Shown here: positions 1 through 40,799 of the stretch, one piece after another
Layout of the letters: each line of letters opens with the position of its first letter
Position numbering within the stretch: the stretch's first letter is position 1
Source: a virus
Taxonomy: Duplodnaviria > Heunggongvirae > Uroviricota > Caudoviricetes
Direction: 5' to 3' (one strand)
IMG/VR virus record: IMGVR_UViG_2698536687_000008
Location: 1-40,799 of that record
Length of the DNA stretch: 40,799 bases
Made by a program: the position numbers and the translations under genes
Notes under the pieces: model-generated
The model's database searches: none
The model's input: the letters and a program-made list of their open reading frames with translations, nothing else
What the model was told of the DNA's origin: nothing

Positions 1-933
1 ATGGACAACGACAAAATTGATCAACACAGCGACGAAATTGAAGTTGAGAGCGAAGAAAAAGAGCGCGGCAAAAAAATAGAAATAGATGAAGACCGACTCC
101 CCTCCCGGGCGATGGCAATTCATGAGCATATCCGCCAGGATGGTGAAAAAGAGCTGGAACGCGACGCAATGGCGCTACTGTGGTCAGCCATTGCGGCGGG
201 TCTGTCGATGGGCGCTTCGTTACTGGCAAAAGGGATATTTCAAGTCGAACTGGAAGGTGTGCCGGGCAGCTTCTTGCTGGAGAATCTCGGTTATACCTTT
301 GGTTTTATTATCGTCATTATGGCCCGCCAGCAATTATTTACCGAAAATACCGTGACTGCGGTACTACCCGTCATGCAAAAACCGACAATGAGCAACGTCG
401 GCTTACTTATACGGTTATGGGGCGTCGTGCTGCTGGGTAATATTCTCGGGACAGGTATTGCGGCGTGGGCATTTGAATATATGCCTATCTTCAATGAAGA
501 AACTCGCGATGCATTTGTCAAAATCGGCATGGATGTGATGAAGAACACCCCCAGCGAGATGTTTGCCAACGCGATCATTTCCGGCTGGCTGATCGCCACT
601 ATGGTTTGGATGTTTCCTGCAGCGGGTGCGGCAAAGATTGTGGTGATTATATTGATGACCTGGCTTATTGCCCTGGGTGACACCACCCATATCGTGGTCG
701 GTTCTGTTGAAATCCTCTATCTGGTGTTTAACGGTACGCTGCACTGGAGCGATTTCATCTGGCCCTTCGCACTACCTACTTTAGCGGGGAACATCTGCGG
801 CGGCACCTTTATCTTCGCGTTAATGAGTCATGCACAGATTCGTAACGACATGAGCAATAAGCGTAAAGCAGAAGCACGCCAAAAAGCAGAACGTGCGGAA
901 AACATTAAGAAAAATTATAAAAACCCGGCATAA
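1..933 (+). CDS. yfdC: Formate/nitrite transporter family inner membrane protein YfdC
   Basis: Complete 310-aa ORF from ATG at position 1; multi-TM protein recognised from memory as E. coli YfdC, the chromosomal gene flanking argW. Confidence 0.88.
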   Translation: MDNDKIDQHSDEIEVESEEKERGKKIEIDEDRLPSRAMAIHEHIRQDGEKELERDAMALLWSAIAAGLSMGASLLAKGIFQVELEGVPGSFLLENLGYTFGFIIVIMARQQLFTENTVTAVLPVMQKPTMSNVGLLIRLWGVVLLGNILGTGIAAWAFEYMPIFNEETRDAFVKIGMDVMKNTPSEMFANAIISGWLIATMVWMFPAAGAAKIVVIILMTWLIALGDTTHIVVGSVEILYLVFNGTLHWSDFIWPFALPTLAGNICGGTFIFALMSHAQIRNDMSNKRKAEARQKAERAENIKKNYKNPA

Positions 934-968
934 ATGGCGAGGGTTTAAGCAATCGAGCGGCAGCGTAC

Positions 969-997
969 TTACCCCGCACTCCATTAGCGGGTATACT
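969..997 (+). promoter_or_regulatory. Putative sigma70 promoter for argW (-35 TTACCC, 17-bp spacer, -10 TATACT)
   Basis: -10 TATACT at 992-997 lies about 11 bp upstream of the mature tRNA 5' end; -35 is weak. Confidence 0.4.
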
Positions 998-1008
998 CAT
1001 GCCGCATT

Positions 1009-1083
1009 GTCCTCTTAGTTAAATGGATATAACGAGCCCCTCCTAAGGGCTAATTGCAGGTTCGATTCCTGCAGGGGACACCA
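1009..1083 (+). tRNA. argW: tRNA-Arg (anticodon CCU)
   Basis: 75-nt cloverleaf GTCCTCTTAGTT...GCAGGGGACACCA with anticodon loop CTCCTAA and encoded CCA end; matches argW from memory. Confidence 0.95.
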
Positions 1084-1244
1084 TTTATCAGTTCGCTCCC
1101 ATCCGTACCAGTCCGCAAAATCCCCTGAATATCAAGCCTTCCGTAGATTAGCAGTTCGTCATGGTTCGCGTCAGATCGTTGACAGCCGCACTCCATGACG
1201 GGTAAAAAGTGGATAAAATAATTTTACCCACCGGATTTTTACCC

Positions 1245-2402
1245 ATGCTCACCGTTAAGCAGATTGAAGCAGCAAAGCCGAAAGAAAAACCATATCGCCT
1301 TCTCGATGGTAATGGCCTGTACCTTTATGTCCCTGTATCCGGGAAAAAGGTATGGCAGCTTCGCTACAAGATTGACGGTAAGGAAAAAATACTGACCGTA
1401 GGAAAATATCCGCTAATGACTTTGCAGGAGGCAAGAGATAAAGCATGGACCGCGAGGAAAGACATCTCGGTTGGCATCGATCCGGTAAAAGCGAAAAAGG
1501 CTTCGTCTAACAACAATTCCTTTAGTGCGATTTACAAGGAATGGTACGAGCACAAGAAGCAAGTCTGGTCAGTAGGCTATGCAAACGAACTTGCCAAAAT
1601 GTTTGACGACGACATTTTACCCATCATCGGCGGCCTTGAAATTCAGGATATTGAGCCGATGCAACTGCTGGAAGTAATCCGCAGATTTGAAGATCGCGGT
1701 GCAATGGAGCGAGCCAACAAAGCCCGCAGAAGATGCGGAGAGGTTTTCCGTTACGCTATTGTCACCGGAAGGGCTAAATATAACCCGGCACCTGACCTTG
1801 CAGACGCCATGAAAGGATACCGCAAGAAGAACTTCCCGTTTCTTCCTGCAGACCAGATCCCGGCATTCAACAAAGCACTGGCAACATTTTCAGGAAGTAT
1901 CGTATCGCTTATTGCGACTAAAGTTTTACGCTACACCGCCCTAAGAACGAAAGAACTTCGTTCCATGCTATGGAAGAACGTCGATTTTGAAAACAGGATT
2001 ATCACCATCGACGCCAGTGTGATGAAGGGTCGAAAAATTCATGTGGTCCCGATGTCAGACCAGGTGGTTGAACTTCTTACTACGCTAAGCTCAATCACCA
2101 AACCAGTATCAGAGTTTGTTTTTGCCGGACGCAACGATAAGAAGAAGCCAATCTGCGAGAACGCGGTGCTACTTGTGATCAAACAAATCGGCTATGAAGG
2201 TCTGGAAAGCGGTCACGGATTCAGGCATGAATTCAGCACGATTATGAACGAGCACGAATGGCCTGCTGACGCTATTGAAGTGCAACTAGCACATGCCAAC
2301 GGCGGATCTGTGCGCGGTATTTACAACCATGCTCAGTATCTAGATAAGCGCAGAGAAATGATGCAATGGTGGTCGGACTGGATTGATGAAAAGGTGGAGT
2401 GA
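1245..2402 (+). CDS. intS: Tyrosine recombinase, P4-type prophage integrase
   Basis: ORF track frame opens at GTG 1209; first ATG at 1245 gives MLTVKQIEAAKPKEK..., 385 aa, recognised as KplE1/CPS-53 IntS; tRNA-adjacent position. Confidence 0.9.
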   Translation: MLTVKQIEAAKPKEKPYRLLDGNGLYLYVPVSGKKVWQLRYKIDGKEKILTVGKYPLMTLQEARDKAWTARKDISVGIDPVKAKKASSNNNSFSAIYKEWYEHKKQVWSVGYANELAKMFDDDILPIIGGLEIQDIEPMQLLEVIRRFEDRGAMERANKARRRCGEVFRYAIVTGRAKYNPAPDLADAMKGYRKKNFPFLPADQIPAFNKALATFSGSIVSLIATKVLRYTALRTKELRSMLWKNVDFENRIITIDASVMKGRKIHVVPMSDQVVELLTTLSSITKPVSEFVFAGRNDKKKPICENAVLLVIKQIGYEGLESGHGFRHEFSTIMNEHEWPADAIEVQLAHANGGSVRGIYNHAQYLDKRREMMQWWSDWIDEKVE

Positions 2403-2554
2403 TCCACCTTAACCACTATCGAAGAGCACAAAGCCTTGCAATCCAGCGCAAAGCTTTGTTTGTCTCAGTTTTGTCTTATCAACCACAGCAAGTATCGATC
2501 GTTTAAGATTTGGATGATAGACTTCATGCCTTTGATTATTAGCTGATAGAATAA

Positions 2555-2917
2555 ATGTTAAAGCTATTTGCAAAGTACACCTCGATTGGTGTGCTGAACA
2601 CACTTATACACTGGGTGGTTTTTGGTGTATGTATCTATGCCGCGCATACCAATCAGGCTCTGGCAAACTTCGCAGGTTTCGTTGTGGCTGTGAGTTTTAG
2701 CTTCTTCGCGAATGCAAGATTCACATTCAAAGCATCGACTACAACGATGCGCTACATGTTATATGTCGGGTTCATGGGAACACTGAGTGCTACTGTTGGA
2801 TGGGCTGCTGATAGATGTTCACTTCCTCCAATTGTCACTCTTGTCACCTTCTCCGCCATCAGCCTGGTGTGCGGTTTCGTCTATTCAAAGTTCATTGTCT
2901 TTAGGGATGCGAAATGA
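2555..2917 (+). CDS. gtrA: Bactoprenol-linked glucose translocase (flippase) GtrA
   Basis: 120-aa four-TM protein of the GtrA family; first gene of a gtrABS operon. Confidence 0.88.
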
Positions 2918-3840
2918 AGATATCTCTTGTAGTTCCTGTCTTCAATGAAGAAGAAGCGATACCAATTTTTTATAAAACGGTACGAGAGTTCGAAGAGTTG
3001 AAGCCATATGAAGTGGAAATTGTTTTCATAAATGACGGAAGCAAAGACTCTACGGAGTCAATTATTAATGCTCTGGCTGTTTCAGATCCCCTAGTTGTTC
3101 CGCTGTCATTTACGCGCAACTTTGGTAAAGAACCAGCATTGTTTGCAGGATTAGACCATGCAACTGGGGATGCTATAATCCCAATTGATGTTGACCTGCA
3201 AGACCCGATTGAGGTTATTCCTCATCTTATTGAAAAGTGGCAGGCAGGTGCTGATATGGTGCTTGCTAAACGATCTGACCGCTCAACGGATGGTAGACTG
3301 AAGAGGAAAACCGCCGAGTGGTTCTATAAGCTGCATAACAAAATCAGCAACCCGCAGATCGAGGAAAATGTTGGAGATTTCAGGCTAATGTCTCGCGAGG
3401 TGGTAGAAAACATTAAGCTCATGCCTGAGCGCAACCTTTTCATGAAGGGTGTTTTGAGTTGGGTTGGTGGTCGCACTGATATCGTTGATTATGCCCGCGC
3501 AGAACGTGTTGCTGGCAGTACCAAGTTCAACGGATGGAAGTTGTGGAATCTTGCTCTTGAGGGAATTACGAGCTTCTCGACTTTTCCGCTACGTATGTGG
3601 ACTTACATCGGCCTTCTCGTCGCTGGCTTAGCATTTACATATGGCGCATGGATGATTCTGGACACTCTGGCGTTTGGAAACCCGGTTAGAGGTTATCCAT
3701 CCCTGCTGGTATCGATACTTTTCTTGGGCGGGATTCAGTTGATCGGTATAGGGGTACTTGGTGAATACATCGGAAGGATTTATATCGAGGTTAAACAGCG
3801 TCCAAGATATATTTTAAAGGGTAAGAATAAAAATGATTAA
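2914..3840 (+). CDS. gtrB: Bactoprenol glucosyltransferase GtrB (GT2 family)
   Basis: 308 aa with N-terminal GT2 domain (VVPVFNEEE...DGSKD...DVDLQDP) and C-terminal TM helices; start overlaps gtrA stop. Confidence 0.9.
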
Positions 3841-5287
3841 CAACTCAAAACGTTACTCGTATGTTATTTTTATATTTATATTGCCAATTATCCTAGCAAA
3901 TCAATTTTATGTTGATGATATTGGGCGAACGACTGTTGGTTATACTAAATGGGGTGTGGACGGGAGGCCTGTAGCTGATATAGTAATGTCAGTTCTCAAT
4001 CTTAGCTCCAGAATCGTCGATCTTGCACCTCTACCAATCATTCTTGCTTCTGTGCTGCTTGCAATATCTTTTGCATGTTACAGAAAGAGGTTTCTTGATG
4101 GGGGAAAATGGAGCTTTATTATACCTCTGGCATTCATGGCGAATCCAGCTATTATATCAATGTTCTCTTATCGGTTTGATGTTTTAACTTTCAGTTTCTC
4201 CATTGCATCTGCATTTGCTCTCTTTGCAATTAAGTGCAAAAGACTGGCTCATGAATTAATAATAGGCACCGCATTTGTAGTGATAGTGCTTGGCACTTAT
4301 CAGGCAGTCATTAATGTCGTTGCGATTTTATTAATATGTGAAGTAATAGTTAACATGGCCAGATTTACTGACCCGCAGTTAATACTTAAAAGGGTTGCAT
4401 TACGTATAATGCAGGTTTTAGTAGGTGGTGTGATATACGTGAAATTCATATTACCCATAACTTTTAGCGGGCATTATTCATCTAATCACCCAAGAATATC
4501 AAATGATATATTTGGTGCACTAAAGAATAACAGCTTAAAGTATTACGATTTTGCTTCTACAAATTTTTACAGGGTTATCGGTGGTGAATTATTACTCCTG
4601 TCAGCTTTAGCTTGCATTATTATGACGGCGTTTCTGAGTTACAAATACGTTAAATGTAAAGGCCTAAACTGGAAAGTATTTAACGTTATAACTGGAGCGA
4701 TACTCGCAACAGCAATCGCTATGCCAATGACTATGGGGGCATTGCTGGTTCTCGCCAACCCATTGGGAGGAGTTCACTTATACATGTCGGTTGGAGTTTT
4801 TTATGTCCTCATGAGTACATTGCTATATTATTGCTTTAAAGAACATAGATACGTAACATCAATTACATTAATACCCGTATTGTATTCTATGATTTTAATG
4901 TATGCATACGGAAATGCTTTGAAGGCTCAGGAAAGGATAAATAAAGTAGTTCTTTCTGAAATTATGCAATCCATTCGCGACGCTGGTAGTGATAATGTTA
5001 GCATTGTGTTTACCGGCACAGCACCAAGATCCGAAGCTGTAAAAAATGCAGCATTAAACTTTCCTTTGATAAACTATTCAGTCACAGATTACTTCTGGAA
5101 CTGGTATTGGGGAAGTGCGTACATGTCATTTAATGGGATAAAGAATACATACATGCCAGCAAACAAGGCTAAAAATTACATTTCTCATAAATGTGAAGGT
5201 AACCTATCCTTTCAGGGGCAATGGCTAAATTCCTATATCAAGGATAGCGTTTTGATTGTTGATTTTGATAAAAAATCCTGCCAATAA
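3833..5287 (+). CDS. Serotype-specific O-antigen glucosyltransferase (GtrS/GtrC-type polytopic membrane protein)
   Basis: 484-aa multi-TM protein directly after gtrB; strongly AT-rich coding sequence typical of horizontally acquired gtr type-specific genes. Confidence 0.75.
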
Positions 5288-5301
5288 AGTCTATTGGCAG
5301 G
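5270..5301 (-). terminator. Rho-independent terminator ending the late (tailspike) transcript
   Basis: 10-bp perfect stem CCTGCCAATA/TATTGGCAGG with 5-nt loop, followed on the minus strand by ATTTTTTAT; overlaps gtrS stop codon. Confidence 0.6.
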
Positions 5302-5322
5302 GGTTTCCCGGCCTAAAATCCA

Positions 5323-7482
5323 TCAATAGGTATAAATAGGTTGATCTTCTACAGGCACGCACTTCATTCTGAAGAATGAATAATAACCTGAATTACCTGT
5401 GAAAGTAAGAGTTAATGTGCTACCAGTGAATGTTGCTGTGGGTGCTGGTATTAATGTGGTCCCAGCCTTCGAGCGTCCCTGGTAGCCAGTAACAGTTGTT
5501 GTTGTTCCTACCAACACTGTAAATCTTAAATCCTGCTGTACAGTGGATGCGGTGTTTCTCATCAAAAGCCTAACGCTATACTCACCTCCATCTGCAATAT
5601 TTCCAATCTGGATACTAAAGCTCACTGTACCATTTGCAGTTACAGTAGGAGTTCGCATTGTATACTGGTCTAGCAATCCAACAAATTGAACTGTAAAAAG
5701 CCTCTGCGCTGAAAGTGTAGTCGATAAGCTATCTGTGATAGGGTGTTGGTTTTTTATGACAATATTGTAGGAGCCATATCCTAAATCTTTAGTAAGATTC
5801 TGGAATTTTGTTACCACTCTTGGATTTTCAATTATCACTCGTGATCTTTCAGATGGGAGGTATTCTCCTGAAGTAGTGTCAAAAACATTCCCTGACTGCA
5901 CCGCCAGATCTTTAATGTCGTGATTAAAGTATGTCCCTGTTGAATAAAACTCTGAGGCAACACCATGCACAAAAACACGATGCCCTGTCTCGCTTGCAGG
6001 TACTCCAATCCATTCTGTATACCCACCAAACATATTAACATTGCCGCAATAAAAAAGAGCAAACTCTCTGTTGTACCCTTCTATTGTTACGCCATACAGG
6101 TCTATATCGAAGCTATTGTAAGCATACATAAATGTAGTTACATATGCGATATTCGGTCTATTAGAATCACTTATGCTTCGATGGAACCATTGCTGAGTAC
6201 CATCAGCAAAAAGGAAAGAAGTGTTACCTGTAAAATAACCAGCATCTATGCGTATAGCGGTGCATTGATACACAAGAAATGTTGCGTATTTAGCACCAAA
6301 AGCAAAGCAATCGCGGATAGAGATATCCCATGAACCATTCAACCAGTACCCAACCTTGCAATTATACACCGCGACTTTATTAAGTCTGGAGGCTGGCACG
6401 CGCCAAATTCGAACACCGCATTGTGTATCTGCAAGACCGATAAATACTATGTTTTCCAGGGTAGCCCCGTAATACCCATCACTTTCAGTACGACCGTATA
6501 ACATTTCGTCTGTTGTCGTATACCGCTTAGAGTTATCCTTTAGCCATGGAGCTGTGTCAAACATTATCTTTGAGGTTTCCATAGTTGGCATAGCCACAAT
6601 GCAGGCGCATCCAGCCCGGGAAAAACGAAATCCTGGACTGCCGCCGGTTCCCAAAATTCGCACATTAGGTGCACCATAGATGGTGTCATTGATGTAGAGT
6701 AGCCCCGCTGGAATTACCACATCACCCCCCTGATGGCTATCCATATCCTTATCTAAGTATGGGTTTAAGTAGGATATCGCGGCGTTAAGCATAGGTGCGC
6801 TATCAAAAGTGTTGTCGTTAATTTTAGCACCAAACTCCAGAGGGGATACTGTGCGATTAAGATACGCGGCTACAAACTCTCTCTTCCAGCGTCCGGTTCC
6901 GACATTGCCTGTTGGGTTAATGGTATAGCCTCCGTCATCAGTATCAGTGCTGGTTGAATTCCAGCGGAAATATCCTCCGCCATAACCAGCTCCAAGGTGA
7001 TAAGAATCAACATAGACTCTTCCATTTTCCTTAACTGATGAGTATGCAGTAAATGCTCGTAGATCTGCTATTGATGAGAATGTACCAAATAATGCATAAG
7101 AATCAGGCGCAGACATCTTGGCAAGCCATTCTGCAGAAAACTGATCCGGGTCATACTTCAGCACATTAGGAAAATAGAACTGCTGCACACCGTATGCATC
7201 ATAAACAGCCATCGAATGGCCTTGCACAGTTACGAACTTGGCAATCTGTCCGTTATATACCGGGTAACCAGCCGCATTAATGATGATTGGTTGCGAAACA
7301 GGAACGTGAGAACCGTCTTCGTTCTCCACATAAACCTGAATCTGGTTTTCAGGATTTACCGGGTCAGTGTCAATTTTACCGATATAAATTTTGCCATTGG
7401 CTACGGCTTTAAAAGAATGAGCCATGGTGAAGAGTTGCGAAGGCATGCTGACCACAACATTGGCATTTATTGAATCTGTCAT
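5323..7482 (-). CDS. Tailspike protein (P22 gp9-like head-binding domain plus divergent beta-helix receptor-binding/O-antigen-cleaving domain)
   Basis: Start ATG at 7482 gives [18 protein letters not shown]...; first ~110 aa match the P22/Sf6/HK620 tailspike N-terminus from memory; rest is divergent. Confidence 0.9.
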
Positions 7483-7569
7483 TTTAATTTCTCTATATGT
7501 TAAGCAAGCAATATTCATTGCTAGCATGTTTTTTGTATAATGAGTGCACTTTATTTAAAGGTGGTTAAC

Positions 7570-8078
7570 ATGAACTGGAACGAAGTATTCGTATTAAAAG
7601 ACGATGGACTCCTGTACTGGAGTGACCAATATCTTTCAAGACCCAAAATGTTCAATATCTCTAAAGAAAAGCCTGCAGGACATATATTCAAGGACAAGAA
7701 CAGGAAAACCTCTTATATAATTATTAGGTATCAAGATAAAATATACGCCGCCCATAGGATAATATGGGAAATGTTTTATGGTGAAATCCCTTCCGGAATG
7801 CAAATTGACCATAAAGATGGTAACGGGTTAAATAATTCAATAGACAACCTGCGTCTAGTTAGTCTCGGTGAAAACCTAAAAACAAATCTAAATACACAAA
7901 CAATACATCTGGGTGTGCTGGGGTTTCATGGCATAAGACCCATAAAAAGTGGGTGGCATATATTAGCGACGCAGGGAAGCGCATTAATCTCGGATACTTT
8001 AAGAGTCTCGATGATGCAATTGCTGTAAGGCGTGAGGCTGAAAAGACCTATGGTTATCATGAGAATCATGGTAGGTGA
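7570..8078 (+). pseudogene. HNH-AP2 homing endonuclease, reading frame broken in an A-rich tract
   Basis: Frame A (7570-~7880) carries the HNH motif IDHKDGNGLNNSIDNLRLV; the AP2 domain GVSWHKTHKKWVAYISDAGKRINLGYFKSLDDAIAVRREAEKTYGYHENHGR continues in the -1 frame to a stop at 8076-8078. Confidence 0.6.
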
Positions 8079-8209
8079 TATCTGACATTTCATTGCTCCA
8101 GACGAATGATATGATGCAACCATGATGTGATTGCATACCGAAATGGTACTATTGAGTATTTATCCAGTAGGTTACGATGCCATTCCACCCAACTGGTGAG
8201 GCATCAAGG

Positions 8210-8470
8210 ATGTACAGCAAATACGACGAGGCGAAGTTTCACTTGAGACTTCCGCATGAACTCCACGCGAAAATTAAGCAGCGTGCGAAGATGAATAACA
8301 GGTCGCTGAACTCAGAGATAATTGCAGCGATTGAAGAATCATTGGCTAAACAAAGCTCTGCACCAGTTTACATTGACGATGCAGAGCGTATGGCAGAACA
8401 ACAATCTGATATGGTTAAGAAAATTGTCTTTGATACGCTCAAAGAGATATATAAAAAAGACAGCAGTTAA
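8210..8470 (+). CDS. Mnt-like ribbon-helix-helix repressor (Arc/MetJ superfamily)
   Basis: 86 aa from ATG 8210; KFHLRLPHELHAKIKQRAKMNNRSLNSEII RHH motif and C-terminal DAERMAEQQSDMVKKIVFDTLKEIYKK resembling P22 Mnt. Confidence 0.75.
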   Translation: MYSKYDEAKFHLRLPHELHAKIKQRAKMNNRSLNSEIIAAIEESLAKQSSAPVYIDDAERMAEQQSDMVKKIVFDTLKEIYKKDSS

Positions 8471-8490
8471 CCATCAGTTACGGAGGATTT

Positions 8491-8568
8491 ATGCAAAGAG
8501 ATATGCTGAATATTGCGTTCTACATATTTGGTTTTTGCACGTTCCTGGTGTTTGCGAAGCTATTCTGA
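8491..8568 (+). CDS. Hypothetical 25-aa hydrophobic peptide
   Basis: ATG preceded by RBS ACGGAGG; encodes MQRDMLNIAFYIFGFCTFLVFAKLF; very short, unverified. Confidence 0.25.
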   Translation: MQRDMLNIAFYIFGFCTFLVFAKLF

Positions 8569-10557
8569 CAACGCATCAGACTTGGCACCCTGAGTAATGG
8601 CGTTAATGGCCTTTTGCGCCTGCTGCATGGCTTTCTCAAACGCTGTTGATCCGCGTGGGGTATTTGCCATTCGGAGCATTGCATTTCTGAATGGCTCGCT
8701 CTCATAGGCGCGAGTAAGAAGTCCGTAGCTTACCGCTGCGCCAGTTGTCGCCGGGTTCATTGCCGTCCCATACCCAATAATGAACGGGATGGTTTGCTGC
8801 CCTGTTGGTGTTGTTACTGCTGCTTTTGCAGCCTGTTGCGTGGATTGCAGGTAGTTTTTCAATCCTTTCAGATAAGCAGCATCCTGACCTTTAAATGTGA
8901 TGCCAGTCTGGTTTTGCAGGATGTTAAGCTGTCGAAGGAACTGGTCAGGGGAACCACCTGATTTCTCCATCGCCTTTCCAATGATGCCATTGCGCATTTG
9001 CGCCCTGCCAACACGACCAACTGAGTTATACAGTGTCTTAATTTCAGATTTGTTCTTGCTGAATAGCATGTTATTGACAACTTCCGGCGTCAGATCGCCT
9101 TTCATGAGAACATTCTTCAGCCTGGTATTCTTGAGTTTCGCCGCTTCGTCAGCGTAGACGGCATTGGCCTGCTGATATTTACGGAGAGTATCGTTGCCAA
9201 GATTCTGACCAATGGCACCATTGATATCGTCGGTCATCGCCTTGTAAACGCGCTGAATGGCGGCATCGGAACGGTTTGGTAACACTGGTCGCTCACCCTT
9301 CACGTCCATTCTGAACTGGCTGCGCAGATCGCTTAATTGCTTCAAGTCCAGATTTACCGGACCATCAGGGCCAGCATTGCGAACAAGCTCATCACGATAT
9401 GACTGAAGTTTTGAAATAGTCTCGTTATCAGCGACCTTACCAAGCTTCTGCAGATTAGATATCTCGGTATCAATCTGCTGAATTGCTCGCGCAGGCAGGA
9501 TATTGACTCCCGCCATTGCATTCTGAACCTGCTCAAGACGGTTCCCTGCAGCGCGACGAATTCCTGATGTTTTCGCTTTAAGGCTGTCAATAATAACCGC
9601 TGGATCATACTCACCGAATTTATCAGCAAATCTCTGCACCAACTGGCTTCTCGCTTCCTGTTGCGTTGCTCTCATTCCGCTTGTGCCAGCCAGAGGGATA
9701 TTTTCTGCTGTAGTCTGCGCCATTTTTCCGACGCGGGAAGTGGGTTGTAACAGGTCTGTGGTGTGCAGAGGAACTCCTTCACGCTCTGCAAATCTGATAG
9801 CCTGCTGCGCTTCTGGCGCGATAGCACCACGAACGCCACGATAAGCAGCACCTAATCCACGTCCAGCGGCGTTAATAGCACCGCCAGCAAGTACACCAAC
9901 GCCTAAATCGGTGGCGAGTGCTTCCGCATCATCTTTCGCACTATTTGCAGCAAGTGATCCAACTGCGTTTTCTGCTAGAAGGCGAGTTGCCCCCTGAGCA
10001 ATTCGACCAGCAAGTGTTGGTGCCTGCGCTGCCGCTCTCTCAACGCCAGCAGGAGTGAGGTAAGGCAATGCTTCAGCAAATACCCTTCCCTCTGTCGTTT
10101 GTGGAGTCAGCGCGCCTTGCTGAAGGCCAAAGTCCTGCTCTAATCCCTGCGTTGTTACTCGTGGCGCTGGTTGATATGTACCATCGCCAATGCCGAGTTT
10201 ACCGCCAGCCCAAGCCGCCGCGCTTGTTACAGCATCGGCAACTGATGCAGGTATGTTTGCCACGTTCACGCCAGCCTGCACCAGTCCGCGACCAGTCTCT
10301 TTTACTGCTTCGCCAAGATCAGACATAAATCCACTTTGCTGTGGTTGTTGCTGTGCAACTGGTTGCTGTGTCTCCACTTTCTGCACAGATGGCAATGGAT
10401 AGGCAGCATAGAAAGCTTGCTTAGCCTGCTCTGCATTTTCTCCGGCTTGCGGGGCCACGACTTCATTGAAGTATTGCTCCTGAGCCTGCGCTTTTTGTTC
10501 TGGTGCTAACGCCTGATACTGTGGAGAGGCGATAACATCTTTCCATGCTTTAGCCAT
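8560..10557 (-). CDS. Ejection (injection) protein, P22 gp16-like
   Basis: 665-aa Ala/Gln-rich protein in the gp16 position of P22 gene order (last of the 7-20-16 ejection set). Confidence 0.8.
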   Translation of the reverse strand: MAKAWKDVIASPQYQALAPEQKAQAQEQYFNEVVAPQAGENAEQAKQAFYAAYPLPSVQKVETQQPVAQQQPQQSGFMSDLGEAVKETGRGLVQAGVNVANIPASVADAVTSAAAWAGGKLGIGDGTYQPAPRVTTQGLEQDFGLQQGALTPQTTEGRVFAEALPYLTPAGVERAAAQAPTLAGRIAQGATRLLAENAVGSLAANSAKDDAEALATDLGVGVLAGGAINAAGRGLGAAYRGVRGAIAPEAQQAIRFAEREGVPLHTTDLLQPTSRVGKMAQTTAENIPLAGTSGMRATQQEARSQLVQRFADKFGEYDPAVIIDSLKAKTSGIRRAAGNRLEQVQNAMAGVNILPARAIQQIDTEISNLQKLGKVADNETISKLQSYRDELVRNAGPDGPVNLDLKQLSDLRSQFRMDVKGERPVLPNRSDAAIQRVYKAMTDDINGAIGQNLGNDTLRKYQQANAVYADEAAKLKNTRLKNVLMKGDLTPEVVNNMLFSKNKSEIKTLYNSVGRVGRAQMRNGIIGKAMEKSGGSPDQFLRQLNILQNQTGITFKGQDAAYLKGLKNYLQSTQQAAKAAVTTPTGQQTIPFIIGYGTAMNPATTGAAVSYGLLTRAYESEPFRNAMLRMANTPRGSTAFEKAMQQAQKAINAITQGAKSDALSE

Positions 10558-11852
10558 TAATCACCCCATAGTGAAGAAAAATTACTGCCAGTAGTAGGTT
10601 GTTGCGCTGGCGTATTCTGTACTGGCTCCTGATAATCAAACTGTTTTTTAACAGTGCTCAACTTGCTTTCAAGCTGATTTCTAATCTTTCCGATAGAGTC
10701 ACGAAAAGCCTTTTCACTCATTTTGGGGCTTAGGGCACCAACCGCATCGGATAATTTTTTACCCTCAGCATCTGAAAGAGCCCCCATCCCCTTAAGGGAC
10801 TGCACCATAGGAAGGAAAGTTTGAGCTTTAAAGGTGTCGAGCCTTGCTTCAAAGTTAGCCGCATCAGAGCCAGGAACTGTTGGAAACGCTGAGCGAATTC
10901 CTACTGCTTTTGAAAGGCCGGGGCTTTGCTCTATCTCGTTGAGAGAATCAAGCGCTGTGCTGAACGTATCAACTGCACCCTGAGCGGCGGCCTGCCTGTC
11001 AGCGCGGGCTATGTCAGCCTTTTGCCGAACATCTGCCTGTTTCTGTTTTAGCTCTTCAAGCTTTAACTGATTGCTTTCTCTGGCTATCTGTCTGTCCAGA
11101 GCCTTTTCTTGTAATTCTGCTCTTTGTATTTCGCGGGAAAGAGCAGCATTCTGTGCGCTGATGTTCTGTCCACGTATCTGGATGTCCTGACCACGCGCTG
11201 TTAGTGCTTCTCCAGCCTGATTGCTGCGGATTGTCTCTGCCAGCCTGCCTCGGTCAATTTCACGACCAGCCATCTTGTCCTGAACATTGAAGTAATCAAT
11301 CGGACCAAGAGCAGCCATTCCAAGGTGATCAACAAACTCACCAAATCCCGAAGGGTTCTGCTGATACATCCGAGCAACGCTGTTGGGGTCAACACCGACG
11401 CGAGTCAGTTCCTTGGCGTTGTTTTGCAGCCATGATTGCATTGCTTCTGGAGACGATGACGCAAGGCGTGCGCCAGCCGCTAAGGTGCCGATAGAATTAC
11501 GCTGATCTTCATCAATGAATCCCATGCCTTTACGAACGGATTCAATCTGGTCTGGATATTGAGTAGCCAACTGACGCAAAGCACCGCGATCACCAGACGC
11601 ATAAGCATTAGCGTATGCCTGCTGAAATTCTTTCTGCCGCTGAGCCTGCTTTTCCTGCTGAAACACCCCCGCAATACCTGAAAGGCCTTGCAAAGCAGTC
11701 AGCCCAACATTGTTAGCGCCTGAACGCTCAATATCATTGTTCTGCCTGATAAGCTGAAGCGTATTGCCGATGTCATTTACGCTCGGAGCGTTTGAGTTGA
11801 CGCCGCCGATACCAGCCAACAATCCGCCATTTGATCCTTGCCAAGTAGCCAT
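10557..11852 (-). CDS. Ejection protein, P22 gp20-like
   Basis: 431 aa; position and composition consistent with P22 gp20. Confidence 0.8.
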   Translation of the reverse strand: MATWQGSNGGLLAGIGGVNSNAPSVNDIGNTLQLIRQNNDIERSGANNVGLTALQGLSGIAGVFQQEKQAQRQKEFQQAYANAYASGDRGALRQLATQYPDQIESVRKGMGFIDEDQRNSIGTLAAGARLASSSPEAMQSWLQNNAKELTRVGVDPNSVARMYQQNPSGFGEFVDHLGMAALGPIDYFNVQDKMAGREIDRGRLAETIRSNQAGEALTARGQDIQIRGQNISAQNAALSREIQRAELQEKALDRQIARESNQLKLEELKQKQADVRQKADIARADRQAAAQGAVDTFSTALDSLNEIEQSPGLSKAVGIRSAFPTVPGSDAANFEARLDTFKAQTFLPMVQSLKGMGALSDAEGKKLSDAVGALSPKMSEKAFRDSIGKIRNQLESKLSTVKKQFDYQEPVQNTPAQQPTTGSNFSSLWGD

Positions 11853-11861
11853 GATTACCCC

Positions 11862-12554
11862 TTAAAACAACGAGCCAAGCAATCCGATACCAGCGCCAAT
11901 GCCAGCGCCCCAAGGTGTTGATGTTCCCAAAAGGCTGGCAAGACCTGCACCGGCAATCGCACCAGACGTTCCGCCACTAATTGCTGTCTGAAGACTTGAT
12001 GGTTTGTTGGCATTAGCAGCGGCAAGAGCTGCGCTTTGCTGTGCAATGCTGCTCATGTTGTTGGCGTACGTCTGCCCGGCGTTTGCCTGACCTTGCAGCG
12101 CACCAAGCCCAACGTTTGCCAGATTGTTGTAATTGCTCATCTGGTTTGATAACCACGACTGACCGAGAGTCGGAGCAATCGTAGCCAGTTGATTGCTTGT
12201 AGCTGTCGAACCAAGTCCGCCAGTCGCCTCCGCAGCAGCAAGACTCTGGTAACGAGCCTGACCTGCAAGGTCTTTATACTGCTGAGAATTGTAATACTGA
12301 TTAAGTGCCTGCCCCTGACCTTCTAAACTGGAAAGATTCTGAAGCTGGTTAACATACTGCTCCGCAAGCGGCGTGAACGTAGCAAGGTTTTTCATGATCG
12401 TCTGCCACTGCTGATTTTGCAGGTCTGCGGCATACTTCTGAGCTTCTGCTGCATACTTTGCGCTTTTATCAGAGCTGCCACCTTTCCCGCCTTTTTCAGG
12501 GCAATAAGGTTCCTCGCCGCGCAGTTTTCTGCCCAGCTTAAATGCATATAACAT
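11862..12554 (-). CDS. Ejection protein, P22 gp7-like
   Basis: 230 aa (P22 gp7 is 229 aa); Gly/Ala-rich C-terminus; syntenic. Confidence 0.8.
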   Translation of the reverse strand: MLYAFKLGRKLRGEEPYCPEKGGKGGSSDKSAKYAAEAQKYAADLQNQQWQTIMKNLATFTPLAEQYVNQLQNLSSLEGQGQALNQYYNSQQYKDLAGQARYQSLAAAEATGGLGSTATSNQLATIAPTLGQSWLSNQMSNYNNLANVGLGALQGQANAGQTYANNMSSIAQQSAALAAANANKPSSLQTAISGGTSGAIAGAGLASLLGTSTPWGAGIGAGIGLLGSLF

Positions 12555-12556
12555 GG

Positions 12557-13012
12557 CTATCTCCCGTGATTCAGGAAGTCGATTAGTTCTTCGCGTGTGG
12601 CGCTGTAAAAAGTCACGTCATCCACGCCTTTGAAGTATTTCTTGATGGTTCCTACACGCTTAAGGCCAATCATCGCGCAATACATCTGACCGTGGCGGAA
12701 TTTGCGTGCAGCGAACGATGTGACGCACTGAACGGTGGTGTTAGTCAGAATGTATCGCCAGAACGCCAGACCGATTTCCTTGCTGAATCCGCGAATCTCT
12801 GGCAGGTACATGGCGTGGCAATCGAATGTCAGCGGCTGAATCTCCTGATAGTAAACAATGCCGCCGAACTGCCCGTGCACGTTCACCTCAAAGTAACGGC
12901 ATTCAGGCTTGTAGTCGTATCCATCACCGTTGTTGCTCCCGGCAATAATGTCAGGGTGATTTCCGACTGCTTCGATCAGGTCGATGTTTCGCGTTGGTTT
13001 GAATGTAATCAT
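12557..13012 (-). CDS. Head assembly/ejection-associated protein, P22 gp14-like
   Basis: 151-aa ORF between the tail needle and gp7 homologues, matching P22 gene order 26-14-7. Confidence 0.7.
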   Translation of the reverse strand: MITFKPTRNIDLIEAVGNHPDIIAGSNNGDGYDYKPECRYFEVNVHGQFGGIVYYQEIQPLTFDCHAMYLPEIRGFSKEIGLAFWRYILTNTTVQCVTSFAARKFRHGQMYCAMIGLKRVGTIKKYFKGVDDVTFYSATREELIDFLNHGR

Positions 13013-13713
13013 CAGTCAATCAACCCATGAGTCCGTAATGCATCTTCCAGAGCTTTGATACGCTGCCGCGCCTGCTGCAATCCTGTAGCCATAGCCGACA
13101 CCTCAGACCGTGTGTATGTGGCACTTACCGTGTATGTCTGGTTAGCGTTGAATGAGCCGCGAAGAGCCGTACCTGTAGCCGCTGTCCACCCTGTCTGACG
13201 AGCACCAATAACCTTGGTGCCGCCGACCGAATAGGATGTTGTTACATTGAGGGGAGATGCCAGCGATTGTGTTGCAGTGGCTGTTTTCGATACATAGTCG
13301 TCCTGTAATGCAGAAATGTTGCTCTCAGCAGTCGTAACCCGGCCATCAAGAGCGCTGACGTCAGCCTGTAAGGTGACTATTTCTCCTTCAGCCGTGGTTA
13401 GTCTGACATCCAGCGCTGCAATTGCCGCAGTATTCGCAGCAATACGGATTTCATGGTCATCTACTTCAATGCGGAGCTGACGAATTCTTTCTTCATGATC
13501 GACCAGAATCACATCCTGCTCATCGTTCCTGACCTGTGCATCATAAGCGCCCTGTCCGGCCTCGTTGGCCTTGTTAGCCACGTTACCAACATCAGTGCCC
13601 TGTGCGATAACGTAAAGCAGATACGACTGCGAGAAGATATTGCGTGGAAGGATTGATGTATCGAGCCGCGTCGCCTGAACAATAACAGGTGTGTTGAGAT
13701 TCGAATCCGCCAT
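13012..13713 (-). CDS. Tail needle protein, P22 gp26-like
   Basis: 233 aa, [25 protein letters not shown]...ends HGLID; near-colinear with P22 gp26 from memory. Confidence 0.9.
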
Positions 13714-15131
13714 TACTCAATCCTTATCTGGCAGCCAGACAGAGTGACAGGTGACTTCGTGATAACGCGCAATTTGAAACCGACATTTTTCCTGATGCGC
13801 CCTACTCGCTTCCACAAAACGCGTTTGTCGTAAACGAACGGTTCATTCTGCTCAATCATCTGCTCACGCCCGTAATTGATTCCGTCAGTGGTTGCAGAGA
13901 GAAAAAGGCGGTCGGCGTACTGCGCAACGCCAGTTGAAGATTCAACTTCAAGGTCGAAAACTCTGGCGTTATCTGCTTTGAACAACGGAGTAAACAGCAG
14001 GTGTTCCTGTTGCTTGTCGTACTGGCTGCTGATATCGAACTGCAATTTCCCGGTCACGGACTCCAGCTTATCGCCGCACGTTATCTGATTGCCTTCATAA
14101 ATGAAGTCGATAGCGCGGTACACATCGTCATACAGGCCTGTTTTCAACACACACCATTGCGGACCATTGGCGCTTGAAGATGCGTCGTACACGAGAACAT
14201 GGCGTGGAAGGTGGATAATCAGCAACTCATGAGCATCAAAGCGCAACGATTCCATCACGCCATCAGCCAGTTCATCAGCAGTGTAGGAGCGGAGGATTTT
14301 CTCAATGCTCGCGCTGGCAATTGGTGACACCTGACCAGAGCCGATGATATACACAGACGGCGCACCCGTTGCCGGATTGCTGATGAACGCATACGAATCA
14401 GCAAACGGCGTTTTGCAGTAAGTCCCGGCAATGCCTTTCTGCACCATCAGCGATGGCTGTGCGACATACAAAGCAGCACCAACGGTGGTTGCACCAGTCA
14501 GGGAGAAATATTCAATCGTTGATGAACCAAAGCATACGATGAAGTCTCGCCATGTTCCGATGCCGATGATGCCGTCAGGCTGCGATTCTGCGCGATATTG
14601 TGCGCTGTAGCGGTCAGGGTGTGTTTCGTCTTCAAGGTCAGTGATAAACCATGAATCAGTACCGTCTTTTGACCACGCATAACGCCCACGTAAGCGCGTA
14701 ATGTCACGAACCGAACCTAGCTCATACTGAGTGAATCCGCTATCTGTAGGCCAGTTTGAGACGATTTTAACCGCGCCATCATAGCGGTATTCGACCAGTT
14801 GACCATTAACGCCTACCGCCTGTGATGTCCGCCCATGCGCCATTGATACGCGACCACTTCCGGCAACATCACCGACTTCGCTTTCGCCTTTGTAGAGCTT
14901 GCCGCCACACACACGATAGACAGCATTCTGCGCCATGTTGTACTCGACGCCTCGAGATACACCGTTCACATCAGAACGTTTGGCAATGCCCGGGAATGAG
15001 CGAAGATATCCGCTGCTGTTCAGGATTTCTTTGGGTGTAGCCAACATATTCGCTGGCAGATAGTCGATATAGTCGGCGTTTCGGAAATCTTTGCCGACAC
15101 CTTTCATAAGCGGAAGTTGCTGAATCGGCAT
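13713..15131 (-). CDS. Tail accessory factor, P22 gp10-like
   Basis: 472 aa, same length as P22 gp10, syntenic between gp4 and gp26. Confidence 0.85.
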
Positions 15132-15608
15132 TATTCGCTCCCGTTATCGCAAGGATCCTTTCGGTGGAAGTAATTCCAACCGTTCCACTTCGCCAACTGG
15201 TTACCGCTACCAACAGGCATGCGGTTTGGATAACCGGACTTACATTTAGCGGCTTTTGCTCTGTCCATTGCAGACAGTTTGACGAGTCGCTCTTTCCCGT
15301 ATCTGGCAGTAGTTATAAGTTTTGCAGAAGCTTCCAGCGCATAATCTGGAGCAATGCGGCAGGCAAGGTTGAAAATGACGGCATTGATAGCGTTATTTGA
15401 TAAACCGTGCTCATCTCCCGGATCCGGAGCGACATCTGCATCAGCAAAAATGTAGCCAACGTTGATACCAGGTGACGCATCACCGCCAAGCCATTCAGCC
15501 ATCATCATTTCAAGGTCGTTGACGCCGTCTTCCATAGACTGCGGTTCGACATCGGTTAACGTGGCATTTGATGCCACACCGAGCTTACGTAATGCCGCAA
15601 GAACTAAA

Positions 15609-15631
<23 letters not shown>
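15131..15631 (-). CDS. Head completion/tail accessory protein, P22 gp4-like
   Basis: From Met at 15631: [33 protein letters not shown]... matches the P22 gp4 N-terminus; the ORF-track extension (SQSQ repeats) is upstream non-coding frame. Confidence 0.85.
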
Positions 15632-15875
<244 letters not shown>

Positions 15876-15919
15876 GCTTGTCTCCAGATAAAAAAGGGAG
15901 CCGAAGCTCCCTCTGGTTA

Positions 15920-17215
15920 TCACGCGGTCTGGTTAGGCAGACCAACACCAATTGCCTCTGGTCGTACAGCACATGCTGAATACCACACAGCAATACGGCA
16001 CTTACCAGACAGAGTGTTGATATCACCCTGCGTTGCGAAGATGCCGTTAACACCAATACCAGGAATGCTGAAGGAAGACGTTTTCATGCCAGCAAACAGT
16101 TCATGGGTTACCGGGATCGGCTGAGACAGCAGACGGATTGAGTCATCAGCCCAGAACACGTTAGCGGTGGTTGTTGCCACGTTCAGAACGTTTACCGGAG
16201 TGGTATCAGCAAGAGAGGTGTTTACGTTAGCGTAAGCCTTCTCTTCTTTTGTCAGTGACGCGTCATCAAGCGCAATCGGCTTCGGCGTGATTTCGATGTG
16301 AGTACCATCGATCACACGGGTGATTGAGAAAGTAGCATCATCAGTCAGCACGTTCTTCGCCATCTGAGACAGGAATTTCACACCAGTGAAGCTGATTTTG
16401 TCGCCGCGCTTAAATCCGGTGGTGGAGGATACGGTCACCGTTGCAACACGGTTGTCGACGTTCTCTTTGTTACCATCGGTATCAAGAGTGTATGCCTGCG
16501 GCTTAAACTTCTGCGCACCAGAAACAGTTACACCAGTAGCGGTTGACTTGGTAACTGCCGGAAGTTTCGGTGAGCGAAGAATTTCATCAAAGCCAGCAAT
16601 CTGACGCTGAATAGTACCGTTGCGATACGCTTCTTCAGGAACGCGCCCGAAGATGTCACCATCTACAAGATTGCGGCCTGCTTTGCGGTAATCGTCAGGG
16701 TTCAGGAAGTAACTGATACCCATGTCGCGGTTGAGTTCGCGGGAGAACATCAGTCGCTCTGCATCAGACACAAAATCCCAGCCAGACAGGCCAGTAGATG
16801 GACCAATTGCGCGGGTATCGTGAACAACAAGCGAGCCCATTTCAGTTGCCTGTTTGGCAATCGCTGACTCAATGTTATTCGCCAGTTTTTTGGCGGATGC
16901 CTGGATGCGGCGACGGTAAGAACGCTCATCACGCAGGTCATCTGCACGAAGCTCGAAGAAATCGTTATCCGGATCGCCCATGTTGCATTTCACGGACAGC
17001 TCCAGAATCCCGGTTGCGTTGCCAGTTAAATCCCAGCCAGTCTGAGTTGGCGCTTCCTGCTCAACAGGCATCCACACGGTGTTGCTTGAACGTTGCATGG
17101 ATTCTGCCGGAGGGGTGTATTTTGTCACTTTGGACGCCATTGGCGTCAGGTTCTGGACGGTTTCGATGATTTCATCCAGAGCATACGTGACCAGTTGACC
17201 TTCATTTAATGCCAT
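15920..17215 (-). CDS. Major capsid (coat) protein, P22 gp5-like (HK97 fold)
   Basis: 431 aa, [20 protein letters not shown]...GVGLPNQTA, colinear with P22 coat protein from memory. Confidence 0.95.
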
Positions 17216-18126
17216 TATCGAATTCCTTTATTCAGTTGCGCCTTGAGCTTGCGGTACGTCTCTACATCCCCTTTGTTTGCTGCCGCCTCCATCTGCTTTT
17301 CAATCGCAGAGATATTTGCAGCAACAGCGTGTCCCTGAATGGGCTCATCAGGTAACGGGGCTTCTGAAACAGGCTTTGCTCGAGGCTTGAGAGTTAAACG
17401 TTCTGACAGTCGAGTGAGTTCAATCAGCGCGGATTGCCCGTCCATCGCCAGCAACTGGCGTGTTTTCTCAGGATTAGCACCAAGGTGATACATGAGAGCA
17501 GCGGATTTCTCCGGGAAGAGGCGCATGATGTCGGCACCGACTGCTGGCGGCACCAGTTGCATGAATGCATCCTCTTTCTCCTGATAGTCAGGGATATTGA
17601 GCTTTTCCGCTGCGTCGTAGTGCTTACGGGCTGCCTCGACGTATTGCGCTGATTGCTGGGTGAACTCCTGAGTTTTGCGACCCTGCTCGGCGACAGCCTG
17701 GCTTCGTGCGTCCATAGCCTTGATCTGCCATTCACTATTTGCCTGCTGGAAGGCAGCCAGTGCGCGGCTCTGGTCATAGTCGTACTTAGCCAGTGCATCT
17801 TCGGAAAGATAATCGTTAGGGTCTGGTTGTTTTGGTAACTCAGGGTTCACCCGCAGGTGCTCCGGCAACTCTCCACGCTTAACCGCTTCCATCTGTTGCT
17901 CAAGCTCACGCTGGCGTTTGCGTTCGATGCGGCGACGGGCAAATTCAGCATTAGTTGCCGGGTCTTGTTTTGGTTTCTCATCGTCTTTCAGGACAATCTC
18001 GAAGCCTTCTTCCTGACCTGCGTTGTCGTTGGCATTATCGACAACTAAGCCATCAGCAGATGCCGCTGCATGATTGCCGGGCAGGGTTAATTCTTCAGAA
18101 GCCTGAATGTCGGTGGTTTGGTCCAT
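17215..18126 (-). CDS. Scaffolding protein, P22 gp8-like
   Basis: 303 aa (same as P22 gp8), acidic helical protein immediately upstream of coat. Confidence 0.9.
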
Positions 18127-18139
18127 GATTAACTCTCTC

Positions 18140-20305
18140 TTATTGAGGTGTCTCGGCTACTCCGCCGGAGGGGATTTGAACTTGACGCATAAGATTCGCG
18201 AAATCCATGCGTTGTGAATGAGTCTGGTCTGCATCTTTAAGAAGCAGCTCAGCGTTAGCACGAGCATCTTTGCTGCGCTGTTGCTGGAATTGACCTACGA
18301 GCTTGAGGTACTCACGCAGTTCTGCCTGCTTGTCGAGGTCCATATTGTTGAAGATTTCTGCAATCTTCGCGGCGTTGAGTTGGTTTTGGGCTTCAACCTT
18401 GGCGGCTTCAACCTGAATCTGCGCCTGTTGGTTCTCTGCCTTGAGCAATTCAGCCTGACCTTGCAGAAGGATACCCTGCGCCTGAATTTGCTCTGCTGAT
18501 GGCTGCTGCGGCTGTTGTTGTGCCTGCTGCACCATCTCCATCTCTTCAGGTGTTTCTGGTTTCTTCAGCCCCATCATCACCAGTTGCTTGTTCGCGTACT
18601 CTCGCATCATCTCGACGCCTTTACCGTCAAGCAACGTGAAGTATTGCAGCATCAGCATCTGGAACTCTGGAGTACCTTGCGGAACCTTGGTTAGCAACTC
18701 CTGAATCTCTGCGCGATTCTGTTCCTTCATGCTCTGGAAGGATGGCCCAACGTCTGTATAGCACTCATAGCGACCGCGAATGTCGTTGAGTGTGACCACA
18801 TTACCGGACTGGTAATCTACAACTTGCGCGTAGAGTTGAACGTCTTTCTCGCTACCATCTTCAAGTGTCAGCGTTACATGACGAGGAACGTCATAAATAT
18901 CGTTGACCATTGAGGCATAAATCTCGCCATCACGTCGCATTGCGGTAGCCAGGTTATCCTGAAACACGTATGTCTCAAGGTCTGCCCGCATGTTCAGTTG
19001 ATTGACGGTATCGAAAGCTACCTGACCATTTGCCGCCTGCGCATCCACGCCAAGACTAGCCACCTCTTTCACTGCGTTGGTGGCAGCCTCAAGCATGTAA
19101 GCGTTGGCCTGCGGTACTTCAGGGTTTTCCATGTAGGAGATTGGACCAATCGGCAGGTCGTTACCGTTTTCATCGGTCTTGTTCTGCAGATAGTACGGAT
19201 AGTCGTCATTTCCACCGTACATGTATTCGTAGCCTTCGATTTGCTCAGGTAAGAAGGTCGGTTTCTTCTTCGGTGAGCGAGCAACAATATCGGCGTTGAA
19301 TGACATGATCATGTTACGAAGGCGTTGACCGTCTTTCGTCAGCCTTACCACTCCTTCGTAGCACTCCTTGTCACCAGCGAATGACCATTCGCCATACACT
19401 GGAACGATTGGGATATGCTCTCCAGCTATCTTCTCGCGGTCTTTCAGTATCTGCGTGCAGGTGATGATCGACTTATACACACGCCGACGCTTGACCTTAC
19501 GCTCTGCTACCTTAATGAATCCACGATTAGCCAGGTCGTCGATGACGTCTTTGATATCCTGCTGGTAATAGCTGACCGGCTCACCTGTCAGCGGGTCGCG
19601 GTAGATGAAGACCTTCTCCTTCTTCTCTTCTACCTCGTAATACTCAGCGACGTAGACGACATCATTCGATACCCACGGAAACAGCCATGTATCGTTCGGA
19701 TTCTGGAAAGATGGCAAGGTGTCCGGATCAATACCGTAATCCTCTGCGAACTCTTTCCAGCCATTGCGTGACAAAGCGTTAATCACCGTGCAGTGCTTAG
19801 CGTCGCTCTTATCCATCTGCTTGCTGTTGGCGTCCCATATGACGTGTGAGCAGGCTTCATGGATTGGCAGGCGTCGGATTACCTGATTGTTGCTTGTTGG
19901 GTCGTTGTCTTCGTACTGGGTGACCAGACGCCATGCACCAACGCCGGACTCTATCTGCTCACGAACGCCAACGTTAACGGCAATCTTTGCCGTGTTATGG
20001 CGCATATCAGTACGATACATTCCCATCAACACATCGGCAGCATCAGGATTAGCGCCGTCTTTGGGTCGGAAGAGAACGTCGATAGGGTTCCGGCGCATCT
20101 CTGCGACCAGTTTCCTGACCACCGGGCGAACAACATCGAATTGTCCGCGATATTGCAGGGTAGTGTAGTTTGATAGCCAGTCATCCCATTGCGACACTCG
20201 GCTAAAATACAGGTCATTTGTCGCCTCGGTTCTGGCTTCATCGCTCGCCATCCAGTCCGCGTCAAACTTACACAGAATGGAATTGAGTCTGTTTTCGTCG
20301 GCCAT
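18140..20305 (-). CDS. Portal protein, P22 gp1-like
   Basis: 721 aa; between terminase and scaffold; Gln-rich C-terminal barrel region. Confidence 0.9.
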
Positions 20306-21805
20306 TTAAGTTCTCCGTGCGATGGGCCTGATTGGGGCTGGTATCTTTTTCTCTTTTGGTTTTTTGATGTCGCGCATCATTTTGGCGAAGCGGCGCATCA
20401 TGTATGCATAGCGAACGGCTGAGAGAACGTCGTCGTTAAGCTTGACGATTTTCCCGTTTTCATCACGGTGATAGAGGCGGAACTCCTCAAAGAATGGCTC
20501 ACAGGTGTTGAATACTTTGAAGCGACCATCGAGCATCATGTCGCGCAATTCAGTGATGCCAGGCTCCACAGCATTACCGCCATCAGGCCATGTCGCATGC
20601 TCCTGCAACATCATAAAACCAGCATCTGCATACTGCCCTTTGAGCTGCTCACCGCCGCCCTTCTCGTGCTGGTTTCCGTCATGAGGCCATGCGGTTGGCA
20701 CTTTATGCGCCCATGATTTAACAGCTCCCCATGCCTGAACGGCTGTTTTTTCTTTCGCCTTCCACACGCGTGAAACGTAGATTGTGTCTGCGTCCTTATC
20801 CCACCAAAGCTGAACCTGCGCCTGCGGGTGATCCCATCCGAAATCCATCCCGCCAATTACGTAGAAGTGATCAGGACACTCGAACGGCTGACACTTAATC
20901 GTCTCTTCCGGTATCTGGAAGATTCGACCGCTACCCATCGTAGGAATACCGCGAGCACGCGCCTCTCTCTCATGCTCGGGATAGGATGCGATGATTTGCT
21001 CTTTCTGTTCGTCTGTGTAGTGCTCAGCGTCATAGATGGTCATGTTGACCACTTTCTGCGACTTGCTGGGATTCTTCAGGAACTTGGTAACAACGTCAGA
21101 CATCCCCATCAGCGGGGTAAACGTCAGAATTGAGAATTGACCGTATTTGTTGGTACGGGTAAGCCCTTCGCCATAAATGCTGTATGGTGGCTCTTCGTCA
21201 AACCACACACCGTGGATTGTGTCACCCTGCCAGCGAGCGCGGCCTTGCGAGTATGGCTTGAAGTAGCAGATTGAAATGCCATCTTCAACGCCATCAGCAG
21301 TGTGATGTTTAACCAGAAGGTGATCAACAAGGTTCGGAAAGAAAGGAGACTTCTTCCAGCTAATGATGTCTTCTTTCGGTATGGAACCGTAGCCAGGTTC
21401 ACCATTCTCTTCGATACGACCGCACAGGATGCGTTGAGTCGTTTTGGTTACAGTCTCGTTTGTCTCGCCACCAATCCAGAAGACAACAGGCTCATAGAAA
21501 CGCTTACCTTTCCACTCCCCACCATATTTGCCATCAGCCGGATAGCCTTTTGTTCCCGGATAACGTCCGGTAAGGTGAAACGCGACTTCAGCAGCACCAG
21601 TAAATGACTTACCAAGCTGGTTACCAGCCATAAAACAGCGCTCTGGATAGTCATGCCCGGCGTCGATGAACTCACGCTGTTTTCTGTATGGCGTAAATTC
21701 ATATAGCAGGTGTGTGTTCCGGTAGTTCTCTTCTTCTTCGAGTAGCTCGAGCAATTCGATTTGCTCTTCGTCGCTCAGGTTATCAAGAATCGCGTCCAGT
21801 TCCAC
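20306..21805 (-). CDS. Terminase large subunit, P22 gp2-like
   Basis: 499 aa, same length as P22 gp2; ATPase and nuclease domains. Confidence 0.9.
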
Positions 21806-22271
21806 GGTTGAATAGCTCCTTGATACGAGAGCGTCGCTTATCGCGATCTCCCTTATCAGGTGTCACGTCTTCAACTTGCGACTGCTCTTTGAGGCCCAAA
21901 TCACGGGCGATGATGTTAGCGTTGAGAAGGTCAGCGGCTGCGCCAGAGAATTTCTGGTCGTAGATGACCTGCTCTGCTCGCGTAACGACTTCAGATAAAT
22001 CTTCTCGCAGGCGATATGTGCGCCATGTTTCAAGCGTCACATCAATGAACAGAGTGAGACCGGTAATGGTCATCGCTCGCATCTTGGCGATAGGCTCTTG
22101 TATCACTTCCCCCTGATACGAGAACGCCTTCATCTCCCATAGCGGGTTAGCTTCCACCCACTCGAAGTATTCACAACAAGCAGCCCACAGCGCCTCAGGC
22201 GATTCGAATTTAGGATTTCGCCCATGACTACTGCGGGCCTCCCAAAATCGGTTGCCCTTTGGTGCTGCCAT
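21783..22271 (-). CDS. Terminase small subunit, P22 gp3-like
   Basis: From [29 protein letters not shown]..., 162 aa; overlaps TerL start as in P22. Confidence 0.85.
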
Positions 22272-22306
22272 ATTCATCTCACTTAGTTGTTATTTCAGGT
22301 TGAGCA

Positions 22307-22549
22307 TCATGCTCCGGTAGTGAACAGGTCTAACGCTTCCTTCGATTTACGCACCGCTTCGATAGTGCGGGTCGTGATATCTGAATTAGCGCCGCCTGAC
22401 TGGAAGTGAATTTTGAATAGCTCAAGCTTCAGCTCGTCAGTGCCAATGAATTGAAATGCTTCCTCTGCGGCTGCGTTCTGGTTCATGACCAGTTTGTAAA
22501 TCTCTAACTGGAATTTCTGTTCTTCAGTCATGGGAATAATCTCTGCCAT
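22307..22549 (-). CDS. Conserved hypothetical phage protein (80 aa)
   Basis: ORF with good coding appearance between the Rha-like gene and terminase; function unknown. Confidence 0.6.
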   Translation of the reverse strand: MAEIIPMTEEQKFQLEIYKLVMNQNAAAEEAFQFIGTDELKLELFKIHFQSGGANSDITTRTIEAVRKSKEALDLFTTGA

Positions 22550-22652
22550 TGTTGGCTCCGTTTATCCGTTAAAAGGGATATCAGTTAAGTTATCCCGTGT
22601 AGGGTATAAGCCATTGTCAAAGCCACTCTGTAGGGAATGGCTTTTGTAATAA

Positions 22653-23024
22653 CTACTGTTCGCTTAGCTTCTGCTTCAGCAAGTAACCTTCAAGCATCCA
22701 GATTTTGTTTACAGCATTCTGCCGGGCAATCTTCCGACCAATTTCTGCATCAAAATTTTCCGGACTTGCACAGGCACTCTCTCCGGTGACGGTGAAGCCG
22801 TTGCGCAGCACCAGGACGCAGAACGTCAGCAGAGAAAGTGATTCGTGCGGCTGGTAGTTTACCTCTCCGCCAGTATGTTTCGCTTTTATGGCTTTGCCAA
22901 AGGCACCATCCTCTGCTGTGAAATATGCCTCCTGAGCAATAATTCCTTCGATATGGTCTGGCGTAACGCGCGGTGCCGTTTTGCCTTTCTCAACGATTTC
23001 TTTTTCGATTTGCTGGTCGTTCAT
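22653..23024 (-). CDS. Conserved hypothetical phage protein (123 aa)
   Basis: Intact ORF in the late-operon moron region; no function assignable from sequence. Confidence 0.6.
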   Translation of the reverse strand: MNDQQIEKEIVEKGKTAPRVTPDHIEGIIAQEAYFTAEDGAFGKAIKAKHTGGEVNYQPHESLSLLTFCVLVLRNGFTVTGESACASPENFDAEIGRKIARQNAVNKIWMLEGYLLKQKLSEQ

Positions 23025-23182
23025 AATTATGACCCTGTAGAGTGGTTGCTTGATTAGGATGTCTTTCCATCAGTCCGCCACCACAAAGAATCTTTTTTGC
23101 CATAAGGCTGGAGGTTCATCTTTCAGTGGCTGCCAGTGTTATTTCCCCACTTACTGGCTTGGGTTGTTTCGCGGTACTGCTG

Positions 23183-23725
23183 TTAATTAGTGAGTCCGGG
23201 GATTACGGTTTGCCCGTGCTGTTCAAGGCGTTCAATTCTCGCCATTAGCTGAGGCTTCTTAATTTTTCCCCAGCGATTAAGCAGGCGACCTGACATGCTG
23301 GCAACATCCTTCTCTTTCATGTACTCCAGCATTACGGCATTTCTCTCTTCTTCAAATTGACGATGACCAACCTGAAGCATGGCGTACATCCAGTTGAATG
23401 CGTTGATGTAAGCAATTTTGATACGCATTGCTTCTTTTTTGGTGTAGGACATAACCAAAAGCATCAACCCATCCTTGCGGAGACGGTAGAATTTTTGCGG
23501 CTTACCATTCTGTAACTCATTGTTTTTATAGCAAAGCTCAAAGTTGAGCTTTGCATCAAACTCAGGAGGGCAAGCTTCTATGGTTCGCTCAATGTCACGG
23601 ACTACGTTCTTCGGCAGCTTTCCAAATGCTTTTGCCACCATAAAAGAATCTGTAACCGGATCGTTGTTTGCTACAAAAATTAGGTCTCTGAAATCTATAT
23701 CGTTAACAACGGTTGGGTAGTTCAT
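23183..23725 (-). CDS. Rha-family phage regulatory protein
   Basis: 180 aa; N-terminal LIFVANNDPVTDSFMVAKAFGK pattern typical of the Rha domain; P22 has rha in this position. Confidence 0.65.
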   Translation of the reverse strand: MNYPTVVNDIDFRDLIFVANNDPVTDSFMVAKAFGKLPKNVVRDIERTIEACPPEFDAKLNFELCYKNNELQNGKPQKFYRLRKDGLMLLVMSYTKKEAMRIKIAYINAFNWMYAMLQVGHRQFEEERNAVMLEYMKEKDVASMSGRLLNRWGKIKKPQLMARIERLEQHGQTVIPGLTN

Positions 23726-23873
23726 TGCGTCTTTACCTTTTAGAAAGATGAGCCTGTTCGCACAGAAAAGCCGTCCCCGAGATGGTCGCCACCATATACG
23801 GCAATTCTCAGGCTCAGCTTTCTGAAAGACTCGGGATTGTTACGCGCTGCGATGCGCGGTTTACTGCAGATGT

Positions 23874-23897
23874 AAAAAAGCCCCGCAAATGCGAGGC
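23874..23897 (-). terminator. Rho-independent terminator downstream of the lysis cassette
   Basis: Minus strand GCCTCGC-ATTT-GCGGGGC (7-bp stem with one G.U pair) followed by TTTTTT. Confidence 0.5.
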
Positions 23898-24071
23898 TAA
23901 ATCCTGGTATTTGTAATGACTGGCTCTTATCTCAACGCAGCCCCTTACCGCGCGCCAGATGCTCAATATCAAGCATCAGCAATGAGATGTTTAATCTGGA
24001 TTCACTCCAGAAGTGATCACCACCTTGTCTACAGAGCCAGATGTGAAGGATGATGAGTAAAATTATCGCTA

Positions 24072-24509
24072 TCATCGAAGGCATTGCGTCCTGATGTACT
24101 CCTGCAGGTAGTTAACCTGCGCGGTTATCCTGTCGATTCCACTTCGTAGACGGTAATAATTGAGTTCAGCATCTGCTGTAAGTCTTGGGCTTTCTCCATT
24201 GCCCATGCCGCTGGCTCCGGTCGTTGACTTTGCACAGGTGGCGGCGACTTGCAGGCGCTTACGCCCAGCAGAAACATCAGCACGGAGACTTTCGATAGTC
24301 GCGTTAGCATCAGCAAGCTCCTTTGTGTATCTGGCGTCGAGTTCTGCTACATCACGTTGACGCTTCTGCATGTCAGCGATGATGGATGCTGCCTTATCGC
24401 GCTGCTCTTTGTAGGCGATGGCGTTATCGCGGTAATGATTAACAGTCCATGACAGGCAGACGATGATGCAGATAACCAGAGAGGAGATAATCGCGGTTAC
24501 TCTGCTCAT
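24072..24509 (-). CDS. Spanin inner-membrane subunit Rz (i-spanin)
   Basis: 145 aa with N-terminal TM helix and coiled-coil; follows endolysin; contains embedded Rz1. Confidence 0.85.
24125..24310 (-). CDS. Spanin outer-membrane lipoprotein Rz1 (o-spanin), embedded in Rz +1 frame
   Basis: Lipobox LLGVSAC followed by proline-rich [13 protein letters not shown]; entirely inside the Rz gene. Confidence 0.7.
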
Positions 24510-24982
24510 ACCTCAATCTCTCTGACCGTTCCACCTGCTTCTTTGAATTTTGCAATCAGGCTGTCTGCCTTATGCTCGAACTGACCATAACCAGCACCCG
24601 GCAGTGAAGCCCAGATATTGCTGCAACGGTCGATTGCCTGACGGATATCACCGCGATCAATCATCGGTAAAGCGCCACGCTCTTTAATCTGTTGCAATGC
24701 CACAGCGTCCTGGCTTTTTGGAGAGAAGTCTTTCAGGCCAAGCTGCTTGCGGTAGGCATCCCACCAACGGGAAAGAAGCTGGTAACGTCCGGCGGCTGTT
24801 GATTTGAGTTTTGGGTTTAGCGTGACAAGTTTGCGAGGGTGATCGGAGTAATCAGTGAATAGCTCTCCGCCTACAATGACGTCATAACCATGATTTCTGG
24901 TTTTCTGCCGTCCGTTATCAGTTCCCTCTGACCACGCCAGCATATCGAGGAACGCCTTACGTTGATTATTGATTTCCACCAT
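24506..24982 (-). CDS. R: Endolysin, lambda R-type lytic transglycosylase
   Basis: 158 aa, [39 protein letters not shown]..., essentially lambda R from memory. Confidence 0.95.
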
Positions 24983-25289
24983 CTTCTACTCCGGCTTTTT
25001 TAGCAGCGAAGCGTTTGATAAGCGAACCAATCGAGTCAGTACCGATGTAGCCGATGAACACGCTCGTTATATAAGCGAGATTGCTACTTAGTCCGGCGAA
25101 GTCGAGAAGGTCACGAATGAACCAGGCGATAATGGCGCACATCGTTGCGTCGATTACTGTTTTTGTAAACGCACCGCCATTGTATCTGCCGCGAAGGTAC
25201 GCCATTGCAAACGCAAGGATTGCCCCGATGCCTTGTTCCTTTGCCGCGAGAATGGCGGCTAACAGGTCATGTTTTTCTGGCATCTTCAT
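24966..25289 (-). CDS. S: Holin, lambda S-type (dual-start S107/S105)
   Basis: 107 aa, [39 protein letters not shown]..., lambda S with Met1-Lys-Met3 dual start. Confidence 0.95.
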
Positions 25290-25687
25290 GTCTTACCCCC
25301 AATAAGGGGATTTGCTCTATTTAATTAGGAATAAGGTCGATTACTGATAGAACAAATCCAGGCTACTGTGTTTAGTAATCAGATTTGTTCGTGACCGATA
25401 TGCACGGGCAAAACGGCAGGAGGTTGTTAGCGCGACCTCCTGCCACCCGCTTTCACGAAGGTCATGTGTAGAAGGCCGCAGCATAACTATCACTGATGAA
25501 TTCAGGATAGCCAGTGGCTACGGCTCAGTTTGGGTTGTGCTGTTGCTGGGCGGCGATGACGCCTGTACGCATTTGGTGATCCGGTTCTGCTTCCGGCATT
25601 CGCTTAATTCAGCACAACGGAAAGAGCACTCGGTGCATTTAAGCCAAGCCCCATAAGGGAGAATGCTCTTACCTGTTACACAGATAT

Positions 25688-25743
25688 AAAAAATCCCGAA
25701 ACCGTTATGCAGGCTCTAACTATTACCTGCGAACTGTTTCGGG
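25688..25743 (-). terminator. tR'-like intrinsic terminator of the late leader
   Basis: Minus strand CCCGAAAC...GTTTCGGG stem followed by ATTTTTTAT; matches the lambda tR' region from memory. Confidence 0.7.
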
Positions 25744-25870
25744 ATTGCATTTTACAGACCTCTCAGCCTGCGATGGTTGGAGTTCCAGACGATACGTCGA
25801 AGTGACCAACTAGGCGGAATCGGTAGTAAGCGCCGCCTCTTTTTATCTCACTACCACAACGAGCGAATTA
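25690..25870 (-). ncRNA. Lambda 6S-like late leader RNA (pR' to tR')
   Basis: Interval between the pR'-like promoter and the tR'-like terminator, ~180 nt; ends approximate. Confidence 0.45.
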
Positions 25871-25876
25871 ACCCAT

Positions 25877-25905
25877 CGTTGGGTCAAATTTACCCAACTT
25901 TATTC
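25877..25905 (-). promoter_or_regulatory. pR'-like late promoter (Q antitermination target)
   Basis: Minus strand TTGACT-17 bp-TAAATT downstream of Q; sequence context matches lambda pR'/qut from memory. Confidence 0.6.
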
Positions 25906-25957
25906 AAAAAGTCAATATCATGCCGTTAATATGTTGCCATCCGTGGCAATCATGCTG

Positions 25958-26581
25958 CTAACGTGTGACCGCATTCAAAATGTTGTCTGCGATTGACTCT
26001 TCTTTGTGGCATTGCACCACCAGAGCGTCATACAGCGGCTTAACAGTGCGTGACCAGGTGGGTTGGGTAAGGTTTGGGATTAGCATCGTTACAGCGCGAT
26101 ATGCGGCGCTTGCTGGCATTCTTGAATAGCCGACACCTTTGCATCTTCCGCACTCTTTCTCAACAACTCTCCCCCACTGCTCCGTTTTGGCTATATCAAC
26201 CGCACGGCCTGTACCGTGGCAATCTCTGCATCTTGCCCCCGGCGTCGCGGCACTACGGCAATAATCCGCATAAGCGAATGTTGCGAGCACTTGCAGTACC
26301 TTTGCCTTAGTATTTCCTTCAAGCTTTGCCACACCACGGTATTTCCCCGATACCTTGTGTGCAAATTGCATCAGATAGTTGATAGCCTTTTGTTTGTCGT
26401 TCTGGCTGAGTTCGTGCTTACCGCAGAATGCAGCCATACCGAATCCGGCTTGTGATTGCGCCATCCCCATAGCAGCCATCACATCAGTACCGGAAAGAGA
26501 GTCAGAAGCCGTGGCCCGTGGTGAGTCGCTCATCATCGGGCTTTTTGGCGAATGAAATTTAGCTACGCTTTCGAGTCTCAT
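25958..26581 (-). CDS. Q: Late-gene antiterminator Q (lambda-type)
   Basis: 207 aa, MRLESVAKFHSPKSPMMSDSPRATASDSL... with Cys-rich zinc-binding region; near-identical to lambda Q from memory. Confidence 0.95.
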   Translation of the reverse strand: MRLESVAKFHSPKSPMMSDSPRATASDSLSGTDVMAAMGMAQSQAGFGMAAFCGKHELSQNDKQKAINYLMQFAHKVSGKYRGVAKLEGNTKAKVLQVLATFAYADYCRSAATPGARCRDCHGTGRAVDIAKTEQWGRVVEKECGRCKGVGYSRMPASAAYRAVTMLIPNLTQPTWSRTVKPLYDALVVQCHKEESIADNILNAVTR

Positions 26582-26766
26582 GGTCTACCCCTCTTGCCCT
26601 GTTTGACCATCAGGACGCCGTTAACTATTACGTGACGCTCACCTTTGCTGTCTCGGTTGTACTTGAGCACTGTTCCTCTTGCGCAGGAAAGCATCCTTGC
26701 CACTTCGGTCTGATTGCCTCGTGTCTGGATAAGAAGTTCTGGTATCGTTTGAATTGTGGCGTTCAT
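26578..26766 (-). CDS. ninH: NinH-like protein
   Basis: 62 aa directly upstream of Q as in lambda nin region; putative HTH. Confidence 0.7.
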   Translation of the reverse strand: MNATIQTIPELLIQTRGNQTEVARMLSCARGTVLKYNRDSKGERHVIVNGVLMVKQGKRGRP

Positions 26767-27125
26767 ACGTTCTCCAGTTCGGTGATTTTTATTCCAAGCC
26801 TTCCGCCAGGTACTTTCACGCCACGAATTACGCGAATGTCATCGAATTGCTCGTCGTCTTCCGCAAATCCGGCGTGGATAAGGGAGTCGAGTAAACCTTT
26901 CAGGATGTTGTCGAGGTCGCGGCGGCGGGAGTCCGGAACGTCTGCGATTACTTTGATGCGGAGTCGTGATTTGGTGAAAATGTCTAACTTAAGTTGGCGG
27001 ATGATTTGCTGAACGTCTTTTCGGTATTTCTGGCCTTTATCGCTGATGTAGTATTGGCTTCCCCGTCTTCGCCAGTAGGTATTCACCGACGGCGGGTATG
27101 GAAGCACAAACTGATATTCGTTCAT
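26763..27125 (-). CDS. rusA: Holliday-junction resolvase RusA
   Basis: 120 aa, MNEYQFVLPYPPSVNTYWRRRG... with conserved acidic residues; typical nin-region RusA. Confidence 0.85.
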   Translation of the reverse strand: MNEYQFVLPYPPSVNTYWRRRGSQYYISDKGQKYRKDVQQIIRQLKLDIFTKSRLRIKVIADVPDSRRRDLDNILKGLLDSLIHAGFAEDDEQFDDIRVIRGVKVPGGRLGIKITELENV

Positions 27126-27412
27126 GGCTTAATCTTCCCCTCCTTCAGTAGTATCGCCTGCGTCCTGATCACGCCTTCGAGGTGGTAAAGTCTGGCGTCT
27201 TTGTTGTCGAGATTATGGGTGCGTCGGTCGATTTCATCGTGACACGCGCTACAAGCCCATGCGCCGATCAGGTCGTCAGGCTTCATTCCCGTTCCGCAAA
27301 TTCCAGCCATCCGGTAATGTGCCAGAACTGTAGTTTCAGGATTACCATTGCATACGCCGTAAATACGTACCTGGCATTCTCTGCCGCGTGCTTCTTTGCG
27401 TAGATTAGCCAT
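27122..27412 (-). CDS. YbcO-like DUF1364 protein (putative metal-binding nuclease)
   Basis: 96 aa with Cys/His ligand pattern (CQVR...CNGNPE...CSACHDEIDRRTH) resembling DLP12 YbcO. Confidence 0.7.
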   Translation of the reverse strand: MANLRKEARGRECQVRIYGVCNGNPETTVLAHYRMAGICGTGMKPDDLIGAWACSACHDEIDRRTHNLDNKDARLYHLEGVIRTQAILLKEGKIKP

Positions 27413-28134
27413 TAAGCAGCCTCCCCTGTTACTTTCAGCATTCCGTTATCGAGCAGCTTTCTGGTCAGCCACTGTTGACCACGCCCGGTGATTTTTGTGG
27501 TGAACGATATCTGTATTCCGTGATTTGTGTTGACCGCTGTTTCTTTCACTGTGAAATAGCCGCGATCCATATATTCCTGCATTGGCACATTGCGCCGGGA
27601 ACCTGAAGCAATAAGGATTTTGTGATCGCGCATCCACGCAAACAGTTTGTTTGGACCAATACCGACAACCTTTGCAAAGTTTCCAATCAAAATTCCGCTG
27701 GCCTCGCCAACGCGATCGGCAAACTCAACTTTAGGTGCGGCAATTGCAAGCTGGTTTTCCAGTTGCATTTTCTGCTCAGCAAGATCAGCAGCAAGGCGCA
27801 ACGCTTCCGGTAGCGTTTTGGGGATATTAACCGCAGCTTCTTCAAGATCTCGCCAGCGGTCAACAAGGCGAGCGGTGAACTCTGGCGACAACTGGGCAAC
27901 AACAACAATACTATCTCGCTTACCTTGTTCGCCTTCGAAGACGTAATGCTCGTACTGAACATTGAACCCTAAGTTATTGATTCTTTCGGAAACCTCAATT
28001 TGAGGAAGCCGGATAACACCATTTTTAGCCAGCGTTTCGATGGTACGTTTCACATTGTCATGACGCTTACCCACCAACTCAGCGATTTCAATGCTTGTCA
28101 TTTTGATGGCATTGCCATTTATTAACTCATTCAT
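27412..28134 (-). CDS. Antirepressor-like protein (Rha/Bro-type N-terminal domain plus KilAC-type C-terminal domain)
   Basis: 240 aa; domain pattern inferred from sequence, not searched. Confidence 0.65.
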   Translation of the reverse strand: MNELINGNAIKMTSIEIAELVGKRHDNVKRTIETLAKNGVIRLPQIEVSERINNLGFNVQYEHYVFEGEQGKRDSIVVVAQLSPEFTARLVDRWRDLEEAAVNIPKTLPEALRLAADLAEQKMQLENQLAIAAPKVEFADRVGEASGILIGNFAKVVGIGPNKLFAWMRDHKILIASGSRRNVPMQEYMDRGYFTVKETAVNTNHGIQISFTTKITGRGQQWLTRKLLDNGMLKVTGEAA

Positions 28135-28297
28135 CGTCTTCTTCCTCGTACATTGAGCTATTCGGATCGCTCATCAGTTCTGCGCAGCAGTGCTCACACA
28201 CGTGAACTTCCAGCACATGCAGCTTCTGACCGCAGTTAGCGCACGTTAAAGCCCGCTCGACGCTTTGTTGTTCGTAACTTCGATTTGGGTCAATCAC
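28127..28297 (-). CDS. NinF-like small Cys-rich protein
   Basis: GTG start overlapping upstream stop (GTGA); 56 aa with [20 protein letters not shown] zinc-ribbon-like motif and acidic tail; not in ORF track. Confidence 0.5.
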
Positions 28298-28476
28298 CTT
28301 GTTTTCCTCGCACGTTCTCTAAGCCACCGGATATCCCACAGGTGAGCCGTGTAGTTGAAGGTTTTTACGTCAGATTCTTTCGGGATTGGCTTGCGTTTAT
28401 TTCTGGAGCGTTTCGTTGGAAGGTATTTGCAGTTTTCGCAGATTATGTCGGTGATACTTCGTCGCTGTCGTCTCAT
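28294..28476 (-). CDS. NinE-like small basic protein
   Basis: 60 aa from internal Met of the track ORF ([27 protein letters not shown]...); start overlaps the methyltransferase stop. Confidence 0.55.
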
Positions 28477-29000
28477 GCCGCCCTCCTGGCGCCCTGTCCG
28501 ATCGCCATCAATGCCGATTTGGATACGGTAGTAAACATCCGTCGAGGACTGATGAACGGTCGCCAAATCAGCAGCATGGAACCTTTGCTGTTTCCCTTCT
28601 TCTCTAGCCCTGTCGATGGTTCGATAAAATTAATCCGTCCATCAGTGATAATACGAACTTCGTCGACACTCTCCAGAGCCTTGCTGAACCATCCGACTGA
28701 CATATCCTCTGGCACAAGCATCACTACCGTCTGTCGCTGTTGTATGCACTGCTCAGCGGCTTTTTCCACCCACGGCCTGATATTGCTGTACGGTGGGTTA
28801 TTCCAGATTGCACCGTGGCTTACCCACTCAGAATTGAGCGCGTCGTCGGCCTCAGTTAGCCAGTGAGCGCACAGAGCATTTTTGTCGCTCGCTGCCGAAT
28901 CCAGACAGAATCCAAACTCAATATCCAGTGCATCAAAAAGCCAAAGCGGCGTTTGCCAGCAGTCCTTGTCGTGTGCTGGCGTATTTGATTTGATAGTCAT
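28473..29000 (-). CDS. Phage N6-adenine DNA methyltransferase (Dam-like, orphan)
   Basis: From [31 protein letters not shown]..., with NPPY catalytic motif ([10 protein letters not shown]); start overlaps NinB stop. Confidence 0.75.
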
Positions 29001-29437
29001 GCAGCCCGATCTCCCCATCGCGCTTTCCATTCGAGAGCCAGTCGCGCTTCGTCTGACCACTTAACGCCACGTTCTGTACCGAATGCCTGTATAAGCTCTA
29101 ATAGCTCCGCAAATTCGTTTACACGCATCCTGCTGGTTGACTGGCCTATTACCACAAAGCCATTCCCGGCAAGGTTAGGAACAACGTCTTGCTGCTTTAA
29201 TGCTGCGGTAAACACACACTTCCAGCTTTCTGCATCCAGCCAGCGACCATGCCATTCAACCTGACGAGAGACGTCACCAAGGCAAGCCCAAAGCTTTCGA
29301 TTCTGGTCTAAGCTGCGGTTGCGTTCCTGAATGGTTACTACGATTGGTTTGGTTGGGTCTGGAAGGATTTGCTGGATAGCTTGAATGGCGTTCTGCTGAT
29401 GGATGGGGCTTCTTAGTTCAAACATTAGTTTCCTCAT
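28997..29437 (-). CDS. ninB: NinB (Orf-family recombination mediator)
   Basis: 146 aa, near-colinear with lambda NinB from memory (…IQERNRSLDQNRKLWACLGDVSRQVEWHGRWLD…). Confidence 0.8.
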   Translation of the reverse strand: MRKLMFELRSPIHQQNAIQAIQQILPDPTKPIVVTIQERNRSLDQNRKLWACLGDVSRQVEWHGRWLDAESWKCVFTAALKQQDVVPNLAGNGFVVIGQSTSRMRVNEFAELLELIQAFGTERGVKWSDEARLALEWKARWGDRAA

Positions 29438-29654
29438 GGGATGAACTCCAGTTTGTGATGTTAAATTCCCATTTAATTACCTTTGCATACCCAATTTTGA
29501 ACCCATCAATACCTATCCACCGCTTGCCACTCCAATAAGCTGTACCACTTTGCTTGAAATGATGTGGATGCCTAGATTGAGTGGTCACAGTTACAGGTAA
29601 ATATGGCTTCGGGTATTCCCCATTCCCTGGATAACCAGATTTAATTTTGCTCAT
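29418..29654 (-). CDS. Hypothetical protein (78 aa)
   Basis: ATG 29654 with RBS GAGGGTA; overlaps NinB start by 20 nt; no recognisable family. Confidence 0.45.
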   Translation of the reverse strand: MSKIKSGYPGNGEYPKPYLPVTVTTQSRHPHHFKQSGTAYWSGKRWIGIDGFKIGYAKVIKWEFNITNWSSSHEETNV

Positions 29655-29977
29655 TGATACCCTCTCTCACTTAGTCGCCTCCACGCTTCGTTAAACTCTT
29701 CTCGAGTTGCGCCGGATTTTCTTTCTTCAAACATCATGCACTCGCTGATGTCTCCCCATGACTTTGGTCGCTTTTCAGCGAACAGGTCATCCCATTCGAA
29801 TACCCAGCGGCCTGATTTTCGGTAGTGGTAAATGGTCAGCCATGTTGTGCAGTTAGCTGGATACCCATAGAGAACTTCGACTTTTTGATCACGGTCTTTA
29901 TGCTTTTTCAGCAGGATAAAGCCAGCAACCAGCGAAGCTCCGGCAAGAATGACGATTGGAATTTGCCAGTCAGCCAC
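29651..29977 (-). CDS. Hypothetical membrane-anchored protein (108 aa, GTG start)
   Basis: Strong RBS GGGGGAGAGGGAAG then GTG; N-terminal TM helix IPIVILAGASLVAGFILL followed by a charged soluble domain. Confidence 0.5.
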   Translation of the reverse strand: MADWQIPIVILAGASLVAGFILLKKHKDRDQKVEVLYGYPANCTTWLTIYHYRKSGRWVFEWDDLFAEKRPKSWGDISECMMFEERKSGATREEFNEAWRRLSERGYQ

Positions 29978-29992
29978 ACTTCCCTCTCCCCC

Positions 29993-30024
29993 AAATAAAA
30001 AGGCCTGCGATTACCAGCAGGCCT
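29993..30024 (-). terminator. tR2-like rho-independent terminator inside the early-right operon
   Basis: Minus strand 8-bp stem AGGCCTGC/GCAGGCCT followed by TTTTTATTTGG; sits between the helicase-proximal ORF and the nin-side genes. Confidence 0.6.
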
Positions 30025-30049
30025 GTTATTAGCTCAGTGATGTAGATGG

Positions 30050-30319
30050 TCATTGCTTCATCTCCCTTTCCATTTCATCAATGTCAACGTCATCAGGAAG
30101 ATGGGAGCAGTACGCCGCTATACCATGATGATTTATCTCATACCCTTTGAACGTTACCATCTGGTGCGTAATCTCAACTTCACTCAGGAATCCGTCATCG
30201 CATAACTGCCTGGCTATTTTCGATTTGGTCTGGATTATTGGTAGTGCCTGTTCTTTCAAAGCGCATGATATTTGTGCATCCCATGCCTTTTCGAGAATGG
30301 CTAATTGTTTTTTATTCAT
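30050..30319 (-). CDS. Hypothetical protein (89 aa) at the lambda ren position
   Basis: ATG overlaps helicase stop (ATGA); no similarity to lambda Ren recognised. Confidence 0.5.
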   Translation of the reverse strand: MNKKQLAILEKAWDAQISCALKEQALPIIQTKSKIARQLCDDGFLSEVEITHQMVTFKGYEINHHGIAAYCSHLPDDVDIDEMEREMKQ

Positions 30320-31755
30320 CAGAATCCTCCTTTCTTCTTGGACTGCGGTTCCTCGCGTTCACGGCGGCGCATTTCAGCAGACTGTTGGTCTGTGTCATAA
30401 ATAGCGCCATTTGCCTGAATGCAATACACCGTGCCGGTATTGCCATGACGATTGAGACGAAGGATTAGTTCAGTTTCACCAGGTGGAACACTGTCATCAA
30501 AAGCGCCTTCACGATGGATCCCGACCCAATAATCGCAATCCTGTTCAATCTGCCCTGTATCTCGTGAGTCACTTGGTAATGGGCGTTTATTGGTTCTGCT
30601 TTCCAGTGCGCGGTTAAGCTGTGTCAGAAGCACAACAACGCAATCAAGCTCTTTGGCAAGATTCTTCAGTCCTTTGGTGATCATGCCGTAAGCAAGGTCG
30701 TTGCGATCGGCCTTCTCAGCGGTCATTAGTGTCAGGTAATCGACCAGAATCATGCCAACACATCCTTTTTCTCGCTTGATTCGACGGCTTTCGCTGACGA
30801 TTTGAGCCAGAGATAATCCCGGCGTGTCGTCGATGTAAAGCAGGTCGATTTCACTCAAGCGATTGGCTGTTTCGATCGCCCTGTTGAAGTCACCATCGTA
30901 ATCACCCTGATAGCCGTCATCAGCGTCATTTGTCGCCGGAAGGTAAAAAATATTCGGGTTAACACCAGACTTCTGCCCTACCAGTTTTTCCAGTATCTGA
31001 TCACCTGGCATTTCAAGGCTGAACATCAAAGCGGGCTTTTTCTCATGCACTGCGCAATTGATTGCCATCTGGCTGTATAGCGTCGTTTTCCCCATCTTAG
31101 GGCGAGCGCCAATGACAAACAGAGAGCCTTTCACCAGACCTTTCGGTGACAGCATCCTGTCCAGCGATGGGATCCCTGTGCTCATTCCTCGTTGTTCGCC
31201 TGACGGGTCAAATCGCTTCTCAAGGTCGCTAACCCAGTCTTCCATGACCTCACCAAATGAGCGAAGGCCGCGACGCGATCCGGTTTTTGCATGGTCTGTC
31301 AGTTGCGTGAAAATCGCCTGAATAGCTTCGTACTTCTGCGTTGCAGTCATTCCGTTGCGGGAATAGAGCAATTCCGTCGCTTCAGTCATGCGGTTGATGG
31401 CGTAGCGTTCCATTGCGGTTTCACGAACCTGCATTGCATAGGCAACGATGTTTGCTGCGCTTGGCGTGTTCTTTGCGATCTCAGCGATATAAGCAAAACC
31501 GCCAACAGACGCCGTTAACGATTTACGCTCCAGTTCATCGAAAAGCGTCAGGCCATCTACTGGCTTTTGCTCCCGGTGCATTCTGGTTATTTCTTCGAAA
31601 AGGATTTTGTGTGGCCGGCTGTAAAATGAGTCAGGCTTCAGCATCGCCAGAACTTTCTGGACGCGCTCACTGCTGTCATCATCCAGAAGCAATCCACCAA
31701 TCACCGCCTGCTCTGCCTCGATGCTATGGGGCGGCGCATAAAAATTATCGGTCAT
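30319..31755 (-). CDS. Replicative DNA helicase, DnaB-like (P22 gene 12 analogue)
   Basis: From ATG 31755 (MTDNFYAPPHSIEAEQAVIGGLL...), Walker A GARPKMGKTT; N- and C-terminal DnaB domains. Confidence 0.9.
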   Translation of the reverse strand: MTDNFYAPPHSIEAEQAVIGGLLLDDDSSERVQKVLAMLKPDSFYSRPHKILFEEITRMHREQKPVDGLTLFDELERKSLTASVGGFAYIAEIAKNTPSAANIVAYAMQVRETAMERYAINRMTEATELLYSRNGMTATQKYEAIQAIFTQLTDHAKTGSRRGLRSFGEVMEDWVSDLEKRFDPSGEQRGMSTGIPSLDRMLSPKGLVKGSLFVIGARPKMGKTTLYSQMAINCAVHEKKPALMFSLEMPGDQILEKLVGQKSGVNPNIFYLPATNDADDGYQGDYDGDFNRAIETANRLSEIDLLYIDDTPGLSLAQIVSESRRIKREKGCVGMILVDYLTLMTAEKADRNDLAYGMITKGLKNLAKELDCVVVLLTQLNRALESRTNKRPLPSDSRDTGQIEQDCDYWVGIHREGAFDDSVPPGETELILRLNRHGNTGTVYCIQANGAIYDTDQQSAEMRRREREEPQSKKKGGF

Positions 31756-32635
31756 CGTGTTCACCCTCACGAACTTTCAGGTAGGTATTGTCGTTAAGCA
31801 GGAAATCAAATCCCTTTTTGTGCCAGACGGTTCCGCGTTGATGGTTTGGACGCTCTTCGAACATCCATCGGCAATTTTCGCCTACGTAGCTCAAATAATT
31901 TCTCCAGTCCTGCATCGTGAACCCATGCCCGTCAAGCTGGCGGGTTATCACTCCGGCTTTGCGCCAGAACGTTCGGATCTGGTTTTTACGCTTGTCATTC
32001 AGTGCGCGGATTCTTGGCGCTTCAGGAAGGATTTCGTGGTAAGCATCGACAACATCCTGACAGCTAACGGAAGGTTTTTTCTTGTCAGACTTTTTGTCTG
32101 CTGTGGCACTCTCTAATACGTCAGTATTAGAGATATTATTTATATTATTGTTTATGGACAACCGTTGGACAACCGTTGGACAATCTCCGCTGAGAGCCGC
32201 TCCATTACTGGTGTTTTCGTTGGACAACCGTTGGACAACCGTTGGACAATTTTTTGCCTGAAAATCGTCATATTTAACGATTGTAAACAGGCTAAATTTC
32301 TTCCCCATCGAGCAAATATTAAGCATACCTTTCGACTCAAAAGTCCGTAATAAGCTCCGAACTTTGTTGTCGGGGATGAATGTTTCTCTGACCAGCGACG
32401 GGCGTCCAGTTATCATCTGACCGCGATCAACAGTTATCGGACCGATATCCGTATTGACGACAGTAGATTCGTGATTAGCCTTGAGGATTAAGTGAAGCCA
32501 AAGATGTACTGCCTGAGAGTCCTTATAGAGCCTGCTGTCCATAAACTGGCGGTGTATAGAGACATACCCCATACTGGATGCCTCCTGATGTTGTACAGGG
32601 TTATGCCTGTAATCAGCTAACTTAACGACGCCCAT
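31745..32635 (-). CDS. Replication initiator protein (lambda O / P22 gp18-like) containing the origin
   Basis: 296 aa; internal iterons translate as repeated CPTVVQRLS; position between cII and helicase. Confidence 0.8.
   Translation of the reverse strand: MGVVKLADYRHNPVQHQEASSMGYVSIHRQFMDSRLYKDSQAVHLWLHLILKANHESTVVNTDIGPITVDRGQMITGRPSLVRETFIPDNKVRSLLRTFESKGMLNICSMGKKFSLFTIVKYDDFQAKNCPTVVQRLSNENTSNGAALSGDCPTVVQRLSINNNINNISNTDVLESATADKKSDKKKPSVSCQDVVDAYHEILPEAPRIRALNDKRKNQIRTFWRKAGVITRQLDGHGFTMQDWRNYLSYVGENCRWMFEERPNHQRGTVWHKKGFDFLLNDNTYLKVREGEHDDR
32163..32254. repeat. Origin iterons: six near-identical copies of TTGGACAACCG in two clusters, with adjacent AT-rich tract (32140-32162)
   Basis: ATGGACAACCGTTGGACAACCGTTGGACAA ... 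CGTTGGACAACCGTTGGACAACCGTTGGACAA, next to ATATTATTTATATTATTGTTTAT. Confidence 0.75.
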
Positions 32636-32789
32636 GTTTCACTCCTGCTTTGGCTAGTCTGTAAACACCAACAAGGCGCTCTGCGAACGCCCTGTTATTT
32701 GCTGCGGCTACCACTAATCCCTCAGGTGAATCAGGGTGTCGAATCTCTTCTTTTTCCTGGTATTTCTTACGACGTTTTGTCATAATTAC

Positions 32790-32859
32790 TCCTGTGGATT
32801 GATCCAGTCTTTCTACATCAGGCCTCGAAGAATTCGCCGTTCTTCGGGGCTTTTTCTTT
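32790..32859 (+). ncRNA. OOP-like antisense RNA overlapping the 3' end of cII
   Basis: Plus-strand intrinsic terminator (stem CCTCGAAGAA/TTCTTCGGGG then CTTTTTCTTTT) antisense to the last cII codons, as for lambda OOP; -10-like CATAAT at 32780-32785; 5' end approximate. Confidence 0.4.
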
Positions 32860-33096
32860 TGTCAGCATTCTGGCTACTTTCTTAGCCAGTTCCGCCAACT
32901 CCTCGTCTTCAACACCCCATTCAAGAACAGCCAGAAGCATTCCCATTTTTGGGATGAAGCTATCTTTCCATCGAGAAATTTGCGATTCATTAATCCCTAA
33001 CGCGTCGGCAACCTTTCGCTGACCACGTACAGCAATTCGATTCAGGATGTTGCTTGTAATTGCATTCGCTTTCTTGCGAGTACTTGTAAGTTCCAT
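32818..33096 (-). CDS. cII: Transcriptional activator CII (P22 C1-like)
   Basis: From ATG 33096: MELTSTRKKANAITSNILNRIAVRGQRKVADALGINESQISRWK...MLLAVLEWGV; strong similarity to lambda CII / P22 C1. Confidence 0.85.
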   Translation of the reverse strand: MELTSTRKKANAITSNILNRIAVRGQRKVADALGINESQISRWKDSFIPKMGMLLAVLEWGVEDEELAELAKKVARMLTKEKAPKNGEFFEA

Positions 33097-33127
33097 ATGT
33101 AAGTATTTCCTTAACAAATAAGAAGTT

Positions 33128-33147
33128 ATGCGCATCAACTTATGCGC
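33128..33147 (-). terminator. tR1-like hairpin between cro and cII
   Basis: Minus strand GCGCAT-AAGTTG-ATGCGC hairpin followed by a U-rich stretch, in the position of lambda tR1. Confidence 0.4.
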
Positions 33148-33155
33148 GTTGTATT

Positions 33156-33198
33156 CCCGCATTTCGGCGGGAATGAGGACCATGACTGTTAAAGAGCG
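33156..33198 (-). promoter_or_regulatory. nutR (boxA CGCTCTTTAACA plus boxB CCCGCCGAAATGCGGG)
   Basis: Minus strand boxA matches the rrn/lambda boxA consensus, followed by a boxB hairpin; identical elements recur as nutL. Confidence 0.65.
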
Positions 33199-33204
33199 GT
33201 GTTA

Positions 33205-33399
33205 CTATTTGTTTTTCTTGTTGCTTGGGAAAGGACGAACTTCCTCTCCAATCACACTGCCATCAGGCTTTACCGTAACCATGATGTTACGGCCTGCCAG
33301 AATGGCCTTGCTGATAGCGCACTGGATTACACCAAAGTCACTGGCTGCTTTAGCCTGTCCATGGATTTTGGCGTAATCGGCAAGTGTCATTCGAATCAT
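33205..33399 (-). CDS. cro: Cro repressor
   Basis: From ATG 33399: [62 protein letters not shown]; lambda Cro-like; the track start at 33405 is GTG. Confidence 0.8.
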
Positions 33400-33430
33400 A
33401 TGCACTCTCCGTTATTAACCATGAACAAAG

Positions 33431-33470
33431 AATACTACAGGTATTCAAAGCAATCAATACTCAGGGTATT
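33431..33470. promoter_or_regulatory. OR operator region with divergent pR/pRM: two 15-bp palindromes AATACnnnnnGTATT
   Basis: AATACTACAGGTATT (33431-33445) and AATACTCAGGGTATT (33456-33470), 25 bp centre to centre, between cro and cI. Confidence 0.55.
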
Positions 33471-33505
33471 TTTAGTTTAAGTACCTTAGCTATTAGAATT
33501 AAGCT

Positions 33506-34222
33506 ATGGAAAATAAAAAATCACTGACGACAGAACAGCTGGAAGACGCTAAGCGGCTTAAGGCTTTGTATGAGTCAAAAAAGAAAGAATTGGGGATAAC
33601 CCAATACTCAATCGCTGATGAACTGGGTATCACCCAAGGAGCGGTAGGCCATTATCTTAATGGCAGAAATGCGCTAAACGTTGAGGTTGCATCTGGTTTT
33701 GCACGATTGTTGCAAGTCTCAATTGCTGATTTTAGCCAGTCAATTGCTGCCAAGGTTGCAGAACAGGCAGAAAGCCTTAAGAGCGATGCCAACGTAAGGT
33801 ATGCAGGGGAATACAGAGCAGGAAAGAGGTATCCGGTGTTAAGCAGTATCCAGGCTGGCTCGTGGTGTGAAGCATGCGAACCATACACCATTAAAGACAT
33901 AGATGTTTGGCTTGAGTCTGACGCGCATATTCAAGGTAATGCGTTTTGGCTTAAAGTGGAAGGTGATTCAATGACGGCACCGGTTGGGTTAAGCATTCCA
34001 GAGGGAACATTCGTTCTTTTCGATACCGGAAGGGAGGCGATCAACGGCAGCTTGGTCATAGCAAAACTTTCTGACTCTAACGAAGCAACATTCAAGAAGC
34101 TGATAATCGACGGCGGAAATAAATACCTCAAGGGACTTAACCCTGCATGGCCTCTCGTGCCAATCAATGGAAACTGCAAGATTATAGGCGTTGCAATTGA
34201 GACAAAACTAAGGCTGGTTTGA
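33506..34222 (+). CDS. cI: CI repressor (HTH plus S24 LexA-like autopeptidase domain)
   Basis: 238 aa; N-terminal HTH (QYSIADELGITQGAVGHYLNG) and C-terminal GDSM serine motif; divergent from cro. Confidence 0.9.
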   Translation: MENKKSLTTEQLEDAKRLKALYESKKKELGITQYSIADELGITQGAVGHYLNGRNALNVEVASGFARLLQVSIADFSQSIAAKVAEQAESLKSDANVRYAGEYRAGKRYPVLSSIQAGSWCEACEPYTIKDIDVWLESDAHIQGNAFWLKVEGDSMTAPVGLSIPEGTFVLFDTGREAINGSLVIAKLSDSNEATFKKLIIDGGNKYLKGLNPAWPLVPINGNCKIIGVAIETKLRLV

Positions 34223-34239
34223 TCACGCAAGGGGCGCTT

Positions 34240-34608
34240 ATGGTTGGAACCGCTATAGCAAGCTTTTTTGGGATGTTGGCAATCTCGACAATTTACGGCT
34301 TAGCGCATGCTTTTATTGCGAAATCTCTATCAGAAAAAATAAGCCAGGCTTGGGCGCATAGATCAGCTCGTTTCATGATTCTGGTGATCATAGCAATACA
34401 AGGGATATCTGCATTTATCCTCTATGGATCAAGCTTATACCTATTGTATCAAGGCGCGACATTTACGCCTTACACCAGTGATTACGGAACTCTATACGAT
34501 GGTAGTGAAGACATCTCTATGGCTTGGATTGTCTTTGGTTTATCTATGGCCGTGTCTGTTGTAGCAGACATCATTAAGGTAATTCTCGTCTTAACCTTCG
34601 CTGACTAA
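34240..34608 (+). CDS. Small polytopic membrane protein downstream of cI (rex-position moron; candidate exclusion function)
   Basis: ATG 34240 with RBS AAGGGG; about three predicted TM helices; no resemblance to RexB noted. Confidence 0.6.
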   Translation: MVGTAIASFFGMLAISTIYGLAHAFIAKSLSEKISQAWAHRSARFMILVIIAIQGISAFILYGSSLYLLYQGATFTPYTSDYGTLYDGSEDISMAWIVFGLSMAVSVVADIIKVILVLTFAD

Positions 34609-34739
34609 CCCATAATCCCGGCAGCAATAGCTATCGGGATCCACTTCACATATCCCGCATAAAAAGCACTGAACAAGCAGACACCGAAAAAATAAATATC
34701 CTTTGTATTCATTTGCTTATCATTATTTCACCAAAAATA

Positions 34740-34781
34740 AATACCTTGGGTATTTACACAATAAAATACCTACAGTATTCT
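34740..34781 (+). promoter_or_regulatory. OL operators and pL promoter
   Basis: AATACCTTGGGTATT (34740-34754) and AATACCTACAGTATT (34765-34779), same half-sites as OR; -35 TTTACA 34753-34758 and -10 TATTCT 34776-34781, 17-bp spacer. Confidence 0.5.
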
Positions 34782-34826
34782 TTAGCCATCAGCAGGACGC
34801 TGGAAGCCAAACGGAACAGATTGGCA

Positions 34827-34867
34827 GGCTCTTTAACATTGATGGGATTGTCCCGCCGAAATGCGGG
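34827..34867 (+). promoter_or_regulatory. nutL (boxA GGCTCTTTAACA plus boxB CCCGCCGAAATGCGGG)
   Basis: Same boxA/boxB pair as nutR, downstream of pL and upstream of N. Confidence 0.65.
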
Positions 34868-35039
34868 AACCAAAGAGTAGTTGGCTTTGGGGTGTGGTGA
34901 AGGGTTCATGGACGGGAATATGTCGCACGTAAAGCGGCGAGGCCTGCGGGACCATTGCCGAATTGAAGTCGGACGAAGCGGGTCGAAATGGGTCTCCCAC
35001 CTACCACACCACCAAAGCTAATCATCTGAGGAACAGAAA

Positions 35040-35159
35040 ATGTTAGACATCATGACCAACCCAATTCTCGGTGGTTTAGTTACCACATTCGCCATCTGCT
35101 TCGGTTTCACTATCTGGTCTGAAGTAGATGACTGGATGTGGGAACGCAAAAACAAATAA
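35040..35159 (+). CDS. Hypothetical 39-aa single-TM peptide between nutL and N
   Basis: RBS GAGGAACAGAAA then ATG; MLDIMTNPILGGLVTTFAICFGFTIWSEVDDWMWERKNK. Confidence 0.35.
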   Translation: MLDIMTNPILGGLVTTFAICFGFTIWSEVDDWMWERKNK

Positions 35160-35199
35160 TCATCGACACACAAGGATGTGTACCTTCCCGGAGGTCAAC

Positions 35200-35499
35200 A
35201 TGACAGTAGTCATTACATATCTGGCTGACGATAACGCCAGAAATCGCCGCAGAGCACGCAGACAGGCTCAACGTGAGCAGGCAATGCAAGAGCAGCGACT
35301 GGCGCGAAAAATTGCGCTAAAGCTCTCTGGTTGCGTCAGAGCAGACAAAGCAGCATCACTAGGAAGCCTTCGCTGCAAGAAGGCAGAAGAAGTCGAGCGT
35401 AAACAGAACCGTATTTACTACAGCAAGCCACGCAGTGAAATGGGTGTGACTTGTGTTGGTCGCCAGAAAATGAAATTAGGCAGCAAACCACTTATTTGA
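35200..35499 (+). CDS. N: Antitermination protein N
   Basis: ATG 35200 after GGAGG; arginine-rich motif NARNRRRARRQAQREQ; C-terminus ERKQNRIYYSKP...CVGRQKMKLGSKPLI parallels lambda N. Confidence 0.8.
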   Translation: MTVVITYLADDNARNRRRARRQAQREQAMQEQRLARKIALKLSGCVRADKAASLGSLRCKKAEEVERKQNRIYYSKPRSEMGVTCVGRQKMKLGSKPLI

Positions 35500-35577
35500 G
35501 GTGATATATGGAAGAAGAATTTGAAGAGTTCGAAGAGCATCCTCAGGATGTGATGGAACAATACCAGGACTATCCGT

Positions 35578-35778
35578 ATGACTACGACTATTGATACAAA
35601 TCAATGGTGTGGACAATTCAAGCGATGCAATGGATGCAAGCTGCAATCGGAATGCATGGTTAAGCCTGAAGAAATGTTTCCTGTAATGGAAGATGGGAAA
35701 TATGTCGATAAATGGGCAATACGAACGACGGCAATGATTGCCAGAGAACTTGGTAAACAGAACAACAAGGCTGCCTAA
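35578..35778 (+). CDS. ral: Restriction alleviation protein Ral
   Basis: 66 aa, MTTTIDTNQWCGQFKRCNGCKLQSEC..., near-identical to lambda Ral from memory. Confidence 0.8.
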   Translation: MTTTIDTNQWCGQFKRCNGCKLQSECMVKPEEMFPVMEDGKYVDKWAIRTTAMIARELGKQNNKAA

Positions 35779-36004
35779 TGGTGGCCTTTATTTTTGGCAT
35801 AAACAACAGAATAAACACTGCACTGTGTATTCATTCCAACGAGTGAATACACGGAGCAATGTCGCTCGTAACTAAACAGGAGCCGACTTGTTCTGATTAT
35901 TGGAAATCTTCTTTGCCCTCCAGTGTGAGGGCCTTTTTATATGCATACCAATAACGCTTCACTCGAGGCGTTTTCGTTATGCAATCAAATATAAGGAGTT
36001 ACCC

Positions 36005-36139
36005 ATGATGCACTTTCAGCTCGCGGGTAGCGGCGTCATGTCCGCTTTCTACCCGCACGAATCTGAATTATCACGCCGAGTTAAACAATTAATCAGAGCA
36101 GCAAAGAAACAACTGGAGGCGTTATGCGCAATGAAATAG
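36005..36139 (+). CDS. cIII: CIII-like FtsH inhibitor
   Basis: 44 aa from ATG 36005 (RBS AAGGAG); HFQLAGSGVMSAFYPHESELSRRVKQLIR parallels the lambda CIII central helix. Confidence 0.55.
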   Translation: MMHFQLAGSGVMSAFYPHESELSRRVKQLIRAAKKQLEALCAMK

Positions 36140-36276
36140 CCATTAATCACCAGATGCTTCGTGCTGCACAGAACAAAGCAGTAATAGCCCGATTTATTGG
36201 TGATTCCAAAATGTGGCTTGAAGCAAATAAAGCGATGAAATCAGCTATCAACCTTCCGTGGTATCGCAGGAAATGA
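36124..36276 (+). CDS. Kil-like small protein
   Basis: 50 aa, RBS GGAGG; VIARFIGDSKMWLEANKAM resembles the lambda Kil core; start overlaps the cIII-like 3' end. Confidence 0.4.
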   Translation: MRNEIAINHQMLRAAQNKAVIARFIGDSKMWLEANKAMKSAINLPWYRRK

Positions 36277-36357
36277 GTTTTACAGATAACTGGTCAGACG
36301 AAGAATTCATTCGTCAGATGAACAAAATGCTCAATCAGCACAAAGAACAGGAGAAAG

Positions 36358-36669
36358 ATGATGATTCTGACTCTGAATGATAAGCGTGAAATATCGCAAA
36401 TAATCGCAAGTTTTACTGATGAAGATTACGAACGAATCAACAGTGAAGTTGATCGCCTCTGCAAACGTTGCGACCCAATAAGCGAAATGCTTCGCTCATA
36501 TAAACCAGATGAACACACTAAGGACGCTATCGACTGGCTGGAAGATGATGACTGTAACTATCAGGAAAAAGCCGCTGAATGGTTCTGGGATGCAATAACC
36601 GAAAGAGTTAAGGCTGAATATGCCTTCGCAATATTCAAACGCAGACACATTTATGGAGAAGCAGCATGA
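36358..36669 (+). CDS. Hypothetical acidic protein at the gam position (candidate nuclease inhibitor)
   Basis: 103 aa, highly acidic, immediately upstream of recT; no family recognised. Confidence 0.55.
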   Translation: MMILTLNDKREISQIIASFTDEDYERINSEVDRLCKRCDPISEMLRSYKPDEHTKDAIDWLEDDDCNYQEKAAEWFWDAITERVKAEYAFAIFKRRHIYGEAA

Positions 36670-37577
36670 GCAATATCGTTGAATTCGTTAAACAGCAGGA
36701 GCAGTTATTCTGCGGAGCATTGACTGAACAGACGGTGACATGGGCTAAGGAAAGCCAGTTTGCAATTCAGTATTTCCAGAAAAATGATTACCTGGCTAAA
36801 ACGGCACTGGCAAATCCAACCAGCGCACAGAACGCTATCATCAATGTTGCGGCGATCGGCATCACCTTAAACCCGGCCAGCAAACTGGCTTATCTGGTTC
36901 CTCGCGACGGCATGGTTTGCCTTGATATCAGCTATATGGGATTGCTCCATATTGCAATGGAGTCTGGTGTTATCTCATGGGGTCAGGCAAAACTTGTTCA
37001 TGCTAACGATACCTATGAGTCAAACGGGCTTGATAAAGCACCAACCCATAAATACAACGCCTTCGGTGATCGTGGTGATATCGTTGGCGTTTACTGCACA
37101 GTTAAGACGCCAGCAGGTGATTATCTAACGGAAGAGATGAGTCTGGCTGAAATTGAGGCTGTAAGGAAAACAAGCAAGGCAGCATTCAGCGATAAAGGAC
37201 CATGGGTAAATCACTGGAATGAGATGGCGCGAAAGACGGTCGTAAAGCGTGCAAGCAAGTATTGGCCTAAGGCATCACGTCTTGATAGTGCTATTCACGT
37301 ACTAAACGAAGAAGAAGGTGTGTGGACTGAACCAGTTATGCCGCACAAATCAGAGGAAGATATCCGCGAAGATGAACGGAAACGCCAGCAGGAAATAACG
37401 GATAAAGCACAACTTCTTTGTGATGAAATGGCTCAGGCTGAAAACATGGATGATTTGAAGCGATATTTTGCAGAAGCATATCGCCTGACATCTGGAATGA
37501 AATTGCAGCAGAACGTACAAGCCATTTACATAGAATGCAAAGCGAAACTGGAGGTTGCCAGTGAGCAAACTGTATGA
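36666..37577 (+). CDS. recT: RecT-family single-strand annealing recombinase
   Basis: 303 aa with RecT-like core (…LAYLVPRDGMVCLDISYMGLLHIAMESG… GPWVNHWNEMARKTVVKR…). Confidence 0.85.
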   Translation: MSNIVEFVKQQEQLFCGALTEQTVTWAKESQFAIQYFQKNDYLAKTALANPTSAQNAIINVAAIGITLNPASKLAYLVPRDGMVCLDISYMGLLHIAMESGVISWGQAKLVHANDTYESNGLDKAPTHKYNAFGDRGDIVGVYCTVKTPAGDYLTEEMSLAEIEAVRKTSKAAFSDKGPWVNHWNEMARKTVVKRASKYWPKASRLDSAIHVLNEEEGVWTEPVMPHKSEEDIREDERKRQQEITDKAQLLCDEMAQAENMDDLKRYFAEAYRLTSGMKLQQNVQAIYIECKAKLEVASEQTV

Positions 37578-38043
37578 AATAGCCAATGAATACGCAAAGC
37601 TGATGGATTCAGATTTAGAGCCAGAGATGATTGCTGACACAATAGAAGGCATGGAAGGAGAATTTACCGATAAAATAGAGCAACTTCTTTCCGTCATTAA
37701 AAATGAATCTGGTTATGCTGAACGCCTCAAGGAAGAGGCAAAGTCGCTGAATGAGCGAGCCGCAGTAATTCAAAATAAGATTGACAGCATCAAATCATAT
37801 ATAGCGTCATCGCTTGAAATGGTTGGCAAGAAAAAGATTCGAGCAGGTATTCACCAGGTAACAATCCGCAAACCGTCAGAAATTGTAGAAATCATCGACT
37901 CAAGCGCCCTTCCTCCTGAATACGTTGAGTTTGAAACGACAATTAAAGCCGACAAACTGGCAATCAAACACCAACTAAAAGCAGGAATAAATATCCCCGG
38001 CGCTCAACTCAAAGTTGGGAAACCTTCACTTCTTATCAAATAA
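37561..38043 (+). CDS. Gp157-family protein (RecT-associated)
   Basis: GTG start 6 nt after GGAGG; MSKLYEIANEYAKLMD...; typically encoded beside recT. Confidence 0.6.
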   Translation: MSKLYEIANEYAKLMDSDLEPEMIADTIEGMEGEFTDKIEQLLSVIKNESGYAERLKEEAKSLNERAAVIQNKIDSIKSYIASSLEMVGKKKIRAGIHQVTIRKPSEIVEIIDSSALPPEYVEFETTIKADKLAIKHQLKAGINIPGAQLKVGKPSLLIK

Positions 38044-38054
38044 CGGTATCGACT

Positions 38055-38369
38055 ATGAAAAAGACTCCATGGGAGAAATGGGAAGTCGATTTCTTGCGCG
38101 AAGTGGCGGCGACAATGCCAGTTGAAGTTATCGCTGAAAAACTGGAAAGGACTGAAAAAGCAGTAATGGCGAAAGCAACAAGGATTGGAGCTGACATTGT
38201 TAGCCGACTTCGTGGAAGACGCTGGACAAGAGCCGAAGTATCACTTTTCGGTAAGTTCTCCGCAGAAGAAATAGCAATTGCAACCTGCCGCTCAATTTAT
38301 TCAGTAAGAGCTATGCGATACAAGCTAAAAAAACTCGATGAAGAAAGAGCAGGCATACGAATAAATTAA
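38055..38369 (+). CDS. Hypothetical protein (104 aa)
   Basis: Intact ORF in the pL operon; no family recognised. Confidence 0.55.
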
Positions 38370-38385
38370 CAAAGAGGAATTTACC

Positions 38386-38553
38386 ATGAGAGGACTTGCA
38401 TACAATCCCGGCATTCTTCCGGCAGAAATGATTATTCGCCAACGCGTAAAGCCAATGCCATCGAGAGAGGAATTGCTTAAGAGAAATTCTTTTCCATCAG
38501 TGAATAAAAACAAATATCTGAATGCGATGTTGCGCAAAGGAGGCAACCAGTGA
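38386..38553 (+). CDS. Hypothetical small protein (55 aa)
   Basis: ATG preceded by AAGAGGAA; stop overlaps the next start; not in ORF track. Confidence 0.35.
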
Positions 38554-38804
38554 GTAATTCAGCACGACTACAGCTTGGTTTTTCACCGCTATCAAAAACT
38601 ATCATGCTGGCAAAAATGCGCGATGTTGAAGGTGGACGTATGCGCGTTGGCAATGATCCAGGTCGTGATGTTACCAATGAGGCTGCTCAATTGGTGTGGC
38701 GACTGGTCATGGCTGAAGGTGGTGAGATCGCGTGGGAGCTGGAAGATGGTTCTCGCATGGTGTTGAAGGCAGAAAAGCAGGAGGCAACCAGTGAGCGAAA
38801 TTAA
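38550..38804 (+). CDS. Hypothetical protein (84 aa, GTG start)
   Basis: AGGAGG RBS followed by GTG; translationally coupled to flanking ORFs. Confidence 0.45.
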
Positions 38805-39192
38805 TTACCAGGCACTGCGTGAGGCGGCAGAAGCAATAAAAATAGCAGCCACACCACAAAAATTGCTGGCATTTCGTATGAAGGTCACACCTCAGGTTGT
38901 GCTGGCACTGCTGGATGAACGGGAAAGAAACCAGCAATACATCAAACGCCGCGACCAGGAGAACAAGGATATTGCGCTAACGGTAGGGAAGCTGCGTGTT
39001 GAACTGGAAGCAGCAGAGAAGCGAATTTCTGAGCTGGAGGCGCGGGAGGTTGTGCTGCCGAGTACGCAAGATGTTCACCCATTAGGGCCGCAGTCGGCGA
39101 AAATTTTTTGTGAGTTTCACAGAAATATTATCAACAGATGCGCCGATGAGATTCGCAAAGCTGGCGTTAATGTCAGCATCAAGGGGGAGTAG
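38791..39192 (+). CDS. Ead/Ea22-like early protein
   Basis: 133 aa beginning [16 protein letters not shown]..., N-terminal pattern common to Ea22-like proteins of lambdoid pL operons. Confidence 0.5.
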   Translation: MSEINYQALREAAEAIKIAATPQKLLAFRMKVTPQVVLALLDERERNQQYIKRRDQENKDIALTVGKLRVELEAAEKRISELEAREVVLPSTQDVHPLGPQSAKIFCEFHRNIINRCADEIRKAGVNVSIKGE

Positions 39193-39196
39193 GGAT

Positions 39197-39937
39197 ATGG
39201 CTGAACTAACCAAAGAATGGCTGAAGCAAACTATCGCTGAATACGAAGCCAATCGTGATGAATTACCGTTTGGACTGGATATCAACAGTGCCATTGAGCT
39301 TCAGGCGTTCAAGTTGGCGCTGGCATCGCTGGAAGCAGAACCAATAGGTGCATTCCACATTGCTGAACAGCAAGTTGACGGCACAAGTGACTATCTCAAG
39401 GATGGAGAATGGCCTATTGATAATGGGATTATTGAGGTTTACGCCGCTCCGCCAGTACCGGTAGTACCTGCTGCATTACCTGAGAACGACGATGAGGACG
39501 GGCATGACATTGATTATCTTGAGCCATCTGAAGTTTACGCGCTTGGGCGAACAGCTGGCTGGAACGCCTGCCGCGCCGCCATGCTTCAGGGTAAATCCGA
39601 ACAACCACAAAACGCACAACAAAATATTCCGGAAAATATTCCCGGTGGCAACTCTCCGGTAACTCCGGATGGTTGGATAAGCTGTAGTGAGCGAATGCCT
39701 GTAATTGGCGAGCTAAATTGGAGAACTAGTTTTCCTTTACTGGTTACGTGTGAGATCGGCGTTATACCTGCTTATTACGGCTTTGTGAGCGTTAATGGTG
39801 ATAGGCATTATGGCTTTATGGAGAGTCTTAAATACGGAGACGATAACGGCAACCATCCTCAAACTAATGAATATGGTCTGATTAGCAATGTCACACACTG
39901 GATGCCGCTACCAGAACCGCCGCAGGAGGTGAAGTGA
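39197..39937 (+). CDS. Ead/Ea22-like protein with C-terminal DUF551-like domain
   Basis: ATG 39197 after GGGGAGTAGGG; C-terminal GWISCSERMPVIGE...HWMPLPEPP resembles DUF551. Confidence 0.55.
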   Translation: MAELTKEWLKQTIAEYEANRDELPFGLDINSAIELQAFKLALASLEAEPIGAFHIAEQQVDGTSDYLKDGEWPIDNGIIEVYAAPPVPVVPAALPENDDEDGHDIDYLEPSEVYALGRTAGWNACRAAMLQGKSEQPQNAQQNIPENIPGGNSPVTPDGWISCSERMPVIGELNWRTSFPLLVTCEIGVIPAYYGFVSVNGDRHYGFMESLKYGDDNGNHPQTNEYGLISNVTHWMPLPEPPQEVK

Positions 39938-40215
39938 TGGACTCCTTCGCGAAATATACGATTATTGACTGGATAGCATTCCTTCAGGTTTTGCTCATCT
40001 GGTTTTATATGGCTTACAGGAGTGGACAGTGGATTGTCAGTGTAGCCTGTAGCAAGGGATGGCGTTGGTGGAACCGGAAGAATAAAAAAGCACTGGCATT
40101 GGATTCGTTTTACGAAGCATTCAATCTTAACAGCCTTCAGCCTGGTTCTGTCATTGTAGTCACCACTCAAAGCGGCATGACCATTCAGATTCATAAACCA
40201 AAAGAGGAAAAATGA
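39937..40215 (+). CDS. Hypothetical protein (92 aa)
   Basis: ATG 39937 after AGGAGG; hydrophobic N-terminal segment. Confidence 0.45.
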   Translation: MDSFAKYTIIDWIAFLQVLLIWFYMAYRSGQWIVSVACSKGWRWWNRKNKKALALDSFYEAFNLNSLQPGSVIVVTTQSGMTIQIHKPKEEK

Positions 40216-40373
40216 TGTGGCCTATATGTGTTAATTGCGGACGGATGTGCCTATCTGGATGGTGCCGAAAGTGCGACAAATGCACGAAGCAAAGACAATA
40301 ACAATCCTCGCACTCGCGGGGATTTCTTTTATCTGAACTCGCTACGGCGAGTTTTGTTTTATGGAGATGATAA

Positions 40374-40541
40374 ATGCACTTCCGAGTCACAGGTGAATGG
40401 AATGGAGAACCATTCAACAGAGTTATCGAAGCCGAGAACATCAACGACTGCTACGACCACTGGATGCTGTGGGCGCAGATAGCACATGCAGACGTAACCA
40501 ATATTCGAATTGAAGAACTGAAAGAACACCAAGCCGCCTGA
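40374..40541 (+). CDS. Hypothetical small protein (55 aa), last ORF before the terminator
   Basis: RBS GGAG 7 nt upstream of ATG; stop overlaps terminator stem. Confidence 0.35.
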   Translation: MHFRVTGEWNGEPFNRVIEAENINDCYDHWMLWAQIAHADVTNIRIEELKEHQAA

Positions 40542-40554
40542 TGGCGGTTTTTTA
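40533..40554 (+). terminator. Rho-independent terminator at the end of the pL operon
   Basis: GCCGCC-TGAT-GGCGG(T) stem-loop followed by TTTTTTATT. Confidence 0.6.
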
Positions 40555-40563
40555 TTGCCTGAT

Positions 40564-40579
40564 TTGCAGGTTCGATTCC
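40564..40579. repeat. 16-bp exact direct copy of the argW T-arm segment TTGCAGGTTCGATTCC (also at 1054-1069)
   Basis: Exact 16/16 match to tRNA positions 1054-1069; flanks on both sides are not tRNA-like; lies 19 bp upstream of torI ATG. Confidence 0.6.
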
Positions 40580-40598
40580 CTATTCGGAGATAGCACTC

Positions 40599-40799
40599 AT
40601 GCAACACGAACTACAACCTGATTCACTGGTTGATTTGAAATTCATCATGGCTGATACTGGCTTTGGTAAAACCTTCATCTACGACCGAATTAAGTCCGGC
40701 GACCTGCCTAAAGCCAAAGTTATCCACGGTCGAGCAAGATGGTTATATCGTGACCATTGTGAATTCAAAAATAAGCTCTTAAGCCGCGCTAATGGGTAA
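40599..40799 (+). CDS. torI: Excisionase / recombination directionality factor TorI
   Basis: 66 aa, MQHELQPDSLVDLKFIMADTGFGKTFIYDRIKSGDLPKAKV..., recognised as KplE1 TorI; stop codon is the last three bases of the window. Confidence 0.9.
   Translation: MQHELQPDSLVDLKFIMADTGFGKTFIYDRIKSGDLPKAKVIHGRARWLYRDHCEFKNKLLSRANG

Follow-up and report, generated by a model that had tools for sequence, protein, structure and literature searches.

The closest described systems are the recombination modules that KplE1 (CPS-53), HK620, Sf6 and Kapi1 carry at the argW tRNA gene. KplE1 is bordered by a duplicated core of 16 nt, CTGCAGGGGACACCAT (PMC2951348). Its TorI sites have been defined by mutagenesis of the pentamers GTTCG, GATCG and GTCCG, and TorI represses the integrase promoter PintS through them; the hexamers of PintS and a TAAA arm motif have been described as well, and the promoter of torI itself, PtorI, has been referred to as non-characterized (PMC2951348). 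Kapi1 is flanked by a 17-bp duplication of the tRNA 3' end, with attP located between int and xis, and precise deletion of these 17 bp abolishes its integration at the site (0/24 versus 19/20 colonies; PMC8787464).

The stretch of DNA analysed here, called the window, comprises positions 1 to 40,799 of the IMG/VR record IMGVR_UViG_2698536687_000008. The prophage in it is an element of the Kapi1/HK620/Sf6/KplE1 type, with the module order torI - P arm - core - P' arm - intS, and its closest characterised phage is Kapi1 (98.6% identical over the last 500 nt). The integrase is of the same type, TorI is identical, the P' arm carries I1 to I5 as well as PintS, and in sister loci torI is followed by the P arm and core; within the module itself no difference from these systems is seen. 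The core and the position of attR were already known; what is new here is a 13-nt segment of the argW T-arm as a conserved, sometimes duplicated element of the torI leader. PMC2951348, PMC3509656 and PMC8787464 make no mention of a T-arm copy upstream of torI. The features on which the following account relies are these.

1009-1083, + strand: argW, tRNA-Arg(CCT), the integration target (ARAGORN; the sole tRNA found)
1054-1069, + strand: left copy of the 16-mer, in the argW T-arm, adjoining the crossover block on its left (B-side of the attB/attL core region)
1069-1084, + strand: attL copy of the published 16-nt core CTGCAGGGGACACCAT (core sequence from PMC2951348)
1088-1178, + strand: TorI sites of attL, I1 1088-1095, I2 1108-1115, I3 1151-1158, I4 1161-1168 and I5 1171-1178, with the pentamers GTTCG, GTCCG and GATCG (PMC2951348, mapped onto the window)
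1179-1244, + strand: PintS (-35 TTGACA 1179-1184, -10 TAAAAA 1203-1208), overlapping IntS arm-type sites of the GGGTAAAA type; the site placement is putative
1245-2402, + strand: intS, integrase of 385 aa (377/385 identical to HK620 Int, 382/385 to CUS-3 Int)
40531-40553, + strand: intrinsic-terminator-like hairpin (stem 40531-40550) and T-run closing the early-left operon, with a homologue directly ahead of xis in lambda
40554-40563, + strand: 10-nt spacer ATTGCCTGAT between the T-run and the 16-mer
40564-40579, + strand: right copy of the 16-mer; its inner 13 nt, 40567-40579, are CAGGTTCGATTCC, the conserved T-arm box of the torI leader
40586-40589, + strand: Shine-Dalgarno GGAG of torI (read from the sequence; kept across lineages)
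40599-40799, + strand: torI, recombination directionality factor (RDF) of 66 aa (translation, RefSeq annotation)

Two copies of an argW T-arm segment

A preliminary description of this DNA had reported one 16-bp segment both in argW and just ahead of torI, and a search of the window bears this out: TTGCAGGTTCGATTCC has exactly two exact matches, at 1054-1069 and 40564-40579, both on the + strand, and no additional copy appears in the window when up to two mismatches are allowed. In a shuffle control the mean was 0.08 matches, with two or more in 0 of 100 shuffles, and the whole window has just one other exact dispersed direct repeat of at least 16 nt. The same description had held a chance match to be very unlikely. 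This stands for the pairing at issue, as a repeat that joins the integration-site tRNA to the far prophage end is not a product of chance, but it does not extend to exact 16-mer pairs at large, of which about 0.2 per orientation are expected anywhere in 40.8 kb by our own arithmetic, so that some such pair is not rare.

From the ARAGORN placement of argW, the left copy consists of the 5' strand of the T-stem, the T-loop and the first two bases of the 3' strand. The right copy starts 10 nt past the terminator T-run and ends 19 nt ahead of the torI ATG (40599), and it runs on into CTATTC (CTATTCGGAG); the tRNA 3' end, TGCAGGG and a partner half-site are all absent there. It had been described as lying between phage-like sequences, a terminator on its left and the torI ribosome-binding site on its right, and this proved correct. 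The spacer and the first 4 nt of the right copy together form TTGC-N5-TTGC. The same 16-mer is found upstream of torI in K-12, HK620 and Sf6, and TorI of the window has the same sequence, at 100% identity, as the TorI that RefSeq annotates in close relatives among E. coli.

Position of the attachment core

The 16-mer and the published core overlap by a single base, C1069, and the two repeats tile argW exactly, 1054-1069 and 1069-1084. In the window CTGCAGGGGACACCA is present in single copy, at 1069-1083 inside argW, and the final base of the window is the last base of the torI stop codon. The second copy of the core is seen where sister loci continue. In an E. coli locus that is 98.8% identical (L004), torI is followed by 73 nt, CTGCAGGGGACACCAT and the dsdC flank, and K-12 has the same order past torI, with RefSeq calling the core copy there the pseudogene pawZ and ending CPS-53 at it. 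The virion-derived genome of HK620 reads hkaC (torI), 73 nt, core, a P' arm nearly identical to 1085-1244 of the window, and int; its annotated attP core is downstream of hkaC, between hkaC and int, and the 16-mer is upstream of hkaC. As the attR core lies 73 nt past the torI stop codon, at which the window ends, it starts 74 nt beyond the window, and the attP of this prophage would be expected to read torI - 73 nt - CTGCAGGGGACACCAT - TTATCAGTTCGC. The crossover block itself can be narrowed to TGCAGGGGACA (1070-1080), the identity common to all modules and flanks, because identity at attR sometimes stops at GGGGACA and the base before TGCAGG differs in other genera.

Empty sites give the same picture. 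A synthetic empty site, made by fusing argW of the window, up to 1084, with the DNA that follows the attR core on the right, is matched at 100% in one piece, and 912 of 5426 complete E. coli genomes match it at a coverage of at least 80%; in the eight genomes listed among these matches, tRNA-Arg adjoins dsdC and torI is missing. Recombination at the 16-mer would have left torI within argW, an arrangement seen at no site. With regard to published experiments, excision in vitro works with an attR of 135 bp whose inner primer, CTCTTAAGCCGCGCCAATGG, lies at the torI 3' end, so that the 16-mer is not included, and the 220-bp attL substrate that recombines in vitro starts 5 nt upstream of the left 16-mer, at primer GCTAATTGCAGGTTCGATTCC (PMC3509656).

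Sister loci, the gene order in HK620 virions, empty sites and published experiments thus establish that the right 16-mer is neither attR nor the core of an attachment site, and that torI is inside the mobile unit. None of the marks of an attR core is seen at this copy, which has phage DNA on both sides and is separated from the bacterial flank by torI and 73 nt of P arm. Among the explanations offered earlier, a core at the 3' extremity of argW with attR beyond torI, outside the window, is confirmed by the sister loci, K-12, HK620, the empty sites and Kapi1, and the core of KplE1, which had been placed at the argW 3' terminus, agrees with the published CTGCAGGGGACACCAT. A functional attR at the right copy, with torI belonging to an older resident element, is refuted by the empty argW-dsdC sites that lack torI, by the contiguity of torI, core and int in virion genomes, and by the sufficiency of the 135-bp attR. 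Within the module, the 16-mer resembles pawZ in that both are short tRNA-identical segments at the far prophage end, displaced from the gene; pawZ, however, is a real attR copy abutting bacterial DNA, whereas the 16-mer is flanked by phage sequence and corresponds to a different part of the tRNA.

One reference record is at odds with this assignment. In CP000711, the record of CUS-3, TTGCAGGTTCGATTCC is annotated as 'attL core' at bases 1-16 and as 'attR core' at 40192-40207, where the record ends, an annotation that would make the 16-mer the functional core and leave torI outside the mobile unit. The left end of the CUS-3 record, however, runs on directly into CTGCAGGGGACACCAT and a P' arm of the HK620 type, and in genomes such as UTI89, where the CUS-3 right end recurs at 100% identity, torI comes next and then dsdC. 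Taken together, these continuations mean that CP000711 was cut at the 16-mer and torI omitted, so that the core labelling of CUS-3 is an annotation error. With the empty sites, the virion gene order, the in vitro excision data (PMC3509656) and the loss of integration on deletion of attB (PMC8787464) also pointing against it, and with the predicted torI-interrupted argW not seen, crossover at the 16-mer has next to no chance of being right. The longest direct repeat can mislead the delimitation of prophages here, as in a reference record that ends at the 16-mer without its excisionase, and many IMG/VR prophage contigs, like this window, end at the torI stop codon and miss attR.

Conservation of the T-arm box ahead of torI

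Relatives of TorI with 60-88% identity were taken from species-representative genomes and viral contigs, and the sample covers Enterobacter, Citrobacter, Serratia, Pantoea, Edwardsiella, Dryocola, Tatumella, Rouxiella, Arsenophonus, Proteus and further prophages. In most full-length relatives GGGTAAAA stands right after the torI stop codon, followed about 70 nt on by (T)TCGATGT-n-TGCAGGGGAC(A/G)CCA. Upstream of the gene, CAGGTTCGATTCC with at most two mismatches is present in 10 of 19 TorI protein clusters, among them Enterobacter, Citrobacter, Serratia, Pantoea and Edwardsiella, down to an identity of 71%, and in these ten it is located at -29 to -45 from the ATG, with its end 18-25 nt before the ATG. 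The other nine clusters are devoid of the box, and in Dryocola the terminator leads directly into the ribosome-binding site, without it; since it is missing this often, the box is not essential.

Where present, the box is far better kept than its surroundings. In a box-anchored alignment of 12 lineages, the columns CA-GGTTCGATT(C/T)C are at least 90% conserved, except for the C/T position (~70%), against about 40-50% for the flanks, namely the 20 nt to the left and the stretch from the box to the Shine-Dalgarno. The left TTG of the E. coli 16-mer varies elsewhere (TTC, TGA, TTA, TCA, ACG and others), so the constrained unit is 13 nt long and identity at 16 of 16 bases is specific to the E. coli lineage. 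In L217, L218, L220, L290 and L175 the box occurs in tandem, at a repeat interval of 13-16 nt.

A similar contrast is seen over shorter evolutionary distances. All of 80 E. coli-type IMG/VR loci with identical TorI have the box. Upstream of the torI module they carry one of three unrelated modules, each having a terminator hairpin of its own, and the junction is at the T-run; from TTTTT(A/C)TT(G/A)CCTGAT on, the 16-mer, the leader and torI are common to the 80 loci, which places the 16-mer at the 5' edge of the torI module. The sum of minor alleles over these loci is 5 for the 16-mer, compared with 29 for 10 spacer positions and 232 for 66 third codon positions of torI, and polymorphism of the box is about tenfold lower than that of the third codon positions. 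That the box is held in place in diverged TorI modules while its flanks are scrambled indicates that selection keeps it, and the comparison as a whole points to purifying selection on a role that is probably non-essential.

These patterns bear on the origin of the right copy. It had been proposed that this copy is the leftover of a longer tRNA-identity block split by torI, and in its neutral form this explanation posits an ancestral attP with a contiguous block, TTGCAGGTTCGATTCC followed by TGCAGGGGACACCAT, into which a segment of about 293 bp with torI and the P arm was inserted or recombined, leaving the upstream piece without function. The exact tiling of argW by two repeats with a one-base overlap is what such a split would give; identity begins at TTGCAGG, where the T-stem has its outer edge, which fits an identity block of the T-loop type, all 16 bases are kept in the E. 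coli lineage, and the loss of the box from 9 of 19 clusters suits a relic as well. Decay, on the other hand, is uneven, as the left TTG varies by genus and CAGGTTCGATT(C/T)C stays fixed amid diverged flanks, and a polymorphism about ten times below that of neighbouring neutral-like positions and duplication of the box in several lineages also count against a functionless remnant. In addition, diverged modules retain TTCGAT directly left of the core (TTCGATGTATGCAGGGG), so that torI has a T-loop-like stretch on either side, a feature not expected from a simple split.

The ancestral arrangement was also looked for among 2.9 million viral contigs. A contiguous phage-borne block, with the 16-mer running into TGCAGGGGACACCA, gave 83 matches, all of them ordinary argW genes of other genera with G, not A, before the block; no match was obtained for the phage-side flank and 16-mer with G or T as the next base, and no viral contig had this flank and the 16-mer running into TGCAGG. 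Origin from the tRNA and a present function are compatible with each other. A tRNA origin of the right copy is plausible, and the putative simple split does not account for present conservation; a relic pure and simple is rather unlikely, and the earlier proposal may hold for the origin while leaving the conservation of 13 of the 16 bases and the second T-loop-like stretch unexplained.

Candidate roles of the box

The box lies between the early-left terminator and the torI ribosome-binding site, where lambda has the cII-activated promoter pI. The terminator is common to lambda and the torI module; lambda diverges just past a TTGC corresponding in the alignment to bases 1 to 4 of the 16-mer, and its cII box and xis start follow. 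The two leaders are alike in this homologous position, after a shared terminator and before an excisionase gene, and in having a TTGC repeat, and the lambda pI cII box is TTGCGTGTAATTGC. By analogy, the 16-mer could be part of a pI-type promoter that drives the integrase for lysogeny. The HK620 record does have a 'promoter, phage integration' at the equivalent of 40554-40592, with a cII site at the equivalent of 40555-40567, the Sf6 record carries the same annotation by homology, and a torI homologue in Arsenophonus (L186) is preceded by the lambda-like TTGCGTGTAATTG.

The TTGC repeats, however, are not the conserved part of the torI leader. Their spacing is N5 here, as opposed to the canonical N6 of lambda pI; a TTGC-N6-TTGC is present in this phage at 33050, presumably near pRE. 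The first TTGC is broken by a G-to-A change (ATTACC) in K-12 and in 17 of the 80 loci, and the second becomes TTCC, TTTC, TGAC or TTAC in other genera, in which the downstream 13-mer is conserved instead. A scan for sigma-70 promoters around the box found no promoter-like site and no sigma-70-like -10. The pI transcript of lambda has its start within xis and so yields no Xis, while a cII-dependent promoter ahead of torI would co-express the excision factor with the integrase and thus work against integration; the authors of the HK620 annotation were reportedly unaware that hkaC is an RDF. A cII-activated promoter at this place is therefore regarded as very unlikely.

The box could also act as RNA, mimicking a T-arm in the leader of the torI mRNA and so influencing its processing, stability or translation. 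Transcription of torI from the early-left operon would indeed place the box in the RNA leader, and leaders of the Edwardsiella type can pair GACAGG with CCTGTC around a loop. The E. coli version, however, is without the 3' half of this stem, RNAalifold on 11 lineages gave no conserved pair, and Rfam returned no family near threshold (best 24 bits against a gathering score of 55), which makes a role at the RNA level extremely unlikely.

What the comparative data support best is the remaining proposal of the preliminary description, an internal binding site that may regulate torI. With the 16-mer internal to the element and not an att core, the box is in this reading, to which we assign a probability of about one half, most likely a DNA site for IntS and/or TorI that would act on torI expression or on the architecture of the P arm. 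Because these 13 nt match the B-side half of the attB core region in every base and include GTTCG, they are likely to be bound by recombination proteins of the module. Sited in the torI 5' leader, between the early-left terminator and the torI RBS, a box occupied by IntS and/or TorI would tune torI expression from read-through transcription; alternatively, binding at the box might link the distant P arm to the intasome. For the chemistry of excision the box is dispensable. Whether prophages of the KplE1 type excise is decided by torI expression. Inhibition of Rho probably induces excision of KplE1, and Rho-dependent termination has been reported upstream of torI. A 13-nt box between terminator and RBS is a concrete and cheap target for mutagenesis in the torI control region.

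As a TorI site, the box has GTTCG, the TorI pentamer, at 40570-40574, and in two lineages (L205 and L209) it reads TCAGTTCG...CCAGTCCG, the exact sequences of I1 and I2. Another pentamer, ATTCG, GTTCG or GTCCG, lies 12 nt downstream, with GTTCG or GTCCG there in many lineages. Scored with a matrix derived from I1 to I5, the E. coli box reaches 5.4 bits, compared with 7.6-11.9 for the known sites, and ranks 269th of 81,584 positions (top 0.33%). The pentamer spacing of 12 nt in the torI leader, versus 10 or 20 nt in attL, does not give the phased array of TorI sites. The conserved part of the box differs from the I-sites in extending 3' into ATTCC, where these are not conserved, and ATTCC lies outside the TorI 8-mer, which counts against TorI. 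The attL fragments used for TorI gel shifts include the identical T-arm, and the only sites reported in them are I1 to I5, all to the right of argW (PMC2951348), which likewise speaks against TorI.

As a core-type site for IntS, the 16-mer is identical to the argW segment that abuts the core on the left, which is what the sequence of a half-site calls for, and in matching the tRNA segment left of the crossover block the box is like an attB-type core (B) half-site of a heterobivalent tyrosine integrase, that of lambda being the example. It is unlike such a half-site in its setting, about 293 bp from the core across torI; neither a 7-bp overlap region nor an inverted partner half-site was found next to the right 16-mer, which is thus an orphan half-site. 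Integrases usually bind orphan half-sites weakly. A copy of the B-side half-site explains both the tRNA-type ATTCC, in place of the phage C-side ATGTA/ATGTC, and the retention of all 13 nt, and IntS, through its core-binding/catalytic part, is predicted to be a somewhat more likely binder than TorI. TorR boxes, IHF sites and IntS arm-type sites (GGGTAAAA) were also considered as identities of the box and dropped by eye, as there was no resemblance.

If IntS is the binder, a more specific arrangement can be imagined, in which torI stands between two tRNA-derived pieces, a mimic of the attB left half-site upstream of its RBS and the real core downstream. Integrase held at the arm site after torI might then also grip the half-site mimic and loop out or road-block torI, and the integration target would have been re-used as an operator that couples the supply of the RDF to occupancy by the integrase. 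This arrangement is quite unlikely as it stands; if it were true of other tRNA-inserted elements with RDF and integrase at opposite ends, it would amount to an unrecognised layer of control in the decision between lysogeny and excision.

For specialists in site-specific recombination, the box is a useful lead on torI control and a caution for att-site annotation, without being a surprise of kind. The re-use of a tRNA T-arm sequence inside the phage, away from the crossover, also bears on how such modules evolve around a fixed bacterial target. The sequence is not exclusive to this setting: among 120 sampled viral matches to the 14-mer CAGGTTCGATTCCC, 65 are torI leaders, and the others are tRNA genes and unrelated DNA.

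Annotated ends of the prophage and the attP region

In the CUS-3 record (CP000711.1), the 16-nt T-arm sequence shared by argW and the torI leader is labelled both as the attL core (1-16) and as the attR core (40192-40207), at which the record stops. As the record terminates at this 16-mer, it contains neither torI nor the P arm nor the true attR core, and in genomes carrying 100% copies of the right end of CUS-3, torI comes next, followed by dsdC. The copies used in the CUS-3 comparison lie as follows.

L001, 1762-1777: T-arm 16-mer
L169, 1-16: T-arm 16-mer

Among the 80 IMG/VR contigs with this torI, 29 end exactly at its stop codon (L092, L093 and L096, for example), as the window does (40797-40799). 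Boundary calling of prophages apparently trims the sequence after its last gene, whereby the 73-nt P arm and attR are lost. An annotated 46-codon ORF, present in the records of both HK620 (hkaB, L002 2799-2939) and Sf6 (gene 17, L003 3175-3315), begins within the 3' end of torI and extends over both the P arm and the core of attP; integration would split it in the prophage state, and it may be a mere annotation artefact.

For Stx-converting phages at argW, the Stx2a/Stx1 prophage records list a 'duplication due to insertion' of 48-53 nt, which covers most of argW and lies on the opposite strand. A different sublocation of the argW tRNA gene is therefore used by a second, unrelated integrase family.

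Sequences preceding the RDF gene

Around the terminator and the torI start (window 40494-40649), Rfam returned sub-threshold matches only, of which the terminator is probably the source:

STnc130 (- strand): 24 bits against 55
STnc420: 18 against 70
isrK: 13.5 against 50

Certain diverged torI leaders (L217, L218, L220, L290 and L175) contain two tandem T-arm boxes, the box being the inner 13 nt of the 16-mer. The repeated unit is ~16 nt (CAGGTTCGATTCCCGT / CAGGTTCGATTCCCAT), and in L217, L218 and L220 the two boxes are located about 45 and 29 nt upstream of the ATG. The leader of L175 has an additional degenerate copy, CTCGATTCAT. In Arsenophonus nasoniae (L186), the T-arm box is absent from the leader of the torI homologue, and in its place, about 20-50 nt before the gene, is TTGCGTGAGATTTGCGTGTAATTG, which closely resembles the lambda pI cII box TTGCGTGTAATTGC. 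The position preceding the RDF gene thus seems to be occupied by differing regulatory cassettes across lineages. In L308, a Citrobacter-type leader (terminator, CAGGTTCGATTCCCAAACCGGAG) is fused to an ORF with a different start (MRELRDDSL...), suggesting that the leader recombined with a divergent RDF gene exactly at the start codon.

L308, 1713-1726, - strand: T-arm box

TorI-site likenesses and repeats in the window

Directly 3' of the tRNA end, TorI site I1 with its surroundings (TCAGTTCGCTCCCAT, 1085-1100) resembles the T-arm box (CAGGTTCGATTCCCTAT, 40567-40583) in an alignment that permits two or three gaps of one base each; the T-arm may thus be the origin of the P' arm's own RDF sites. 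At 9.3 bits, GTAGTTCG scores high on the TorI-site matrix; this match is on the strand opposite to torI, just within its coding region and some 35 nt away from the T-arm box, and is not conserved in other genera. It and three sets of repeats are located as follows.

40607-40614, - strand: GTAGTTCG
32155-32261: 11-nt direct repeats in two clusters (TGGACAACCGT)
15679-15726: hexanucleotide run (TCTGGC)n
38538-38554 and 38779-38795: exact 17-nt direct repeat AGGAGGCAACCAGTGAG, spacing 241 nt

The 11-nt repeats look like replication-origin iterons within the replication-initiator gene region. On the - strand, the hexanucleotide run is read in two overlapping ORFs, as an N-terminal (SQ)8 in 15131-15736 and as (EP)7 close to the C-terminus in 15609-15923, and is possibly a slippage-prone tract. 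The 17-nt repeat looks like ribosome-binding-site and start regions repeated at neighbouring small early-left genes.

Follow-up and report, generated by a model that had tools for sequence, protein, structure and literature searches.

A KplE1-type integrase and excisionase module in an argW prophage, with a T-loop box upstream of torI

Results

Overview of the window and its prophage

The window, i.e., the whole 40,799-nt stretch of DNA analysed here, opens with the yfdC start codon (yfdC, 1-933) and closes with the torI stop codon (40799). It contains a prophage of ~39.7 kb which, judged from its P22-like gene set and its cI/N early region, appears to be complete. Full-length matches were obtained for the tailspike, two ejection proteins, the head-closure, coat, scaffold and portal proteins, both terminase subunits and a Q-like antiterminator. 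The best phage matches constitute a mosaic of P22-like and lambdoid phages (IME10, HK620, HK140 and Sf6), with IME10 covering up to 68% of the window at ~95% identity and HK620 covering ~51% of the early region at 97%. No phage record covers at least 80% of either half of the window, and no single genome place in the complete E. coli collection covers at least 80% of its last 6.8 kb (the early region). The features relevant to site-specific recombination and its control are the following:

1009-1083, + strand: argW, tRNA-Arg(CCT), the integration target, left intact (ARAGORN; identical to K-12 argW by alignment)
1069-1084, + strand: attL core CTGCAGGGGACACCAT, the argW 3' end plus 1 nt (read from the sequence)
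1085-1244, + strand: P' arm of attL, overlapping the intS promoter (comparison with K-12 attL)
1091-1095, 1111-1115, 1154-1158, 1164-1168 and 1174-1178, + strand: predicted TorI-site motifs GTTCG, GTCCG, GTTCG, GTTCG and GATCG, respectively
1179-1184 and 1203-1208, + strand: PintS -35 box TTGACA and -10 box TAAAAA (definitions from PMC2951348)
1200-1240, + strand: arm-type repeats GGGTAAAA / GATAAAA
1245-2402, + strand: intS, P4-family tyrosine integrase, 385 aa (Pfam)
33506-34222, + strand: cI-type repressor gene (PHROG 4 transcriptional repressor, E = 3e-49)
35128-35499, + strand: N-like antiterminator gene at the start of the leftward (pL-type) early operon (PHROG 271, E = 7e-38)
40531-40556, + strand: intrinsic terminator, stem 40531-40550 plus T run, just 5' of the torI leader (terminator scan)
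40564-40580, + strand: T-loop box (repeat search, family D16), its part conserved across the family being GTTCGATTYCC at 40570-40580, identical to the argW T-loop
40599-40799, + strand: torI, recombination directionality factor (RDF; excisionase), 66 aa (identity to PDB 1Z4H; PHROG 66)

Outside this module, gtrA (Pfam GtrA_DPMS_TM) is followed by co-oriented ORFs at 2914-3840 and 3833-5287 in the layout of K-12 yfdG-yfdH-yfdI, and the stretch 2555-5287 is a probable O-antigen glucosylation (seroconversion) cassette situated between intS and the tailspike gene. The minus-strand ORF 31745-32635, for which matches to HK620 and HK140 suggest a role as the replication protein O gene, contains at 32155-32261 two clusters of 11-bp direct repeats (TGGACAACCGT) that look like lambdoid origin iterons. 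A (TCTGGC)n hexamer run at 15679-15726 lies within the minus-strand ORF 15131-15736, a virion-assembly gene, in which it would encode a short repetitive peptide.

The left end: argW, attL and intS

The attL core is identical to the 16-nt core of KplE1 (PMC2951348) and to the annotated attP cores of HK620 and Sf6; the copy at 1069-1084 is the left one, the right-hand end of the prophage being located outside the window. [quoted passage not shown] From the core to the intS ATG there are few substitutions relative to K-12 attL, none of which falls in the TorI-site motifs, the -35 box, the -10 box or the arm repeats, and the five TorI sites, the IntS arm-type sites and the promoter overlap in attL all appear to be conserved with respect to K-12.

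The intS ATG (1245) is positioned 161 nt past argW, and the gene reads away from the tRNA on the + strand, in agreement with an earlier reading of this DNA from sequence alone (the sequence-only reading), which had placed the integrase as the first gene of the element beside argW. The integrase ORF is listed with a GTG start at 1209, ATG 1245 being the start in K-12 and in the literature. IntS is composed of Arm-DNA-bind_3, Phage_int_M and Phage_integrase domains (Pfam) and is identical to K-12 IntS at 382 of 385 positions (99%) and to HK620 Int at 98%. It has been published for the near-identical protein that IntS catalyses both integration and excision, and intS has its own promoter inside attL, which is repressed by IntS and by TorI (PMC2951348).

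The right end: torI and the boundary of the element

The ORF at the other end of the window reads from ATG to TAA through 66 codons. Its product is identical at 66 of 66 positions to chain A of PDB 1Z4H (‘Tor inhibition protein’ of E. coli K-12; E = 6.6e-43), and it matches PHROG 66, ‘excisionase and transcriptional regulator’. In tblastn searches it was 100% identical to HK620 HkaC, Sf6 gp18 and the Kapi1 excisionase, and IME10 and other phages encode the same protein. The identification of this ORF as the excisionase gene torI is thereby confirmed, as is its placement at one end of the element with the integrase by argW about 38 kb away, 38.2 kb separating the intS stop from the torI start. 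According to published work on identical or near-identical components, TorI and IHF are both required for excision and TorI binds five sites in attL.

The last codons of torI are overlapped by an ATG (40792-40799) which opens a homologue of HK620 hkaB and Sf6 gene 17. This 46-codon ORF spans the attP core in the free phage, and integration of the prophage would split the putative gene.

As the window ends exactly at the torI stop codon, with the right attachment site (attR) lying beyond it, the exact right boundary and the complete module are deduced from relatives, which also indicate that torI is the final gene of the element. In E. coli DAM and in K-12, 75 nt separate the torI stop from the core CTGCAGGGGACACCAT, beyond which lies dsdC, and an argW-type core is located 75 nt past the RDF stop in 19 genome loci of other Enterobacterales. 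Since the exact mosaic is absent from the complete E. coli collection, we infer the true downstream sequence. Dozens of IMG/VR prophage contigs likewise end at the torI stop codon (loci of length 2001), and such contigs omit ~91 nt corresponding to the P arm and the attR core. Their ending at the same base suggests gene-boundary trimming by the prophage caller, and right-side boundary calls in the argW/torI family appear to be systematically short.

Integration separates torI from intS

In the free genomes of HK620 and Sf6, one strand carries the RDF gene, 75 nt, the 16-nt attP core, ~160 nt and the int gene in succession, and the free genomes of Chronis, Midgardsormr38, Emek and phiEt88 likewise have attP flanked by the RDF gene on one side and int on the other. 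With the point of crossover located between them, the two genes end up at opposite ends of the prophage upon integration. For the present phage, the circular order would be pL operon, terminator, torI, P arm, 16-nt core, P' arm with PintS, and intS, and integration would leave intS beside argW, at attL, with torI at the opposite extremity, at attR. The proposal that torI and intS are neighbours only on the excised circle is thus borne out by the gene order of free HK620 and Sf6, and the likeness to KplE1 that had also been pointed out is real, intS being first and torI last in that element too. The split of the pair by integration was stated explicitly by Panis in 2010 and 2012, and the end-to-end arrangement of int and RDF genes has been stated for a functional phage in the Kapi1 paper (PMC8787464).

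The suggestion that the two genes are regulated independently also holds, having been published as uncoupled transcription of the RDF and integrase genes, with intS transcribed from its own promoter in attL (PMC2951348), and excision has been proposed to be controlled mainly via RDF synthesis (PMC2951348; PMC3509656). Given that intS has its own repressed promoter and that the RDF is needed for excision, excision is triggered by RDF synthesis and not by coordinated int-xis transcription.

Comparison with known systems

KplE1 (CPS-53) of K-12 shares with the window the argW target, the 16-nt core, the attL site motifs, PintS and the order with intS first and torI last, and its TorI and IntS are 100% and 99% identical, respectively, to those encoded in the window. 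KplE1 is, however, a 10.2-kb defective remnant without a repressor, whereas the prophage in the window measures ~39.7 kb and has a cI/N early region. Furthermore, the sequence 5' of torI in K-12 is a P22-type xis remnant (ypdJ) without a clean terminator; the window is free of such a remnant and instead has a phrog_676 ORF and an intrinsic terminator at this place.

The functional Lederbergvirus phages HK620, Sf6, CUS-3, Kapi1 and IME10 have a 100% identical RDF, the RDF-attP-int order and mosaic P22-like/lambdoid modules, although the window represents a different mosaic combination. For example, Sf6 carries oac, whereas gtrA and yfdG-yfdH-yfdI-like ORFs are found by intS in the window.

Phages lambda and P22 similarly possess a tyrosine integrase and a small winged-helix RDF whose gene is distal in an N-antiterminated pL operon, but in these phages attP is situated beyond int, so that xis and int are adjacent in the prophage and co-transcribed from pL, whereas in the type represented by the window attP lies between the two genes. 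Integrase and RDF transcription is also uncoupled in P2/186 (int versus cox/apl) and P4 (int versus vis), the P4 integrase being negatively regulated by itself and by its RDF (PMC2951348). The RDF families and gene positions of P2/186 and P4 differ from those seen here; Cox and Apl double as lytic-switch repressors, and P4 Vis has been proposed to act on int mRNA.

Route of torI expression

The pL-type operon extends on the + strand from the N-like gene to torI, with ral, RecT, Gam-like and ea-type genes in between. Three terminator-like hairpins are present within 250 nt at its end, two at 40303-40354 and one at 40531-40550, and the terminator scan of both strands returned five sites against 0.8 expected in shuffled sequences. 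The hairpin at 40531-40550 bears out the earlier statement that torI sits 3' of a pL terminator; HK620, Sf6 and E. coli DAM share it, and in K-12 other sequence takes its place. A consensus-match motif scan of 39900-40799 found no sigma-70-like promoter.

From this gene order, the three terminators and the absence of promoter-like sites by consensus matching, expression of torI by pL read-through after repressor inactivation is most likely. torI would occupy the distal end of an N-antiterminated leftward operon, behind three intrinsic terminators, and would be made only once the cI-type repressor is inactivated and antiterminated transcripts read through from pL. Such a cluster of terminators at the operon's distal end is in keeping with a torI gene that antiterminated transcription alone can reach. 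In the prophage state, pL transcripts would exit through attR, and in the excised circle they could run through attP into intS. The read-through route also agrees with a Rho-dependent silencing of torI, which Menouni et al. reportedly described in 2013. The torI promoter was called ‘non-characterized’ in 2010.

The HK620 record annotates a cII-dependent ‘pI’ promoter just 5' of the RDF gene, which, if real, would provide an additional route. In the alternative that this annotation raises, cII-dependent pI would drive torI, attP and intS as one transcript during establishment, in lambda-like fashion in the circle. The HK620 GenBank features, a promoter for phage integration and a ‘cII protein’ binding site, are homologous to 40554-40592 of the window, and torI and intS would indeed lie on the same strand ~250 nt apart in the circle. 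The lambda/P22 CII/C1 consensus is TTGC-N6-TTGC. The HK620-annotated repeat is TTGC-N5-TTGC, a spacing that does not fit, and the annotated site is not conserved across lineages, its second TTGC being replaced in others, which have TTGCCTGGCTTCC; no sigma-70-like site was found there either. Moreover, an RDF made together with Int would oppose integration, and PintS already supplies Int independently. Such co-transcription is accordingly considered improbable, and read-through from pL is retained as the preferred route.

Other excisionases and possible remnants of a canonical xis

The contrast with lambda and P22 drawn in the sequence-only reading, namely that xis is not adjacent to int, was upheld. 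The neighbour of intS is gtrA, no lambda/P22-type xis-int cassette was found in the prophage, and searches of Pfam, NCBIfam and PHROG gave no match for the sole other ORF beside intS (2409-2603, minus strand, 64 aa). Furthermore, tblastn of the whole window with three TorI-family RDFs, the N-terminal remnant of a P22-type Xis and lambda Xis returned torI only (40599-40796). Two observations had been named as speaking against the split layout, i.e., a second canonical xis immediately by intS and a non-functional torI; no canonical xis was found beside intS or elsewhere in the window, and TorI is identical to a protein shown experimentally to be an RDF.

These searches bear on the idea that torI is a domesticated host regulator, an inhibitor of TorR which no longer serves as RDF, with excision depending on another, unrecognised excisionase. 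The NCBI name, ‘response regulator inhibitor TorI’, and the fact that TorI does inhibit TorR (PMC3509656) are in its favour, yet KplE1 relies on this 66-aa protein as its essential RDF, HK620 and Sf6 encode it with 100% identity, the TorI binding motifs in attL appear intact, and no other excisionase-like ORF was detected by intS, among the scanned ORFs of the pL operon or by whole-window tblastn. Loss of the RDF function of torI is thus very hard to sustain, and torI is taken to be the excisionase gene of this prophage.

Of note, K-12 (ypdJ), Emek and many IMG/VR lineages encode, just 5' of the box and torI, a stretch reading ‘SLTLDEAC.FLKIS’ (L004 11095-11235, corresponding to K-12 ypdJ; L007 2101-2160; and many of the loci L144-L185). 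It aligns with positions 2-20 of PHROG 2907, an excisionase profile of 117 positions (E = 0.004 with the Emek fragment), and, as far as this resemblance goes, looks like the stump of a canonical P22-type xis gene. The presence of such a stump 5' of the box suggests that recombination near the box put the argW module (box, torI, attP and intS) in place of a conventional cassette with xis next to int.

A T-loop box upstream of the RDF gene

The sequence TTGCAGGTTCGATTCC at 40564-40579 is an exact 16-nt copy of the T-arm of argW (1054-1069), which in argW directly abuts the crossover core. The phage consequently carries the last 31 nt of argW in two parts, with ~295 nt (torI and the P arm) between them. 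The box ends 18 nt before the torI ATG, just 5' of the Shine-Dalgarno (SD) sequence GGAG (40586-40589).

That the phage ends at this repeat as its attR, torI belonging to a neighbouring KplE1-like remnant, is the least credible of the alternatives and can be dismissed: an exact 16-nt direct repeat does occur in argW (1054-1069) and 20 nt 5' of torI, near which the conserved recombination module begins and 5' of which K-12 diverges, but in the free packaged genomes of HK620, Sf6, Kapi1, IME10 and other phages the repeat is contiguous with torI, attP and int, CTGCAGGGGACACCAT is the core that has been published and used in experiments, recombination at the T-arm repeat would truncate argW, and the box is found in phages of other genera too, with non-identical flanks.

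The conservation of the box was surveyed across 181 RDF loci from phage records, GTDB (one genome per species) and IMG/VR. Among 76 unique upstream sequences, 56 had an exact GTTCGATT 15-32 nt 5' of the RDF start, and 13 of the 17 clusters of RDF proteins were represented (examples are L006 2155-2187, L007 2165-2177, L008 2170-2184 and many IMG/VR loci). Pairwise RDF identity among the surveyed lineages falls to 31%, and the four-fold degenerate sites of the RDF gene have reached saturation (major-allele frequency, 0.45-0.55). The 5' flanks of the box are unrelated between lineages, consisting of a terminator, a decaying P22-type xis remnant or other sequence. Midgardsormr38 has two tandem copies, and some lineages, L017, L162 and L167 among them, are without the box through a clean ~25 nt indel, the terminator then joining a stronger SD sequence, GGAGG. 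All relatives found use argW-type cores, including when modules at other tRNAs were sought in order to establish if the box tracks the target tRNA; matches to Pseudomonas AlpA-like proteins have a different, convergent layout. The box does not co-vary with the specificity of the RDF sites or of the Int arm sites, and its sole constant partner is the argW-type core. No description of the box was found in the searchable literature.

A number of roles for the box were considered and rejected. It is not an essential part of attR, nor is it needed for excision in vitro, since the 135-bp attR fragment used in published in vitro work begins within the final 20 nt of torI. A TorI operator is suggested by the GTTCG that it contains, yet lineages with RTTACC at the five P'-arm RDF sites (phiEt88, L163 and L170) keep GTTCGATTCCC, and an Int arm-type site is similarly contradicted by arm repeats that vary by lineage (GGGTAAAA versus GGGCAYA) next to a constant box. 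Translation as a small upstream ORF (GTT CGA TTY CCN ... CGG AGA TRR) is opposed by the lack of an in-frame start codon in many lineages; of 88 unique sequences, 77 have this frame closing 5 nt ahead of the ATG, but a T with two purines after it makes a stop codon in three of the four combinations in any event.

With regard to RNA, no convincing conserved structure emerged at the box: RNAalifold returned only a marginal anti-SD hairpin (AUUYCC/GGAGAU, -0.1 kcal/mol) unsupported by real covariation, and only some lineages have T-arm-like stems there. Rfam returned nothing near the gathering score at the box; a minus-strand match to STnc130 (24 versus 55 bits) mostly reflects terminator similarity.

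Candidate readings of the box are threefold: a protein-binding site shared with the left arm of attB, for which the integrase core-binding domain is an obvious candidate; a leader element affecting torI translation, since UUYCC can pair with the SD sequence GGAG; and a conserved linker at the module boundary. One proposal, which we regard as rather unlikely, is that the box is a functional cis element that mimics the attB left arm and serves as a binding site for the core-binding domain of the integrase or for a host factor recognising T-loops, in which case the integrase level or the state of the host would gate torI expression.

Discussion

It is very likely that the window contains a standard site-specific recombination module of the KplE1/HK620/Sf6 type on a complete-looking P22-like (Lederbergvirus-type) prophage in argW. 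[quoted passage not shown] The value which that reading attached to seeing the layout in an apparently intact phage could not be upheld, as the arrangement is documented in functional HK620, Sf6, CUS-3 and Kapi1, and the transcript mapping of torI and intS and the alignment with HK620 and Sf6 that it had proposed are in substance already published.

The window is therefore one further example of an established principle for KplE1-type modules, in which the split layout means that excision is controlled via RDF synthesis alone, the integrase being held at a low, autoregulated level. Situated after the last pL terminator and ahead of the ribosome-binding site of torI, the strongly conserved, tRNA-identical box provides a concrete, mutable handle on the switching on of torI, and mimicry of the attB arm, if true, would constitute an undescribed layer in the excision switch of argW phages.
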